64,000 bases of DNA from Candidatus Eiseniibacteriota bacterium. GTDB lineage: Bacteria; Eisenbacteria; RBG-16-71-46; CAZAMP01. How positions within the stretch are numbered: the stretch's first letter is position 1; each line of letters starts with the position of its first letter. Below the pieces are notes generated by a model. That model ran no database searches. It had not been told where the DNA came from and saw nothing but the letters and a program-made list of their open reading frames with translations. A program made the position numbers and the translations under genes. This document shows, in pieces, positions 1 through 64,000 of the stretch. The stretch spans positions 3,520,001 to 3,584,000 of the forward strand of contig OZ245046.1 in assembly GCA_965224245.1 (NCBI GenBank), read 5' to 3'.

Positions 1-26
1 CGGTCGCAAAGCCCCTGTGCCGGGAC

Positions 27-896
27 GTGGCCGGCGAGCTGTCACGCCTCGGATTCGACGTGTCGACGACACCATCGGCGGTGGCGGTGACCGATCCGCT
101 GACCTTGTGGCTACGGGTCGAGGACGAGCGGGTGACCGCATCCGTCGAGCGCGTGCCACCGGTCACCGCCGGCCGCCGGCGAGCGGGTCGGGGCGATGTC
201 GTCTGCCGGGCGAGCTACGCGTCGATCCCTCCCCCGTTGAAGGACGTCGAGCGACCGGCGGTTCCCGGTCACCGCTGGATCGCCGGTCCGACGCTGCCGG
301 TTCGCGTGAGCGCGCTGGTCCCCGACGACGCGGCGTCGGGCGAGCGCTCGACGTCCGACGTCCTGGCCGCGACGTCGTCGGGAACGCTTCGACTCCGCGT
401 GCGGACGGGTGGTGGTGACGACGTGCGCGTCGACGTGTCCCCGACCGACGACGTTCCGTGGGAATGGCAGCCGCTATCCCTCGTCGACGAGCGATCCGGA
501 GAGCGGCGTGACGTGCCCGTGCGCGCGAGCATCCCGCTCGCGCGGGAGCCCGACGCGTTCGCGGCGCTGACCGGTGACGGACGCATCGTCTACGGCGCGC
601 CTCTGGGACTCTGGGGCGCCCCGGAGCCCGGATACGGAGCGGGCCTCGCCCCGATCGGCACCGGCATCCTGACCGCGACCGACGCGCCGCCGGGTCGTCC
701 CGACGCACTCGTCGTTCTCGTGATCGGGCCCGACCGGCGGCTGATCGAGACGGCGCGGATCCCCATCGGCGTCCACGGGGCGGTCGCGCTGGCCGAGGTG
801 GACACCGACGGCGACGACGCGCTGGACGTGGTGCTGGCCCTCGACGTGCCCGGTGGCACGCAGATCGTCGTGCTGGTCTCGGAGGCGCCCGCGTGA
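27..896 (+). CDS. Hypothetical protein, possibly 5'-truncated by the window edge; C-terminal FG-GAP-like acidic motif
   Basis: The frame is open from the window start; DTDGDDALDVV near the C-terminus; GTGA overlap with the next ORF. Confidence 0.55.
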   Translation: MAGELSRLGFDVSTTPSAVAVTDPLTLWLRVEDERVTASVERVPPVTAGRRRAGRGDVVCRASYASIPPPLKDVERPAVPGHRWIAGPTLPVRVSALVPDDAASGERSTSDVLAATSSGTLRLRVRTGGGDDVRVDVSPTDDVPWEWQPLSLVDERSGERRDVPVRASIPLAREPDAFAALTGDGRIVYGAPLGLWGAPEPGYGAGLAPIGTGILTATDAPPGRPDALVVLVIGPDRRLIETARIPIGVHGAVALAEVDTDGDDALDVVLALDVPGGTQIVVLVSEAPA

Positions 897-2047
897 CGCG
901 GCGCGGCGTTCTCGGGGTGGCGGCGCTGGCGGCGGTCCTGTCGGTCGGGGCGCGCCTGCCCGAGCGGGGCGGACGCGTGACGGTCCTGATCCCGGACTCG
1001 GACGAGGGCGTCGCGATCGCGGCCGCCCTGGGCGATCGCGCGGCGGAGACCTACCTCACCCGACCCGACGGCTCCGGCTCCCACGTCACGCCCGATCCTG
1101 GGCTGACGGGCGGCACGCCGCTCCGTCGGTCCTGGACCCTGGTGTTTCCGGATGCCTCGAGCCCCAACGCCGTTGACGTCGCCGACCGTCTCACCGCGCT
1201 CCTCGAGGCGCGATCGGCGGACCCGGCGCCCGGCCCATGGACCGACCTGACGACCGCGCGCGCGCTCGACGAGCGGCGGCTCGTCCTGGCGTTCGCCGAC
1301 GCGGTCTGCGCGCCTCTCGACCGCCTCGCACGGTGGCCGTTCCGGCCGGCGGGGCGCGGGTCGTTTCGACTCGCATCCGGATCGGGGGACTTCGCCCGGA
1401 ACGACCGCGCGCTCTTCACCCCGCGACTGGATCGTCTCGAGATCATCCTGGCCGAGCCGCCGTTCGCCCGGCCGCGGCGCGCAGAGCTGACCGTGCTGCC
1501 CGGACGATCCGACGACGACGACTCGACCGACCTCGGCGCGCTCGGCGAGGACGGGCTGGCCGTCGTGTACTGGATCGCCCTCGATCCATCGGTGCCGGTG
1601 GCGGAGCGCCGGTGGCTGGAGCGTATCCTGTCGCCGGCGGCGTTCGAGCCGCTCGTGGCGCCTCACGAGGCCGTCGCCCTCCCCGGCTGCGCGAGTCGGG
1701 AGGCCGCGTCGGCCGAGGTGACGCCGGTGACGGCCGGCCACGTGACGGTGACCGCGCCGGACGGGGAGCGCGGGGATCTGCTCCGGCGGCGCGCGGACGT
1801 CGTCCTGGCCGATCGGACGCGCGAGGCCACCGAGGCCGGAGCCGGCAACGGCGCCGGACAGACGATCGAGGTCACGATCGGGCGCGACGTCGTGCTCGAC
1901 ACCGGACCGATCAGCCTGGCCGCGGCGTGCGCGGCCGGTCCGCCGTCGACCCGGTGGCCGATCCTGGCCGTCGCGTACCACGTGGCTCGCGGCTCGGGCG
2001 TGATCGGTCCGATCGGATCGCCGGATCGGCTCTGGCTGGCCCGCTGA
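893..2047 (+). CDS. Hypothetical protein with weak resemblance to family-5 ABC solute-binding proteins
   Basis: Hydrophobic N-terminus; segments ETYLTRPDG and GRGSFRL resemble SBP motifs; coupled to the upstream ORF. Confidence 0.45.
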   Translation: MTRRGVLGVAALAAVLSVGARLPERGGRVTVLIPDSDEGVAIAAALGDRAAETYLTRPDGSGSHVTPDPGLTGGTPLRRSWTLVFPDASSPNAVDVADRLTALLEARSADPAPGPWTDLTTARALDERRLVLAFADAVCAPLDRLARWPFRPAGRGSFRLASGSGDFARNDRALFTPRLDRLEIILAEPPFARPRRAELTVLPGRSDDDDSTDLGALGEDGLAVVYWIALDPSVPVAERRWLERILSPAAFEPLVAPHEAVALPGCASREAASAEVTPVTAGHVTVTAPDGERGDLLRRRADVVLADRTREATEAGAGNGAGQTIEVTIGRDVVLDTGPISLAAACAAGPPSTRWPILAVAYHVARGSGVIGPIGSPDRLWLAR

Positions 2048-2080
2048 TCGGCGCGCATCACCGCAGATGCGCGCGCGATC

Positions 2081-4336
2081 TCAATCCACCAGGGACCGAC
2101 CGTGCACGTGCTCGGGGGCGTCCAGCTCCAGGAGCGCACAGATCGTCGCAAACATGTCGCCGATCCACGGCTCGTCCGAGTCGATCGGGAACGACGTGAA
2201 CAGGATCCCCTTCACGAACGCCGGATCCAGCGAGCAGTGGTCGCCGCTCCAGTTCTTGTCCTTGGTGTAGAAGACCTCGGCCGGCGTGTTGCCGAGCGAC
2301 GACTGCCACGAGACGCGGTACCCCGGCGTGTTGCACACGCGGAGATCGGGGATGAGCTTCGGATCGTATCCCTCACGATAGATCTCGTCGCGCCGGTAGA
2401 CCTTGCTGACCGGGTGGAGCCCGGTCTCGGGATCCACGAGGTTCTCCAGGCCCTCGCTGATCTCCCGACACACGCGATCGTACTCGTCGCCCGGCAGAAC
2501 GGTTCCCTCGGGCTCTCGGCCGAGCACGTTGATGTACACGTAGCCCAGTCCCAGCGCGAAGGCCTCCGTGCGCGACCAATCCACGTTGGGCCAGAACGAG
2601 CCGCGATCGAAGAGCGCCTCGAGATCCTGGCGCGTCCCCTCGCCGGTCAGGGTCATGAACCCGTTCTTGGCCAGCCAGGTGTTGAGGTTCACCGCGCGCC
2701 GCCAGGTCGCGAAGCCGTGGTCGGAGAGGACGATCAGGTGCGTGTCCTCGTCCAGCTTCGCCATCGCGTCCCCGACGATCCGGTCCATCTTCACGTAGGC
2801 ATCGAGGATCTTCGGCTCGTAGATCTTCGCGCGCTCCGCGTCGTAGCGCGCGTGGCCCGGATCGCGATAGTGCCAGAGCATGTGCTGCACGCGATCGGTG
2901 AAGTTGAACACCTGCGTGTAGAGCTCGACCCCGTCGTCCTCGATGAACGCGTCGAACATGCTCTCGAAGTGCCGGATGGACTCGTCCACGTCCTCCAGGA
3001 ACGTGTCGTCGGAGATCCGCTCCTCCTCCAGCGACCAGGTGTCGATCGACCAGCCCATCGTCTTGAACGGCCCCAGCTCGGCCGCGAGCTCGGCCAGGAA
3101 CCCGTGCGGGTGGCTGATGTGGACGAACGGCGGCACGGCCCGGGGATCGAAGTGCAACGGGCTCAGGTAGAGCTTGGTGTCCGGCGAGAGCGACTCCACC
3201 TTGAACCGGCCGATGCCCGTGACCTTCACGAACCGGTTGAACGCGAACCGCATGTCCAGCCAGTCGGACCACTCGCCCTCGGCCAGCGTCAGGTCGTGAT
3301 CGCCCACGCGGATGCGGACGGCGTCGTCGCCGATCTCCAGCTCCATCGGGAGGGTCAGCGTCTCGGGGACCCCGGACCGCCGGAGCTCGTCCTCGGCGAT
3401 CTGTCGGGCCAGCGCGGGGTTCTTGCCCTTCGCGACCGCCTCGTCCTCGGCGGCGTCCACGGCGTAGTCGTAGAACGGGATGTTGGGCGGACCGAACACG
3501 TCCACGTTGACCGCGCCGCGCCGGGGGATGTTCACGACCTCGACGCTGAAGTCGGCGTAGGCGTTCTCGTCGATCTCCTCGGACGTGTACATGGCCGGGG
3601 TGCCGATGCGTCCCCGGATGTCGGGAACGCCGAGCCCCGAGATCATCGTGCCGTGCGCCACCTCCGACGCCGGGAACGTAGCCGGGACGCGGATGGTCCG
3701 GGTGGTCACGCCACGCTCGGCCGCGTAGTCCCAGAACGTCTGCCCCTGCCGGTGATTGACCGGGATCGGCATCGCCTCGGGCAGATACGTGGCGCCGAAC
3801 CACCAGCCGGCACCGCCCGCGAGGAGCCCCAGAACCGCCGCGCCGCCGACCAGGCGGCGACCGCGCAGCCGGAGGAGCGCCAGCAGTACGAGCAGCACCA
3901 CGAACCCGACCGCTAACCCGATCATCGCGGTCAGCATGGGGTTGCGGTCGCCCCAGAGGAACGTCGTCTTCACCGGCGTCTGGAGGGCGAAGTCGGGCAG
4001 GTACGTGTCCGGGACGCGCTTGAGGAAGTCGAAGATCTCGGTGTGGCCCGGATCCATCCCCGTCGCGAAGGTCGACCATGAGACCGGCGTCTGCGGCGGG
4101 TTCGTCGGCATCAGCGGACGGAATGCGCCCCGGTCGCGGAGCGCGGCGAGGTTCGGGAGATGCCCCTCGTCCATCCACTGCTCGGTCAGCGCCGCGTCGG
4201 CCCCGTCGAACCCCAGGACGACCACGCGATCGCGCGCGTGCACCGGTGACGGCGACCCGAGCGCCAGCGCCGCCACGCCGATCGACGCGATCGCGAACCC
4301 AATTCCCAGACGACGTACGACGCCGAGCTCACGCAT
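2081..4336 (-). CDS. Alkaline phosphatase superfamily protein (type I phosphodiesterase/nucleotide pyrophosphatase), membrane-anchored
   Basis: VVVLGFDG, PPQTPVSWSTFATG (Thr nucleophile), DRVQH, LSDHG, SGDH; signal peptide plus two internal TM helices. Confidence 0.85.
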   Translation of the reverse strand: MRELGVVRRLGIGFAIASIGVAALALGSPSPVHARDRVVVLGFDGADAALTEQWMDEGHLPNLAALRDRGAFRPLMPTNPPQTPVSWSTFATGMDPGHTEIFDFLKRVPDTYLPDFALQTPVKTTFLWGDRNPMLTAMIGLAVGFVVLLVLLALLRLRGRRLVGGAAVLGLLAGGAGWWFGATYLPEAMPIPVNHRQGQTFWDYAAERGVTTRTIRVPATFPASEVAHGTMISGLGVPDIRGRIGTPAMYTSEEIDENAYADFSVEVVNIPRRGAVNVDVFGPPNIPFYDYAVDAAEDEAVAKGKNPALARQIAEDELRRSGVPETLTLPMELEIGDDAVRIRVGDHDLTLAEGEWSDWLDMRFAFNRFVKVTGIGRFKVESLSPDTKLYLSPLHFDPRAVPPFVHISHPHGFLAELAAELGPFKTMGWSIDTWSLEEERISDDTFLEDVDESIRHFESMFDAFIEDDGVELYTQVFNFTDRVQHMLWHYRDPGHARYDAERAKIYEPKILDAYVKMDRIVGDAMAKLDEDTHLIVLSDHGFATWRRAVNLNTWLAKNGFMTLTGEGTRQDLEALFDRGSFWPNVDWSRTEAFALGLGYVYINVLGREPEGTVLPGDEYDRVCREISEGLENLVDPETGLHPVSKVYRRDEIYREGYDPKLIPDLRVCNTPGYRVSWQSSLGNTPAEVFYTKDKNWSGDHCSLDPAFVKGILFTSFPIDSDEPWIGDMFATICALLELDAPEHVHGRSLVD

Positions 4337-4462
4337 GTGACGAACCTCCCGATGACTCTTGGCTAAAGGGTAACGACGACCTCAGGTTTGAGCGGACCGA
4401 GCATACCAGACCGGATCGCCTTCGCGCTTCGACCGGACGTCCCGAGCGCGTACCATCGGTCC

Positions 4463-6155
4463 ATGACGTTCAAATCCCGTTTGATCGGCGTGTTCTCCGC
4501 CGTCCTGATCGGCCACACGATCCTCCTGTGGGTCGTCGCGTCACGCCGGATCGACGAGAGCTTCGCCGAGGCCGGCCGCGAGGCGCTCGGGGCCGGCCTG
4601 GTCGCCGGACGATCCGCCTTCCTGAACGAGGCCTCCGCCCTGGCCGGGACCCTCGATCGCATCCTGGCCGGCGACGCCGAGGTCGGGCTCCTGCGCGACG
4701 CGGCCCGGGGCGTCCGCCGGCGCGATCGCCACGACGTCGTGAACGCCGCCACCCGGCTCAAGCCGGACGACGTGTCGATGCTCCGGATCCTCGATCGCTC
4801 CGGCATCGTGCTGAGCTCCAGCCCCGACCCCGAACGTTTCGGCAGCCACGAGCGGGATCTCGCCTCGCTGGCCACGATCCGGGAGACCGGGCCCTGGATC
4901 CGTTCGGTACGGGTGCTCGGCCGGGACGTGCCCGCGCTCGTGGATGCCCGACCCACCGAGGATCTCTTCGTTGTCGCGGCGCGCGTCCTGGACGACGCGT
5001 TCTTCGAGGAGCTACGGACGGCGCTGGGCGGTCGCGCCTTCGTGGAGCTCGGCGCCGACAGCGTGATCGGGCCGGTCGCGGAGGACGAGCGGCGGGCCAT
5101 CGCGGCAGGAGACACCACCGCATCCGACGGGGCTCCCCTCACCGTCGCGCGCGATCGGGTGATCGCGTCGACGCTCGTGGTCGGCGGCGGACGGCTGTGG
5201 ATCGCACGCACCGACGACGTGCTGCCCGATCTCCGGCGGCGGCTCACGCGCTCGGCGCTCCTGATCGGGGGCGTGGGCCTTCTCGTGGCCTGGCTGGTCG
5301 CGCTGGTGCTGACCCGGAGCCTGAGCGAGCCCCTGCGCGAGCTGACGGTCGCGACGGCTCGCGTCGCGGCCGGCCAGTGGGACAAGCCCATCCGGGTGTC
5401 GGGCTCGGTGGCCGAGGTCCGCTCGCTCCAGCGGGCCTTCGACCGCATGCAGCGCGACCTCCTGCGCCAGCAGACCGAGCTTCGCCGAGCCGAGCGGGCG
5501 GCCGCGTGGCGCGACGCCGCCAGACGCATCGCGCACGAGATCAAGAACGCGCTGACGCCGCTCCAGCTGAACTGGGAGCGACTGCGCACGATGACGGCCG
5601 AGGGGGACATCCAGCCCGACGTGCTCCAGGCCAGCTCGGAGAGCATCTCCCGGCAGCTCTCGATCCTGCGTCGGTTCCTCGGAGAGTTCTCCGAGCTGGC
5701 CAGGTGGCCCGAGGCGACCCTGGTCGAGATCGACATCACCGACCTCGCACGCTCGACGGTCGACCTCTACCGCGGCAACGCGCGCGCGTCCCTGGTGCTC
5801 GACGCGAACGAGCCGGTCCGCGCCTTCGCGGACGCGGGCCAGCTCACGCGCGCGCTGGCCAACCTGATCCAGAACGCGCTCGACGCGACGTCCGACCGCG
5901 GCCGCATCGTGGTGAGCGTGAGACTCGCCGAACCGAGCGTGCTATTGTCCGTGGCCGACGACGGGCCGGGCATGAGCGAGGACACGATCTCGGGAATGTT
6001 CACGCCGTACTTCACCACCCGCGACAGCGGCACCGGCCTCGGTCTCTCGATCGTGGAGCGCATCGTGGACGCACATCACGGACACGTCGACGTCACGAGC
6101 GCGCCCGGTCACGGCACCACGATCACGATCCGATGGCCGCGGACGCCCGACCGAC

Positions 6156-6163
<8 letters not shown>
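4463..6163 (+). CDS. HAMP-domain sensor histidine kinase (NtrY-like)
   Basis: Two TM helices, HAMP, H-box RRIAHEIKNALTP, N-box NLIQNA, DDGPG, GTGLGL; start placed at ATG 4463. Confidence 0.92.
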
Positions 6164-7529
<1,366 letters not shown>

Positions 7530-7623
7530 CCGACCCGCACGCGCCGAGTCCCGAAGACGGCTCCCCTCCGCCGGCGAGCGGGCGACGGCGTCCCCGTCCG
7601 CCCGGGACGGCGCCGCGGTCGCC

Positions 7624-7643
7624 ACGTGTCGGCGAGGACACGT
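7624..7643. promoter_or_regulatory. Palindrome, candidate upstream activator site for the sigma54 promoter
   Basis: ACGTGTC-N6-GACACGT perfect inverted repeat about 130-150 bp upstream of the -24 element. Confidence 0.45.
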
Positions 7644-7773
7644 CGTGTGTCTCGCCTTCCACGTTCCCCCCGCCGCGCCGCTCCGTTCCCCGGGTCGCCG
7701 CGCGCCTCGGTGCCATCCCGCTGTCGGTCTCACACCATCACGTTAGACGGTCGCGGGTCCGCCCGCGGCGGGT

Positions 7774-7789
7774 CTGGCACGTGGCCTGC
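7774..7789 (+). promoter_or_regulatory. Sigma54 (-24/-12) promoter
   Basis: CTGGCACGTGGCCTGC with GG-N10-GC spacing, upstream of an AGGAGG RBS and ATG 7850. Confidence 0.75.
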
Positions 7790-7849
7790 GTTGGTGTCGT
7801 CGCGACACGGCAACAACCCGCGCCCGACACGGCGCGAAGGAGGACCATC

Positions 7850-8965
7850 ATGCGGCACGACACTCCGTCCACGTGGATCCGGCTCGGCGCGGCGATCCTC
7901 GTCGCCACTTGCGGTGCGCTGGGCTGTGGAACCGACTACGACCCCCCTTCCGATTCGGTCTCGAACGACCGCGGCGACTCCCCCCGGACCGTCGCGCGCG
8001 ATCGGGACACGACCCCGCACGCGGAGGCGACGGTGATGCCCGAGGCGCCCGCGGTCGAGACGACGCCTGACGCGGTCACCGACCTCGCGTCGGCGCCCGA
8101 CACGATGCTCGGCGGCATCGTCGAGGACGTGATCGAGCCGGCGGCCGATCCGCACGCGGCCTACCTCGGCGCCGAGCGCGACTACTACCGCCACGAGTAC
8201 GATGCGTCGCGCGAGCAGCTGCTGTCGTCGATCGCGGCGCGCGACGACTTCGCGCCGGCGCACTACCTCCTCGGTCTGACCGAGCGGAAGCTCGGTCACC
8301 TCGAGTCGTCGCTCGATGCCTTCGACGACGCGATCGCGCTGGCGCCGGGGCTGGAGCGCGCGCACGTGAACCGGGCGCGCGTGATGATCGACCTGGGTCG
8401 ACCGGCCGATGCGCTGGACGGCCTGACGCGTGTGGAGGGCGACTCGGACGCGGCGTCGAACGTCCGCGGCCTCGCGTACATGGATCTGGGCCGGCTGGAC
8501 GAGGCGACGGCGGCGTTCGAGGAGGCGACCGCGCTCGACCCGACCAACGTGTACGCGTGGAACAACCTCGGACTCACGCGGATCCGCCTCGGTGACTTCG
8601 AGGGCGCGGTCGCGCCGCTCGAGACCGCGGCGACGCTTCCCGACGCGCCGGCCTACGTGTTCAACAACCTCGGCATCGCGTCGGAGCGCGTCGGCGACCT
8701 GGCCGGCGCCGAGCTGGCCTATGTCGAGGCCGTCAACCGCGGACACGCGCACGCGGGCACCTCGCGCGATCGGGTGACCGAGGCGATCGCGTATCTCGCG
8801 TCGATCGGCGCACCGGTCACGCTCGAGGCGAACGCGTCGGCGGGCGATCCCGGCTCCGGAGATGTCCCCGACGGTGATGCCGCGGCCGCGTCGGACGCCG
8901 TCGAGGAGGGCGCGGCCGTCACCGAGTCCCCGATCGCCAGCGCCGAGGTCGCCGGCGACCGCTGA
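7850..8965 (+). CDS. Tetratricopeptide-repeat lipoprotein
   Basis: AGGAGG RBS; lipobox ALGC; several TPRs (AHYLLG, AWNNLG, VFNNLG). Confidence 0.85.
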   Translation: MRHDTPSTWIRLGAAILVATCGALGCGTDYDPPSDSVSNDRGDSPRTVARDRDTTPHAEATVMPEAPAVETTPDAVTDLASAPDTMLGGIVEDVIEPAADPHAAYLGAERDYYRHEYDASREQLLSSIAARDDFAPAHYLLGLTERKLGHLESSLDAFDDAIALAPGLERAHVNRARVMIDLGRPADALDGLTRVEGDSDAASNVRGLAYMDLGRLDEATAAFEEATALDPTNVYAWNNLGLTRIRLGDFEGAVAPLETAATLPDAPAYVFNNLGIASERVGDLAGAELAYVEAVNRGHAHAGTSRDRVTEAIAYLASIGAPVTLEANASAGDPGSGDVPDGDAAAASDAVEEGAAVTESPIASAEVAGDR

Positions 8966-9056
8966 CCCCGATCCGACGCGACACCCATGGACCGCGCCCG
9001 AGCCGGGCGCGGTCCGATTCACGTGTCGCCGGATCCACCGCCGCGACGGGACGCGT

Positions 9057-9086
9057 TTGACAAGACCGAACGGGGGTTGATACCGT
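9057..9086 (+). promoter_or_regulatory. Candidate sigma70 promoter for khpA
   Basis: TTGACA-N18-TACCGT with a TGn extension. Confidence 0.5.
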
Positions 9087-9279
9087 CCCGGCCGGTCCGA
9101 CAGCTCGGGTGCATGATCTCGTCTCCGAACCTCGCTCGCGCTCCCGCGACGGCACCTCTCGACCATCGGGCGTTCAGAGCGCCGAGACACCTCTGCATCG
9201 CCCCCCGTCCGGCTCGCCGCCCACGGGCCCATCCGCGCGTGTCGCTCCCGCGCCACGCGATCGAGAACGAGAGAAACGG

Positions 9280-9561
9280 ATGAACGAACCCGCTGCTGGC
9301 GCGACCCCGAGCGATCGCGTGCCGGACGAGCTCCTCGACCTCCTGACGACCCTGTCCCGCGCACTCGTCGACGACCCGGACTCGGTCGACGTCCGCGTCG
9401 TCGCAGGACGATCGATGAGCGTCTTCGAGATCCGCGTGGCCAAGACGGACGTGGGCAAGCTGATCGGCAAGGACGGGCGCACGTTGCGCTCACTCCGCAC
9501 GATCATCACCGCGGTCGGCTCGAAGCTCCAGAGAAAGGCGCTCGTCGAGATCATCGAGTGA
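9280..9561 (+). CDS. khpA: KH-domain RNA-binding protein (KhpA/YlqC family)
   Basis: LVDDPDSV...DVGKLIGKDGRTLRSLRTII with GxxG loop; ATG 9280. Confidence 0.88.
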   Translation: MNEPAAGATPSDRVPDELLDLLTTLSRALVDDPDSVDVRVVAGRSMSVFEIRVAKTDVGKLIGKDGRTLRSLRTIITAVGSKLQRKALVEIIE

Positions 9562-9612
9562 ACGACGGCAGACGGACCGCGAGCGTCGATCCGGTGCACC
9601 GCGCCTCGGGGC

Positions 9613-10713
9613 TCACGACCGTCGCAGCACGTCCGTGTAGGCCGCCAGCGTGGCCGTCACCATCGCGCGTGCCGTGAACCGCTCCAGCACCCGCTGCCGC
9701 CCCGCTCGGGCCAGGCTCCGGCGGAGCTCCGGGTCGGACAGGAGCCGCCCCAGTGCGCGCCCCAGCCCGTCACTGTCGCGGGGCTCCACGAGCAGCCCCG
9801 TCTCCCCGTCCCGGATGATCTCCGGAATGCCCCCCACCCGCGACGCGACCACCGGGCGATGGGCCGCGAGCGCATCGAGAATGCTCGTACCGAGCCCTTC
9901 CATCACCGACGGGAGCGCGAACACGTCGAACCCGGCCAGGACGTCGGCCACGTCGTCCCGGAAGCCCGCGAACGCGACGCGGTCGCCGATGCCGAGACGC
10001 TCCACCTCGGCCCGGAGCTTCGGCTCGTCCTCACCGCGGCCCACCAGGACCAGACGTGCGTCGGGCCGGTCGGCCAGCACGAACGGCCACGCCCGCACGA
10101 GGTACTCGAGCCCCTTGTGCCAGGCGAAGTGCGCGATCGTGCCCACGACGGGAACGTCGTGGCCGAGCGCCCACGACGCGCGCGCCCGTGCGCCGTCTCC
10201 CCCCTCGACCCGCGCGGGATCGATGCCGCTCGGCGCCAGGGAGATTCGATCGGGCTCGACGCCCGCCCCGATCAGCACGTCGCGGACGGCATCGGTGATC
10301 GCGAGGTATCGATCCACACCGACGCGATACTTCACCGCCGCCGAGAGCCCGGTGGGCACGAAGTCGACACGCCGCGACACGACCCGCCGCCCGACCCGCG
10401 CCAGCCGCGAGGCGACGACACCCAGCGAGTGGGCATGCGAGGTGTGCATGTGCACGACGTCCGGGCAACGCCGATTGAGGACGCGGACGAGGCGCCACAG
10501 CGCGAGCGGGTCGAGCTCTCCCCGCATCGGCACCGTCTCGACGTCGAGGCCGTCACCACGAAACCGCTCGGCGATCGCCGAGCCGGGCGGCGCGATCAGG
10601 AACGGCGCGTGTCCGTGCTCCAGGAGCCCCTCGACGAGGTAGCGGACCTGCTGCTCACCGCCCCGCCAGGTGAGCTCGGTGTCGAGGTGGGCCACCGAGA
10701 TCGGCCCCGTCAC
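9613..10713 (-). CDS. Glycosyltransferase family 4
   Basis: WRGGEQQ, HKG, GFRDDV, EGLGTSILDA, SRVGGIPE; GTG start overlaps the upstream stop. Confidence 0.9.
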   Translation of the reverse strand: MTGPISVAHLDTELTWRGGEQQVRYLVEGLLEHGHAPFLIAPPGSAIAERFRGDGLDVETVPMRGELDPLALWRLVRVLNRRCPDVVHMHTSHAHSLGVVASRLARVGRRVVSRRVDFVPTGLSAAVKYRVGVDRYLAITDAVRDVLIGAGVEPDRISLAPSGIDPARVEGGDGARARASWALGHDVPVVGTIAHFAWHKGLEYLVRAWPFVLADRPDARLVLVGRGEDEPKLRAEVERLGIGDRVAFAGFRDDVADVLAGFDVFALPSVMEGLGTSILDALAAHRPVVASRVGGIPEIIRDGETGLLVEPRDSDGLGRALGRLLSDPELRRSLARAGRQRVLERFTARAMVTATLAAYTDVLRRS

Positions 10714-11486
10714 GGGTCCGGCTCCCCGGCGCGGGCATAGCGGTACTTGAGTCGCACGTAGCGCGCGCCCATCACCGCCGCCGTGAGCCCCGCGCGACCG
10801 TCCAGGAGCCCTCGCTTGAGTAGCCACATGCGCAGGAAGCGGGCCACCGGGCGAAGCCACTCGTCCCAGACGTGCGCCCGACGGCCGTCCCGCGCGAGCT
10901 GGCGGGCGGCCAGTCGCGCGTACCGCTCGATCTTCTCGGCGTGATGCACACGGTCGCGATACGGATAGTGATGGAGCGGACCGGTCAGCGACCCCACGCG
11001 TCCGTCGACCGAGACCCCTTCGTGCACGAGGCGGCCGTCGAAGACGGCCCGACACCGCCGGAAGAGGCGGAGCTTCGGATCGGGATACCAGCCGCCGTGG
11101 CGAATCCAGCGTCCCAGATAGGACACCATTCGCGAGACGCGGAACCCCGCCGCGTCGGATCGTTCGGCTAGCACCCGCCGGATCGACTCGCGGAGCTCCG
11201 GCGAGACCTCCTCGTCGGCGTCCACCCAGAGCACCCAGTCGGTGTCGAGGAGCGACATGGCGAACGTCTTCTGCGCGGAGTATCCACTCCACGGTTGCAC
11301 GTGGACCTCGGCGCCCAGCTCGCGGGCGAGCCGGACCGTGTCGTCGGTGGACTCGCTGTCGACCACCACCGTGCGATCGGCGAACCGGACGCTCTCGAGG
11401 CAGCGGGTGATGTTGTCGGCCTCGTTCAGCGTGATCACGATCACGCCCAGCGTCTCGGGCGCCGACGCCCCGGTCGACGGCATCAT
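10710..11486 (-). CDS. Glycosyltransferase family 2 (WaaE/LgtF-like)
   Basis: ITLNEADNI, VVDSESTD, WVDADE, GGWYPD, VHE. Confidence 0.92.
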   Translation of the reverse strand: MMPSTGASAPETLGVIVITLNEADNITRCLESVRFADRTVVVDSESTDDTVRLARELGAEVHVQPWSGYSAQKTFAMSLLDTDWVLWVDADEEVSPELRESIRRVLAERSDAAGFRVSRMVSYLGRWIRHGGWYPDPKLRLFRRCRAVFDGRLVHEGVSVDGRVGSLTGPLHHYPYRDRVHHAEKIERYARLAARQLARDGRRAHVWDEWLRPVARFLRMWLLKRGLLDGRAGLTAAVMGARYVRLKYRYARAGEPDP

Positions 11487-12622
11487 GGGGCGGACCCCGC
11501 GGGAATCGGGGCGCCGCGCCTCGCGAGCGCCGAGGCGTACAGCTCGTCGTGCCGCGCGACGATCACGTCACGGGCGAGCGCGGTCACCGCCCACCGGCGA
11601 GCGGCGTTTCCGAGAGACGCGCGGGCGTCCGGATCGCGGGCGAGCTCGGACAGTGCGGCCGCCAGCGCGGTGGAGTCGCCCGGTGGCACCAGTCGTCCCG
11701 TCTCTCCGTCGGTGATCATGTCCGGAAGCACGCTCACGTCGCTCGCGACGACCGGGAGCCCCGACGCCATCAGCTCGCCGCCGATCCGACAGATCGCCTC
11801 GGATCCGGTGGATGCGACGACCCCCACGTCGAGCGCCGCGAGGACGGTCCGAACGTCCTCGAGACGCCCCACGAAACGAACCCGGTCGGCGATCCCGAGC
11901 TCGCCGGTCCACTCCCGGACGTCCCGCTCGGTCAGCTGAGCCGGCTCTCCGGCGATGACCAGCACCTTCGGGATCGGTCCCGCGACGAGACGAGCCCACG
12001 CCTCGAGGAGAACGCGGTGCCCCTTCACCGGGGAGAGGCGGGCGACGATGCCGGCCACGAACGCGTCGTCCGGCAGCCCGAGCGACCGACGCGCCTCGGC
12101 GCGCTGGCCGGGCGTGAACGGGACGAAACGGGCCGCGTCGATCGCGCCCGGGATGACGGCCGGGTCCCGTCCGGTCATCGTGCGGACCGGCGGCGCCAGG
12201 AAACGCGCGGGCACCGCGACCGCGTCCGCGCGGCGATACAGCCATCGGTTCCACGGACTGGGCTGTGGGCGGCGGACCTCGCCCTTGGTCCGCACCAGCG
12301 CGACCGCCGGCGCTCCGGCGCTCCTCGCGATCTCGGCCGCTGCATGCCCCGCCCCCGTGTGTACGTGCACGACGTCCGGCCTCTCCCGGGCGAGATGGCG
12401 CGCGAGATCGCGGGCCAGCCGGAGCTGGCCGGTCACGCCGCGCGAGATCGGGACGGCCAGGGGCACGCCGGCGGCCCGTGCGCGCTCGGCGGACGGGCTG
12501 TCGGCCAGCGCGCAGACCGTCACCCGACGTCCGGTCCGGTGCTGGGCGGTGGCGAGATCGATCGCGTAGGCGGCGATCGCGCTCCACCAGCGAACGGCCA
12601 CCACGTGTGCGACGTGAACCAT
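11483..12622 (-). CDS. Glycosyltransferase family 4
   Basis: ARLSPVKGH, SEAICRIGGELMASGLPVV, GETGRLV. Confidence 0.88.
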   Translation of the reverse strand: MVHVAHVVAVRWWSAIAAYAIDLATAQHRTGRRVTVCALADSPSAERARAAGVPLAVPISRGVTGQLRLARDLARHLARERPDVVHVHTGAGHAAAEIARSAGAPAVALVRTKGEVRRPQPSPWNRWLYRRADAVAVPARFLAPPVRTMTGRDPAVIPGAIDAARFVPFTPGQRAEARRSLGLPDDAFVAGIVARLSPVKGHRVLLEAWARLVAGPIPKVLVIAGEPAQLTERDVREWTGELGIADRVRFVGRLEDVRTVLAALDVGVVASTGSEAICRIGGELMASGLPVVASDVSVLPDMITDGETGRLVPPGDSTALAAALSELARDPDARASLGNAARRWAVTALARDVIVARHDELYASALARRGAPIPAGSAP

Positions 12623-12715
12623 GACGGGACAGGATACTGGACCCCGTGCCCGCCATCCATGCCGGCAGGGCGGTGAGGCCGGTGCGTGGTTCGGCGGGGT
12701 GGGTCCGGGGACGGG

Positions 12716-13597
12716 TCAGCTCGACACGCGACCGGCGGTGCTCGGGAGGGCCAGGCGCGCGTTCGGGGAGCCGGGGCCACGAACCCGGCGCCACCACGAG
12801 CCGACACGCCCGCGCAGCGAGTAGTGACGTTCCCAGGCGCGCTCGATGTCCGGAAGGCACCGCATCGCCTCGCGGTACCCGACCTCGATCATCGCCTCGG
12901 CCTCGCGGATCTCGAACGAGTTGAACTCGCTCAGGTCGGGCTTGATGCACACGTCGGCGGCCCGCTCGGACACCGCGGCGTTCTGCTGTGCGACGAGCCC
13001 CATCGTATGCATGATCAGCGCGAGCATGTGGCGGGGTGGATTGGCGCGCTTGCGGTGAAAGCCGAGGTTCACGCCGACCACGAGGGGCGGCTCGTAGGCC
13101 TCGAGCGCGCGGGTCGGCATGTACTCGACGAGGCCGCCGTCGACGTACAGCGAGCCGTTCATCTCGACCGGAGCATAGATCTGCGGAATGCACGACGAGG
13201 CCTGGGCGGCCTTGGCCACGGGGCCCGAGTCGAGCGCCTCCTCGCGGCCGTCCTGCAGGTTCGTGACGATGATCGAGAGCGGGATCCGCAGCTGCTCGAA
13301 GGTGACGTCTCCGATCGCGTCGACGACCATCCGGTACAGCTTGTCGGAGGACAGGAAGCCCAGCCGCCGAAAGCCGATGCGGCCCAGGTCGGTCAGCTTC
13401 ATGCTGGACGCCTTGGCCGCGATCTCCTCGATCGGGATCCCGGCGCAGTAGTACGCGGCCACGATCGATCCGCCGCTGGTGGCCGCCACCCGATCGATGA
13501 CGATACCCGCCTCGTCCAGCGCCTTCAGCACGCCGATGTGAGCCACGCTCTTGGCCGTGCCCCCCGAGAGGGCCAGTCCAATGTGAATGGGTCTCAT
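12716..13597 (-). CDS. Patatin-like phospholipase
   Basis: LALSGGTAKSVAHIGVL, ATSGG nucleophile elbow, YVDGG. Confidence 0.9.
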   Translation of the reverse strand: MRPIHIGLALSGGTAKSVAHIGVLKALDEAGIVIDRVAATSGGSIVAAYYCAGIPIEEIAAKASSMKLTDLGRIGFRRLGFLSSDKLYRMVVDAIGDVTFEQLRIPLSIIVTNLQDGREEALDSGPVAKAAQASSCIPQIYAPVEMNGSLYVDGGLVEYMPTRALEAYEPPLVVGVNLGFHRKRANPPRHMLALIMHTMGLVAQQNAAVSERAADVCIKPDLSEFNSFEIREAEAMIEVGYREAMRCLPDIERAWERHYSLRGRVGSWWRRVRGPGSPNARLALPSTAGRVSS

Positions 13598-13764
13598 GCA
13601 CGATCCCGTGGTGATGCGCCGCCGAGGCCGCGCGGCCTCACTGAACGTTCGACAGATTCAACCCCGATCTCGTGGATTTTCTTCCCACCCGAGGTCGAGG
13701 TCCGCCGATCCGGGTGGCCCCGGCCGCGTCCGGGCGAGTCGATCCGCGGCCGGGGATCACACGA

Positions 13765-15630
13765 TCAGAAGTGCAGCGTGGCGGCGAACCGGAGCGAGCT
13801 CTGAACCAGCGACACGTCCTGCGCGGCGTAGTCGGCGTCGGTCGCGCCGGCGGCGAACTCGTAGTCGCCGGAGAACGGATCGTATAGGCTGAACGGCGGC
13901 GTGCCGCCCCACCACGTCACGTAGTCGGTGGTGGCCCGGCGGAACGACATGTCGAACCCGACCCGGCCGGAGTGGAAGCCGAGCCCGAACGAGACCGCGT
14001 TGCCCGTGGCCTCTTCGAGCTGGGGGAAGCCGTCCGCGTCCAGTAGGACCGGGCGCTCTGTGACTCCCTGGTCGTTGACCTCCTCGTCTCCCAGGACGAG
14101 CGACGGGAACGCGAACGGGACCTCCTCCCATCCCAGACGAAGATCCAGGCCGAAGCCCGCCCGGTCGAACAGCGGGGTCTCGAAGCCGACGTGGATGGAC
14201 GTCTTGTCGTACAGGTTGGCGCTCCCGTCGTGCAGCTTCAGGTTGGTGTCGACCGAGATGTCGGTGTCGTCGCCGAGCTCGTCCTGGAGAGCCTGGTTGA
14301 TGAACTCGAACTCCTCGGAGAGCTCGTCGTTGGTCAGGAACTCGTCGACGTGGTCGACGGTCGCGTCGGAGAGCGTCGTGGACGAGTAGTCGACGTCGAC
14401 GCGGCCGCGCCCGAAGAAACGGTGCACGTAGCCCATGATGCCGCCCCGATCGACGCCGTCGCCGAGCAGATTCGTGAGATGAACGGAGCCTCCGACCGTC
14501 AGCGTGGCCGGGATCGTCATGTCGTAGTCCGCGATGCGACCATCGACGACCAGCGCGACCGTGGGGTTGCCGACCGAGAACCCGTCCTGCACCAGCTGGT
14601 ACTTGCCGCTGCGCATCTCGAGCGTGTACTCGGGCCGGAAGACCGCGCCGGCGGTGACCGCACCGCCGCGCAGACCGATCTGGGCCCCCAGGTCGAACGC
14701 GGTCCCCGTGAACTTCTGGGTGATGGACGCGTCGTTCAGGAGCGGGCCCGGGTACTCGACGACGAGCTGCGTGAGCTGGGAGACCGTGAACACCTGCTCG
14801 GCACGGACGCGGCCGCTGGCGAGGTTGGCCGCGCCGCCGAGGTTGAGCCACGCGTTGCCGTCGCGATCGCCGAGCGTCGTGGCCAGACCGAACACGAGCG
14901 CGCCGATGCCGCCCTCCTCCCGCGACTGCCCGGCCGACTTCAGCTCGCCGGTGAGCCCCTGGACGCCACCCTCGGGGAGCCAGCGCGTGATCGCGTTGGT
15001 GGAGTTCTTGATGTCGACGAACTCCCGGTAGCCGACCGCGAGCGCGGTTCGCCCGAGGAAGCGCCCGAAACCGCTGTCGGCGTCGGGATCGTAGAACGGT
15101 AGGCCGGACATCATGAGCCCGTCGTGCACGAGCGCGTAGCGGGGCTCCACCGCGACCTCGAGCGGATCGATGCGCCCGACGATGCCCGTGTCGAAGATCA
15201 AGAAGTCGGTCAGCTCGCTCTGGCTGGATCCGAAGAAGTTGCCGATCCCCACCCGGACGTCGCCCGCCGACCCGTCCGGACGCCAGGCCAGACCGGCCGG
15301 GTTGATGACCAGCGCCTCGGCGCCGCTGGCCGTCGCGACGGCGGCGCCGCCGAGCGCGTCGGAGCGGGCCGAGCGACTGGCCCCGGCGAAGTCCAGGTCG
15401 TGGTTCAGGTAGTAGAACTGGGGGGCCAGCGTGGACAGCGTCGCGTACTCGAGCCCGTAGGGATCGCTCTCGGCGTCGACGCCGCGCGGCAGCGGGGCCA
15501 GGCGGTTGAAGTAGTTCAGGAGGTAGTAATCGAGATTGACGGTGCGACGAATGATTTCCTGGGCATCGGCCGTGGTCGCCAGGATCGCGAGAAGGCCGAA
15601 CGCGGTGAGGACACGCGCGCGTGCGGACAT
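13765..15630 (-). CDS. Outer-membrane beta-barrel protein, FadL/PorV-like N-terminus
   Basis: Signal peptide; SARSDALGGA...INPAGLA motif; amphipathic strands; terminal Phe. Confidence 0.65.
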   Translation of the reverse strand: MSARARVLTAFGLLAILATTADAQEIIRRTVNLDYYLLNYFNRLAPLPRGVDAESDPYGLEYATLSTLAPQFYYLNHDLDFAGASRSARSDALGGAAVATASGAEALVINPAGLAWRPDGSAGDVRVGIGNFFGSSQSELTDFLIFDTGIVGRIDPLEVAVEPRYALVHDGLMMSGLPFYDPDADSGFGRFLGRTALAVGYREFVDIKNSTNAITRWLPEGGVQGLTGELKSAGQSREEGGIGALVFGLATTLGDRDGNAWLNLGGAANLASGRVRAEQVFTVSQLTQLVVEYPGPLLNDASITQKFTGTAFDLGAQIGLRGGAVTAGAVFRPEYTLEMRSGKYQLVQDGFSVGNPTVALVVDGRIADYDMTIPATLTVGGSVHLTNLLGDGVDRGGIMGYVHRFFGRGRVDVDYSSTTLSDATVDHVDEFLTNDELSEEFEFINQALQDELGDDTDISVDTNLKLHDGSANLYDKTSIHVGFETPLFDRAGFGLDLRLGWEEVPFAFPSLVLGDEEVNDQGVTERPVLLDADGFPQLEEATGNAVSFGLGFHSGRVGFDMSFRRATTDYVTWWGGTPPFSLYDPFSGDYEFAAGATDADYAAQDVSLVQSSLRFAATLHF

Positions 15631-15639
15631 GGAAGCCTC

Positions 15640-16116
15640 CTAGAAGTTCCGATCTCTGGCAGCCAACAACGCGGCTCCGACCCCCATGGACCAGAACACG
15701 ACCCGACGGATCGTCTGGGCCTTGTCCGTGGCCATCCGCTCCACCGAGAGGATCTGATCGCGCTCGACGATGAGCCGGTCGAGATCCTCCTCGTCGACGT
15801 ACAGGCGAAAGTCGCGGATGCGCTCGGCTTGATACCGGTTGGATGCGGTGTCGTCGAGCGTGACCAGATCGGCCACGACGATCTCGGTCTCGTCGACCGA
15901 TTCCACCGCACCGCGGAACGTCCGGCCGGCGCTCGAGTAGGTGACGGTCTCACCGTTGTCGATGCGACCGACCATCGAAGAGCCGTCCTGGAAGGTCAGG
16001 ACGACCTTCTCCTCGCGAGAGAAGTCGACGCCGTCGACCGGCACGCGCATCGTGCATCCGAAGAGGACGAGGAGGGTCGGAAGACACATCCACCCAGCCA
16101 CCCATTTGGTACCCAT
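15640..16116 (-). CDS. Hypothetical lipoprotein
   Basis: GGAGGA RBS; lipobox-like LFGC; C-terminal hydrophobic helix. Confidence 0.7.
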   Translation of the reverse strand: MGTKWVAGWMCLPTLLVLFGCTMRVPVDGVDFSREEKVVLTFQDGSSMVGRIDNGETVTYSSAGRTFRGAVESVDETEIVVADLVTLDDTASNRYQAERIRDFRLYVDEEDLDRLIVERDQILSVERMATDKAQTIRRVVFWSMGVGAALLAARDRNF

Positions 16117-16309
16117 CGAGGGTCCTCCCGTTGTCTGATTGTCGCCCCGGCGAGAGAGTGAGCGCGACGACACGCCGTGCATGTGGGAGAGGGGACGCCA
16201 CCACCGCGCGACGCGCCGGCAAGCGAGGCGCCGCCGCGGACTTCCTGCCCGTCACGCGCCGTGTTCGGCCGGTGGCTCTCGGTCACGCTAAGTGACTGAG
16301 AGTGGGCGA

Positions 16310-16338
16310 ACTATAGGAAGGTGGCCTGGGGGTGTCAA
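16310..16338 (-). promoter_or_regulatory. Near-consensus sigma70 promoter
   Basis: Minus strand TTGACA-N17-TATAGT. Confidence 0.8.
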
Positions 16339-16450
16339 GGGTGGGCGCCCGGCGGCCCGACGCCCGCGCAGGCGGTCGCGGGGACCGCCCACCGGGATCG
16401 GAGAGACGCACAAATGCCCTGATGGCAACGGGCTGCTGGCGGGATCGTCC

Positions 16451-17785
16451 TCAGGACGCCGGCTGCATGTGCGCCTGGAGATCCTCGTCCGAGAGGTTGA
16501 GTCCGGCTGGATCCAGCGACGCCACGACGCCGAGCTCCGGCACCGCGGCCAGATCGAGCGTCTCTCGCCCACCCCAGCGCCGGACCACGGGCCGGAACAC
16601 GTCTTCCTTGCGTGGCCCCTCCACGACGACGGCCAGCGTCTCGTCCGAGAGGCGGACGAGGCTTCCCGGCGGGTACGCGCCGATCATGCTCACGAACACC
16701 TTCGTGAGCGTCGGATCGAAGGCCCTGCCACGCTGGTGCCAGATGTAGCTCATGGCGACCGCCGGCGTGATCGGGACCTGGCGGTACGCGCGCACCGACG
16801 TCATCGCGTCGTAGCAGTCGCAGAGGGTCACGATCCGCGAGTACATCGCGGGGGCCGCGGGCACGCGGAGCTCGGGATAGCCCGAGCCGTCGTAGCGGAT
16901 GTGATGCTCGAGCGCCACCTGCACCGCGCGGATCATCGTGGGCTCGAGCCCCCGGCGCTCCAGGAGGATCCGGGCACCGAGGAGCGGATGCGTCTTCATG
17001 ACCTCCCACTCCTGCGGCGTGAACTTCCCCGGCTTGTTCAGGATGCGGAGAGAGATCTTGATCTTGCCGACGTCGTGGAAGAGTGCGGCCACGCCGAGCT
17101 CGCGGGCACGAAGCCGGTTCAGCCCGATGCGCGTTCCGAGCGCGGAGGCCAGGATGCACACGTTCACCGAGTGCTGGAACGTGTAGAGGTCGTAGTCCCG
17201 GATCGTCATCGCCGCGAACAGCACCTGCTCGTCGGTGACGAGCGTCTCGACGATGTCTCCCACCAGCCGGCGACCCCGGCGGACGCTGAGCTCGCCGCGA
17301 TCGCGGGCATCGTGATAGATGTCGCGGATCTCGCCGATCGCGCGCTTGTAGACGCGTTCGGGCGTCCGGGTGCGTGAGCCCGGACCATGAGACTCCAGAT
17401 CGGGGGAGACCGGCTCGGCGTAGCAGTCCTCCGGCGCCTCCCAGGCATCACGCTGTGACATGGCGGTCACGAACGCGGCCAGCGCCGCCGGCTCGGGCGG
17501 GGACGTGAAGGCGAACCCGCCAATTCCCATCCGCTCCAGACGTGCCCGGAGGTCGGCGACCTCGTGGACGTGCCGCACGCGCTCGCGGTTGACGAACATC
17601 TGATCGGTGGTGACGGTCAGCACGCACTCCCCGTCGTTCAGGAACGCGGCGTGAATGCTCTCCAGGAGGCGCCGGAGCGCGCGCTGCGCGGCGTCGTTCG
17701 CGCTGTCGTGCACCTTCAGGATGTTCAGGGCCACCTGGAAGTTCAGGGCCATGCCGACGATCTCGGCGTCGGGGCTCCAGCTCAC
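16451..17785 (-). CDS. HD-GYP domain cyclic-dinucleotide phosphodiesterase
   Basis: YTFQHSVNV, FHDVGK, HHIRYDGSGYP, DCYDAMTSVRAY; GTG start overlaps the upstream stop. Confidence 0.92.
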   Translation of the reverse strand: MSWSPDAEIVGMALNFQVALNILKVHDSANDAAQRALRRLLESIHAAFLNDGECVLTVTTDQMFVNRERVRHVHEVADLRARLERMGIGGFAFTSPPEPAALAAFVTAMSQRDAWEAPEDCYAEPVSPDLESHGPGSRTRTPERVYKRAIGEIRDIYHDARDRGELSVRRGRRLVGDIVETLVTDEQVLFAAMTIRDYDLYTFQHSVNVCILASALGTRIGLNRLRARELGVAALFHDVGKIKISLRILNKPGKFTPQEWEVMKTHPLLGARILLERRGLEPTMIRAVQVALEHHIRYDGSGYPELRVPAAPAMYSRIVTLCDCYDAMTSVRAYRQVPITPAVAMSYIWHQRGRAFDPTLTKVFVSMIGAYPPGSLVRLSDETLAVVVEGPRKEDVFRPVVRRWGGRETLDLAAVPELGVVASLDPAGLNLSDEDLQAHMQPAS

Positions 17786-19398
17786 GACATCCCCCGTTGG
17801 TGAGTGGCCTCGGCCAGATAGTCCTGCACCGCACGAGGCCCGGACGACATGAGCTCGGCCTTGAGCACCTCGGCCTCGGGATGTGTCATCAGGGCCAGCG
17901 CACCCGCCGCACACAGCCGGTCGTCGTCGGCCTGCTTGCGACGCAGCCAGCCCTTCTGGGTGAGGAGCTTCCGGAGAAACGGAAGCACCTCCGGCACGTT
18001 CGTGCTGCCGAGCGCCTGGAAGAAGACCCTCCGCTCGTCGATGTCGCGATCTCGGAAATTGGAGCGGAGCATCTCCTTCAAGAGCGGCTCCAGCGCCTCG
18101 CGCACACCGAGCCGCGGCAGAGCCCACGCGGCGCGACAGCGCACGTCGGTGGACGGGTCCGACAGGAGACGCGCGAGCACCGACCGCGCATGCGCACCGC
18201 CGATCGACTCCAGCGCCTCGACGACCTCGACCCGGGCGGCCGTGGGGGCCGTGCGGAGAATCTCGCCGAGAGGGGCGACGACCTCCTTCGTCTTGACCTC
18301 TTTCAGAAGCCGGATCGCCGCGATCAGGGGGTCGCCTTCGAGCTGGGACAGGCGATCGGTCACCGCCTCGGGGCTCCGGCGGAGCTGATCGGCCAGCCCC
18401 GCATGCACGATGGCCCGGCCGTCACCGTCCGGCATCGACAGGAACGCGTCGAACAGGTGCGGCGTCGCCGATCGGCGGAGCTCGGCGATCAGCGTCACCG
18501 CGGCGTCCGCGCTGTCCCAGGTACCCGACGCCAGCGCGTGCGTGATGGCGCCCACGGCCTCGGAAGACGCGAAGCTCTCCTGGCACTCGACGATCGCCCG
18601 CATCTTCTCCTCGGTCAGGCCCTGGGGCTCGGCGCGGAAGTGATCGAGCAGCTGGATCGTCTCGCGGGCGCCCGAGAACTGGCCGTCGCGGATGCACTGG
18701 TCCACGACCGACCGGAGAAGCTCGAGCGCGGTGGAGAAGTGATCGCGCTCGCTCTCCAGTCCGAAGAGCTGGCAGAGAATGCCGCCGACCTGGATCGGTG
18801 TGGGCGCGGTGGCCAGAGCCGCGACCTCGGAGGAGAGCACGGCGCTCTCCTGGTCGTTGTGGGTGAAGTCGCGCTGGGTCCACTCCGCCGGCGAGAGCGG
18901 CTCGGGCATCCGGTTCTCCGGGAGGGTGCTGTTGAAGTGGCTCGGCTCCTCCTCCTTGGGCTGCGAGGGCACCTCGACCGCTTCCCAGCGGACGTTCGGC
19001 CAGTCCCGCTCCCACAGCATCGTGGCCAGATCCGCGTCCAGGCGCATGCTCTCGAAGTCGACGGCGATCAGCGAGACGAGCCCGCTCAGCTCCTCCTCCG
19101 TGATCGCCGGACCCAGCTCCAGGAACGCGAGGCCGCCCGCGGCCAGACGGCGGCCGAGATCCGCGGCGTCCTCCGTCGACAGGGTCGTCCCGCCGAGCTC
19201 GAGCCCGCCGGCGGCGCTTCTGAGAACGACGGGCTCTCCGTTCGAGACCGCCCCGAACGCGCCCAGCAGCTGCTCCACCAGCGCCCGCCGGCTGGCGTGG
19301 TTCTCACCGTAGAGCGCTCCCGTGCGGATCGTCCGGGAGAGCACGGCCACGAGCTGGAGATGCGTCTCGGGGCTGTGATCGGTGGGGTCACCTGACAT
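17782..19398 (-). CDS. HEAT-repeat protein
   Basis: C-terminal HEAT/PBS-like repeats (ARVEVVEALESIG, DVRCRAAWAL); N-terminal LYGENH motif. Confidence 0.8.
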   Translation of the reverse strand: MSGDPTDHSPETHLQLVAVLSRTIRTGALYGENHASRRALVEQLLGAFGAVSNGEPVVLRSAAGGLELGGTTLSTEDAADLGRRLAAGGLAFLELGPAITEEELSGLVSLIAVDFESMRLDADLATMLWERDWPNVRWEAVEVPSQPKEEEPSHFNSTLPENRMPEPLSPAEWTQRDFTHNDQESAVLSSEVAALATAPTPIQVGGILCQLFGLESERDHFSTALELLRSVVDQCIRDGQFSGARETIQLLDHFRAEPQGLTEEKMRAIVECQESFASSEAVGAITHALASGTWDSADAAVTLIAELRRSATPHLFDAFLSMPDGDGRAIVHAGLADQLRRSPEAVTDRLSQLEGDPLIAAIRLLKEVKTKEVVAPLGEILRTAPTAARVEVVEALESIGGAHARSVLARLLSDPSTDVRCRAAWALPRLGVREALEPLLKEMLRSNFRDRDIDERRVFFQALGSTNVPEVLPFLRKLLTQKGWLRRKQADDDRLCAAGALALMTHPEAEVLKAELMSSGPRAVQDYLAEATHQRGMS

Positions 19399-19621
19399 GC
19401 AGCTGGAATCCTCACGCTGACCGTCTGAGTGCTGGCCGCGGCGGGCAGACGGGTCTCCGCTCGGCCGCACGGGCTCCCGGTCGTGTCACCCTCTGAGTGG
19501 GGTATCGGCGATCCGGAGGCGGAGGTTCACTGGGCAGGGGGCGCTTCGGGACTCGGAGAGGCGTTCGAGGCGGGGCCGCCGGCCGAGATCGGCCGGCGAC
19601 CCGATCGGTCCGAGCCGGACG

Positions 19622-21073
<1,452 letters not shown>

Positions 21074-21171
21074 CGGATACTCCAGGTGGATCGAGGAAAG
21101 GGAGACGACGGCGTGACGGCCGTGCGCGGTCCCGTGCATGTCATGCGGTGCTCACGAGCTCGGAGCCCGTC

Positions 21172-21201
21172 ATTCTAGCCGCGTCGTTCGACGACGGGCA
21201 A
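21172..21201 (-). promoter_or_regulatory. Candidate sigma70 promoter for ahcY
   Basis: Minus strand TTGCCC-N18-TAGAAT. Confidence 0.55.
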
Positions 21202-21249
21202 CCAGCGGGTGAGTAACGTCGTCGGCCGCGTTCCGGTTCCCGTCGACCG

Positions 21250-22272
21250 TCACGTCCGGCGAGCCCGGTTGTGCGCCACCGCGCGGGCGTTCCGGCGCAG
21301 ACCGTCGACCCCCGCGCGCCGCATCGCGCTCCCGGCGATGCGCGCGTCGAGGTCCTCGTCGGACGCGTCGATCCACTCCGAGAGCGGCCGCGAGGTGACG
21401 TGCGCGCGTTCGGCGAAGTCGGGCTCGCGGGTCGGGGCGGCGAACGCGTTCCACGGGCACACCTCGAGGCAGATGTCACAGCCGAAGAGGTGCTCCCCGA
21501 TGCGCTCGGCGTCGGCGGGCCCGAGCTCGCCCCGGTGCTCGATGGTCAGGTACGAGATGCAGCGGCGCGCGTCCATCACGTAGGGCTCGGGAAACGCGCC
21601 GGTCGGACACGCGTCGAGGCAACGCGTGCACGACCCGCAGAAGTCGAGGTGTGCCGCGTCGCCCGGGAGCTCGACATCGGTCAGGATCTCGCCGAGAAAC
21701 GTCCAGCTTCCGAGCGAGCGGCTGACGAGGTTCGTGTGCTTGCCCCGCCAGCCGAGCCCGGCTCGCTCGGCCCATGCCTTCTCGAGAATCGGGGCGGTGT
21801 CCACGGCTACGCGCGTGCGGGCCCCGGGCACGAGCTCGGCCACACGAGTGGCCAGCGTGGTCAGCTTGCGCCTCAGAACACGGTGGTAGTCGCGGCCGCG
21901 GGCGTAACGTGCGATGCGAGGCGGCGCGTCGCCACCGGCCGCCGCCACCGACCCCCGGGAGCCGCTCGCGTCGGGACGGTCGGGACCGGCCTGCGCCGCC
22001 GTCTCGCGTCTGCGACCGGTCTCGTGACCGTAGCCGTGCGCGACGCAGATGACGCTCCGGGCACCGTCGAGGAGGTGCCGCACGTCGGCACGAAGCGCCC
22101 GCAGGCGGGCGAGGTAGTCCATCGTCCCGTGACGGCCACGTGCGAGCCACTCGTCGAGCCGGGCGGCCTCGGCGTCCAGCGGCACGGCGGCCGCGACCCC
22201 GAACGCGTCGAAGCCGAGCGCGCGTGCCTCGTCGGCGAGTCGCGATCGCAGCTCGTCGGCCCGGAACGTCAT
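21250..22272 (-). CDS. queG: tRNA epoxyqueuosine(34) reductase
   Basis: IARYARGRDYH, VDTAPILEK, CGSCTRCLDACPT, CISYLTIE, GCDICLEVCPWN. Confidence 0.95.
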   Translation of the reverse strand: MTFRADELRSRLADEARALGFDAFGVAAAVPLDAEAARLDEWLARGRHGTMDYLARLRALRADVRHLLDGARSVICVAHGYGHETGRRRETAAQAGPDRPDASGSRGSVAAAGGDAPPRIARYARGRDYHRVLRRKLTTLATRVAELVPGARTRVAVDTAPILEKAWAERAGLGWRGKHTNLVSRSLGSWTFLGEILTDVELPGDAAHLDFCGSCTRCLDACPTGAFPEPYVMDARRCISYLTIEHRGELGPADAERIGEHLFGCDICLEVCPWNAFAAPTREPDFAERAHVTSRPLSEWIDASDEDLDARIAGSAMRRAGVDGLRRNARAVAHNRARRT

Positions 22273-22706
22273 TCCGAGTCCAGCTCGCGGTCGTGCGCGT
22301 CCTTCTGCCGCATCGCGGCCTCGATCTCCTCCCGCGCATGGAGGCGGCCCCGACCGATGCCGCTGCAGAACGAGCGGACCTCGGCGTTCCAGGCGGCCCG
22401 CTCCATCGTCTCGGGCCAGAAGGGCCACGTGCGACACGGGACCGGCCGAACCGGGTAGATCGTGCACCGGCAGTCGGAGAGGAACTCGCAGGCCCCTCCC
22501 CGCGAGCGCGCGATCAGGTAACCGTCCTCGTCGCGGAGGTGTCGCCGGCGCAGTGCCGTCAGCGACAGGCCGAGGTGACGGGCCAGCGCGCGGGCCTCGC
22601 GCCGCGTGAAGTAGACGCGATCGTACTCACCGTGGTTGTGGCAGCAGTCACCGCCCTCCCGGCAGCCGAACCGCACGCCCTCGGCGTACCACGCCCCGTC
22701 ACCCAT
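22269..22706 (-). CDS. YkgJ-family cysteine-cluster protein
   Basis: FGCREGGDCC, CEFL, CTIYPVRPVPCRTWPFW, CSGIG. Confidence 0.88.
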   Translation of the reverse strand: MGDGAWYAEGVRFGCREGGDCCHNHGEYDRVYFTRREARALARHLGLSLTALRRRHLRDEDGYLIARSRGGACEFLSDCRCTIYPVRPVPCRTWPFWPETMERAAWNAEVRSFCSGIGRGRLHAREEIEAAMRQKDAHDRELDSE

Positions 22707-23946
22707 CGATGATCGCCGATGCGAACGAGACGACCGAGCCGTCCTCGACCCACTGGTGATAGGCGACCACGTCGGCCTCCCGCTGGCCGGTCCAGGCCAT
22801 CGTCGCGTAGACGGCGCTCAGCCCGCAGATGCGCCGCGGGTTGCCGTCCTCAGAGACCGACCGGAAGAACGCGCCCGAGTCGCCGGCCGCCACCGTCTCG
22901 AGCGTCTCGCGATCGAGGCCCTCGAGCGCCTCGAGCTGCTCCTCGTCGACCGGCTCGGGATCCTCGAACCGCGGACCGACGTGAGCCATGTCGGCTCCGG
23001 CGATGACCGTGACCGTCAGGTGGCGCTCGCGCGCGGTCTCGGCGATGGCGGTGACCATCGCGTCCACCTCGTCTTGGCGTTCCGGTCGCGTCGGGTCGGT
23101 GTCGGACGGCACCAGCGATCCGCACAGAAAGGGGAGGATCGGAGGCACGCGCTCACCGAACACGTGCCGCAGGTAGACGGCCTGGAACTCCAGGGAGTGC
23201 TCGGTCCGGTGCAGACACTCGTCCGCGAAGAGCTCGCCGGGGTATCGACGCACGATGTCCTCGAGCACCTCCTCGGCCACCGGACACGGGCCCAGCGGCG
23301 TGTCGTACCCGATCGAGCTGGCGATGAACAGCTCGTGCGTGAGCGCGTGGGCGGTGCCGAACAGCACGACCACGTCGGGACGCGCGTGTCCGTTCGCGAA
23401 CGCGGCGTAGGCCGCGGCGTACGTCGTCTCGGCCACGCGGAGATCGATGTGCGGCACGATCAGGCCGAGCGGCGGATCTCGGCGAACGGCGAGCGGGATC
23501 GCTCGGAACGACGAGGCCAGCTCGCGCGAGAGCTCCGATGCATCCGCGGAGTAGCTCACCCCGGCGAACGCCGGTGCGCGCCGTCCCTGCTCCCGGTAGC
23601 CGGCGTTCGCCGCGCGGCGGCGTGCCTCGAAGCGAGGCGAGTCGAGGAAGCCGTGCTCGTCGAGGCCTCGCACGAACCCCTCGACCACGTCGCGGCTCGC
23701 GTCGATGGCATGCCGTTCCCGGATGGCGCGGACGACGTCGTCGAGCGTCCGCGTGCCGTCGAAGCACTCGAGCAGCACCGACGACATCGGCGTCATCGCG
23801 ATCGGAGCGTCGACGATCCCGGTCGGATCCTCCAGGACGAGCTGTGCATCGTCGCCCTGCCCGACCAGATGGTGCTGCACCGGCCGTAGCCGGGGCCGGA
23901 GCGGGATGGCGCCGCTCCCGCCCGACGTGTCGGAGATGTCTGTCAT
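22699..23946 (-). CDS. Memo1-family protein (AmmeMemoRadiSam protein B) with N-terminal extension
   Basis: PAFAGVSY, IVPHID, GTAH, EHSLEFQ, ADMAHVG, ICG. Confidence 0.88.
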   Translation of the reverse strand: MTDISDTSGGSGAIPLRPRLRPVQHHLVGQGDDAQLVLEDPTGIVDAPIAMTPMSSVLLECFDGTRTLDDVVRAIRERHAIDASRDVVEGFVRGLDEHGFLDSPRFEARRRAANAGYREQGRRAPAFAGVSYSADASELSRELASSFRAIPLAVRRDPPLGLIVPHIDLRVAETTYAAAYAAFANGHARPDVVVLFGTAHALTHELFIASSIGYDTPLGPCPVAEEVLEDIVRRYPGELFADECLHRTEHSLEFQAVYLRHVFGERVPPILPFLCGSLVPSDTDPTRPERQDEVDAMVTAIAETARERHLTVTVIAGADMAHVGPRFEDPEPVDEEQLEALEGLDRETLETVAAGDSGAFFRSVSEDGNPRRICGLSAVYATMAWTGQREADVVAYHQWVEDGSVVSFASAIIDG

Positions 23947-24566
23947 CCGGATCCGCCTCCCTCCTCACCGGCGTGACGGAGCCAGCGGAAGACCCCGTGC
24001 ACGCGCGTGGCCGGGCGCGCGTCCGGCGTATCGGGTCGTGCGACTCCGGCGCCCGTCGCCTCGGCGCGGGAGTCCGGTGCGGACGGACGGCCGGACCCGG
24101 TCGACTCGACCCGCACCCACCACACCCGGTCCGTGACGCCCGGCGGATCGGTGGAAACTACCACATCGACGAGCATCGGATCGGGTGGCGCGCCGGGGCC
24201 GGGACCGGGCGTGACCGCGATCCAGCGCTCGGGTCCGAGGAGCCGCCGCGCCGCCTCGGCCCGTCGTCCCCGGTCGACGATCTCGATGCCATCGGCTTCG
24301 AGGGCGCACTCCAGGTCGCCGCGCACGAGGATGACGATCCCGAGCGCCTCCAGGACACCGCGCCTCTCCAGCCAGTGCCGGTCTCCGGCGAGGCGCGAGA
24401 GCCTGGCGGCGTCCACGACGAGCCAGCGGGTCGCCGGATCGAGCGCCTCGACCTGGGTCATGAACGCCGCGTCGTCGTCGTGCCCGTCGTCGCTGGCGTA
24501 GATCGGGGGCGAGGGCGGGCGGTGGTCTGGATCCGGGCGTCCACGCACTGGGCGCCGGTCAGGCAT
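23943..24566 (-). CDS. Hypothetical protein
   Basis: Fills the gap in the operon with overlaps at both ends; no motif recognised. Confidence 0.45.
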   Translation of the reverse strand: MPDRRPVRGRPDPDHRPPSPPIYASDDGHDDDAAFMTQVEALDPATRWLVVDAARLSRLAGDRHWLERRGVLEALGIVILVRGDLECALEADGIEIVDRGRRAEAARRLLGPERWIAVTPGPGPGAPPDPMLVDVVVSTDPPGVTDRVWWVRVESTGSGRPSAPDSRAEATGAGVARPDTPDARPATRVHGVFRWLRHAGEEGGGSG

Positions 24567-25560
24567 GCAGCTCCACGACGTCGCCATCGCTCAGCACGTG
24601 ATCGCGCTGAACGTGCTGTCCGTCGAATGCGCCGGCGCCCCAGATCCGTGCGAACGAGAGCCCCTCGGCGAGCTCCCGGTGAACCGCCTCGGCCAGATCC
24701 AGCACGGTGCTTCCCCGATCGAGGAGGAACGGACTCTCCATGTCGGCCTTCTTGCCCGGCTGCTTCGTGTAGACGCGGACGACCCGGAGGCTCTCGAAGA
24801 TGGCCTGCCGAAGGGCTTCGAGGCCCTCGCCGGTCTCGACCGACGTGCGCAGGATCTCCCAGGGTCGTGAGAGGGACTCCCGGAAGATCTCCTCCCGGAG
24901 GTCCGCACCGTCGTCATCGGCATGCGTGGCCACGAGTAGAGTGGGGCGCTCGAGCACGGGCCCCGCCCCCGCGCGGTCGACGTCCTGCGGCGCAAGCTCG
25001 CGGGCCGGAACGAGCATCGTGTGCCAGTGCTCCAGCACGCCGAGCGTGTCCTCGGTCGTGGTGAGAATGTCGTCGTCGCCGAGGCTCACGACCCAGAGGA
25101 TCAGATCACAGGCCCGGACCTGGCTCTGCATCCACGCCCGCACGAACTCGGACGACACCGCCGGTGCGTCGACCAGCTGCACCTGGACGTCGTCGATCGG
25201 CATCATGCCGGGATGGAAGCGGGTGGTGGTGTAAGGGTACGGCGCGACCTCGGGCTCGGCGGCCGTGAGTCGGTCCATCAGCGCGGACTTGCCCGCGTTG
25301 GGACCCCCCACCAGCACGACCTGCTTGTGCCCGTCGCGATCGACGTACTCGCCGGGGACCCGGCCGCCGGACTTCCGGGTCTCGGCCCCCTGCAGCTTTG
25401 CGATGCGCTTCTTGAGATCGGCCTGGAGCTTCTCGGTTCCCTTGTGCTTCGGGATCAGCCGGAGCATCTCCTGAAGACACGACAGCTTCTCGTCGGGGGT
25501 CGACGCCTCGCGCATGCGGGCTTCGGCCGCCTTGTACTGCGGGGTGAGGTTCGCCGGCAT
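24559..25560 (-). CDS. DRG/Rbg1-like GTPase (OBG superfamily) with C-terminal TGS domain
   Basis: MPANLTPQY, IPKHKGTE, G1 GGPNAGKS, G2 YPYTT, VRVYTK, ARIWG, GQHVQRDHVLSDGDVVELH. Confidence 0.9.
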   Translation of the reverse strand: MPANLTPQYKAAEARMREASTPDEKLSCLQEMLRLIPKHKGTEKLQADLKKRIAKLQGAETRKSGGRVPGEYVDRDGHKQVVLVGGPNAGKSALMDRLTAAEPEVAPYPYTTTRFHPGMMPIDDVQVQLVDAPAVSSEFVRAWMQSQVRACDLILWVVSLGDDDILTTTEDTLGVLEHWHTMLVPARELAPQDVDRAGAGPVLERPTLLVATHADDDGADLREEIFRESLSRPWEILRTSVETGEGLEALRQAIFESLRVVRVYTKQPGKKADMESPFLLDRGSTVLDLAEAVHRELAEGLSFARIWGAGAFDGQHVQRDHVLSDGDVVELHA

Positions 25561-25717
25561 GGACCTTCTCCGGACTCGTGCCACCGGGTCGCGCTCGACG
25601 TCGAACGCGCTCCCACCCCGATGGTGACGAACCGGGACGCCTCATCGCAAGCGCGGAGGACACGGAGGCCGGGTCGTTTCGTTGGTCGACGTCACCGCGC
25701 GACCGGGCGGACCGAGC

Positions 25718-25882
25718 CGTCGCGTGAGGAACGAGGACGTTCCCACATTCCCTTCGCACCGTTGCCGGCCCAAACGACGCTCAGTTCGTTTGTGTGCGAA
25801 GAGCCCCGCGTAACCGATCGGCCGTGCCTCTCCCCTCATCACGTCCGCTCGGCGGGAGCGCGCCACGCTCCTCACGCGACGA
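25718..25882 (-). ncRNA. Putative structured RNA (sRNA or leader) of unknown family
   Basis: 16-bp closing stem (25866-25881 with 25718-25733, one G-U pair), nested 6-, 8- and 7-bp helices and a GCAA tetraloop; the 5' end coincides with the predicted sigma54 +1. Confidence 0.6.
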
Positions 25883-25892
25883 GAGAGCGGAT

Positions 25893-25908
25893 TGCAAGCG
25901 CGGTGCCA
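25893..25908 (-). promoter_or_regulatory. Sigma54 (-24/-12) promoter, full consensus
   Basis: Minus strand TGGCACCGCGCTTGCA = TGGCAC-N5-TTGCA. Confidence 0.85.
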
Positions 25909-26182
25909 TCGGCCACGACGACGTAACCGACGCCCCGACGGTCCGCTGATCGCCGGCCGCGCACCGCGTGGCGTCGCCGCGCCGACACATCGTCGGGTTC
26001 TCGACGGTCCGGGCCCCCACGGGATCGGCGGCGCGCCGGGTCGCCCCGAACAAAACCATTGATCCAACTCTATGAAATGACATAACATACACAGCCATCG
26101 GGATTGATCCGGCGACCTCGATTACCGTCCAGCACCCCATGAGCGGATCTAGCCCTGCATCGGGTACTTACGAGGGGGTCCC

Positions 26183-26545
26183 ATGGATGATCGCCAGGAT
26201 TCGCTGGCATCGCCCTCGCATCCGGGGGGAAGCACGATCACCGTCGAGTGCAATCACGCGCTCACCGACGGTGGTCTGCGTGTGACCGAGATCCGCATCG
26301 CGCTTCGCGGCGAAGACAAATTGAAGGCGTTCGTCAGCGTCACGCTCGAGCGCAGCCTCGTCATTCGTGGAATCAAGATCATCGAGGGTCGACAGCGGCT
26401 GTTCGTCGCGATGCCGAGTCGCTCCAAGACCGACGGGTCGTTCCAGGACATCGTGCATCCCATCAATCAGGAGACGCGCGCACGGCTCGAGAGCTGCGTG
26501 CTCGAGACGTATTACGACGTCGCCGAGACGCGCGAGATCAACTAG
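26183..26545 (+). CDS. spoVG: SpoVG-family nucleic-acid-binding protein (start uncertain, may be near 26282)
   Basis: VTEIRI, KLKAFVSVTL, IRGIKIIEG, LFVAMPSR, FQDIVHPIN. Confidence 0.92.
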   Translation: MDDRQDSLASPSHPGGSTITVECNHALTDGGLRVTEIRIALRGEDKLKAFVSVTLERSLVIRGIKIIEGRQRLFVAMPSRSKTDGSFQDIVHPINQETRARLESCVLETYYDVAETREIN

Positions 26546-27665
26546 ACGCGGGCGGCCTCCAGACCGGCTGATCACCCAGCGCCGCGCACAGCTCCACCAG
26601 CGACAGGAGATCGAGAGCGTTGTGCAGAAACACCGGCGCCAGGATTCGCCGGTCCCCGCCCCGGATCGCCTGCCGGTAGAGCCGGGGAACGTCGCCCCCC
26701 GGCACGTCGCCTGATCGTTCCCGCCCGAACACGTGCCTCTCGATGCTGACCAGACGACAGTTCGGAAGCCGGGTCTTCCACGCTCGGCGTGCCGCGTGCA
26801 GAAGGTCCACGTCGGAAGGCCGGGGCCAGGGACGGATGCGGTGGCGGGCGGCACGATCGCGCAGCAGCGGCAGGTCGTAGCTCCGGCCGTTGTAGGTCAC
26901 CACCCGTTGCGCGCGGGAGAGACGGTCGGCGAGTCCGGCCAGGAGAGCCCCCTCGCGATCGATGTCCGCGGCGAAGATCTGCTCCACCACGACGCGCTCG
27001 CCCGTCACGCTCGCCAGCCCGACCAGGAAGATCATCTGCGACCCGAGCCCCAGGGTCTCGGTGTCGAGGAACAGCGTGGTCTCCGGAACGTCGGCGGGCA
27101 AGCTCGCGAGCAACGAGGGCGGGCACGGGATCTCCAGCTCACGGGCGAGGATCGAGCCCCTGGACGTCTCGCGGCTCCGGAACGGGGATGGCGCGAAGAG
27201 CCGCGGATGATCGGTCCAGTCGGGGCGCGAAGGACGCGCCGAGGTCCCGAGCGCATCACCAGCGGGACGGGCGGCCGGCGGCTCCGGATCCGGCGGCGTC
27301 CCGCCGGTCGTCGGCACCGGAGACACGGGAGTGGTTCGTGACGAGACAGATTCCGCCGGGCGCGCGGGCCCGAACCGCGACGTGAACCGGCGGCGCCACC
27401 ACGGCTCGGCGTCCGGGCCGGCACGGCGAGCGGCGGCGGGTGCCACGGTGTCGGATGCCACGGTGTCGGGTGCCGAGGCGTCGCGCGCCGAGGTCGCTCC
27501 CGCCGCGACGTCTCGCGCCGTGGTGGCGTGCGGCGCGGCGTCCCGTGTCGGCTCGTCTCGCACGGCGTGGAACCTCGACGACGGACCCGCCGGCGCGCGG
27601 ACCTCCGGCCGCGCGCCGCGCGCGATCGCGGACAGGCGGCGCCGGAGGGTCGAGGAGAGTCTCAC
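26538..27665 (-). CDS. YprB/MrfB-like RNase H-fold (DEDD) exonuclease with low-complexity N-terminus
   Basis: LFLDTETLGL, VTYNGRSYDLP, DLLHAARR, HNALD. Confidence 0.85.
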   Translation of the reverse strand: MRLSSTLRRRLSAIARGARPEVRAPAGPSSRFHAVRDEPTRDAAPHATTARDVAAGATSARDASAPDTVASDTVAPAAARRAGPDAEPWWRRRFTSRFGPARPAESVSSRTTPVSPVPTTGGTPPDPEPPAARPAGDALGTSARPSRPDWTDHPRLFAPSPFRSRETSRGSILARELEIPCPPSLLASLPADVPETTLFLDTETLGLGSQMIFLVGLASVTGERVVVEQIFAADIDREGALLAGLADRLSRAQRVVTYNGRSYDLPLLRDRAARHRIRPWPRPSDVDLLHAARRAWKTRLPNCRLVSIERHVFGRERSGDVPGGDVPRLYRQAIRGGDRRILAPVFLHNALDLLSLVELCAALGDQPVWRPPASS

Positions 27666-27859
27666 GCGTCAGTGCTCCCGGGGAGAGGCCGTCCACGCAC
27701 GCTAGCAGGATTCGACGCCCGGGGCACGCATCGGGTCGCGCCACGCCGCCGCCATCTCCTCGCGTGTGGTCGTCACGCCACCGCGGCCACTTTCGCGCGA
27801 CGGAGCACGCGTGGTACCCTCCGCGCTCGTTTCGACCCATCCCTCACGGAGATGCCGAG

Positions 27860-28330
27860 ATGGCATTGATGGACGAGCTCACCGCCCGCATGAAGGCGGC
27901 CATGAAGGCCAAGGACCAGCGCGTGCTCGACACGATCCGCATGGTGCGATCGCGCGTCATCGAGGTTCAGAACGCCGCCGACTTCTCCGGAGAGCTGACC
28001 GACGACGTCGTGCGCGACGTGATCGCCGCCTACTCCAAGCAGCTCAAGAAGTCCCTCCCGGACTACGAACGAGCCGGCGAGTCCGGACACGAGATGGCCG
28101 AGAAGCTCCGCTTCGAGGTCGACTATCTCTCGGAGTTCCTGCCGTCGATGCTGGACGAGGACGCCACGCGTGCCATCGTCGCCGCGACGGTCGCGGAGCT
28201 CGGCGTCACCGATCCCAGGCGGGCCGGACAGGTCATGGGCGCGGTGATGAAGGCCAACAAGGGCCGAGTCGAGCCGGGCCTCGTCAAGCGCCTCGTCGAC
28301 GAGGCCCTGGCCGGCGGCGGTACGGGTTAG
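27860..28330 (+). CDS. GatB/YqeY domain protein
   Basis: MKAAMKAKD...TIRM, YLSEFLP, GQVMGAVMK. Confidence 0.9.
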   Translation: MALMDELTARMKAAMKAKDQRVLDTIRMVRSRVIEVQNAADFSGELTDDVVRDVIAAYSKQLKKSLPDYERAGESGHEMAEKLRFEVDYLSEFLPSMLDEDATRAIVAATVAELGVTDPRRAGQVMGAVMKANKGRVEPGLVKRLVDEALAGGGTG

Positions 28331-28410
28331 TCTCTGGAACGAGCGCGGCCCGCCCTGTAAGGTACGGGCCTCTGTCCGTCGAAACGCCCTCAACGGAGTT
28401 CACCCCTACG

Positions 28411-29886
28411 ATGTGCGGATTTGTCGGTGTGATCGGCGTTCCCCATGCGGCACGCGAGCTGTTCATCGCGCTCCAGACGTTGCAGCATCGCGGACAGGAC
28501 TCGGCCGGCATCGCCACCAAGGACGGCGACCGGTTCCCCGTGCTGAAGGAGATGGGCACCGTTCCCCTGGCCCTCCGCGAGCACGAGCTCGGCAGCCTGA
28601 ACGGTCGCGTGGGGCTCGGTCACGTCCGCTACCCGACGTTCGGCCGCCCGGTCCGCGACGACGCACAGCCGTTCTTCTATCGCCAGCCCGGCGTGCTGAT
28701 GGCACACAACGGGAACGTCACGAACTACCACGAGCTGAAGGCCGCGCTGGCCGAGAGCAGCATCCACCTGCTCTCGTCGTGCGACATCGAGCCGGTGCTG
28801 TGTCTGTTCGCCACCGCGCTGATGGCTCAGCGCCCGCGCGGCCACACGATCGAGGATGCGGTGATCGCACTGCGAGAGGTCCAGGCGCGGGTCACCGGCG
28901 CGTACACGGTGGCGACGGTGCTGGAGCTGGACGGCGAGGATACGCTGGTGGTGTTCCGCGATCGCCTGGGCATTCGCCCGGGCGTCTGGGGCCGGCGCGG
29001 CGATGCGTTCATGGTCAGCTCGGAATCGGTCGCTCTGGACGCGCTCGGGTACGAGTGCGCACGCGAGATCGACCCGGGCGAGGCGCTCTTCCTGCGCGCC
29101 GGGCGTGAGCCCATCACGAGGGAGCTGAGCGCCAGCTCCCGGCGGGCGCCCTGCATCTTCGAGCACATCTACTTCGCGCGTCCCGACTCGGTCATCGACG
29201 AGCGCACGGTGTACGAGGTGCGGCTCAGTCTGGGCCGCCGTCTCGCGGACGAGCTGCGGCAGCACGGCCACGAGATCGACACGGTGATCCCGGTCCCGGA
29301 CACGTCGCGACCGGCGGCCACAGCGATCGCGGAAGCGCTCGGCAAGCCGATGCGCGAGGGGTTCATCAAGAACCGATACTCGGGTCGCACGTTCATCATG
29401 CCCGACCAGACGACGCGCAACACGGCGCTCCGACTGAAGCTGAACCCGATCCGGACCGAGATCGAGGGGAAGCGAGTGCTGCTCGTCGACGACAGCATCG
29501 TGCGCGGCAACACGGTGCGAAGCATCATCGCGCTCGTTCGCGACATGAACCCGGCGGCCGTCCACCTGGCGATCTACGCGCCGCCGGTGACGCACCCGTG
29601 CTACTACGGCATCGACATGTCGCGCCCCGAGGAGCTGATCGCGCGGCGTCACCTGGATCGGTCGGGGCTCTCCCGTCCCACGCTGGAATGGCAGCGGCGG
29701 TACGAGGCGGAGCTCGCCGACGAGCTGCTCCTGGACTCGCTGACCCACCTCTCGAACGAGGGCCTCCACGAGGTCGCGAGCTGGCCCCTCTGCTCGGCGT
29801 GCTTCACGGGCGAGTATCCGGCGCCGCTGTCGGACGCCCAGCGAGAGGCGATCGAGATCAACCGGAACGCCGTCGAGCCGGTGTGA
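28411..29886 (+). CDS. purF: Amidophosphoribosyltransferase
   Basis: MCG N-terminal nucleophile, LQHRGQDSAG, GHVRYPT, CIFEHIYFARPDS, LLVDDSIVRGNT. Confidence 0.95.
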   Translation: MCGFVGVIGVPHAARELFIALQTLQHRGQDSAGIATKDGDRFPVLKEMGTVPLALREHELGSLNGRVGLGHVRYPTFGRPVRDDAQPFFYRQPGVLMAHNGNVTNYHELKAALAESSIHLLSSCDIEPVLCLFATALMAQRPRGHTIEDAVIALREVQARVTGAYTVATVLELDGEDTLVVFRDRLGIRPGVWGRRGDAFMVSSESVALDALGYECAREIDPGEALFLRAGREPITRELSASSRRAPCIFEHIYFARPDSVIDERTVYEVRLSLGRRLADELRQHGHEIDTVIPVPDTSRPAATAIAEALGKPMREGFIKNRYSGRTFIMPDQTTRNTALRLKLNPIRTEIEGKRVLLVDDSIVRGNTVRSIIALVRDMNPAAVHLAIYAPPVTHPCYYGIDMSRPEELIARRHLDRSGLSRPTLEWQRRYEAELADELLLDSLTHLSNEGLHEVASWPLCSACFTGEYPAPLSDAQREAIEINRNAVEPV

Positions 29887-30665
29887 GATCCGGAACGCCG
29901 AGCGTGACGCCCGGTCCCGTTCGCACGGTGCTCTTCGACGCGCTGGGGACGCTCGTGCACCCCGCGCGTGTGTTCGAGGCCACCTACGCGGCGCACTTCC
30001 GGGAGCTCGGCGCCCCGGACGTCGGCATCTCCGAGATCGCCCGCGCATTCGCCGCGGCCCGGGCCGACGTGAACGTCGACCTGGATGGGGTCCACGACCG
30101 CTACCGCTCGCACCCCGGTGGGGACCGCGGGTTCTGGCGGGCGTTCGTGGGCCGCGTGGTGGGATACGCCGATCTCTCGGCGGTCGTGGACGCCGACGCC
30201 GCCTTCGACCGCATCTGGGACGACCTCGCACGCCCGGACGCGTGGTCGCTCTTCGACGACGTCTCGCCCACGCTCGCCTTGCTGGCGGACGCCGGCTTCC
30301 GCCTCGGCCTCGTCTCGAACTGGGACTCGCGCCTTCGCCCACTCCTCGACGCGCTCGACCTCACCCGCTGGCTCGATCCGATTCTGGTATCGATCGAGGA
30401 AGGCATCGAGAAGCCGAACCCCGAGATCTTCCGCGCGGCTGCGAGACGGGCGGAGACGCCACCGGCCGCGTGTGCGTACGTCGGCGACTCGCTCCCGCTC
30501 GACGGCCTGGGCGCGCGCAACGCGGGGCTCCGGTCGTTCGTGGTCGTCCGGGGCGATGCCGACACCCGTTCGTCGACGCGCGCCCGCGCGGAGGGGAGCG
30601 GTGTCGGCGTGATCGAATCCCTCACCGCCCTGCCCGGCGCCCTCGGGCCCCACGTCCCGGCCTGA
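29883..30665 (+). CDS. HAD-superfamily hydrolase
   Basis: LFDALGTL, VSNWD, EKPNPEIF, YVGDS; GTG start at 29883 or 29904. Confidence 0.88.
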   Translation: MRSGTPSVTPGPVRTVLFDALGTLVHPARVFEATYAAHFRELGAPDVGISEIARAFAAARADVNVDLDGVHDRYRSHPGGDRGFWRAFVGRVVGYADLSAVVDADAAFDRIWDDLARPDAWSLFDDVSPTLALLADAGFRLGLVSNWDSRLRPLLDALDLTRWLDPILVSIEEGIEKPNPEIFRAAARRAETPPAACAYVGDSLPLDGLGARNAGLRSFVVVRGDADTRSSTRARAEGSGVGVIESLTALPGALGPHVPA

Positions 30666-30680
30666 CTTGGCACCGGGCGC

Positions 30681-33092
30681 TCAGGCCGGCATCCGCGCCT
30701 CGGCACCGTGGTGCGCCTCGCGCCCACCCCGTCCGCCGTGCTCTACGTCCTCCGCGCTCAGCACACGCAGCAACGCCAGCGTGGCCGTCTTGCTCGGGAT
30801 GCCGGGGCGGAGCTGAACCTCCGGGTCGTCGTGGAGCGACGCGTCCAGCGGCGGAAGACCCACGCACGATGGACACCCGCTGGCGCACGGACACGTCTCG
30901 ACGAGCTGGAGCCCGGCCGACGCGACGGCCGGGAAGCGCTCGAAGACCTTCTCGGCGAAGCCGAGCCCGCCGGGGTAACGATCATAGATGAAGAGCGTCA
31001 GGAGACCCCCGTTCGAGGCCTCGAGGGCCGTGCCGAGGTCGTGCCGATCGCACATGACGAGCCGCGGCGCCAGGTGCTGCACGACGTTTCGCAGCCCCGA
31101 CATCGCGTCGCGCACCGAGAAGCCGGCGCGCTTCGCGCGTCCGGCCGCCGTGGCGGACGGCGCGTACCAGAGCGCCGCGGTGGAGAGCTCCTGATACGGC
31201 AGATCCAGCGCGTGATACCCGATGGCGTCCTGCCGATGAAACTGGATCTTCTTGAACGCCGTGGTCGCCCAGTGAACGTCGACGTCGCCGAAGAACACGG
31301 TCTCGCCCGGAGCCGCGACACGGCGCTCGTGGACGTCCACGACGCGGACCCGGTCGTCGACCAGGGCCTGCGTGTAGTAGTCGACCTCGCGCGGCTCCAC
31401 GAACGCGACCTTCTGCTCGAGATCCAGCTCGCGCACGTAGAAGGTCCGCCCCTCGTGGAGATAGATGGCCTCGGGGTACAGGAGCTCGAGCGCGCTGATC
31501 GAGTCGACGTTGCCGATGACGGCGTTCTCGCGCGTCGTATCCATGATCGTGTACGTGTCGTCGGACATGTTCCGGAGGCTGACGGTGCCGGCCGGGAACT
31601 CGTCGCCGGACCAATACCAGGCGTCCTCCAGCCGGCGAAGGCGCTCGTCGGCGGCGAGTGCGTCGGCGACCGGCTCCAGCGTGTCGCCGAAGTAGCGCGC
31701 GTCCTCGGTGACCAGGGGCAGCTCGGATGCGGCACACGCGAGCTGCGCGGCGAGAATGTAGGGATTGTCCAGATCGATGACCGCGTGCTCGGGGTTCTTG
31801 CCGAGGACGTCGTCCGGCCGCCGGACGAGGTACTGATCGATCGGCTCGTTGTAGGCCACGATGACGACCAGGCTCTCCTCCCCGCTGCGTCCTGCCCGCC
31901 CCGCTCTCTGCAGGGTCGAGGCGACCGATCCCGGAAACCCCGCCATGACCACGGCGTCGAGCCCCCCGACGTCGATGCCGAGCTCGAGGGCGTTCGTGCT
32001 GACGACGCCGAGCAGATCGCCGTCGAAGAGCCGCTTCTCGATGGCGCGGCGCTCCTTCGGGAGATATCCGCCGCGGTAGGGACTCAGACGCTCGCTCAGC
32101 CCGCGTCCGACCCGGCCGAGCCGTTCGCGCGCGTACCGGTAGATGAGCTCGGCCACGACGCGCGTGCGCGTGAAGGCGATCGTGGGATGGCCCGAGACGA
32201 CCAGCTCGGCGAGCCAGCGCTCGGCCTCGAGATGGCTGCTCCGGCGTTCGAGACGGGTCTCGTCCTCGTGTGGTGGATTCCAGAACACGAACGTCTTCGC
32301 GCCCGACGGCGCACCGTCCTCGTCCACGACCTGGACCGGCTGCCCGATCAGCCGCTCGGCGAGCTCGCCCGGATTGCCGATCGTGGCCGAGCTGAGCACG
32401 AAGGTCGGTGAGACCTCGTAGTGGTCCAGGATCCGGCGGAGCCTCCTGATCACCTGGGCGACGTGGGACCCGAAGATCCCCCTGTAGGTGTGGGCCTCGT
32501 CGATCACGACGAAGCGGAGGTGCTCGAGGAAGCGGTACCAGCGCCCGTGGTACGGCAGGATGCCGCGATGGAGCATGTCGGGGTTGGTCAGGATGACGTT
32601 GCCGTGGTCGCGCAGCTTTCGGCGCGTGTGCGGCGTCGTGTCGCCGTCGTAGGTACCCGCGACGACGAGGCGCTCTCCGCCGGGCACGTCGTCACGCAAA
32701 CGTGTGAGGCTCCGGAGCTGGTCCTGAGCCAGGGCCTTGGTTGGAAACAACAGGAGTGCCGTGGCGTCGGGATCCTCCTGGAGCGTCTCGAAGATGGGAA
32801 CGAGGTAGCAGAGCGACTTGCCGCTGGCGGTACGACTCACGACGACCGTGTGGCGGGCCTCGCGGACGTGCTCGATCGCCGTCGCCTGGTGACAGTAGAG
32901 CCGATCGATCCCGCGTCGCGAGAGCGCGTCTCGCACCGGCGGAGGGAGTGGAGGATCCAGGTCGCGATGGCGCGCGCCGCGCTCGGGGATGCGGACCGTG
33001 TGGAGGTGGGCCCCCTCACGCGCGCCGTCGGTGAGGCGGGCGATGAGCGCATCGAACCGCCCCGGTCGATCGCCGGCACCGGCGGCCGTCAC
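30681..33092 (-). CDS. DEAH helicase with C-terminal DUF1998 Zn domain (MrfA/YprA/Hrq1 family)
   Basis: TASGKS, PTKALAQDQ, DEAH, SSATIGNP, TNALELGIDVG, QRAGRAGR, MCD...CPCASGCPSC. Confidence 0.93.
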   Translation of the reverse strand: MTAAGAGDRPGRFDALIARLTDGAREGAHLHTVRIPERGARHRDLDPPLPPPVRDALSRRGIDRLYCHQATAIEHVREARHTVVVSRTASGKSLCYLVPIFETLQEDPDATALLLFPTKALAQDQLRSLTRLRDDVPGGERLVVAGTYDGDTTPHTRRKLRDHGNVILTNPDMLHRGILPYHGRWYRFLEHLRFVVIDEAHTYRGIFGSHVAQVIRRLRRILDHYEVSPTFVLSSATIGNPGELAERLIGQPVQVVDEDGAPSGAKTFVFWNPPHEDETRLERRSSHLEAERWLAELVVSGHPTIAFTRTRVVAELIYRYARERLGRVGRGLSERLSPYRGGYLPKERRAIEKRLFDGDLLGVVSTNALELGIDVGGLDAVVMAGFPGSVASTLQRAGRAGRSGEESLVVIVAYNEPIDQYLVRRPDDVLGKNPEHAVIDLDNPYILAAQLACAASELPLVTEDARYFGDTLEPVADALAADERLRRLEDAWYWSGDEFPAGTVSLRNMSDDTYTIMDTTRENAVIGNVDSISALELLYPEAIYLHEGRTFYVRELDLEQKVAFVEPREVDYYTQALVDDRVRVVDVHERRVAAPGETVFFGDVDVHWATTAFKKIQFHRQDAIGYHALDLPYQELSTAALWYAPSATAAGRAKRAGFSVRDAMSGLRNVVQHLAPRLVMCDRHDLGTALEASNGGLLTLFIYDRYPGGLGFAEKVFERFPAVASAGLQLVETCPCASGCPSCVGLPPLDASLHDDPEVQLRPGIPSKTATLALLRVLSAEDVEHGGRGGREAHHGAEARMPA

Positions 33093-33093
33093 C

Positions 33094-33990
33094 TCACGCG
33101 CTCCGATCCATCTCGGGAAGATCGAACTCGAGCTGCAGGCTCCGCGCCGAGCGGGGGGGGACCAGCGACACCGGTCCGGTGTTCGGGTGTCGCTCGACGA
33201 GACCGGACGGTAGTGGCGTCTTCGGATCGATCCACAGCGCCGCCAGGAGTCGGGCACCGGCCACCGCGTGACCCGCGTGGCAATTGTTGAAGAACGCATA
33301 GACGCGCTCGGTGTCGGCCACCATGGCGCGGATCCGATCGGTCCAGGCGGCGAGCTCGTCGCGCGAGTACGCGTAGTCGTATCGGTCACCGCCGCCACCC
33401 CACCAGTTGGCTCGATTGCGTCCGTGAAAGCGGAGGTAGCCCACCGGCGTGGTGGTCCGAACGACCGGCGGCATCAGACCGTCCAGGTCGGGCTCGTCCA
33501 CGACGCAGTACCCGATCTCGTGGCGCTCCAGAAACGCGAAGACGTCGTCGCGCGCCCAGCCCGCGTGTCGGAACTCGACGAACATCGGCAGCTCGCCGAG
33601 CGCCGCCCGGGCGCGAGCCAGATGCTCGAGAGCGGGCTTCCCATGGCGAAACGCCCACGGAAACTGGAAGAGCACACCCCGCAGGCTCCCGGCATCGATC
33701 AACGGCGAGATCGACTCGAGGAACTGCGGCATCGTGCCCGCCATCTCGCGTCGATCGTGCGTGGCCGAGCGGTGTGCCTTCACCATGAACTCGAACTCGG
33801 GGCCGGTGACGTCGACCATCCGAGCGAAGGTCTCGGGCGGGGGGATGCGGTAGTAGGTGCTGTTGATCTCGACCGCCGAGAACTGCGACGCGTAGTACGC
33901 GAGCATGTCACGCGGCCGGAGCCGCTCCGGGTAGAACGGACCCACCCAGTCCCGGAAGCTGAAGCCCGACGTGCCGATTCGGATGCTCAT
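33094..33990 (-). CDS. DUF72 (YecE/YunF) family protein
   Basis: IGTSGFSFRDWVGPFYP, VEINSTYY, VEFRH, YLRFHGRN, YDYAYS, FFNN. Confidence 0.92.
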   Translation of the reverse strand: MSIRIGTSGFSFRDWVGPFYPERLRPRDMLAYYASQFSAVEINSTYYRIPPPETFARMVDVTGPEFEFMVKAHRSATHDRREMAGTMPQFLESISPLIDAGSLRGVLFQFPWAFRHGKPALEHLARARAALGELPMFVEFRHAGWARDDVFAFLERHEIGYCVVDEPDLDGLMPPVVRTTTPVGYLRFHGRNRANWWGGGGDRYDYAYSRDELAAWTDRIRAMVADTERVYAFFNNCHAGHAVAGARLLAALWIDPKTPLPSGLVERHPNTGPVSLVPPRSARSLQLEFDLPEMDRSA

Positions 33991-34856
33991 GTCACGAGCT
34001 CCATGCGGGGAGCCGACCGTCGCGCCGGCGGGTCGTCCGCGGCCGCGTCGACGCCGTCGCCGAGGCCGACGCGATGCTCGCCGCGAGCGATCCCCACGAG
34101 AACGTCGGCCTTGCATCCGAAGTGATCGGTGAGCGTCGCGATGCTCGCACGGGCGAGCTGTCCGCCCGAGTGCACACCGAGCGCGGCCAGACGTGCGGCG
34201 GTCAGGTCGGAGATCCCCGGGAGCGCACCGACCGGGCGATCGTTCACCCAGTCGCGGTACGTCGACTCGCGAAGCGAGACAATCTCCGGGCCGAGCGCGC
34301 TCGCCGCGGCACCGCGGGCCACGATGTCGTTCGGACCGATCCCGATGCGCGCGTCGCCGGGAAAGAGCGCGTCGAGCGCCGATCGAAGCCGCAGCGCGAC
34401 GCGCTGGGCCATGGCCCCGCCGATCACCCGGATGCTCAGCGCGATCGAATCACGCTCCACGCGTCCCACGGCGGGCGAGAATGTCGCGATGGGATCGAGC
34501 CATCGCTCGATCCCTCGGCGCCGGGCATCGAGATCCGCGTAGAAGACCTCGAGGGCCGGGCATCGTCGCTTCGCTCGGGTCAGCGACATTCCTCGCCGTA
34601 CGCCGTGGTTGCGCGCCGAGCGCGAGCTCGCTCGGATGATCGGACCTTTGCGGGACACGAGAACGATGGGCCTCTTCGCGCCCTCCGGCTGCGCGAGCGC
34701 CGACAGAGCCTCGAGCAGTCCGGGCATGGTCACGTGAAGCACCATCGTCGTCCGGTTCGAGGGTGGCCGGACGACCGACGCCGAATCGAGCGCGAGCAGC
34801 GTCGGCGCCGACCGCCGGTCGACGTCCACGACAGTCTGGGACATGGCGACGCTCAT
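33987..34856 (-). CDS. Y-family DNA polymerase-like protein, probably inactive (DinB/ImuB-like)
   Basis: SRSARNHGVRRGM, AKRRCP, IGIGPN, LPGIS HhH motif; catalytic acidic residues not seen; GGAGG RBS. Confidence 0.75.
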   Translation of the reverse strand: MSVAMSQTVVDVDRRSAPTLLALDSASVVRPPSNRTTMVLHVTMPGLLEALSALAQPEGAKRPIVLVSRKGPIIRASSRSARNHGVRRGMSLTRAKRRCPALEVFYADLDARRRGIERWLDPIATFSPAVGRVERDSIALSIRVIGGAMAQRVALRLRSALDALFPGDARIGIGPNDIVARGAAASALGPEIVSLRESTYRDWVNDRPVGALPGISDLTAARLAALGVHSGGQLARASIATLTDHFGCKADVLVGIARGEHRVGLGDGVDAAADDPPARRSAPRMELVT

Positions 34857-34869
34857 GCTCGTGACCTCC

Positions 34870-35130
34870 CTATCCATCCAGCCAGACGCGCGTGAGCCTC
34901 CATGCCATCGTCCCGGAGTGAAACGAGAGCTCGAAGCTGTCGGTACTCTCGCCGAGCACCGAGAAGTAGTGCACGCGCTCCGAGCCGATCTTCTGGGTCC
35001 AGTCGCCCGTGACGCGCGAGACGCGAACGACGCGACGCCTCCAGCGAAAGCGAAGCGGCTCCATCCGTCCGTTGCGAAACCACGTGAGCACCTCGATGGG
35101 TTCGTTCACCGACTCGACCAACGTCGTCAC
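34870..35130 (-). CDS. Small protein, DUF6504-like
   Basis: EPIEV...PLRFRWRRR...V...W...YF...FEL...WRL pattern; lies between lexA and the Y-polymerase-like gene. Confidence 0.7.
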   Translation of the reverse strand: MTTLVESVNEPIEVLTWFRNGRMEPLRFRWRRRVVRVSRVTGDWTQKIGSERVHYFSVLGESTDSFELSFHSGTMAWRLTRVWLDG

Positions 35131-35231
35131 CCCGGTGCGTCCGTCCAGTGATGAAAACGCGTGACCCGGCGGTCGACTCGTCCCCGATCGAGTCGGCCCG
35201 CCAGGTCACGCCCCTAGCGTCGTACCAAGTG

Positions 35232-35912
35232 TCAGTCGTAGCGCCTCAGCACGGCGGTCACCCGTCCCAGAACCCTCACGTCGGCAAAGGCCTCGGGGCT
35301 CAGGATGATCGGTGTGAAGGCCGGGTTTTCGGGCAGCAGCGCGATGCCGTCGCGCGAGCGATGCAGCCGCTTGACCGTGGCCTCGTCCTCGAGCAGAGCG
35401 ACGACGATCTCGCCGTTGCGGGCGTCGGACTGAGAGCGCACGACGACGATGTCGCCGTCCAGGATGCCCGCGTTCATCATGCTGTCGCCGTGCACTCGCA
35501 ATGCGAAGAGATCTCGATGATGGGCGACGAAGCCGTCCAGATGCAGCACGTCCTCGACGTTCTCCTCGGCGAGGATCGGGGCGCCCGCGGCCACACGGCC
35601 GACCAGAGGGATCCCTCCGCGGGCGTAGATCGTATCGAGGTCGGCGCCGGCGTCGTCGACGTGCACGTCGGACGAGCCGAGGGCGGCGGCCACCGCCGCG
35701 TCGATCAGCTGGATGCCCCGCGAGATCCGCGGATTGCGCCGGATGTAGCCCTTCTCCTCGAGTCGCTTCAGGTAGTAGCGGACGCCGTTGGTCGACTGGA
35801 TCCCGAATGCCTCACCGATCTCGCGGATCGACGGCGGAAGCCCATCGACGTCGATCGCGTTCCGGAGATGGGCGAGAAGCTCGCGCTCTTTGTCCGTCAA
35901 CGCACTACCCAT
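35232..35912 (-). CDS. lexA: SOS repressor LexA
   Basis: PPSIREIG wHTH, VAAG cleavage site, GDSM catalytic Ser, TVKR catalytic Lys. Confidence 0.96.
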   Translation of the reverse strand: MGSALTDKERELLAHLRNAIDVDGLPPSIREIGEAFGIQSTNGVRYYLKRLEEKGYIRRNPRISRGIQLIDAAVAAALGSSDVHVDDAGADLDTIYARGGIPLVGRVAAGAPILAEENVEDVLHLDGFVAHHRDLFALRVHGDSMMNAGILDGDIVVVRSQSDARNGEIVVALLEDEATVKRLHRSRDGIALLPENPAFTPIILSPEAFADVRVLGRVTAVLRRYD

Positions 35913-35979
35913 GACTGGCTCCCTCTCGTAGGATGACCGCGCCGGGTCGAATTGCCCGCACGAGCACGACCACGCCGGA

Positions 35980-36031
35980 AATCTACATGAACAGACGTGC
36001 AGTCACAAGGCGAAAAGTGCACGAATGTGCA
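35980..36031 (-). promoter_or_regulatory. lexA promoter with two candidate SOS boxes
   Basis: TGAAC-AGAC-GTGCA (35988-36001) and TGCAC-GAAT-GTGCA (36018-36031); minus-strand TTGTGA-N17-TAGATT brackets the first box. Confidence 0.75.
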
Positions 36032-36174
36032 ATGCCCACGCGAGCACGGACTTGGCGGGCGTCCCGGACCGCGTGAGCGTCTCCGGCCGCTCGTCGGCAG
36101 TCGGATCGGCACCCGCGGCATCGGGCGGCGGTGATCGTAAGTGGTATTGTTGAAATGAATTGAGAGGGGACGGC

Positions 36175-37095
36175 ATGATCCTGCCGCGTCGCGAGGTGAT
36201 CCGACGCCATCCGGACAATCCGATTCTGACCGCAGCCGATCTGCCCGCCGGCCACACGGTGTTCAACAGCGGGGTCGTCCGCCATGCCGGCGCGATCCGG
36301 ATGATGCTCCGGATCGAGGACGAGGACCGGTTCCAGCACTTCCGGATGGCCGAGAGCACCGACGGCGTGCACTTCTCGGTGTCGTCCGAGCCGGTCCGGT
36401 TTCCGCCGGATCCCGCGGCCGAGGCGTACGAGGGCACGATCTACGACCCCAGGATCACCCCGCTCGAGGGGCGCTACGTGATCTGCTACGCGGCGCACAG
36501 CTACCGCGGCGTCCGGATCGGCATGGCCCGCACGGAGGACTTCCAGACCTTCGAGCGCCTCCCGTTCGGATCGGCCGTCGACAACCGGAACGGCGTGCTG
36601 TTTCCCGAGCGCATCGGAGCCCGGTACGCGCGACTCGAGCGACCGCAGACCATCAAGGACCGCGGCGATCTCTGGCTCTCCTACTCGCCGGACCTCGTGC
36701 ACTGGGGCGACTACCACTGCATCGCGGAGACGCGCCAGCACTCGTGGGACCAGTGGAAGCTCGGCGCCGGCGCGGTACCCATCGCGACGCCCGACGGGTG
36801 GCTGTGCATCATCCACGGCGTCTGCAAGACCGCGAGCGGGTCCATCTACCGGCTGGGGGCGATCCTCCTGGATCGCGAGGATCCGACCGTGGTCCTCGCG
36901 CGCTCGCGGGGCTACATCCTGTCGCCCCGGGAGCTCTACGAGCGAGTCGGCGACGTCCCGAACGTCGTGTTCACGTGCGGCGCGATCGTCGAGGACGATG
37001 GCGAGGTGAAGATCTACTACGGCGGCGCGGACACCTGCATGTGCCTCGGGCTCTCCACGGTGGACGAGCTGCTCGCGGCGTGCCGGGAGCGCTGA
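36175..37095 (+). CDS. Glycoside hydrolase family 130 protein (mannoside phosphorylase-like)
   Basis: NPIL, VFNSG, YDPRIT, NRNGVLFPE, SPDLVHWG, YERVGDVPNVVF, YYGGADT. Confidence 0.92.
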   Translation: MILPRREVIRRHPDNPILTAADLPAGHTVFNSGVVRHAGAIRMMLRIEDEDRFQHFRMAESTDGVHFSVSSEPVRFPPDPAAEAYEGTIYDPRITPLEGRYVICYAAHSYRGVRIGMARTEDFQTFERLPFGSAVDNRNGVLFPERIGARYARLERPQTIKDRGDLWLSYSPDLVHWGDYHCIAETRQHSWDQWKLGAGAVPIATPDGWLCIIHGVCKTASGSIYRLGAILLDREDPTVVLARSRGYILSPRELYERVGDVPNVVFTCGAIVEDDGEVKIYYGGADTCMCLGLSTVDELLAACRER

Positions 37096-37127
37096 CGCCG
37101 ACGGCCCCGTTGAACGAGGAGAGAGCG

Positions 37128-37790
37128 ATGCACCGCGTGCCCGTCGTCGACGCCGAGCCCTGGTCGGTGGGAACGGTCTACTGCCTGGGGAAGAACTACC
37201 GGGCCCACGCGGTCGAGATGGGTCAGGCGACGCCGAAGCCACCGGTGATCTTTCTGAAGCCGGCGACCACGCTCGTGCCCCTCTCCGAGCCCGTGGCGAT
37301 CCCCACCGACCGCGGTCCGGTCCACCACGAGATCGAGCTGGTGATCGGGGTGAGGTGGCTCGCCGGACGCGTGCCCGCCGACGTGACGCCCGACGACGCC
37401 GAGTCGGCGATCGCGACCCTCGCGGTGGGCCTGGACCTGACGCTGCGCGACGTCCAGTCCGCGGCCAAGTCCGCCGGCGAGCCGTGGGCCGCTTCGAAGG
37501 GCTTCACGGGATCGGCGCCGGTGTCGGCGCTCCGGGCGCGGGGCCATCTACCGTGGTCGGATCTGTCGCTGTCGCTCTCGGTGAACGGCGCGCCGCGCCA
37601 GTCGGCCCCTCTGTCCGACATGACACTCTCCCCGGCGGCCACGGTGGCCGCGGTCGCGCGCGCGTTTCCGCTGGCCGACGGCGACCTGATCTTCACCGGG
37701 ACTCCGGCCGGCGTGGGACCGCTCTCCCCCGGCGACACGCTCGACGTGCGGCTGGATCCGATCATCGCGGAGCGGACCCGGGTCGGCTGA
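37128..37790 (+). CDS. Fumarylacetoacetate hydrolase family protein
   Basis: CLGKNYRAHAVEM, FLKP, HHEIEL, DLTLRD, GDLIFTGTPAGVG. Confidence 0.93.
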   Translation: MHRVPVVDAEPWSVGTVYCLGKNYRAHAVEMGQATPKPPVIFLKPATTLVPLSEPVAIPTDRGPVHHEIELVIGVRWLAGRVPADVTPDDAESAIATLAVGLDLTLRDVQSAAKSAGEPWAASKGFTGSAPVSALRARGHLPWSDLSLSLSVNGAPRQSAPLSDMTLSPAATVAAVARAFPLADGDLIFTGTPAGVGPLSPGDTLDVRLDPIIAERTRVG

Positions 37791-37997
37791 TCCCGAGCAG
37801 ACCGCACCCGCCGGCGGAGCGGAAGATCTCGCCGAGGGCCGCCGTCAGCCATGCCCGCCGCGGTCGGCGGCGGCGTTCGGCCGTCCGGGCCGGCGCGGGC
37901 CGTCCCGCCACGATCAGACATAGACCCACTGCTATACTTCTCGGACCCGACGATCCCGAGGCCCCCGGACCCCACCGCCCGATCCGAGGAGTGCTCC

Positions 37998-39725
37998 ATG
38001 AGCCGACACCAGAGATCGCGGTCCCCCCACCGACACCGTTTCGCTCTCCTGGCCGCCGTCCTGGTCCTGACGACGATCGCCCTGCCGGCCTATCGTCGCG
38101 CCGAGCGCGACCCGGCGCGCACGACATCCACGCTGACCGCGATCTCGGCCGTCTCGGAGACGGGCACGCCGACGCTGTGGGTCCGCTTCGTGGACAAGGC
38201 GGTGGAGAGCTCCGAGGACTGCGCCCGGGCGCTGGCCGCGCTCGAGCCGGCCGTGAGCCGTAGCGCCTCCGACCGGCGCCGGCAGGCGCGGCACGCCGAC
38301 GACTTCGACGACCTGCCGATCCCCGCCGCGTACGTCGCCGCGATCGAGGCGACCGGCGCGGTCGTCGTCCACGAGAGCCGCTGGCTCAACGCGGTCAGCG
38401 TGCGCGCCGACCTCGAGACGTTCGCGACCCTCGCGGAGCTGCCCTTCGTCGCGTCGCTGGAGAGGGTGGCGTCCTGGCAGAGCACGCCGACCTGGCGCGT
38501 GGGGCGGCCTCCGAAGGTCGTGGCCGATACCGTCGCGACCGGAGCGGACGGCATCGACTACGGAGCCTCGCGCGGGCAGATCCAGTCGATCAATGCCGTG
38601 GCCGCGCATGCGTCCGGCCTCGACGGCGAGGGAGTCGTCGTCGCCCTCCTCGACACCGACGTGGATCTCGATCACCTCGCCCTCCGGCATCTGGTCGCCT
38701 CGGACCGGATCCTGGCCCGCCGCGCGTTCGTGTCGCCCGCGACCGGCTCCGATGCCCGCGACGCGCACGGCACGGCGATCCTGTCCGCGCTGGCCGGGTA
38801 CGCCGACGGGATGCTCGTGGGCCCGGCGTTCGGCGCGTCGTTCCTACTGGCGTGCGTGGACGACCCGGCCCGCGAGTGCGGGACCGCTGCCGACGCGTGG
38901 GTCGCCGCGCTGGAGTGGGCGGAGGCATCCGGCGCCGACGTCGTGGTGACGTCGGTCGACACCCGGACCGCGATCGGGGATCCGGAGTTCGGCGAGTCCG
39001 TGGAGACCGTCCTTCGCCTGGCGAACGACCGCGGGCTGCTCGTGGTCGGCCCGAGGACGGCGGCAAAGCGGACGCCGGCATCGCCGGTCGTGGTCGGACA
39101 CGGCCGGCACGACGCGAGCTCGGTGTTCCGTGTCGTGAGCGACGGCTACACCCGGAGCGCCGATCGCGACGACGCCGACCCGACGACCCCGCGCACCGGC
39201 ACCGTCTGCGCGCTCGCCGACGGCGACGCCGACGGCACCTCTCCCGAGTACGGCTGGATGGCCGGCCCCGCGATCGAGGCCGCGCTCGTCGCGGGTGCGG
39301 CCGCGCTCGTGATGGATGCGCACCCCACGTGGCCGGCGGCCGCGGTCCGTGACGCGCTCGAGCTCACCGATCTGCTCGGCGGCGGCGTGACCCTTCCCGA
39401 CGTGGCCGCCGCGGTCGCCAACACGTGTCCGACCGCGCTCGCGGACGGCGACCACGGCGAGGCGTTTGACGCGGGGCCGAATCCCTTCCGGTGCCGCGCG
39501 CGGCTGACCTATGATCTGCCGGACGCGCGCCTGGTGCCGGTGACCGTCGAGATCCGGCGGCCGGACGGCACGTTCGTGCGGGGGTATCGAAGCGCTCCCC
39601 GTACCGGCGCCATCTCGTGGGACGGTCGCGATCGACACGGTCGGCGGCAGGCGCCGGGCACGTACGTGGCCACGCTCTCGGCCGGTGAGTGGCATGCTTC
39701 GGCGAAGCTGGTTCTCGATCCCTGA
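37998..39725 (+). CDS. S8 subtilase-like secreted protein with FlgD-Ig-like C-terminus; catalytic Ser apparently lost
   Basis: SRWLNAVS prodomain, LLDT, HGT; GPAIEAALVAG in place of GTSxATPxVAG; PNPF...WDGRD...GTY tail. Confidence 0.75.
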   Translation: MSRHQRSRSPHRHRFALLAAVLVLTTIALPAYRRAERDPARTTSTLTAISAVSETGTPTLWVRFVDKAVESSEDCARALAALEPAVSRSASDRRRQARHADDFDDLPIPAAYVAAIEATGAVVVHESRWLNAVSVRADLETFATLAELPFVASLERVASWQSTPTWRVGRPPKVVADTVATGADGIDYGASRGQIQSINAVAAHASGLDGEGVVVALLDTDVDLDHLALRHLVASDRILARRAFVSPATGSDARDAHGTAILSALAGYADGMLVGPAFGASFLLACVDDPARECGTAADAWVAALEWAEASGADVVVTSVDTRTAIGDPEFGESVETVLRLANDRGLLVVGPRTAAKRTPASPVVVGHGRHDASSVFRVVSDGYTRSADRDDADPTTPRTGTVCALADGDADGTSPEYGWMAGPAIEAALVAGAAALVMDAHPTWPAAAVRDALELTDLLGGGVTLPDVAAAVANTCPTALADGDHGEAFDAGPNPFRCRARLTYDLPDARLVPVTVEIRRPDGTFVRGYRSAPRTGAISWDGRDRHGRRQAPGTYVATLSAGEWHASAKLVLDP

Positions 39726-39781
39726 TCGATCGCCTCACCGGACGTGCCGACGCCTCCATCGCACGGGGATCGATCCAGCCG

Positions 39782-41821
39782 ATGAGCTCTGACGACACGA
39801 CCCGGTCAGGTCGCTCGGCGACGAACGCGGCGACGAACGCGGCGACGAACGCGGCACCGGACGCGGTGGCGATCGCGACGGCGGCCGTCTGCATCACGCT
39901 GGTCGCCACGGCCACCGGGGTCACGACCGCCGAGACGTTCCTGTTTCCCGAGCTACCCCCTGTCCGCCTCGGCGAGGTCGCGCCCCGGCTCCTGTCGTCG
40001 GCTCTCCGCTACGCGCCGGTGTCCGCGCTCGTGCTGGTCGCGCTCATCCTCGGGCGCCGGATCTTCGCCCGCCTCCGCCGCGGCCCGGCACGGATCGAGG
40101 CGACCGGGCTGACGTTCGCGCTGGCGGCGCCGCCGATCGTCGTCCTGTGGGTCGGACAGCGTCTCGCGACCGGCGCCGCGGCCGGCGCGCTCGTCGGGGC
40201 GGCGATCCTGGCGATCACCATCGGGTGGATCGCGTCCCGGGCCCGTCGGCCCGCGATCGCCGCCGCACACGTCGTGCTCGCCGCGACGTTCGTTCTCGCG
40301 GCCCCGCGCCTGGCGTCGACGACGCCCATTCCCGGGCGCCCGCTGGCCTCGGCCGACGGGCTGCGCGTCGTCCTCCTGGGTCTCGACGGCGCGACGTGGG
40401 CGATCATCGATCCCATGATCGCCGATGGAGAGCTGCCGACGCTGGCGGGCCTGCGCGCGCGCGGCGCGTCGGGCCCCCTCCGCTCGCTCGAGCCCACGCT
40501 GTCCAATCGCGTCTGGACCAGCGCCGCGACCGGCGTCACCCCCGATCGCCACGGCATCACCGACTTCTTCTTCGATCGGCGGCTCATCCGGGTGCCCACG
40601 ATCTGGGATCTCGTGGACGCCCGGGACGGGCGCGTGGGCATCTTCGAATACCTCGTGACCGAGCCACCGCTCGAGGTGAACGGTTTCTCGCTCCCGGGAT
40701 GGTGGGCGAACAACCCAACGGCGACCCATCCACCCGGTCTCGTGCGGCGCGTTCGCCTCGTCGCCGCGATGCACCATCCGTGGGCGGTGGCCCGCTACGC
40801 GCTCCACCGCCTGGCGCCCGATCCACGCACCGGCGAGCGCGCGCGCATGCAGTCGGTGCTGAAGGCGACCGCGTTCACGATCCTGCACCAGCGCTACCGT
40901 CCCGATCTGGCCGCCTGTATCTGGTACGGCACCGATCGACTCGGGCACAAGATGTGGCGTTACTTCGAGCCCGAGTGGTTCGCCGACGACCGCCCCAAAG
41001 GGACCGACGGCACGTCGGGAGACCGGTATCGCGACACGATCCCCGCCTACTACCGTGCCGCAGACACCGCGCTCGGCCGCGTGATCTCGGCGCTCGACGA
41101 CGGCCACACGCTCTTCATCGTGATGTCCGATCACGGCATGGGTCCGACCGAGGCCGTTCGCATCACGGGCTACTCGCGGGGCGCCCGTCTGCTGGCCGCT
41201 CTCGGGCTCGACGACGACGTCTACGTGGAGAACCCCCACGCCGAGATGTTCCTGAACTGCCGGATGGAGGGACGCACCGAGCCCTGGTCGGTGACCCCCG
41301 ACCAGCAGGCCGCGGTCGTCGAGCGCGCGGCCGAGCGGATCGCGTCCGTCACACGCGCCGATACCGGCGAGCCGCTCTTCGAGGTCGAGGTCGGTGACCT
41401 TCGCAAGGTGGATCTGAAGGTGCGGGTTCGCGACCCCGAGCGGCTCTCGGACCGGACACCGGTCCGCATCGACGGGCGAACGCTCCCCGCCGAGAGAATC
41501 ATCCAGCTCGTGGAGGTGTCGGGTACCCACCGCATCGACGGCATCCTGGCCATGCTCGGGCCCGGCGTGCGCAGAGGCGCCCGACTCGACGGGGCGGTGA
41601 TCACCGACGTCGCGCCGACGGCGCTGCGGGCGCTCGGCCTGCCGATCGCCGAGGATCTGGACGGACGGTTCCTCGAGGATGCGTTCGACGGACGCTGGCG
41701 CGCGAGCCATCTGGCGCGCACGGTCCCCACGTTCGGCACCTCCGAGGACTCCCTGATCGTGCCCGTCACGCCGAGCGAGGAGCTGATCGAGCAGCTCCGA
41801 AGCCTCGGCTACATCAACTGA
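39782..41821 (+). CDS. Membrane-anchored alkaline phosphatase superfamily protein
   Basis: About 5 N-terminal TM helices; LLGLDGATW, SLEPTLS..WTS.ATG, DRLGH, MSDHG, SGTH; C-terminal LRSLGY. Confidence 0.85.
   Translation: MSSDDTTRSGRSATNAATNAATNAAPDAVAIATAAVCITLVATATGVTTAETFLFPELPPVRLGEVAPRLLSSALRYAPVSALVLVALILGRRIFARLRRGPARIEATGLTFALAAPPIVVLWVGQRLATGAAAGALVGAAILAITIGWIASRARRPAIAAAHVVLAATFVLAAPRLASTTPIPGRPLASADGLRVVLLGLDGATWAIIDPMIADGELPTLAGLRARGASGPLRSLEPTLSNRVWTSAATGVTPDRHGITDFFFDRRLIRVPTIWDLVDARDGRVGIFEYLVTEPPLEVNGFSLPGWWANNPTATHPPGLVRRVRLVAAMHHPWAVARYALHRLAPDPRTGERARMQSVLKATAFTILHQRYRPDLAACIWYGTDRLGHKMWRYFEPEWFADDRPKGTDGTSGDRYRDTIPAYYRAADTALGRVISALDDGHTLFIVMSDHGMGPTEAVRITGYSRGARLLAALGLDDDVYVENPHAEMFLNCRMEGRTEPWSVTPDQQAAVVERAAERIASVTRADTGEPLFEVEVGDLRKVDLKVRVRDPERLSDRTPVRIDGRTLPAERIIQLVEVSGTHRIDGILAMLGPGVRRGARLDGAVITDVAPTALRALGLPIAEDLDGRFLEDAFDGRWRASHLARTVPTFGTSEDSLIVPVTPSEELIEQLRSLGYIN
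39816..39855 (+). repeat. 12-bp tandem repeat, about 3.3 copies, in frame (ATNA)
   Basis: CGGCGACGAACG x3 plus CGGC. Confidence 0.9.
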
Positions 41822-41881
41822 GCCGCCGCTGGCGCGCTCGTGGTCGGGCGCGCCCCGATGGGCGAAACCGCTTCGGCCGAT

Positions 41882-41910
41882 TTGCCAGCGCCTCCCCCAA
41901 TGCCTACAGT
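41882..41910 (+). promoter_or_regulatory. Candidate sigma70 promoter for hflKC
   Basis: TTGCCA-N17-TACAGT. Confidence 0.6.
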
Positions 41911-41965
41911 GACGGGTTCACGACACGTCGGCCAGGAGGCCGACTTCACGAACCAAGGAGTTGGG

Positions 41966-42985
41966 ATGGCCAGAGGAGACTTTGGCGAGTTCGGAGAATT
42001 CCGGGAGATCAAGCTCCCGGAGAACTCCGCGCGGCTCGTCCGCATGGTCCTCCTGGTGATGATCGTGCTCGGCGCCGTGCTGTCGTCGTTCTACACCGTC
42101 GGACCGGAGGAGATCGGCGTCGTGACGCGCTTCGGCGCGTACCAGCGGGTGACCGACCCCGGCCTGAACTTCAGACTCCCCTTCGGGATCGAACGCGTGG
42201 CGAAGGTCGAGGTCGAGCGCCAGCAGAAGGCGGAGTTCGGCTTCGCCACCGAGCGCATCGTGGGCAGCCGCGCGCGGTACTCCGATCGCGACTTCGCGGA
42301 CGAATCGCTGATGCTCACCGGCGACCTCAACGCCGCGTCGGTCGAGTGGGTCGTGCAGTACCGCATCCTCGACCCGTACGCGTGGCTCTTCAAGGTGCGC
42401 GGCGTCCGCGAGACGTTCCGCGACATGACCGAGGCCGTGATGCGGCGCGTCGTCGGAGACCGCACCGTCAACGAGGTGCTGACCATCGGACGCCAGGAGC
42501 TGGCGAGCACGGTCGAGCAGGAGCTGCAGGAGCTGTGCGACCAGTACGAGACCGGGATCCGCGTGGAGCAGGTCGTGCTCCAGGACGTGAACCCGCCCGA
42601 GGAGGTGAAGCCGTCGTTCAACGAGGTCAACGAGGCCCAGCAGGAGCGCGAGCGGCTCATCAACCAGGCGCTGGGCGAGTACAACCGCATCATCCCCAAA
42701 GCGCGCGGTGACGCGCTGAAGACGATCCAGGAGGCCGAGGGCTACTACCTGGAGCGCGTGAACGAGGCGCGCGGCGACTCCGCCCGCTTCGTGGCGCTCT
42801 TCGAGGCCTACCGGGCCGCCCCTGCGGTCACGCGCAAGCGGCTCTTCCTGGAGACGATGACCGACGTGCTGGAGAGCGTCGATCGCAAGGTCATCCTGGA
42901 CGACGGCGTCGAAGGCGTGCTGCCGCTGATGAACCTGGACAAGCTCGGTACGCTGGATCGCACCGCCAAGGAGGCCGACCGATGA
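41966..42985 (+). CDS. hflK: FtsH modulator HflK
   Basis: SPFH domain; MLTGDLN, LQDVNPPEEVK, IPKARG, VTRKRLFLETM; AAGGAG RBS. Confidence 0.95.
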   Translation: MARGDFGEFGEFREIKLPENSARLVRMVLLVMIVLGAVLSSFYTVGPEEIGVVTRFGAYQRVTDPGLNFRLPFGIERVAKVEVERQQKAEFGFATERIVGSRARYSDRDFADESLMLTGDLNAASVEWVVQYRILDPYAWLFKVRGVRETFRDMTEAVMRRVVGDRTVNEVLTIGRQELASTVEQELQELCDQYETGIRVEQVVLQDVNPPEEVKPSFNEVNEAQQERERLINQALGEYNRIIPKARGDALKTIQEAEGYYLERVNEARGDSARFVALFEAYRAAPAVTRKRLFLETMTDVLESVDRKVILDDGVEGVLPLMNLDKLGTLDRTAKEADR

Positions 42986-43929
42986 ACGCCCGAACCGGAG
43001 TCCTGATCGCGCTGGCGTTCATCGCGTTCATCACGCTTCGCGGCTCGGTCTTCGTCGTACAGGAAACCGAGCAGATCATGCTCACGCAGTTCCGCAAGCC
43101 CGTGGACCGGCAGATCAACACGCCCGGGCTCAAGTTCAAGGTGCCGTTCATCCAGGAGGTCCATCGCTTCGAGAAGCGCTACCTGGCCTGGGACGGCGAC
43201 CGCAACCAGCTCCCCACGCGCGACAAGCGCTTCATCTTCGTCGACGCGTACGCGCGCTGGCACATCACCGATCCGCTCCTGTACTTCCAGCGGCTCCGCG
43301 ACGAGCGCGGCGCGCAGACGCGGCTGGCCGACATCCTGGACGGAGAGACGCGAAACGCGATCGCCAACCACGACCTGATCGAGGTCATCCGCACGTCGAA
43401 CCGCGAGGCGCTTCCCGATCTCACCGAGGAGGGCGAAGGCCTGCTCGTGCTGGATCCGATCTCCGTGGGGCGGGACAAGATCCGACAGGAGATCCTGGCC
43501 AAGGCGCAGGAGCGCACCGAGGATCTCGGCATCGAGATCCTCGACTTCCAGTTCAAGCGGATCAACTACGTCCCCGAGGTGCGCCGCAAGGTGTACGAGC
43601 GCATGATCACCGAGCGCAAGCGCATCGCCGATCGGTTCCGCTCCGAGGGCCAGGGCGAGGCCTCGCGCATCCAGGGCGACAAGGACCGCGACCTGAAGCA
43701 GATCCGGTCCGACGCGTACCGGCAGGCCCAGGAGATCGTCGGGCGCGCGGACTCCGAGGCCACGCGCATCTACGCGGCCGCGTACGATCAGTCACCGCAG
43801 GCGAGGGAGTTCTACTCGTTCCTGAAGACGATGGAGTCCTACAGCCGGGCCATCGACCCGGGGACGACACTGCTGATGTCCACCGACGGTGAGTTCTTTC
43901 GGTACCTGAAGGACTCGGAGGCCGAATAG
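42982..43929 (+). CDS. hflC: FtsH modulator HflC
   Basis: PGLKFKVPFIQ, TRDKRFIFVD, RMITER, FRSEG, EFYSFLKTMESY. Confidence 0.95.
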   Translation: MNARTGVLIALAFIAFITLRGSVFVVQETEQIMLTQFRKPVDRQINTPGLKFKVPFIQEVHRFEKRYLAWDGDRNQLPTRDKRFIFVDAYARWHITDPLLYFQRLRDERGAQTRLADILDGETRNAIANHDLIEVIRTSNREALPDLTEEGEGLLVLDPISVGRDKIRQEILAKAQERTEDLGIEILDFQFKRINYVPEVRRKVYERMITERKRIADRFRSEGQGEASRIQGDKDRDLKQIRSDAYRQAQEIVGRADSEATRIYAAAYDQSPQAREFYSFLKTMESYSRAIDPGTTLLMSTDGEFFRYLKDSEAE

Positions 43930-43940
43930 CGAGGACTGTC

Positions 43941-44732
43941 ATGGATCTCGGCATCGAGGGACGTCGCGCGCTCGTGGCGGCCGCCAGCTCGGGGCTGGGG
44001 CTGGCCTCGGCCGAGGCGCTGGCCGCCGAGGGCGCCGCCGTCGTCCTGCTCGCGCGTGACCCGGGTCGGCTGGCCGCCGCCGCCGATCGCATCGCGGAGG
44101 CCGCCGGTCGCCGGCCCGAGACGCACTCGGTCGACGTGGCGAACGGCGACGCTCTCGGGGCCGCGATCGCGGCCGTCGAGGCCGGCGGCCCCGTCGACAT
44201 CCTGGTCACGAACTCCGGGGGTCCCCCGGCGAAGCTCTTCCTGGAGACCACGCCCGAGGACTGGCAGCAGGCGGTCGACCTGATGTTGATGAGCACCGTG
44301 CGACTCGTCCACGGGGTGCTTCCCGGCATGCTCGCGCGCGGCTGGGGTCGCATCGTCTGCATCACGTCGGTGGCGGCCAAGGAGCCCGTGGAGAACCTGG
44401 TCCTGTCCAACGCGATCCGCGCCGGGGTGACCGGGCTGGCCAAAAGCCTCAGCCGCGAGGTCGGTGCGAACGGCGTGCTCGTGAACACGATCGCGCCCGG
44501 ATTCCACGACACCCCGGCGCTGGACCGCCTGGTCGCCAAGCTCGTCGAGCAGGGCGCGGTACCCGACGCCGAGGCCGCCTACGAGGGCTGGCGTCGGGCC
44601 GTTCCGGTGGGCCGCATCGGCGACACGGCGGCGTTCGGACGCATGGTGGCGTTCCTGGCCTCCGACGCGTGCGACTATCTGACCGGCACCAATCTGCCGG
44701 TCGACGGCGGACGCACCCGCGCGACCTTCTGA
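43941..44732 (+). CDS. SDR family oxidoreductase
   Basis: AASSGLG, LVTNSGGPP, SNAIR, YLTGTNLPVDGG. Confidence 0.93.
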   Translation: MDLGIEGRRALVAAASSGLGLASAEALAAEGAAVVLLARDPGRLAAAADRIAEAAGRRPETHSVDVANGDALGAAIAAVEAGGPVDILVTNSGGPPAKLFLETTPEDWQQAVDLMLMSTVRLVHGVLPGMLARGWGRIVCITSVAAKEPVENLVLSNAIRAGVTGLAKSLSREVGANGVLVNTIAPGFHDTPALDRLVAKLVEQGAVPDAEAAYEGWRRAVPVGRIGDTAAFGRMVAFLASDACDYLTGTNLPVDGGRTRATF

Positions 44733-44763
44733 CCCGAGGGTGCCCGACGAGAGGAGATTCTCG

Positions 44764-45048
44764 ATGTGCCGGAACATCCGCCCGCTGTTCAACTTCGATC
44801 CCCCGGCCACCGACGAGGAGATCCGGGCCGCGTCGCTGCAGTACGTGCGCAAGGTGAGCGGCTCCACGAAGCCGTCGCAGGCCAACGCGGCCGCCTTCGA
44901 TCGCGCGGTGACCGACGTGGCGCGGGCCACGTCCCGGCTGCTCGACTCGCTCGTGACGTCCGCCCCGTCGAAGAACCGGGACGAAGAGGCCGCCAAGGCG
45001 CGCGCCCGGGCGGCCAAGCGCTTTCCGGAGCGGTCGACGACCCGTTGA
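44764..45048 (+). CDS. DUF2277 family protein
   Basis: MCRNIRPLFNFDPPATDEEIRAASLQYVRKVSG. Confidence 0.88.
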   Translation: MCRNIRPLFNFDPPATDEEIRAASLQYVRKVSGSTKPSQANAAAFDRAVTDVARATSRLLDSLVTSAPSKNRDEEAAKARARAAKRFPERSTTR

Positions 45049-45062
45049 CCGCCGGCCCCACG

Positions 45063-45617
45063 TCACCTCTCGCGCGGCGTCCAGGGCTGATCGGCGATCC
45101 CCGCGCGGCGATTCGCGAGACGCGCCGCCATGAAGAGGTAGTCGGAGAGGCGGTTCAGATAGCGGAGCGCCGACTCGTGCGTATCGTCGGCACGGACGAG
45201 CACGAGCACCCGCCGCTCGGCCCGCCGGATGACCGCACGCGCATGCTGGAGCGCGGCCGCGGCCACACCGCCCCCGGGCAGGATGAACGTCTTCAACGGC
45301 GGCAGCTCGGCGTCGGCCTCGTCGATCCACGTCTCGAGGAGCGAAATGTCCGCCTCGTCCACACGATCCCGAATCGAATCGGGTCGCCGATCGCCCGGCG
45401 TGGCCAGCGCGGCGCCGAGCTCGAACAGCCGTCGCTGAATCTCGATCAGCCGCTCCCCGAGCTCGGGATCGCCGAGGGCGGCGATGGCGCTGCCGATCAC
45501 GGCGTTCGCCTCGTCGACGGTGCCGTACGCCTCGACGCGGGCGTGGTCCTTCGGCACGCGCTGCCCGCCGAAGAGCCCCGTCTCGCCCCCGTCCCCGGTT
45601 CTGGTGTAGATCTTCAT
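45063..45617 (-). CDS. pduO: PduO-type cob(I)alamin adenosyltransferase
   Basis: KIYTRTGDGGET, YGTVDE, FILPGG, RRAER, YLNRLSDYLF. Confidence 0.93.
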   Translation of the reverse strand: MKIYTRTGDGGETGLFGGQRVPKDHARVEAYGTVDEANAVIGSAIAALGDPELGERLIEIQRRLFELGAALATPGDRRPDSIRDRVDEADISLLETWIDEADAELPPLKTFILPGGGVAAAALQHARAVIRRAERRVLVLVRADDTHESALRYLNRLSDYLFMAARLANRRAGIADQPWTPRER

Positions 45618-45635
45618 GCTCCCTCCGCGCCGGTG

Positions 45636-45664
45636 AGGGTACCGACGACCGGCCACGCTGGCAA
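45636..45664 (-). promoter_or_regulatory. Candidate sigma70 promoter for pduO
   Basis: Minus strand TTGCCA-N17-TACCCT just upstream of the GGAGGGAG RBS. Confidence 0.5.
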
Positions 45665-45940
45665 ACCTCGGGCAGGCGGCACCCGTACGCGGAGCTCGAG
45701 CGGCCGGCCCCGATCCAGCGACGACGCGTCTCCCCGGGTGAGACGTTCGCAACCACCGCCGTCGCCCACGAGGCGATTCTCCGAACGGTCGGTCGCGAGC
45801 CGCCGCGGACGTCGTGGGCCGGCCCCTCCGCACGGTCGAACTCCGTTGGCCGTTCTGTCGCGCGTGGCTGGCGCGTGAGCTCGGTGCGCGATAGACTCGC
45901 CCGTTCCCATTGCACGGCGCACCTCCACCAGGAGATCCCG

Positions 45941-47470
45941 ATGAAGTGCAAACCGCGAGCCGGCCGCGCGAGTGCGCTCGGTATCGCTCTTTGGATCGCG
46001 AGCGGCATCGTCGGCCCCACGTCGGCGGGGCTCGCCGATCTCGAGTCACAGGTCGTCGAGTTCACGCTGGACAACGGCCTCAGGTTCATCGTCCTCGAGC
46101 GTCCCACCGCGCCCGTCTTCTCGTTCTGCACCCAGATCGACGCGGGCGGGGTCGACGAGGTCCCCGGCGTGACCGGCGTCGCCCACATGTTCGAGCACAT
46201 GGCGTTCAAGGGGACGCGCACGATCGGGACCACCGACTTCGCATCGGAGGTCGAGGCCCTGGCCAGGGTCGACGCCGACTTCGACGCCTGGCTCGACGAG
46301 CGCCGCAAGGGTCCCGATGCCGACGCCGAGCAACTGGCGGAGCTGCGGGCCACGCTCGACGCGTCGATCGCGACCGCCCAGACGTTCGTGAAGACCAACG
46401 AGTTCACCGAGATCCTGGAGCGAAACGGCGTGTCCGGCCTGAACGCCCAGACCGCGCTCGACTGGACCCGCTATTTCTACAGCCTCCCCGCCAACCGGCT
46501 CGAGCTGTGGGCCAGGCTGGAGGGCGATCGACTCTCTCGCCCGGTGCTGCGAGAGTTCAACGTCGAGCGCAACGTCGTCATCGAAGAGCGGCGGACGCGC
46601 TTCGAGTCCAGCCCCCAGGGCCGGCTCATGGGGGCGTTGTTCGGGCTGACGTTCCCGGCTCATCCGTACGGCGACGGCGTCATCGGGCATCGATCCGACC
46701 TGGAGACGTTCTCGCGAGACGACGCCCGGCGGTTCTGGGAGCGCTACTACGTGGCGTCCAACATGTGCGTCGTCGTCGTGGGCGGGATCACCGTCGACGA
46801 CGTGAAGCAGATGGCCCGGACGTACTTCTCGGACGTGCCGGCGGGGCCGCGCCCGTCCCCGGTCGACACGATCGAGCCCGAACAGACCGCCGAGCGTCGC
46901 ATCACGATGATCGACGACGCTCAGCCGACGGTCATGCTGAACTACCCGATTCCGGCCAACACCGACCCCGACTACACCGCCTACGAACTCCTCGGGGGCA
47001 TTCTCGGAGGCGGACGCACGAGCCGGCTCTACACCGCGCTCGTGAAGGAGCAGGGGCTCTGCGCCCAGATCTTCGCCACCGCGGGCTTCCCGGGCGAGCG
47101 GTACGCCAACGCGCTTCTGGTGTACGCGATCGTGTCCGCCGGTAAGGACCCCTACGACGTGGAGCACGAGATCTACCGGCTCCTCGAGGAGGACATCGCC
47201 GAGAACCCGATCACCGAGGCCGAGCTGGACCGCATGCTTACCGAGGTGAAGGCGTCGCAGATCCGCGGCTCCCGGACGAATCTGGGCCTCGCGCAGAACC
47301 TCGCGATGATGCAGAGCCTCGTCGGCGACTGGCGCGAGTTCTTCCACATCGAGGAGCGTCTCGACGCCGTGAGCGTCGACGACCTGAACCGGGTCGCCCG
47401 CAAGACGTTCACCCGGGCGCAACGCAACGTCGCCATGCTCGTCAACTCCAGTGACGAAGGAGGCGAGTGA
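45941..47470 (+). CDS. M16 family zinc peptidase, catalytic subunit
   Basis: Signal peptide; LDNGL, GVAHMFEHMAFKG (HxxEH), ERNVVIEE, HPY. Confidence 0.93.
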   Translation: MKCKPRAGRASALGIALWIASGIVGPTSAGLADLESQVVEFTLDNGLRFIVLERPTAPVFSFCTQIDAGGVDEVPGVTGVAHMFEHMAFKGTRTIGTTDFASEVEALARVDADFDAWLDERRKGPDADAEQLAELRATLDASIATAQTFVKTNEFTEILERNGVSGLNAQTALDWTRYFYSLPANRLELWARLEGDRLSRPVLREFNVERNVVIEERRTRFESSPQGRLMGALFGLTFPAHPYGDGVIGHRSDLETFSRDDARRFWERYYVASNMCVVVVGGITVDDVKQMARTYFSDVPAGPRPSPVDTIEPEQTAERRITMIDDAQPTVMLNYPIPANTDPDYTAYELLGGILGGGRTSRLYTALVKEQGLCAQIFATAGFPGERYANALLVYAIVSAGKDPYDVEHEIYRLLEEDIAENPITEAELDRMLTEVKASQIRGSRTNLGLAQNLAMMQSLVGDWREFFHIEERLDAVSVDDLNRVARKTFTRAQRNVAMLVNSSDEGGE

Positions 47471-47471
47471 C

Positions 47472-49658
47472 ATGATCAGCCACGTCGATCAACGAGTCGT
47501 CATGGGCGTCGCCACCGCCGGCGCCCTCGTGCTCGGATGCGCCGGAGGCCATCCTTCCGGCGCCCGGGACGTCGCCTCGCTCACGGCCGGGACCGACCTC
47601 GTCGACCCACTGTCGATACCGATCCCACCGCTGGCCGACATCGACGTACCGGAGCCCCGGCGCTTCGAGCTCGACAACGGAATGATCGTGTTCCTGCTCG
47701 AGGATCGCGAGTTCCCGATGATCGAGGTGCGCCTGTTGACCGCGGGCGGCAGCGCGTGGGACCCCCGGCCGATCGTCGGTCTGGCCGAGATGACCGCGGA
47801 GGTCATGCGCACCGGCGGCACCGAGCGCTTTCCCGGCGACGAGCTGGATCTCGCGCTCGAGAACACGGGCACCACGTTGAACGTCTCGGCCGGCGAGCGC
47901 ACGTTCGTCACCAGCCTCTCGACGCTCACCGAGAACCTGGACGGTGGCCTCGACATGCTCTCGGACGTCGTGCGGCACCCGAGCTTCCCGGACGAGAAGA
48001 TCGAGCTGGCCAAGTCGCAGGAACGGACCGCCATCGCCTCGCGCAACGACGAGGCCCTCGACATCGCGTTTCGCGAGCTCGCCACCGTGGTCTACGGCTC
48101 GGACAGCCCCTACGGCTGGCACACCGAGTACGCGACCATCGCCGCGATCGACGCGGGCGCCATGGCGATGATGCACGAGACGTTCTTTCATCCCAACACG
48201 ACGATGCTGGTCGCCTGGGGCGACTTCCAGTCCGACGAGATGCTGGGGCGGATCCGCGAGACGTTCGGCGACTGGGCGCGCTCGGACATCGAGGTCCCCG
48301 ATCCCCCGGCCGTGCCCACCGATGCGCCGGCGGGTCTCTTCCACGCCGAGAAGCCCGACGTCACCAACTCGGTCATCCTGATCGGAGACATCGGCATCCG
48401 GCGCGACGACCCGGACTACGCCGCGGCGATGGTCCTTCAGGAGGCCCTCGGAGGCGGGTTCAGCTCCCGCATCTTCGGCGAGATCCGCACGCGGCGCGGC
48501 CTCGCGTACAGCGCGGGCAGCGCGGTCCAGGCGCCGCTGTCCCGCCCCGGGATCGTGGCCGGCTACGTCATGACGCAGGTCGACTCGACCGTCACCACGC
48601 TGCGGCTCCTGGTCCACGAGTTCGAGCGCATCCGCGACGCACCCATCACCGGCGACGAGCTCGACCGCGCGAAGGACGCGCTCCTGAACGCGTTCGTGTT
48701 TCAGTTCGAGTCGCGGGGCGAGCTGGCGCTCCGGAGGGCGCGCTTCGAGTTCTTCGGCTATCCGCCGGACTTCCTCGCCGGCTACCAGGACGCAGTCGCG
48801 GCGGTCACCGCGGCCGACGTGCAGCGTGTGGCGCAGCGCCTCTTGCGTCCCGAGAGCTGGAAAATCCTCGTGGTGGGTCCCGGGGAGGATTTCGCCGAGC
48901 CCCTGAGCGCGTTCGCTCCGGTGACGCCGGTGGACATCACGATCCCGCCGCCGCCGGCCACGGCGTCGATCCCCACGCCCACGTCCGCGAGCCGAGCCGC
49001 CGGGCGGGCGCTCCTGGACGCGGTCATCGAGGCCTACGGCGGATCGGCCAGGATCGACGGGATCCGTGACGTGACGCAGGTCTCGAGCGGCGTGGCCAGG
49101 GTTCAGGGAATGGAGCTCCAGATCGGGCTGAAGTCGGTGCTGGATCTGGCCGGCCGGCGGCTCTACAACGAGCAGAGCGTCATGGGCCAGGTCAGCAAGC
49201 AGATCGTGGTGGGCGACGAGGGCTGGATGGTCAGCCCGATGGGAAGCCAGGACCTGCCCGCCGAGGACGCCGCGAGCCAGTGGACGGACGAGCTCGCGGA
49301 CGGCAGCGTGTATCTCTTCCAGCACGCCGAGGAGGTCGACGTCCAGGCCCTCGATCCCGCCGACGTGGACGGCGCGACGTGTGACGTCCTGCACGTCGTC
49401 AGCACCGGTGAGGACCTCGTGCGGTTCTACATCCACCCCGAGACGCGCCGGATCGTCCACATCGTCCAGCAGGGCAAGGACCCGATGACCCAGGCGCCGG
49501 CCGAGCTGAGCGTCGACGTCGTCGACTGGACGGTCGTGGACGGCGTCGTCTTCCCCACCGAGACGAACATGTTCGTGAACGGCGAGCCGTTCTTCTCGAT
49601 GACCACGAGCGAGATCGACGTCAACGCCGGCGTCGACGACGCGCTGTTCGCACGATGA
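47472..49658 (+). CDS. M16 family partner subunit (no HxxEH), lipoprotein with extra C-terminal domain
   Basis: Lipobox VLGC; LDNGM; SSRIFGEIRTRRGLAY; about 230 extra residues after a Pro-rich linker. Confidence 0.88.
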   Translation: MISHVDQRVVMGVATAGALVLGCAGGHPSGARDVASLTAGTDLVDPLSIPIPPLADIDVPEPRRFELDNGMIVFLLEDREFPMIEVRLLTAGGSAWDPRPIVGLAEMTAEVMRTGGTERFPGDELDLALENTGTTLNVSAGERTFVTSLSTLTENLDGGLDMLSDVVRHPSFPDEKIELAKSQERTAIASRNDEALDIAFRELATVVYGSDSPYGWHTEYATIAAIDAGAMAMMHETFFHPNTTMLVAWGDFQSDEMLGRIRETFGDWARSDIEVPDPPAVPTDAPAGLFHAEKPDVTNSVILIGDIGIRRDDPDYAAAMVLQEALGGGFSSRIFGEIRTRRGLAYSAGSAVQAPLSRPGIVAGYVMTQVDSTVTTLRLLVHEFERIRDAPITGDELDRAKDALLNAFVFQFESRGELALRRARFEFFGYPPDFLAGYQDAVAAVTAADVQRVAQRLLRPESWKILVVGPGEDFAEPLSAFAPVTPVDITIPPPPATASIPTPTSASRAAGRALLDAVIEAYGGSARIDGIRDVTQVSSGVARVQGMELQIGLKSVLDLAGRRLYNEQSVMGQVSKQIVVGDEGWMVSPMGSQDLPAEDAASQWTDELADGSVYLFQHAEEVDVQALDPADVDGATCDVLHVVSTGEDLVRFYIHPETRRIVHIVQQGKDPMTQAPAELSVDVVDWTVVDGVVFPTETNMFVNGEPFFSMTTSEIDVNAGVDDALFAR

Positions 49659-49663
49659 CGGGG

Positions 49664-49694
49664 CGGGGCACCGGGGCCGCGGCCCGGTGCCCCG
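49664..49694 (+). terminator. GC hairpin after the M16 pair
   Basis: 12-bp stem CGGGGCACCGGG/CCCGGTGCCCCG; no U-tract. Confidence 0.5.
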
Positions 49695-49958
49695 ACCCGG
49701 TGTCCACCCGCCGTGACCCCATCCGGCGCCGGCCTGGGCGCCCGGCCTCCGCCGTCTCGGTCGCCGCCGGCCACCGTTCCGGTTTCCGACTCCGTCGGTG
49801 TGTGGTAGCCTCGTTCGCTTTGGTCGGAACGGGGCCACCGGAGGCACACGATCGGCGACGGCCGTGTGGGCGATCATCTTCAGGTTTGGGCTCGGACCGG
49901 CGCCGCGCGCCCCAAGACCGCCGACGCTCGTCCGACGCGCCCGGAAAGCGATGTCGCG

Positions 49959-50624
49959 ATGGGATGGATCTCGAGATTCTACGGGTCGACGATCGGCAAG
50001 AAGTTCATCGTGGGGATCACGGGTCTCGGCATGGTGCTGTTCCTGATCGCGCACCTCGTGGGGAACCTGAAGGTCTACGAGGGCCGTGACGCCATGATCG
50101 AGTATGCCGAGCTTCTCCGGTGGGAGCCGGTGATCCTGTGGGCATTTCGTCTGGGACTGCTGGCCTTCCTCGTTCTGCACGTCACGACGATCCTCCAGCT
50201 CACCCGCCGGAACGCGGCGGCCCGGCCCGTCAGCTACGCGTCCATGGCCACGTCCGAGGCCAGCGGCGCGTCACGCACGATGGTCGTCGGGGGGGTCACG
50301 ATCCTCCTGTACGTGATCTACCACGTTCTTCATCTGACGCTGGCCGAGGTCCACACCGGCATGGTGACGCACGGCGCGGAGCACGTCTACGACAACGTCG
50401 TCGCGAGCTTCCAGAGACCGCTGATCAGCGGCGTGTACATCCTCGCTCAGGTTGCCCTCTTCTTTCACCTCTCGCACGGCATCCAGAGCGCCTTCCGAAC
50501 GCTCGGCGTCTCCCACCCGAGGTACGTCGACCTGGTCCGACACGGGGGGCGCGCACTGTCGTTCATCATCGTGGTCGGCTTCATCTCCATCCCGGTGGCC
50601 GTGCTCACCGGGGTCGTGAAGTAG
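49959..50624 (+). CDS. sdhC: Succinate dehydrogenase/fumarate reductase cytochrome b subunit
   Basis: STIGKKFIVGITG, AHLVGNL, HLSHGIQSAFRTLG; five TM helices. Confidence 0.93.
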   Translation: MGWISRFYGSTIGKKFIVGITGLGMVLFLIAHLVGNLKVYEGRDAMIEYAELLRWEPVILWAFRLGLLAFLVLHVTTILQLTRRNAAARPVSYASMATSEASGASRTMVVGGVTILLYVIYHVLHLTLAEVHTGMVTHGAEHVYDNVVASFQRPLISGVYILAQVALFFHLSHGIQSAFRTLGVSHPRYVDLVRHGGRALSFIIVVGFISIPVAVLTGVVK

Positions 50625-50636
50625 AGGAGGATCGCC

Positions 50637-52546
<1,910 letters not shown>

Positions 52547-52550
<4 letters not shown>

Positions 52551-53308
52551 ACCTGACACTCAAGGTGTGGCGCCAGAAGAACGCGGACGCACCGGGGCGA
52601 CTCGAGACCTACGAGGCGCGCGACGTCAGCCCCGACAGCTCGTTCCTGGAGATGCTCGACGTCGTCAACGAGGGGCTCGAGGCTCAGGGACAGGAGCCCA
52701 TCGCGTTCGATCACGACTGCCGCGAGGGCATCTGCGGCGCCTGCTCGTTGATGATCGACGGCGTCGCCCACGGTCCGCAACGCGGCACGACGGCCTGCCA
52801 GCTCCACATGCGCACGTTCCGCGACGGCGACACGATCGTGGTCGAGCCGTGGCGGGCCCGTGCGTTCCCGCCGGTGAAGGACCTCGTGGTGGACCGCAGC
52901 GCGTTCGATCGCATCATCGAAGCAGGCGGGTACGTCAGCGTGAACACCGGGGCGGCCCAGGACGCCAACCTGATCCCCATCGGCAAGGAGAGCGCCGACG
53001 ATGCGTTCGACGCCGCGGCGTGCATCGGCTGCGGGGCATGTGTCGCGAGCTGCAAGAACGCGAGCGCGATGCTGTTCGTCAGCGCCAAGATCTCTCACCT
53101 CGGACACCTCCCCCAGGGACAGCCCGAGCGGGCTCGCCGTGCCCAGGCCATGGTCGCACAGATGGACGCCGAGGGGTTCGGCGGATGCACGAACCAGGGC
53201 GAGTGCGAAGCGGTGTGCCCGAAGGAGATCAAGATGACGAACATCTCGCGGATGAACGCGGACTTCGTCCGGGCGAGCTTCGGGTCGAGCCTGGCCGGCG
53301 GGGGCTAG
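52547..53308 (+). CDS. sdhB: Succinate dehydrogenase/fumarate reductase iron-sulfur subunit
   Basis: [33 protein letters not shown]. Confidence 0.96.
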
Positions 53309-53335
53309 CCGGCGGGGTCGAGCTCGTTCCGCTTC

Positions 53336-53358
53336 GGCCCCGCGCCCTTCGCGGGGCC
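53336..53358. terminator. Hairpin between the convergent sdhB and CHAT genes
   Basis: GGCCCCGCG-N5-CGCGGGGCC. Confidence 0.5.
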
Positions 53359-53371
53359 CGACGCGTGCCGG

Positions 53372-56173
53372 TCAGGCCCCGTGCACGGCGAACGCACCCC
53401 AGTAGAACGGGTGCGTCCAGGACTCGCGGACCCGCTCGCGCGCCCGCCGGAGGACGAGGGCGGTGTCGGCACCCGGCGACCCGGCGGAGAGGCCGTCGTA
53501 GAACGCATCCATCAGCGCCGCGGTGGCCCGATCGTGCACACGCCAGTGGCTGGCCACGAGCTGCCGTGCGCCGGCCGCGAGGAATGCGTGCGTGACTCCC
53601 GATAGATCGTCGCCGTCGCCGGTGAACGTCTGCCCGCTCGCGCACGCGCTCAGGACGACCAGATCGCATGCGATCCGGCGATCCATCAGGTCGGCCACGA
53701 AGAGGGCGCCGTCCAGCGTGCTCAGCCGGGAGAACAGCGGGTTGTCGTCCCGGAAGACGCCGTGCGTGGACAGGTGCAGCAGGCCGTCGCGCTCGGCCAC
53801 GGCGAGCACGTCGTCGGTCGTCGGATCCACGAGCACCGACGGCCCCAGCGCCTCCAGGCGCGCGGCCACCGCCCGAAGCTCACGCGGCACCGATGCGGGC
53901 CCTCCGTCGACGAGCCCCGCGATCGTCACGCGACGCGACGCCGCCCGGCGGCGCCTGGGACGGACCAGATCCACCGTGGGCGAGCGCGCGATCGTCCAGC
54001 GCTCGTCCGCATAGCATCGCCCATCGTGAAGACATTCGAACGGAACGTGGTGGGTCGGACCGTCGGGCACGATCACGAGACGACCACACGTGAGACGGTC
54101 CTCGATCGGTCGGAGGAGCGTGTCGTAGAGACGGCGCAGGACCTCGTCGGCGGCGCGACGCTGGAACGCCACGTTGCCCATCCGATCGGCGGCCAGGGCC
54201 ATCGTGTCGAGCTGATGGCGAACACGCCCCACGAGATCGACGAGCGTCGAGGTGCTCTCCTCGATCGTCCGGTGCCACACGTCGTTGCGTGAGATCCCGA
54301 TCACGAGCAGGGACTCTGGCAGGACGGTGTAGGACAGGACCAGGGTGTCCGCGGGCAACCGTCGTCGAACCTGGTCCAGATCGCGCCGCCGCACGGTGCG
54401 CGGCCCGGAGTCGTGGGCTCCCGCGTCTCGCCGTCGCTCCGCGGATGCGATCCGGCGCTCGAGTCGCGTGATCCGACGGCGCAGGCGCTCCCCCTCCCGC
54501 CCGAGTGCGCGCTCCGGCTCGTCGTACTCCCAGCTCTCGAGCCGGCGTGTCAACGCACCGAGTCGCACGCGTGCGTCGTCGTGCGCCGCGCTCGTGCCGC
54601 CCCGTGTCCGCCGCGCGTGAAGGCGCTCGCGGTGGGCGCGTCCTCGGACCTCCTCGACGACGTCCAGGAGCACGGCCGGATCCACGCGGCGCCGCTCCGC
54701 CAGCAGCGCCGCGAGCTCACGATAGGCGCGCGCATGGGTCGCGAACGCGTGCGCGCGATAGGCGATGCCGGGGATCGTCAAGCGCTCGGACTCCGCCGCG
54801 GTGATGGCCCGCTTCAGCGCCCGGCGGGCCTCGCGATCGTCGTGCCGGCGTCGGGCCACGCTCCCCACGGCCAGCCAGTAGCTCGCCTGCGCGCCAGCGG
54901 GAAGTCGGGATACGGCATCACGTCCTCCGGCGAGCGTCCTCGCCGCGAGGTCGGCGCGTCCCTGTGCGAGCCGGCACGCCGAGACGACCTCGCGCGCCTC
55001 GAGCTCCGCGCGAACGTCCCCGGTCTTCGCGAACCGCACCCGCGCGAGACCGGCCAGCTCGAGCGCGGGGGTGAGGTCCCCGGCCTCGAGCCGCGCCCGG
55101 GCGGCCGCCAGGCGACACGTCGCCAGCCGCGACCAGTATCGCTCGTGACGGAAGTACGCAAGCGGGACCTCCAGCCGCTCGGCGGCCCGCCGCGCGTGGC
55201 CGGCACGGACCAGCGCCCGCGCCTCGGTGACGCGGGCGAGCATGGCATCGACGACCAGGCCCTCGTCGTCGAACGCGGTCGTCCCCGCCCGGGCCTCCTC
55301 GATCGCGTCGCGCGGCATGCCCAGATCCAGAAAGGTGTTGGCGCGCTGCAGCCGTGCCGCCGCGACCATGTCGCGCGCGTCCATCGACTCGAAGAGATCG
55401 CTGCATGCTTCCAGACAGCCGAGGGCGGCTCGGTAGTCGCCGAGCACGCGCTCGAGGTGGGATCGGTTGTACAGGGCCTGTGCGCGGATGCGCGACAGCC
55501 CGAGGCGCTCGCTCTCCTCCTCGGCTTCGCGAAACCGCTCGCGCGCCTCGCGCACCCGATCGAGATTGGTCGCCGCCACCCCGCGGTTGACCAGGAGCGA
55601 GACGGTGGTGGCGTCGGCGATCCCGGCCTTCTCGAACTCGGCTCGGGCGCGCCGGTAGAGACCGTCCGCGTCGGCATGGCGCTCCTGGTGATAGGCCAGG
55701 TTGCCGAGGTTCATGTAGAGCTTGGCCAGATACACCCGGTCGCCCGCGCTCCGAAGCAGTCGCTCCGCTCGACGCGCCGCGCGGTTGGACGCCCGCGTAT
55801 CGCCCAGCACCCCCAGCACACCGACCCAGCCCACGAGGATCTCGCCGAGCAGGCGATCGGCGCCCGCGCGCTCAGCGTGCGCGCTGGCGTCGCGGTAGGC
55901 GGCGTTCGCATCCGCGAGGTGTCCGGCGTAGATGGAGGCCTCGGCGCGAGCCCGGGCCGCGATCGCCCGGACGTGAGCGTCGTCGAGACCGTCGGTGGCG
56001 GCGGTGAGGGCGTCGGCAATGGCCAGGGCCGCCGCCGGGTCCTTTCCGAGAAGCGACGCCACACGATCCCGAACCGATGTGGCAACGTCGAGGGTTGGCG
56101 GAGGTCCGGTGCCGAGGTGCGCGATCAGCGCGCCCGGCGCGAGGGCGGCAGGGTCGATGCCGGATGACGTCAC
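53372..56173 (-). CDS. TPR-CHAT (caspase-like) protease
   Basis: N-terminal TPRs (YMNLGN, VNRGV, YNRS); CHAT motifs LVIVPDG, HLSTHG (His), VVLSACASG (Cys), ASHWRV, HPFYWGAF. Confidence 0.92.
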   Translation of the reverse strand: MTSSGIDPAALAPGALIAHLGTGPPPTLDVATSVRDRVASLLGKDPAAALAIADALTAATDGLDDAHVRAIAARARAEASIYAGHLADANAAYRDASAHAERAGADRLLGEILVGWVGVLGVLGDTRASNRAARRAERLLRSAGDRVYLAKLYMNLGNLAYHQERHADADGLYRRARAEFEKAGIADATTVSLLVNRGVAATNLDRVREARERFREAEEESERLGLSRIRAQALYNRSHLERVLGDYRAALGCLEACSDLFESMDARDMVAAARLQRANTFLDLGMPRDAIEEARAGTTAFDDEGLVVDAMLARVTEARALVRAGHARRAAERLEVPLAYFRHERYWSRLATCRLAAARARLEAGDLTPALELAGLARVRFAKTGDVRAELEAREVVSACRLAQGRADLAARTLAGGRDAVSRLPAGAQASYWLAVGSVARRRHDDREARRALKRAITAAESERLTIPGIAYRAHAFATHARAYRELAALLAERRRVDPAVLLDVVEEVRGRAHRERLHARRTRGGTSAAHDDARVRLGALTRRLESWEYDEPERALGREGERLRRRITRLERRIASAERRRDAGAHDSGPRTVRRRDLDQVRRRLPADTLVLSYTVLPESLLVIGISRNDVWHRTIEESTSTLVDLVGRVRHQLDTMALAADRMGNVAFQRRAADEVLRRLYDTLLRPIEDRLTCGRLVIVPDGPTHHVPFECLHDGRCYADERWTIARSPTVDLVRPRRRRAASRRVTIAGLVDGGPASVPRELRAVAARLEALGPSVLVDPTTDDVLAVAERDGLLHLSTHGVFRDDNPLFSRLSTLDGALFVADLMDRRIACDLVVLSACASGQTFTGDGDDLSGVTHAFLAAGARQLVASHWRVHDRATAALMDAFYDGLSAGSPGADTALVLRRARERVRESWTHPFYWGAFAVHGA

Positions 56174-56223
56174 CGGGATCGCGAGCCTCTCTGAGGCGTG
56201 GCGCGACTACGCGGACACGCCGG

Positions 56224-56928
56224 TCATGCCTGCTCGTCGATCCGGAACGGTGGGATGTGGACCCGATCGGACCCGAGCGTGAACGTGAGCTCGAACTCGC
56301 CCCAGGGTAGGGCATCGAAGACGAACTCGCCAAACTCGTTCAGGTCGGCCTCGGTCGGGGTCGAGGATGCGCTCGCGCGAACCGTGACCGTGCGGCGCGG
56401 CGGCAGCTCGTCCGCGGCGGTGGGCGTCACCTGACCGCGCAGGACGCAGCGATCGGCCTCGCGGTCGGCCGACACGGAGATCGCATAGGCGTCGGTGTCG
56501 TAGACGAGGAGCCGCGGTGATGCCGACACGGCTCCGCGGACCGCGGCGGACGGCCGGAGCGAATCGGCGACCAGCGTGGCCACGATCTCGCGCAACCCGT
56601 CGGCGATGCGCGCACCGAGACCGGCGGCGGCACGGTCGGACGACGACCGCGCTCCGCGCAGCTGGGAGAGGGCGCGGTTGATGGCGGCGACGTCGGGCGA
56701 CACGTCTCCGGCGACCACGAGGCCGCGGGCGAACCGCACCAGCTCGGCGAGCTCGGCGCGGCATCGCGCACAGCCGGCCAGGTGATCGGTCGTCGCCGCC
56801 GCGACCCGCTCCATGGACGCCTCGGCCGTGTCCATCACGCGGGTCGGCCCGGTCCAGCCGCCGGCCTCCAGCCGGTGCCACGCGACCGCGAACAGCTCGT
56901 CCCAGGTGATGTGCGTGTCGTGACTCAT
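56224..56928 (-). CDS. Putative soluble zinc-binding anti-sigma factor with C-terminal beta-sandwich
   Basis: HLAGCARC = Hx3Cx2C; no TM helix; C-terminal LRGQV...GEFVFDALPWGEFEL; ATGA-coupled to the sigma gene. Confidence 0.75.
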   Translation of the reverse strand: MSHDTHITWDELFAVAWHRLEAGGWTGPTRVMDTAEASMERVAAATTDHLAGCARCRAELAELVRFARGLVVAGDVSPDVAAINRALSQLRGARSSSDRAAAGLGARIADGLREIVATLVADSLRPSAAVRGAVSASPRLLVYDTDAYAISVSADREADRCVLRGQVTPTAADELPPRRTVTVRASASSTPTEADLNEFGEFVFDALPWGEFELTFTLGSDRVHIPPFRIDEQA

Positions 56929-57566
56929 GTCCGCTCCTCGGTCGGCCGCGCCGCCAGAGTGGGAGACCCGGAAGGTCTCTCGTCCTTCGCGCGTGTGGAC
57001 CCTCGGCCGGGCGGCGATGATACCTCCCCGAAGCGTTTTTGGAGCTTCTTGAGGCACCGGCCGCGGCTGGGCCCGATGCTGCCGATCGGGATCTCGGTGC
57101 GCGCGACGATCTCCTCGTAGCTGGGCCGCGGCTCCTCGAGAAAGAGCGCGCTCAGGAGCTCGCGACATCGTGGATCGAGAGAGGTCACGAGCGACCGGAG
57201 TCGCTTCGCGTCCTCGACGGCCATGATGACCTCCTCGACGTCCGGGGCCTCGTCGGGCATGTCGCCCACGTCACGGTCCGCGTCGTCCGCGGCCAGGTCG
57301 GGCCGGCGGCGGGTGGCGATGTCGAGGGCGGCCCGGTAGGCGATGCTGTAGATCCACGAGGGGAGCTTGTCGAGGTCGCGGAGGCGATCGATGGCGCGAA
57401 ACGCGGCCAGCCAGGCGTTCTGCTCGGCGTCCTCCCGGTCGTCCGCCGAGAGCCGGACCCGCCGGCAGGCCACGCGCACGAGCCCACCGTAGTCCTCCAT
57501 GATCGTCCGCCAGGACGCCTCGTCGCCGGCGATCAACGATTCGATGTCGACGTCCCGTCGCTCCAC
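56925..57566 (-). CDS. ECF RNA polymerase sigma factor
   Basis: GDEASW, EDAEQNAW, LPSWI (region 2); LDPRCREL, SYEEI, IGSIGPSRGRCLKKL (region 4). Confidence 0.93.
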   Translation of the reverse strand: MERRDVDIESLIAGDEASWRTIMEDYGGLVRVACRRVRLSADDREDAEQNAWLAAFRAIDRLRDLDKLPSWIYSIAYRAALDIATRRRPDLAADDADRDVGDMPDEAPDVEEVIMAVEDAKRLRSLVTSLDPRCRELLSALFLEEPRPSYEEIVARTEIPIGSIGPSRGRCLKKLQKRFGEVSSPPGRGSTRAKDERPSGSPTLAARPTEERT

Positions 57567-57728
57567 GAGTCCCCCGGTCCCCGCCTGGTTGGTGACGCAC
57601 GCGCTCCGTCGACTCTACGTGAGCGACCGAAAACGGGTCAAACCAGCCGGCAGAGATCGGGGTTTCTCGTCGTCCCTGGTATCATTCACGGCATGCCCGG
57701 CATCTGCCTCGGTGGGGGGAGCCACGCC

Positions 57729-59231
57729 ATGTCCCGGTTCATCCGTTCGATCGCCACATCGTCGCTGCTGGTGGCAGGTTCCGCATCGGCGGACCACCAC
57801 GAGCCCTATCCGCCGGATCAGGTGATTCTCCACCTCTACCCGGACTACGACATCAGCGAGGTCAACGAGCGGTGGATGACCACCACGCTCTCGTCGATTC
57901 CGGGCACCGATCTCTACGTCGTTCAGACGCCCACCTACCCCAAGGACCTCGAGGGCTACACGGACCTCATGGAGGCCGAGGACGTCGCCATCATGACGGC
58001 CGAGCCCAACTGGACCCAGGGCACCCCCGAGAGCGTGCGCCAGATGGTGCTGATCGCGGTGGGCGGCGACTACGTGGACTTCGAGGACCAGGGGCTCGGC
58101 GAGCGGATCGGTCTGGACCCCGCGCACGCTCTCAGCACGGGCGCCGGCACCACCATCGCCCTCCTCGACACGGGGGTCGATCCGATGCACGACGCGTTCG
58201 TGGGTCGGCTGCGTCCCGACGGGCTGGACACCGTCGACGACGACACGACGCCCTGGGAGGTGTCGAACGGCATCGACGACGACCTCGACGGCACGATCGA
58301 CGGGGGCTTCGGCCACGGATCCATGGTGGGCGGCATCCTCGCCCTGACCGCCCCCGACGCCGAGATCCTGCCCGTCCGCGTGCTCGACGACGAGGGACGC
58401 GGGTCCACCTGGGACATCCTGGAGGGCCTCGCCCACGTGATCTCGGCCGGCGACGTGGACGTGATCAACATGAGCTTCGGCGTTCCCGACCACGTCGAGT
58501 CGCTGGCGGCACTCGTCGTCCAGGCCGACGTCGCCGGCATCGTCATGGTGGCCGGGGCGGGTAACGGCTCGTCGGAGGAGCCCGCCTACTTCCCGGCCCG
58601 GCACTCCAGCGTGCTGATGGTGACGGCGCTCGACTCCACCGACGTCAAGGCCGACTTCGCCGACTGGAACGTGCTGGTGGACGTCTCCGCGCCGGGCACC
58701 GGCGTTCGCAGCGCCTATCCCGGCAACGGCTGGGCGCTCGGCAGCGGCTGCTCGTTCGCGACGCCGTTCGTGGCCGCCGAGGCCGCGCTGGTCCGGAGCA
58801 CGAGCCCGCTCGCGTCGACCTGGGAGATCCGTTCCGCCGTCCGGGGCGGCGTCGTCCCGATCGATCACCTCCCGGGGAACGCCCCGTACGTGGGACAGCT
58901 GGGGACCGGTCGCATCTACGTTCCGGGCTCGCTCCCGGGGACGGTGGCGGTGGACGATCCCCGCGGCGGCCCCGGCTCGCGGCTCTTCTCCCTCGGTCCC
59001 AATCCGACGCGAGGCGTCGTGCGCATCCGCGGCCTCGGGGGCCGATCGATCGACCGGGCCGAGGTCTACGACCTCGCCGGACGGCGCGTCGTCGTCCTCG
59101 AGGGTCCGGCGAGCACGATCGGGTGGGACGGCCGGACCGGATCCGGGCTCCTGGCGGCGCCCGGCATCTACGTCGTGAAGGTCACGAGCGGATCGACGAC
59201 GGCATCGTCACGGCTCCAGGTCGTTCGCTGA
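57729..59231 (+). CDS. Secreted S8 subtilase with FlgD/T9SS-like C-terminal domain
   Basis: Signal peptide; LLDTG, GHGS, AGAGN, GCSFATP (full triad); PNP...YDLAGRRV...WDG...GIY tail. Confidence 0.9.
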   Translation: MSRFIRSIATSSLLVAGSASADHHEPYPPDQVILHLYPDYDISEVNERWMTTTLSSIPGTDLYVVQTPTYPKDLEGYTDLMEAEDVAIMTAEPNWTQGTPESVRQMVLIAVGGDYVDFEDQGLGERIGLDPAHALSTGAGTTIALLDTGVDPMHDAFVGRLRPDGLDTVDDDTTPWEVSNGIDDDLDGTIDGGFGHGSMVGGILALTAPDAEILPVRVLDDEGRGSTWDILEGLAHVISAGDVDVINMSFGVPDHVESLAALVVQADVAGIVMVAGAGNGSSEEPAYFPARHSSVLMVTALDSTDVKADFADWNVLVDVSAPGTGVRSAYPGNGWALGSGCSFATPFVAAEAALVRSTSPLASTWEIRSAVRGGVVPIDHLPGNAPYVGQLGTGRIYVPGSLPGTVAVDDPRGGPGSRLFSLGPNPTRGVVRIRGLGGRSIDRAEVYDLAGRRVVVLEGPASTIGWDGRTGSGLLAAPGIYVVKVTSGSTTASSRLQVVR

Positions 59232-59319
59232 CCCGCCTCGCGACACGCGGTCGCACGAGCCGACTCGCTCCTCGTGGATCCCTCCGCCCACGCCGCGGCC
59301 GGCTTCACCGCGGTGCGTC

Positions 59320-59934
59320 TCACCGCTCCGCGGTCGCGACCACGTCCAGCGATGCGTCCTGGACCTCGCCCAGCTTCAGGAACAGGAACTTCGGACGTGA
59401 GATCGAGTAGTCGTCGAGCCGGACCGGAAACGCGGTGACGGCGCGCAGCGTCGAGGCGTCGGCGGCCAGGGTCAGCGTCACGAGGACCTCGATCCGGCGC
59501 GAGACGCCGTGCAGCGTCAGGGTCCCCGCCATGCGCACGTCGGTCGGCTGGCCGGCCGCGAGCGACGATGGCGGCTCGCCGAGCAGCGACGCGCCGCGGA
59601 ACGTCGCGGTGGGATGGCGATCGGTCTCGAGGTGGTTCTCCCGCATGTCCGCGTTCCGCTTGCCGATGCCGGTGTCGAGACTCGCCATGTCGACCTCGAC
59701 GACCACCGTGATGGAGTCGCCGAGCGCGGCGGGGTCGCACTCGATCACGCCGCTGACGGCGGTCGTCTTCCCGGTGAAAGACTCGAGCGGAGCGTGAGAC
59801 TCGAACTGCACCCGCGATTCGTCACCGGCGGCGATGACGAACCGCTCGGCGTGGGTGGGAATCGCGAACGTGATCACGGTCAGCATCGTGAGCGCATGGA
59901 TCGCCCACCGCCGCGATCGGGCCGGCACGTGCAC
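59320..59934 (-). CDS. YceI family protein
   Basis: SRVQFES, SLDTGIGKRNADMR, LETDRHP, GTLTLHGVSR; GAAGGAG before GTG 59934. Confidence 0.9.
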   Translation of the reverse strand: MHVPARSRRWAIHALTMLTVITFAIPTHAERFVIAAGDESRVQFESHAPLESFTGKTTAVSGVIECDPAALGDSITVVVEVDMASLDTGIGKRNADMRENHLETDRHPTATFRGASLLGEPPSSLAAGQPTDVRMAGTLTLHGVSRRIEVLVTLTLAADASTLRAVTAFPVRLDDYSISRPKFLFLKLGEVQDASLDVVATAER

Positions 59935-60128
59935 GGCGCATCGCTCCTTCTCCGGCCGTCTCCCGGGCAGTCGAAAACGGCGGCGCGCGTCGAGACGCGC
60001 CGTTCGAGATGAAGAGCCCGCGGCCGCCTCGTTTGATACCTGGTGTCGACGTTTTGTTCTCACGTTTCGTTCCCGCGTTGACCGCCGTCCGAACGTCCAT
60101 CTACGATCGCGTCACGGGAGATCCCAGC

Positions 60129-61244
60129 ATGCAGACGCACACGTCATCGTCCACGATTGAGATCCTCATCGCGTCGTGCCGCCCCGGCGGCCGTGCGCTC
60201 CTCGTCGCGACCGCGCTCACCGCGCTCGTGTCACAGGCGGCGGTCGCGACACCTCGGTACTCGGTCCGGTACGGGCAGAGCTGCCACCTCTGCCACGTCA
60301 ACCCGACCGGGGGCGGTCAACGATCCCTCTTCGGCGCACAGTTCTTCTCTTACACCGATCTCGCGATGAAGACGCTGTCGTTCGACGAGCTCGATCGCGT
60401 CGATCCCGAGCTCACCGATCAGGTACAGATCGGGTTCGATCTGCGGACGCTGTACACGGGCGCCGACGAGCCCGGCACGAACACCTTCCTGGCCATGCAG
60501 GGCGACGTCTACCTGTCGGTGCAGCTCAGCGAGACGTGGTTCGCGCAGTTCGACGAGGGCCTGCGAGACGACTACGAGGTCATGGCCACCGGACACGTGC
60601 TCCCCGCCAACGGGTACGTGAAGGCCGGACGCTTCGTGCCGCCCTACGGCATGCGGATCGCCGACCACACCGCGTTCGTCCGCGAGCGGCTGGGCTTCGA
60701 TTACGCCTGGAAGGAGACCGGGCTCGAGATCGGCTTCCACCCCGAGCCGATCGACGTCGCAGTCGCGGTGACCAACGGCAACACGTTGCTCCTGGACGGC
60801 GACGAGATGAAGGCGGTGACCGCGCGAGGCGACGTGCGCACGTCCGCGCTCGGTGCGAACCTGTGGATCGGTGTCACCGGCCGGTGGAACGGACATCCCG
60901 ATCTGCCCGACGACCGGATCGCCGGAGGGTACGGAGGCCTCGCCGCGGGCCCGGTCACCGTGCTCGGCGAGGTCGCGTTCCGACGGTTCCGCACCGACGC
61001 GCTGGTCACGTTCGTCGAGCTGGCCGCGCTCGTCTCCCGAGGCGTCACCATTCGAGCCGAGTACGACTTTCACGACCGCGACGTCGACGAGACGTCCGGG
61101 GCCGACAACATGTGGGTGCTGGGAGCCGAGATTGTGCCCCGGGGCTACCTGCAGCTCATCGGGAACGTTCGGCTGCGGCGGCCGACCGACGATGCGGTCC
61201 CGGACGTCGCCGAGGGCGATCTCCAGCTGCACCTGTTCTTCTGA
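60129..61244 (+). CDS. Monoheme cytochrome c fused to a probable outer-membrane beta-barrel
   Basis: Signal peptide, then ATPRYSVRYGQSCHLCH; porin-like YVKAGRF..PYG; ends LHLFF. Confidence 0.75.
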   Translation: MQTHTSSSTIEILIASCRPGGRALLVATALTALVSQAAVATPRYSVRYGQSCHLCHVNPTGGGQRSLFGAQFFSYTDLAMKTLSFDELDRVDPELTDQVQIGFDLRTLYTGADEPGTNTFLAMQGDVYLSVQLSETWFAQFDEGLRDDYEVMATGHVLPANGYVKAGRFVPPYGMRIADHTAFVRERLGFDYAWKETGLEIGFHPEPIDVAVAVTNGNTLLLDGDEMKAVTARGDVRTSALGANLWIGVTGRWNGHPDLPDDRIAGGYGGLAAGPVTVLGEVAFRRFRTDALVTFVELAALVSRGVTIRAEYDFHDRDVDETSGADNMWVLGAEIVPRGYLQLIGNVRLRRPTDDAVPDVAEGDLQLHLFF

Positions 61245-61299
61245 CGGGCGACGTCCGGGGCACGGTGTCGCCGACCGGGAGCGCAACGAGCCGCGACGG

Positions 61300-62031
61300 C
61301 TAGTTGTCGCGGGTCCCCTGATCGATCCAGTCCGAGATCAGGAGAATGTCCGCGGGGTCCATGGGCGCGCCACCGAACGGCATCTGCTCCCCGAACCCGG
61401 CCGTCCCCAGGAGCTTCCGGACGATCACGCTTCCCGGTCCGTCACGCCGCGTCACCACCGGACCGTGATCGCTGTCGCCGCGGAGCAGCTCTTCGCGTGT
61501 CCCGAGAACGAAGTTGCCGCTGCCGACTCCCGTGTGGCAGGCGTAGCATCCGTAGCGCGCGCTGAAAAAGAGCGGCTCCACGTCCGCTTCGTAGGACACG
61601 AGCGCGGGCGCCACCTCGAACGGTAGCCCGTCGGTGGCACCGCCGTCCCCCACGACGACGATGTCGCCCGAGATCGCGCCCTCGGGAACGATGACCCGGA
61701 TCTCGTCATCGGACCACGAGACCACCTGCGCGTCGACGCGCCCGGCCGCGCCGGAGAACGCCACCCGCCGATCCCTCCGTGCGTCGCCGAGGTCACGCCC
61801 GACGACCCGCACCGTGTCCCCGACCACGGTGCGCGCCGGCACGCCGGACGAGAGAACCCCCGCCGGCCCCGCCGGCGAGTCGGGCGCCGGCGTCGGCGCG
61901 GATCCCAGGTCGCCACAGCCGACCAGCCCGGCCACGGCGAGCGCGCCGAGCCCGGGCCGCACGGCACGTGCCCTTCGACGAGTCTCGATCACTGTCGTCG
62001 CTCCTCGGCCATCCCTCGACGGTACCCGCAT
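61300..62031 (-). CDS. Lipoprotein with IPT/TIG-like domain and C-terminal cytochrome c domain (true start probably slightly downstream)
   Basis: Lipobox LVGC; SWSDDEIRVIVP; CYACH, QMP, ISDWIDQG. Confidence 0.75.
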   Translation of the reverse strand: MRVPSRDGRGATTVIETRRRARAVRPGLGALAVAGLVGCGDLGSAPTPAPDSPAGPAGVLSSGVPARTVVGDTVRVVGRDLGDARRDRRVAFSGAAGRVDAQVVSWSDDEIRVIVPEGAISGDIVVVGDGGATDGLPFEVAPALVSYEADVEPLFFSARYGCYACHTGVGSGNFVLGTREELLRGDSDHGPVVTRRDGPGSVIVRKLLGTAGFGEQMPFGGAPMDPADILLISDWIDQGTRDN

Positions 62032-62128
62032 CCGGCGGGTGGCGGCACGGCTCCATCGAGTGGATGCGGGGGCGGCGGCGAAAAATACCTGACGCTCGCG
62101 GACACGCCGGCGGCAGCGGACAGCAAGA

Positions 62129-62156
62129 CGCCCCGAGCCGCCGGGCGGTCGGGGCG
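62129..62156 (-). terminator. Hairpin downstream of the EF-G gene
   Basis: CGCCCCGA...TCGGGGCG stem followed by TCTTG on the minus strand. Confidence 0.5.
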
Positions 62157-62195
62157 CATGCAGGTCGCGGCGTCGCGCGCCGCGGGCGGCGGAGG

Positions 62196-64000
62196 CTACT
62201 CCTCGTCCTTGTCCTCGAACTTGGCCACGATCTGCTCCTGCACGTCGCCGGGAACGAGATCGTAGTGCGAGAACTCGATCGTGTAGCTGCCCTCGCCGGC
62301 CGTCATCGAGCGGAGCGCCGCGGGGTAGGTCTGCACCTCGCCCATCGGAATCTGCGCCTTGATGATCTGGAGATCACCCTGGGTGTCCATGCCCATGACA
62401 CGACCGCGACGGCCGTTCAGGTCACCGGTGATGTCGCCCATGTACTGGGCCGGCACGGCGACCGTGAGGTTCACGATGGGCTCCAGGAGCTTGGGCTTGG
62501 CCTCCTTCACGGCCTTCTTGATCGCCTCGCGGCCGGCGGTCTTGAATGCGACCTCCTTCGAGTCGACCGGGTGATGCTTGCCGTCGTAGAGCCGGACGCA
62601 GAGATCGACGACCGGATACCCGGCGATGATCCCGTTGTCCATCTTCTCGCGAACGCCCTTCTCGACCGCCGGGATGAACACGCCGGGGATCACGCCGCCG
62701 ACGATCTCGTTGACGAACTCGAACCCGGCGCCCCGCTCCCGTGGCTCGACCTTGATGTAGATCTCGCCGAACTGCCCGGCCCCGCCGGTCTGCTTCTTGT
62801 GCCGGTGGTGGGCCTGAACGGGCAGCGTGATGGTCTCGCGATACGGGATCCGGGGCAGCGCCGTGTCGACCTCGACCTTGAACCGCTCCTTGAGCTGCTT
62901 GAGCATGAGCTCGAGATGCAGCTCGGAGATACCACGGACCACGAGCTCCTTGGTGTCCGGATCGTGCTCGGCCACGAACGTGGGATCGGACTCCGCGAGC
63001 TTGTGGAGCGCCTCTCCCATCTTCGTCTCGTCGTTTCGAGACTTCGGGGTGATGGCACGGACGACCATGGGCCTGGGGTACTGGACGCGGTCGAAGGCCA
63101 TCTTGTCGCTGGCCGTGATCGTGTCGCCGAAGCTGAGGTTGTCCACCTTCGCCAGCATCAGCACGTCGCCGGCCTCGGCCTTGCCCGCGGGCTTCGCGTC
63201 CTTGCCCACCACCTTCTGGAAATCGCCGACCTTCTGGGACTTGCCGATCTCGACGTTCATGACGTTGGCGCCGGGCTCGCACGAGCCCGACCACACGCGC
63301 AGGAACGCCTGCTTGCCGACGGCGCCGTGCTGGACGCGGAACACCTGCCCCGCGAAGGGCGCGTCCGGCTTTACCTCGACCGCGTCGTCGCCCTTCGATC
63401 CCTTCGGGAGACGCTCGGCGTCGAGCGGGGACGGGAAGTACTCGCAGACGCTCTCCAGGAACTTGTTGAACCCGAAGTCGGCGTTGAGGCCGGTGAACAG
63501 GATCGGGGTGAACGTCCGGCGGGCGATCGCCTTGGGCATGATGCGATGGATCGCGTCCATGCCGATGTCGCCCTCCTCGAGGTACTGCTCCATCAGGGCG
63601 TCGTCGGCCTCGACCGCGGCCTCGACCGCCTCCATGCGGTACTGCTCGACCTGGTCCTTCACCGCGGCGGGCGCGTTCGCGACGTCGAACACGCTCGCCA
63701 CGCCCTCGATGGCGGGGCCCCACCCCACCGGCATCTCGATCGGAATGCAGCGATCCCCGAACACCGAGCGGATCTTCTCCATCGTGTCCTCGAACGTCGT
63801 GTGCTCGGTGTCGATCTTGGTGACGACGATCACGCGGCCCTTGCCGAACTCCTCGGCCATCTCCCAGACCTTGCGCGTGTTCACGCCGATTCCGTCGCTC
63901 GCGGAGATCGTCACGCAGACCGTCTCGGCGACCGGGATGCAGTTGTAGACCTCGCCGATGAAGTCGGGGAAGCCGGGCGTGTCGATGAGCGTGATGTCGT
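62196..64000 (-). CDS. fusA: Elongation factor G (probably the EF-G2-type paralog), 5' part outside the window
   Basis: IDTPGFPDF at the window edge, TKID, PYRETI, KKQTGGAGQFG, DGKHHPVDS, LLEPI. Confidence 0.93.
   Translation of the reverse strand, partial: DITLIDTPGFPDFIGEVYNCIPVAETVCVTISASDGIGVNTRKVWEMAEEFGKGRVIVVTKIDTEHTTFEDTMEKIRSVFGDRCIPIEMPVGWGPAIEGVASVFDVANAPAAVKDQVEQYRMEAVEAAVEADDALMEQYLEEGDIGMDAIHRIMPKAIARRTFTPILFTGLNADFGFNKFLESVCEYFPSPLDAERLPKGSKGDDAVEVKPDAPFAGQVFRVQHGAVGKQAFLRVWSGSCEPGANVMNVEIGKSQKVGDFQKVVGKDAKPAGKAEAGDVLMLAKVDNLSFGDTITASDKMAFDRVQYPRPMVVRAITPKSRNDETKMGEALHKLAESDPTFVAEHDPDTKELVVRGISELHLELMLKQLKERFKVEVDTALPRIPYRETITLPVQAHHRHKKQTGGAGQFGEIYIKVEPRERGAGFEFVNEIVGGVIPGVFIPAVEKGVREKMDNGIIAGYPVVDLCVRLYDGKHHPVDSKEVAFKTAGREAIKKAVKEAKPKLLEPIVNLTVAVPAQYMGDITGDLNGRRGRVMGMDTQGDLQIIKAQIPMGEVQTYPAALRSMTAGEGSYTIEFSHYDLVPGDVQEQIVAKFEDKDEE

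Follow-up and report, generated by a model that had tools for sequence, protein, structure and literature searches.

A candidate structured leader RNA behind a conserved sigma-54 promoter at a GTPase-Memo-QueG locus of Candidatus Eiseniibacteriota

Results

Organization of the locus

The window, which is the whole stretch of 64,000 nucleotides analysed here from the genome of a Candidatus Eiseniibacteriota bacterium (the source genome), contains an intergenic region with spoVG on one side and, on the other strand, an operon that begins with the gene of a TGS-domain GTPase. The genes, and the elements of the region that lie outside the promoter and RNA domain described below, are the following.

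26183..26545, plus strand: spoVG, the divergent neighbour (Pfam SpoVG, 7.2e-29)
26059..26112, plus strand: conserved 54-nt block, the likely spoVG promoter (TTGATC 26059-26064, 18-nt spacer, TAACAT 26083-26088)
25561..25717, minus strand: rest of the leader, holding a second long-range helix and the ribosome-binding site (whole-leader fold)
25564-25571, minus strand: ribosome-binding site GGAGAAGG, ahead of the GTPase start
24559..25560, minus strand: TGS-domain GTPase (Pfam MMR_HSR1 and TGS), first gene of the operon
23943-24587, minus strand: 214-aa ORF between the GTPase and Memo genes, coding-like by its GC3 of 0.85, no Pfam family
22699-23946, minus strand: Memo-like protein (Pfam)
21250-22467, minus strand: QueG epoxyqueuosine reductase (Pfam)

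The spoVG gene diverges from the RNA and is not a same-strand upstream gene. The 54-nt block ahead of it is likely its promoter, bounding the RNA while lying outside it. The predicted transcription start (about 25882) is separated from the GTPase ATG by a leader of about 320 nt, and in the whole-leader fold a second long-range helix joins GGUCGCGC..UGACGUCGA to UCGACGUCGA..GCGCGACC. Between the RNA domain and the ATG, no terminator-like site was found on the RNA strand and no nearer sigma-70-like promoter, either in the source genome or in its relative G001; the terminator scan recognizes hairpin-plus-U-tract forms only and the promoter scan the sigma-70 consensus only, and neither may suit this phylum. 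The predicted fold of G001 pairs the ribosome-binding site with a nearby CUCCC stretch, a segment that is not conserved, and the leader fold of the source genome predicts no clear masking of the site. Pairing of a CUCUCUC tract with the P2 loop described below or with the ribosome-binding site was considered and rejected because the tract is mostly upstream of the predicted start. A second TGGCAC (25583-25578, minus strand) stands directly ahead of the ribosome-binding site, and CCGCGCTTGC (25656-25647, minus strand), a near-copy of the -12 region of the promoter, is found 240 nt downstream of the promoter; as a second promoter inside the leader they were discarded, being in the wrong order and at the wrong spacing.

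In the N-terminus of the Memo-like protein (residues 50-101) there is a sub-threshold PqqD-like match (21.7 bits, cut-off 23.4), which may be a peptide-recognition domain fused to Memo. The 214-aa ORF has no counterpart in G001, where a 4-nt overlap links the GTPase gene directly to the Memo gene. Conversely, G001 carries between Memo and QueG a Cys-rich ORF of 147 aa (L222:7585-8028), YkgJ-like by eye, and no such separate ORF was seen in the window.

A sigma-54 promoter kept in a relative

25893..25908, minus strand: sigma-54 (-24/-12) promoter, TGGCAC-N5-TTGCA, read directly from the sequence as TGGCACCGCGCTTGCA
25880..25884, minus strand: predicted transcription start, about 25882, placed by the usual spacing from the -12 GC (25895-25894) to +1

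An earlier reading made from the sequence only had proposed a consensus sigma-54 promoter at 25908-25893 on the minus strand, with +1 near 25882. The motif is indeed present there as a perfect match to TGGCAC-N5-TTGCW, its GG and GC one helical turn apart, and it recurs in G001. When the C of the -12 GC (25894) is counted as -12, +1 falls at 25882. No second copy of the motif occurs in the 64-kb window, and in 100 shuffles it never arose. The complete genome of 6.9 Mb has six perfect motifs compared to about four expected from base composition (69% GC; an arithmetic estimate), and thus the count alone indicates no enrichment. A crude open-frame test placed one of the six deep in a 2-kb frame and two outside any long high-GC3 frame, and left three ambiguous; the two free of such frames are the leader promoter and one ahead of a FlgN-like gene. 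Because rpoN is encoded in the source genome (Sigma54_DBD, 220 bits) together with 37 Sigma54_activat genes (29 in G001), many sigma-54 promoters are to be expected in it. Upstream of the promoter, neither a site for an enhancer-binding protein nor a dyad common to the source genome and G001 was identified; the one upstream block with significant conservation (26059-26112) is best read as the promoter of the divergent spoVG gene. The nearest activator gene is at 6576-7079 of the window (plus strand), about 19 kb from the promoter, and none adjoins the RNA. G001 also has an activator gene on the contig that carries the orthologous promoter, about 20 kb away from it.

Among the 60 relatives surveyed, G001 was the sole genome of the same family. 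Its GTPase orthologue is 62% identical to that of the source genome, and identities were 42-52% in the other relatives and 43-50% in Eisenbacteria-labelled records. The genes in G001 follow the order PurF, GatB/YqeY-like, RNase-H-like, spoVG, a 588-nt spacer, GTPase, Memo, the YkgJ-like ORF and QueG, so the divergent arrangement of spoVG and GTPase-Memo-QueG is kept. A perfect sigma-54 motif, TGGCACATCACTTGCA, is found in G001 at L222 5028-5043, and the distance from promoter to GTPase ATG is 304 nt there versus 348 nt here. The flanks of the motif are unalignable between the two genomes (26 shared 8-mers versus 15.6 +/- 5.0 in shuffles), with the exception of a block of 54-55 nt near spoVG, which has a local alignment score of 47 (shuffles 22.5 +/- 3.3, maximum 34) and in whose G001 counterpart the promoter scan calls TTGACC-18-TAACAT pointing toward spoVG. 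The leader segment between the domain and the gene, 158 nt long here and 93 nt long in G001, shows no significant similarity: the local score was 20 versus 17.8 +/- 2.4 in shuffles, 67 of 300 of which reached 20.

We found the motif at 2 of 190 GTPase loci, and these were exactly the source genome and G001; the remaining 188, drawn from relatives, metagenomes and species-representative genomes, had no motif within 1.2 kb upstream. A search for closer relatives by means of the GTPase yielded 80 loci from metagenome contigs and 80 from species-representative genomes; identity did not exceed 52%, and the motif was absent from all of them. A perfect 16-nt motif at the same place in otherwise scrambled DNA provides strong in-silico support for a working promoter, and the sigma-54 promoter at 25908-25893 is very probably real.

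The structured domain

25718..25881, minus strand: domain I, a structured RNA of about 164 nt with the P1 closing helix, P2 hairpin and P3 arm (MFE -84.2 kcal/mol, z -3.90)
25866..25881, minus strand: P1 5' strand of the 16-bp closing helix, CGUCGCGUGAGGAGCG (sequence and predicted fold)
25718..25733, minus strand: P1 3' strand of the closing helix, CGUUCCUCACGCGACG (sequence and predicted fold)
25813..25853, minus strand: P2 hairpin with the 13-nt purine loop AUGAGGGGAGAGG at 25827-25839, in which GGGAGAGG occupies 25827-25834 (predicted fold)
25750..25803, minus strand: P3 arm with the base CUCUUCGCAC/GUGCGAAGGG, the CAAACGA hairpin and the GCAA tetraloop hairpin (centroid fold)

The 5' strand of P1 begins at about +2, twelve bases past the promoter motif. 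The sequence-only reading had described a 16-bp stem directly after +1 and had used its one G-U, which would be A-C on the opposite strand, as support for the orientation; this holds, as CGUCGCGUGAGGAGCG and CGUUCCUCACGCGACG form 15 Watson-Crick pairs and one G-U. The helices that it had nested inside the stem agree in part with our fold. The centroid structure contains CUUCGCAC/GUGCGAAG, the CAAACGA...UCGUUUG hairpin and CCG-GCAA-CGG, but the letters of GGACGU/ACGUCC, although present, compete with the predicted pairing. Each of the two domains, here and in G001, has one GGA in a hairpin loop (P2) and, in addition, two single-stranded purine runs.

The exact domain (25718-25881) has a z of -3.90, with 0 of 200 shuffles as stable, for boundaries that were picked by the helix; with flanks (25700-25885, 186 nt) the value is -1.34, and for the whole leader it is -1.43 in the source genome and -2.33 in G001. 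The opposite strand of the source-genome domain folds nearly as well as the RNA strand (z -3.59). Three distinct inverted repeats as good as P1 (at least 15/16, loop 30-250) occur in the 64-kb window, and P1 taken alone is not exceptional.

The sequence-only reading could match the RNA to no known family, and no Rfam 15 family, 6S included, was matched at gathering score in the whole window. At E <= 10, the region 25400-26300 gave three chance-level matches only, to unrelated families, of which sR19 (14.9 bits, E 0.69) was the sole one on the RNA strand inside the domain. That no credible coding sequence covers the element was also borne out: the overlapping ORFs have a GC3 of 0.66-0.72 versus 0.81-0.89 in real genes and no Pfam match, and the six-frame peptides of the two intergenic regions (source genome and G001) include no credible shared peptide. 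A leader peptide was rejected as well, since the frames that start at the AUG of the P2 loop, 66 codons long here and 26 codons long in G001, give peptides with no similarity. We likewise rejected the idea that the hairpin is one of a repeated family: the genome has 293 copies of GGGAGAGG, a number below that predicted from base composition, and the 8 occurrences in a comparable 13-nt loop are patternless. In contigs from four sequencing runs the element was identical or uncovered, with no variants within it.

The fold in the relative genome

A covariance model (R1) was built from the source domain alone, with its sequence entered twice and its centroid structure, and was run with filters off over 13 kb around the G001 locus. 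Its best full-length match is at L222 5076-5239 on the promoter strand (13.5 bits, E 0.072 over 13 kb; E 0.0037 over the 668 nt of two short spacers) and begins 22 nt past the predicted start. It ranks third; the top two are plain hairpins that match the outer helix only, with about 140 model positions deleted. The reciprocal model (R2), made from the G001 domain alone with its own centroid structure, finds in 13 kb of the source window 25720-25880 on the minus strand as the top match (21.1 bits, E 5.3e-4; runner-up 15.1 bits). As background, R2 was run with filters off over the loci of 25 further GTPase genes from the class, 96,237 nt in total; the best scores were 19.9, 17.1 and 16.9 bits, none reaching 21.1. 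The 19.9-bit match (L055:1302-1466, genome G046) is full length, past the 3' end of the GTPase gene and on the opposite strand, and is probably due to chance. The E-values come from a shortened calibration and, since 19.9 bits arose once in 96 kb, are probably too low by a factor of ten to a hundred. Over a target of a few hundred bases fixed in advance, the R2 match is still roughly at the 1-in-several-hundred level.

The sequence-only reading had proposed to look for compensatory changes in homologues, and the one homologue available keeps the helices with many two-sided changes. In a two-row alignment of the domains, which was fitted to the structure and leans that way, 97% of 100 cells pair versus 42-55% with slid partners. 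Two-sided changes are seen in 21 of 60 pairs of this structure-fitted alignment of two sequences (13 of 22 pairs in P1, 5 of 13 in P2 and 3 of 8 shared pairs in P3), and in P3 the base alone aligns with G001, its distal part being different. Independently of the alignment, the G001 domain has a z of -4.44 on the promoter strand (0 of 200 shuffles) and of -0.58 on the opposite strand. At the place aligned with P2, G001 has a hairpin with the 13-nt loop GUAUUGGGAGAGG and stem letters unlike those of P2, so that the two genomes have in common a 13-nt loop with GGGAGAGGC at its end, on top of stems that differ in sequence. Common to both domains are the closing helix, the 13-nt-loop hairpin, a purine junction ACG(C)GGGG and the base of the third arm.

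Beyond this pair the search was negative. R1 against 61 and a further model, R3, against 151 genomes of the class, plus five further genomes, matched only the two genomes from which the domains were taken, and the weak extra matches of R1 and R3 had no sigma-54 motif nearby; with R1 run genome-wide, the G001 match was not significant and was absent from the list at E <= 10. The two-genome model found nothing in two Krumholzibacteriia-labelled and three Eisenbacteria-labelled genomes, and DNA similarity to the 60 relatives consisted of short GC-rich matches only. The no-match genomes of the relative and class searches include one that is unpublished (G053), on which none of the positive findings depends.

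No single feature of the domain is overwhelming; it is lifted above chance because it is conserved in G001. We consider that the structured domain is probably real and that it belongs to no catalogued family.

Discussion

Domain I as a leader element

The sequence-only reading had left three roles for the RNA, namely small RNA, protein sponge and structured leader of the GTPase operon. The leader fits best, as the scans found no terminator-like site or nearer sigma-70-like promoter ahead of the gene and the promoter stands at 348 nt here and 304 nt in G001 from the ATG; the sponge finds little support, with one GGA hairpin loop. The absence of a recognizable terminator and of a sigma-70-like promoter between the domain and the ATG favours a single transcript that runs into the operon. 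Our preferred reading, offered tentatively and with rather less than full conviction, is therefore that domain I is a lineage-restricted, cis-acting leader element of the GTPase-Memo-QueG operon, which sigma-54 would start. We infer the start site, the read-through into the operon and every functional step.

The leader might operate as follows. One of the many enhancer-binding proteins would turn on the promoter at 25908-25893, and the RNA started at about 25882 would carry a leader of about 320 nt into GTPase, the 214-aa ORF, Memo and QueG. P1 would seal the 5' end and shield the long leader from decay that depends on a free 5' end. The exposed, Shine-Dalgarno-like loop of P2 could then be the place where the 30S subunit docks, or else an RNA-binding protein, for example CsrA, and the occupancy of the loop could set the level of translation at the distant GTPase start. 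In its sequence, GGGAGAGG, the loop is similar to ribosome-binding sites of these loci (GGAGAAGG in the source genome, GGGAGAGAAG in G001 and the GGGAGAGAGAGGAG run before spoVG of G001), and both genomes have genes for CsrA and for a FliW-like partner. It is from this likeness, together with the csrA genes, that the suggested sealing of the 5' end and the ribosome- or CsrA-landing loop derive.

Parts of such a scheme are familiar from other bacteria. Stem-loops at the 5' end stabilize messengers with structured long 5' UTRs, e.g. the ompA 5' UTR and the aprE leader, by means of short and simple hairpins. In a similar way, a helix within 1-3 nt of the predicted 5' end heads the long leader in both of our genomes (P1 in the source genome and a separate small hairpin in G001, according to the predicted folds). 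Unlike those hairpins, domain I is a three-helix domain of 164 nt with a conserved loop. The CsrA-controlled hag leader of Bacillus has one site in an upstream hairpin loop and another over the Shine-Dalgarno sequence, tens of nucleotides apart. Domain I and its operon likewise combine a GGA loop (GGGAGAGG) with a GGA ribosome-binding site (GGAGAAGG; GGGAGAGAAG in G001) in genomes that possess csrA and a fliW-like gene, but the two putative sites are about 200-270 nt apart, unlike those of hag. Purine runs of the GGGAGAG type are the normal ribosome-binding sites at these loci. With 6S RNA (RF00013), domain I shares a similar length and a long closing helix; 6S is one long irregular hairpin with a central bubble, whereas domain I is multi-branched and has no Rfam match.

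Alternative explanations

It is possible, though we regard it as unlikely, that the promoter is real and drives the operon while the structure is incidental, as a GC-rich leader folds strongly without selection. The three inverted repeats of P1 quality in the window would fit this reading, as would z-values of -1.3 to -2.3 once flanks or whole leaders are included, the z of -3.59 on the opposite strand of the source genome, the 19.9-bit full-length R2 match in unrelated sequence and a primary sequence that is not conserved. However, R1 and R2 each find the domain of the other genome as their best full-length match, precisely at the syntenic site; 21.1 bits exceeds everything in the 96-kb background, the stability in G001 is strand-specific (-4.44 versus -0.58), and a 13-nt loop ending in GGGAGAGGC stands on unlike stems in the two genomes.

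A free-standing or processed sRNA, which would owe its 3' end to a non-canonical terminator, to Rho or to cleavage beyond P1 and would act in trans or titrate a protein such as CsrA, seems somewhat more unlikely still. Conservation is confined to domain I and does not extend to the 93-158 nt that separate it from the ATG, so that an RNA released by processing or by an unusual form of termination is conceivable. The domain is also a compact unit with one long closing helix, purine-rich GGA stretches accompany CsrA and FliW-like genes in both genomes, and sigma-54-dependent sRNAs are a known kind according to published accounts of GlmY/GlmZ (PMC3045617), Pxr (PMC5568312) and Qrr (PMC3352281). 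Against this, the standard-form scan shows no terminator-like site after the domain in either genome, the sigma-70 scan shows no separate promoter for the GTPase gene, and the element is single-copy with no further member in about 150 genomes of the class.

Sigma-54-started sRNAs and their regulators include Qrr (Vibrio, LuxO), GlmY/GlmZ (Enterobacteria, GlrR), CrcZ/CrcY (Pseudomonas, CbrB) and Pxr (Myxococcus). Like them, domain I is a structured non-coding RNA immediately behind a -24/-12 promoter, and its genome encodes many enhancer-binding proteins. Unlike those sRNAs, which have their own terminators and act in trans, domain I continues into an operon without a recognizable terminator, and no activator gene adjoins it, the nearest being about 19 kb away. 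Sponges of the CsrB/RsmZ type carry many repeated GGA motifs in hairpin loops; domain I has one such loop (P2) and no repeated array, which is far below their count and argues against titration of a CsrA-like protein.

A bolder version, which we think improbable, is that domain I represents a new class of sigma-54-driven regulatory RNA in a deep lineage of an uncultured phylum. It would be a platform that binds CsrA or the downstream TGS GTPase through its Shine-Dalgarno-like loop and its purine strands, and it could possibly be released as a stable RNA. If the GTPase were the ligand, the operon, whose products include a translation-related GTPase and an enzyme of tRNA modification, would control itself through an RNA that imitates a ribosomal or tRNA site.

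Finally, a mobile or repeated DNA element (MITE- or REP-like, as the 16-bp terminal inverted repeats around about 130 nt would suggest) or a chance promoter match (with a genome count of 6 near the approximately 4 predicted) is very improbable, because the source genome has one full-length copy and otherwise short matches (E at least 0.0046), a structural counterpart with different letters is at the same place in another genus, and the motif is kept in both genomes amid unalignable DNA.

Implications

On the preferred reading, the leader RNA of the GTPase operon is restricted to a lineage and, in the collections searched, to two genomes. Sigma-54-driven structured RNAs are already an established kind, and this element is known from two genomes only. 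If real, it would be an uncatalogued structured RNA together with a sigma-54-controlled, translation-related operon (TGS GTPase, Memo-like, QueG) in a candidate phylum without a cultured model. A literature search under the phylum name brought up ecology and metagenome papers only, and no non-coding RNA is known to have been described from it. The element would also show that a sigma-54 promoter and an RNA fold can persist across genera while the primary sequence scrambles, a kind of case that annotation based on sequence misses.

Other sigma-54 sites in the genome

Three further perfect motifs outside the window deserve mention. At L239:341-515 (G000:C1:4044640-4044814, where G000 denotes the source genome), a strong GC hairpin and then five U come about 137 nt after the motif TGGCACCGGACTTGCA, and the next ORF lies about 90 nt further on. 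This locus has no Rfam match and no DNA match in G001, and the terminator scan did not call the hairpin; it looks like a candidate for a terminator-bearing sigma-54-dependent sRNA. At G000:C1:1316921-1319310, a perfect motif stands 56 nt before the FlgN-like gene. Behind that gene come a FliW-like gene, csrA and a gene with a weak match to the flagellin family (31.5 bits), and from this order the locus is predicted to be a sigma-54-driven fliW-csrA operon. At G000:C1:2290833, the motif lies about 50 nt before a sigma-54 activator gene (AAA+, with a GAFTGA-type region), which suggests autoregulation of an activator placed behind its own sigma-54 motif.

Follow-up and report, generated by a model that had tools for sequence, protein, structure and literature searches.

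A conserved sigma factor, zinc-type anti-sigma, TPR-CHAT protease and subtilase cassette with ECF54-like gene content in a probable Eisenbacteria genome

The window, a stretch of 64 kb of DNA, contains a real and conserved four-gene unit encoding an ECF sigma factor, a zinc-type anti-sigma protein (ASF), a caspase-like CHAT protease and a secreted subtilase. All four genes, with intact catalytic residues, lie where a sequence-only reading had placed them, and the recurrence of the same genes together in relatives makes the unit more than a chance arrangement. Conservation of the sigma-ASF-CHAT operon and the role of ASF as a two-domain adaptor are shown or strongly indicated. As that reading had described, the TGA of the sigma gene shares positions 56925-56928 with the ATG of ASF (ATGA coupling), 50 bp separate the ASF gene from the GTG start of CHAT, and the subtilase and sigma genes are head-to-head, 162 bp apart. 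The locus also deserves the label "CRISPR-free", with neither a CRISPR array nor cas genes nearby, and all 64 kb of the window are free of CRISPR-like arrays. The features are as follows:

53372..56173, minus strand: TPR-CHAT protease gene, 933 aa, GTG start, cytoplasmic (Pfam CHAT E 1.1e-44, residues 677-932)
54614..56137, minus strand: predicted TPR solenoid, residues 13-520 (helix pairs in the AF2 model)
53378..54379, minus strand: predicted CHAT caspase-like domain, residues 599-932 (AF2 secondary structure and conserved dyad)
53762-53764 and 53642-53644, minus strand: CHAT catalytic codons His804 and Cys844
56224..56928, minus strand: gene for ASF, a soluble two-domain anti-sigma-like adaptor, 234 aa
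56626..56928, minus strand: N-terminal four-helix zinc anti-sigma domain of ASF, residues 1-101 (family profile and predicted helices)
Within 56761-56784, minus strand: codons of the ASF motif H49-x3-C53-x2-C56, with H6 as candidate fourth ligand
56239..56592, minus strand: C-terminal beta-sandwich of ASF, residues 113-230 (pLDDT 93-98), the predicted CHAT docking surface
56925..57566, minus strand: ECF sigma factor gene, 213 aa (Sigma70_r2 E 2.9e-9; TIGR02937 sigma70-ECF E 9.6e-18)
57612..57641, minus strand: promoter-like site of the sigma-70 type, TTGACC-18-TAGAGT, some 45 nt before the sigma start
57679..57684, plus strand: GTATCA box, 50 nt upstream of the subtilase ATG and pointing to the subtilase
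57729..59231, plus strand: S8 subtilase gene, 500 aa (Peptidase_S8 E 8.7e-33)
Approx. 57729-57791, plus strand: subtilase signal peptide (hydrophobic, signal-peptide-like N-terminus)
58140-58835, plus strand: subtilase catalytic domain
58998-59216, plus strand: subtilase T9SS-type sorting domain (TIGR04183, type A; 30.3 bits against a cut-off of 23)

The co-occurrence survey that the sequence-only reading had proposed shows that the linkage is conserved across the phylum in at least four arrangements. In 20 of the 23 places with an ASF homologue outside this genome, viewed with about 8 kb of flank on each side, CHAT is present at 20/20, sigma at 18/20 and the subtilase catalytic domain at 15/20; these loci were picked through ASF, and related genomes are non-independent. 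The subtilase is head-to-head with sigma at eight of the 15 loci, directly after CHAT at six (the two genes share 4 nt in L034 and 1 nt in L035) and convergent at one. A further 21 loci with 1.5-kb flanks carry sigma (20/21), CHAT (17/21) and the subtilase (9/21); at L064, one of these, sigma has the subtilase upstream of it in the same orientation, a fourth arrangement. Four additional loci carry sigma at 4/4, CHAT at 4/4 and the subtilase at 3/4. By hand count, the cassette is present in about 83 of 206 genomes of the phylum. A paralogous sigma-ASF-CHAT operon, with a CHAT protein 43% identical, is located elsewhere in this genome; it has no subtilase, an absence that counts against a model with the subtilase as output.

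The sequence-only reading knew of no characterised mechanism for similar neighbourhoods; the gene combination is already catalogued as the context of ECF54 in PMC7826278 and PMC8999054. In a cassette of ECF54-type layout from Nonomuraea, the one actinobacterial example examined, the sigma, subtilase and CHAT proteins each find the genes of the window as best match in this genome, and the two sigma factors are reciprocal best matches. The +1 protein of Nonomuraea is homologous to the beta-sandwich of ASF (hhalign probability 96%, E 3.6e-9) and has no zinc domain, so the link between sandwich and CHAT may serve another purpose.

The AF2 model of the CHAT protein (pLDDT 87.6, pTM 0.81) displays a predicted fold of the Csx29, separase and DdvA kind, with a His804/Cys844 dyad that is invariant in 13 aligned orthologues. 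The nearest solved fold is Csx29 (8eey_B; Z 34.3, rmsd 8.5, 575 aligned residues, 12% identity), followed by separases (5u1s_A, Z 31.0, rmsd 5.5, 688 aligned; 7nj1_A, Z 30.9), and a Foldseek search also matches DdvA structures (8rw5, E 6.6e-13). Pfam TPR matches are weak. Residues 62-426 of the model align with the peptide-binding TPR receptors NprR (5dbk_A, Z 28.4) and Rap (8rsu_A, Z 28.3), a likeness of predicted fold only. With the Csx29 family model the protein reaches 15.6 bits, far below the cut-off of 300, and DdvS/DdvA is a closer studied analogue than the type III-E CRISPR system that the earlier reading had taken as its model. The genome carries 16 CHAT-domain genes.

ASF has no membrane-helix-like stretch, in line with the soluble protein first proposed; its maximum 19-residue Kyte-Doolittle mean is 0.95, compared with 0.71 for sigma and 1.58, on predicted beta strands, for CHAT. 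Helices are predicted at residues 9-22, 36-52, 54-74 and 80-101. Each of H6, H49, C53 and C56 is conserved in at least 90% of 116 aligned family members, figures that apply to full-length members only because 34 of the 150 listed matches (six giant repeat proteins and those lacking N-terminal coverage) were left out. Against the PDB, the family profile matches RsiW (5wuq_C, E 1.5e-6), ChrR (2q1z_B, E 3e-4; the alignment begins at the first His) and RslA (3hug_B, E 7e-3). Pfam zf-HC2 is reached by 12 of the 116 members, and the ASF of the window itself has no such match at E<=0.01. These profile matches agree with the earlier call of a zinc-type anti-sigma domain, as judged from sequence families. 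The overlap of the ASF and sigma genes was also counted for an anti-sigma role. The beta-sandwich has a weak match to CarboxypepD_reg (E 0.0012). The linker between the domains (approximately residues 95-112) is poorly conserved and modelled with low confidence, which counts against the cut between the zinc and beta-sandwich domains that the earlier reading had proposed; no residue can be put forward as the cut site.

Structure prediction of the CHAT/anti-sigma pair, another check put forward by the earlier reading, places the beta-sandwich of ASF on the TPR-CHAT protease. The predicted complex scores 0.71, compared with 0.25 for the best of three controls; at least 69% of contacts are common to the runs, and the partner pLDDT is at least 62. 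Of 157 solved complexes, 116 reach the mark for this score, as do 2 of 215 mismatched pairs; these counts hold only roughly here since our own alignments were used. The predicted interface on ASF comprises residues 120-173 and 199-203 of the beta-sandwich, including several of the most conserved residues of the family (D122, S123, G165, Q166, P169, G200 and E201). Two results count against the model: conservation on the CHAT side of the interface shows no excess (0.43, against 0.475 in the rest of the protein), and His804 and Cys844 lie outside the confident part of the interface.

The sigma protein scores 64.4 bits against TIGR02937 (cut-off 42.9). The promoter-like site upstream of its gene is the only sigma-70-type site in 53200-59500 (shuffle mean 0.2), and TTGACC-N18-TAGAGT can also be read upstream of the sigma gene of the paralogue. 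The operon has a sigma-70-like promoter and no sign of autoregulation, which counts against the model. The GTATCA box resembles, in its letters, the reported -35 element of ECF54, GTATCAG (PMC7826278). Its complement, TGATAC, is found upstream of sigma at 11 of 40 loci when the sigma-sense strand is read (500 shuffles: mean 1.17, maximum 6), and the opposite orientation is found at 2 of 40. The published ECF54 promoter pattern (GTATCAG...CTCC) has no match in the window, and a bipartite motif search stayed at noise level. In the subtilase, D147, H196, S342 and N279 are invariant in 13 orthologues, and the genome encodes a SprA-like T9SS component (PF14349, E 1.6e-22).

Our leading model, to which we give somewhat less than an even chance, is a cytoplasmic, ECF54-type sigma switch gated by a protease, with the secreted subtilase among its outputs. 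The N-terminal zinc domain of ASF would sequester the ECF sigma factor, and the beta-sandwich would contact a pair of helices at the front of CHAT, so that the three proteins would form a single soluble complex, a non-covalent and membrane-free counterpart of Myxococcus DdvA, in which an anti-sigma domain and a TPR-CHAT protease share one polypeptide. The operon would be driven constitutively from the housekeeping-type promoter. An intracellular cue read by the TPR solenoid would switch on the His804/Cys844 dyad, and cutting or destabilising of ASF would free the sigma factor to transcribe its targets, the linked T9SS-exported subtilase among them. Precedents for a TPR-CHAT protease that controls an anti-sigma by proteolysis count in favour of this model: Csx29 with Csx30, where such control is demonstrated (PMC10028731), and DdvA, where it is a proposal (PMC11506125).

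The arrow may also be reversed, an unlikely arrangement that still carries some weight. Much as securin does for separase, ASF would act as an inhibitor, here of both sigma (zinc domain) and CHAT (beta-sandwich) until a thiol or redox signal at the zinc site, or turnover of ASF by a housekeeping protease, released the two; CHAT would then cut other cytoplasmic substrates and sigma would act in parallel. The predicted contact surface is set apart from the dyad, which suits a regulator and not a bound substrate. Zinc anti-sigma domains of the ChrR/RsiW kind include redox-responsive members, which counts for such a trigger. PMC11506125 discusses an action of ROS on the DdvA zinc domain and describes control by a bound inhibitor for separase, a top structural neighbour here. 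Against this arrangement, the cassette conserves no other substrate candidate, and the Nonomuraea +1 protein keeps the sandwich without the zinc domain, which excludes zinc or redox sensing as a general trigger.

Both proteases could instead be cargo of the sigma regulon, for example in a protein-turnover or feeding response, with no part in the control of sigma, which would come free of ASF by an unrelated route. Conserved ECF neighbours may be regulators or targets, as the ECF classification warns (PMC7826278), and the subtilase is co-transcribed with the operon where it directly follows CHAT. Since the subtilase is exported and ASF stays in the cytoplasm, a regulatory part is unlikely at least for the subtilase. 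We nevertheless consider this account distinctly unlikely, given the specific docking predicted for ASF and CHAT, the conservation, across the family, of the residues that ASF has at the docking surface and an ASF-CHAT adjacency that is near-obligate (20/20) even where the subtilase is missing. Improbable in our estimate is an anti-phage or abortive-infection sensor, in which TPR-CHAT would recognise a phage protein and launch a defence programme through sigma, a scheme proposed for DdvS/DdvA (PMC11506125) and shown in outline for Craspase (PMC10028731). These papers link both of the TPR-CHAT/sigma systems studied to defence loci, and the 16 CHAT-domain genes would fit. Conversely, PADLOC returns no match for CHAT, ASF or sigma; the neighbours found by Pfam search are housekeeping genes (sdhA/sdhB and EF-G, with YceI) and no defence island, in DNA of even GC content (0.66-0.73); the conserved partner is a secreted subtilase and not a defence system; and presence in about 83 of 206 genomes (hand count) resembles a lineage trait more than a mobile defence gene.

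The Craspase facts cited by the sequence-only reading are borne out by PMC10028731, which describes Csx30 as an inhibitor of CASP-sigma, with cleavage by Csx29 thought to relieve the inhibition. Craspase likewise pairs a cytoplasmic TPR-CHAT protease with an ECF-type sigma and a small inhibitor of sigma, both encoded alongside it (PMC10028731), whereas the present locus lacks Cas7-11, a CRISPR array and an RNA trigger. The PDB profile search detected no sequence relation between ASF and Csx30, which is absent from the 28 PDB sequences matched at E<=10. Class I zinc anti-sigma factors (ChrR, RsiW, RslA) share the His-x3-Cys-x2-Cys motif and upstream His and have solved chains that match the ASF profile; the position of the ASF gene, directly after its sigma gene and overlapping it, is a further point of likeness. 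ASF lacks the transmembrane helix of RsiW and RslA and the cupin domain of ChrR; its C-terminal partner is instead a beta-sandwich for which protease binding is predicted. The separase-securin pair also combines a TPR/helical solenoid with a caspase-like fold and a protease held by a small bound partner. It is, however, a eukaryotic system with an unrelated function, securin is no beta-sandwich protein, and the likeness is one of fold alone.

DdvS/DdvA of Myxococcus xanthus (PMC11506125, PMC6061681) has, as described there, an ECF sigma, a zinc anti-sigma domain and a separase/craspase-type TPR-CHAT with a His-Cys dyad; the DdvA zinc domain (8rlz_A) matches the ASF profile weakly (E 0.49). CHAT-driven proteolysis is proposed as the sigma release step (PMC11506125). 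DdvA is, however, a single membrane-spanning polypeptide whose TPR-CHAT is periplasmic and dimeric, with cleavage by RseP as the subsequent step, and its reported regulon is a CBASS/CRISPR island. Here, two soluble cytoplasmic proteins would be joined by a predicted beta-sandwich contact absent from DdvA, and the linked gene is a subtilase.

The ECF54 context, defined by Huang et al. 2015 as described by Casas-Pastor et al. 2021 (PMC7826278) and reviewed in PMC8999054, is presented as 100% Actinobacteria and as having no anti-sigma factor; regulation by proteolysis is proposed in these accounts, which report no experiment. It has the same ECF sigma, +1 protein with a carboxypeptidase-regulatory-like beta-sandwich, subtilase and CHAT with TPRs, with CHAT described at +3 or -2 and found here at +2. 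The genome studied here probably belongs to the phylum Eisenbacteria and has T9SS parts, and its +1 protein, ASF, has a zinc anti-sigma domain. The present copy differs from ECF54 as published in its phylum and in this domain, lacking in one actinobacterial counterpart, and the concrete model now makes the workings of an ECF54-type unit testable.

The four genes that the sequence-only reading had placed at this locus were borne out, in coordinates and in identity, by the ORF list, the translations and the family scans. In window coordinates they are:

53372–56173, minus strand: TPR-CHAT protease gene (CHAT), 933 aa; Pfam CHAT, E 1.1e-44
56224–56928, minus strand: gene of the small +1 protein (ASF), 234 aa, with H49-x3-C53-x2-C56; ORF list and translation
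56925–57566, minus strand: ECF sigma gene (sigma); TIGR02937, 64.4 bits against a cut-off of 42.9
57729–59231, plus strand: S8 subtilase gene, 500 aa, with hydrophobic leader and sorting tail for type IX secretion; family scans

As proposed, sigma ends and ASF begins within a shared ATGA, and CHAT starts 50 bp after ASF, also as read. ASF had been described as a soluble Hx3Cx2C protein; it contains the motif and no membrane-helix-like stretch, and no such stretch was found in sigma or CHAT either. CHAT matches PF12770 (CHAT peptidase, caspase-like clan) with 153.5 bits against a cut-off of 24, and the His/Cys dyad is intact as claimed, with His804 and Cys844 invariant in 13 orthologues. The subtilase likewise proved complete, its triad D147/H196/S342 being invariant in 13 orthologues. 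Triad, signal peptide and type A sorting domain (TIGR04183, 30.3 bits against a cut-off of 23), the marks of a Peptidase S8 and T9SS cargo protein, are all present, and a SprA-like gene is encoded in the same genome. Between the catalytic Asp and His, the 13 orthologues conserve an acidic insert (58200–58330, residues about 160–195) with the consensus WE..NGIDDDGDG.IDEG, which looks, from its sequence, like a calcium-binding loop.

The locus is CRISPR-free, as had been stated: the window holds no CRISPR-like array, and no cas gene occurs among the scanned neighbours. The cassette is flanked by sdhA/sdhB, YceI and EF-G. The sdhB gene, which encodes an Fe-S protein (52457–53308, plus strand), is convergent on CHAT, and the ECF classification mentions a 4Fe-4S protein near genes of ECF54, a published sigma group with similar gene neighbours (PMC7826278). 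The match is probably a coincidence, because this sdhB looks like part of an ordinary succinate dehydrogenase and the paralogous locus described below has none.

ASF is very probably an anti-sigma factor for the adjacent sigma. A profile of 14 ASF orthologues searched against 1.84 billion library representatives gave 14,283 matching proteins at E ≤ 1e-3, of which 2,915 also pass E ≤ 1e-10 and 111 pass E ≤ 1e-30. The family alignment has 116 rows, the window protein and 115 of the best 150 matches; the 34 left out are six giant repeat proteins that match over the sandwich only and matches without N-terminal coverage. Of the matches left out, roughly half a dozen start around profile position 41–48 and hence have no zinc motif. 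Each of H6, H49, C53 and C56 is conserved in 90% or more of the 116 full-length sequences of the alignment. Among the 14 cassette orthologues, 90% or more of the rows retain the C-x2-C pair; the ASF of one related locus (L034) lacks the zinc motif altogether, and that of another (L029) has Glu at the His position. We read these residues as the set of four ligands seen in zinc anti-sigma domains of the ChrR type, in agreement with the alignment of the ASF profile to ChrR from its first His.

The family profile matches the solved anti-sigma factors RsiW (E 1.5e-6), ChrR (E 3e-4) and RslA (E 7e-3), and the zinc domain of DdvA weakly (E 0.49). Conserved ligands and profile matches to solved members, two characteristics of Class I zinc anti-sigma factors (zf-HC2/ZAS), are thus both found in ASF. 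Pfam zf-HC2 (PF13490) is reached by 12 of the 116 family members and CarboxypepD_reg by eight; the window ASF on its own stays below PF13490 at E ≤ 0.01. Binding and inhibition of the cognate ECF sigma by ASF are putative, the ATGA coupling to sigma speaking for them.

The AF2 model of ASF (pLDDT 84.7) predicts helices at residues 9–22, 36–52, 54–74 and 80–101, a low-confidence linker at about 102–112 and a confident β-sandwich at 113–230. Foldseek returned nothing for this model at E ≤ 0.001, and a wide VIA fold search gave generic β-sandwiches (best 5t7a_B, Z 8.5, rmsd 2.4, 84 aligned); this search barely probed the N-terminal domain and adds nothing on the anti-sigma assignment. The sandwich is recognised by structure searches only as a generic Ig/FN3-like fold, and shows no similarity to the C-terminal domain of the subtilase.

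The CHAT model (pLDDT 87.6, pTM 0.81) consists of a TPR solenoid (residues 13–520), two long helices and a caspase-like domain (residues 599–932). Its best structural match is Csx29 (8eey_B, Z 34.3, rmsd 8.5, 575 aligned), separase follows (5u1s_A, Z 31.0; 7nj1_A, Z 30.9), and DdvA chains are among the Foldseek matches (8rw5, E 6.6e-13). The TPR array at residues 62–426 (54896–55990) also aligns to the peptide-sensing RRNPP receptors NprR (5dbk_A, Z 28.4) and phage Rap (8rsu_A, Z 28.3), about as well as to other TPR proteins; the modelled fit is a lead towards a peptide ligand, nothing more.

A complex of ASF with CHAT residues 186–933 was predicted, and the multimer check proposed for this pair supported binding, with a score of 0.71 against 0.25 for the best control. 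The runs scored 0.72, 0.70 and 0.71, with contacts agreeing to at least 69% and a partner pLDDT of at least 62. Of 157 solved complexes, 116 reach the mark applied to such scores, as do two of 215 mismatched pairs; these counts hold only roughly here, custom alignments having been used. In the predicted interface, the ASF sandwich (residues 120–173 and 199–203) lies on CHAT helices 646–677, with further touches at 325–329, 549–557 and 878. Solved TPR-CHAT complexes exist for Csx29–Csx30 and separase–securin; it seems unlikely that the score reflects the model's memory of these, since ASF has no detected sequence likeness to the Csx30 or securin partners. Residues that are among the most conserved of the ASF family lie at the interface, including D122, S123, G165, Q166, P169, G200 and E201, and the mean top-residue frequency of ASF is 0.468 there against 0.403 elsewhere in the domain. 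On the CHAT side, conservation is no higher than in the remaining protein (0.43 against 0.475). Taken from these models, a physical tie of ASF to the protease through its sandwich is probable.

The genes of the cassette stay together in relatives. A search with ASF alone found relatives in 17 of 41 related genomes, the window's own included. From the 23 places outside that genome, 20 were taken with about 8 kb on each side; two of the three left out lie at contig ends and the third is the weakest match. In these 20 loci, which were selected through ASF and come from related genomes that are not independent, tblastn found CHAT in all 20, sigma in 18 and the subtilase catalytic domain in 15, and the conserved linkage on which the sequence-only reading depended is thereby upheld. 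Of the two loci without a sigma match, one lies at a contig start and the other gave no sigma hit. Eight loci have the subtilase head-to-head with sigma, and six have it directly downstream of CHAT, with an overlap with the CHAT stop of 4 nt in one of these (L034) and of 1 nt in another (L035); in one more locus it is convergent. A further 21 loci, seen with 1.5-kb flanks only, gave sigma in 20, CHAT in 17 and the subtilase in nine, and one of these 21 (L064) has a fourth arrangement, in which the subtilase gene lies upstream of sigma and on its strand; four more loci gave sigma 4/4, CHAT 4/4 and subtilase 3/4. Gene order is shuffled yet the genes are kept together, which is good evidence of a functional unit. 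One locus (L026) has, besides its divergent S8 gene, a second and more distant one directly after CHAT (11750–13426).

Across 206 genomes of the phylum (one class only), 202 have a match to the ASF profile at E ≤ 1e-5, many of these matches being the anti-sigma domain alone. By hand count, about 83 of the 206 have a strong match (best E ≤ 1e-16). Two small-genome families have none (f8, 0/41; f11, 0/5), and the sole genome of family f17 with a strong match is unpublished (G083). A public genome scan with a single CHAT protein returned only two loci, neither useful, and ASF had no match in plasmid records. A Streptomyces plasmid match (H16) was rejected as a cassette, as it is a lone CHAT gene. 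Look-alike clusters in the Atlas from Chloroflexota, Acidobacteriota, Armatimonadota and Thermodesulfobacteriota (scores 0.96–0.98) are leads only.

The window's genome encodes a second sigma-ASF-CHAT operon, at about 4258922–4263076 of C1 (4923–9077 of the fetched locus L023), with identities to the window operon of 43% for CHAT and 31% for ASF and a sigma/ASF overlap of 4 nt. No subtilase accompanies it; a GT28/APH-like gene takes the divergent position instead, a gene for a large Ser/Thr kinase is close by, and another APH-like gene stands downstream of its CHAT. The genome (6.9 Mb) contains 16 CHAT-domain genes of roughly 800–1200 aa, and only the window and paralogous loci have a sigma/ASF pair beside them. 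An S8 subtilase gene lies about 5 kb from another CHAT gene (C1:191843), and several CHAT genes adjoin genes with T9SS-type tails.

Upstream of sigma, by about 45 nt, lies TTGACC-18-TAGAGT (57641–57612), the only sigma-70-type site in 53200–59500, and the same words with the same spacing occur upstream of the paralogue sigma (upstream of 9077 in L023). The presence of this site at both sigma genes suggests that the switch components may be made constitutively. Several relatives (L032, L037, L038) have TATAAT-like boxes ahead of sigma. On the sigma-sense strand, 11 of 40 loci have TGATAC upstream of sigma, against two of 40 with it in the opposite orientation (shuffles: mean 1.17, maximum 6 in 500), and its complement GTATCA stands at 57679–57684, 50 nt before the subtilase ATG and facing the subtilase. 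This box resembles the −35 element of ECF54, whose predicted promoter is given as GTATCAG (−35) and CTCC (−10) in the classification (PMC7826278). The full ECF54 promoter with a 14–20 nt spacer has no match in the window; in the sigma sense, GTATCAG-N16-CTCC occurs in one related locus (L027). Only a weak second element, about 17–21 nt away, emerges when conservation around the GATAC box is followed position by position, and counts of bipartite motifs were at noise level, defining no −10 partner. The distance from TGATAC to sigma is very variable (18 to 159 nt in loci L024–L036, L061 and L071), and in L030, L036 and L028 the box is too close to the start codon to be a sigma-sense −35 element. 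In L030 and L036 the divergent position is held by genes for an amine oxidase and a GT87 glycosyltransferase rather than by the subtilase. Mainly from its linkage and from apparent co-transcription in six loci, the subtilase is, on balance, a likely output of the sigma switch.

The cassette is a real feature, and it yields a concrete, testable model. In the full chain, ASF would hold sigma, an intracellular cue would lead CHAT to cut ASF, and the sigma so released would drive the subtilase; this inferred cleavage of ASF is the central step of the sequence-only reading, and we give the chain as a whole slightly less than an even chance. The His804/Cys844 dyad lies outside the confident predicted interface, so that the prediction shows docking and not a substrate in the active site. 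A securin-like double inhibitor, with ASF holding sigma by its zinc domain and CHAT by its sandwich, is unlikely. That CHAT and the subtilase are mere regulon cargo of sigma appears decidedly unlikely; the predicted ASF–CHAT binding speaks against it. The cassette is very unlikely to be a phage sensor; PADLOC found no match for CHAT, ASF or sigma.

The gene combination has already been catalogued as ECF54-type; this copy differs in its phylum and in its recognisable anti-sigma domain. In the classification, ECF54 is 100% actinobacterial, always has a carboxypeptidase-regulatory-like domain protein at +1, has a subtilase at +2 or −1 and a CHAT protein with TPRs at +3 or −2, and is described by its ‘lack of putative AS factor’ (PMC7826278). 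The conserved protease neighbours have been known since 2015, the group is listed among those without a known regulator, and a review files it under ‘proteolysis’, as a proposal only (PMC8999054). No experimental study of the group was found among the papers that a literature search listed.

As in ECF54, a +1 carboxypeptidase-regulatory-like protein, a subtilase and a TPR-CHAT protein are present in the window and conserved in its relatives. The order departs slightly from this, CHAT standing at +2 and the subtilase gene at −1. Unlike the actinobacterial group, the window cassette comes from another phylum, as indicated by the T9SS tail, the SprA-like gene and one ASF homologue named Candidatus Eisenbacteria, and its +1 protein carries a ChrR/RsiW-like zinc anti-sigma domain where no anti-sigma factor is described for ECF54. 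Judged by gene context and homology, the window cassette is a relative of the ECF54-type cassette.

For comparison, a 14-kb locus of Nonomuraea gerenzanensis (NZ_LT559118.1), found with the CHAT protein, was examined. Its subtilase, sigma and +1 genes, in that order, are divergent from a TPR/CHAT gene, an ECF54-like layout. The best matches of its sigma, S8 and CHAT proteins in the window's genome are the window genes (E 9e-21, 5e-7 and 8e-18); for sigma and CHAT, the paralogous module ranks next. The +1 protein (156 aa) matches the ASF profile with 96% probability (E 3.6e-9) only over the sandwich (ASF 116–217), and has no zinc motif and no room for one. The TPR and CHAT parts lie in two overlapping reading frames (4627–7459 of the fetched locus L076), pointing to a frameshift, an error in the sequencing or a split gene. 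This record measures 11.85 Mb, is filed among plasmids and has only 10 annotated features.

A bolder reading, which we consider possible though doubtful, is that the ECF54-type +1 protein is the long-missing regulator, a soluble adaptor tying an ECF sigma to a cytoplasmic caspase-like protease in a membrane-free, CRISPR-free proteolytic switch of several phyla, whose TPR solenoid would sense an intracellular peptide or protein and so time the subtilase. The zinc domain would have been lost or replaced in Actinobacteria, which would explain why ECF54 was classed as having no anti-sigma factor. If ASF is both anti-sigma factor and protease handle, the control of ECF54 becomes a question for simple binding and cleavage assays.

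DdvA of Myxococcus xanthus is a single chain in which a zinc anti-sigma domain and a membrane helix are joined to a separase/craspase-type TPR-CHAT in the periplasm (PMC11506125). Unlike this single polypeptide with its transmembrane helix, ASF and CHAT are two genes 50 bp apart, and neither product has a hydrophobic helix. A search for longer relatives found no fused forms of ASF, which is weak evidence; in one locus (L079), sigma ends at its stop and ASF lies in another frame. The window CHAT differs from the Csx29 family (NF041237, 15.6 bits against a cut-off of 300), and its surroundings from type III-E Craspase, which comprises Csx29, Csx30 and Cas7-11, in having neither array nor cas gene among the sequences scanned. 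If ASF has both of these roles, the cassette would be a third and the simplest TPR-CHAT control of transcription, beside the membrane-bound DdvA and the RNA-guided Craspase, and the connection of CHAT to sigma would prove to predate its CRISPR-linked form and to be more widely distributed.
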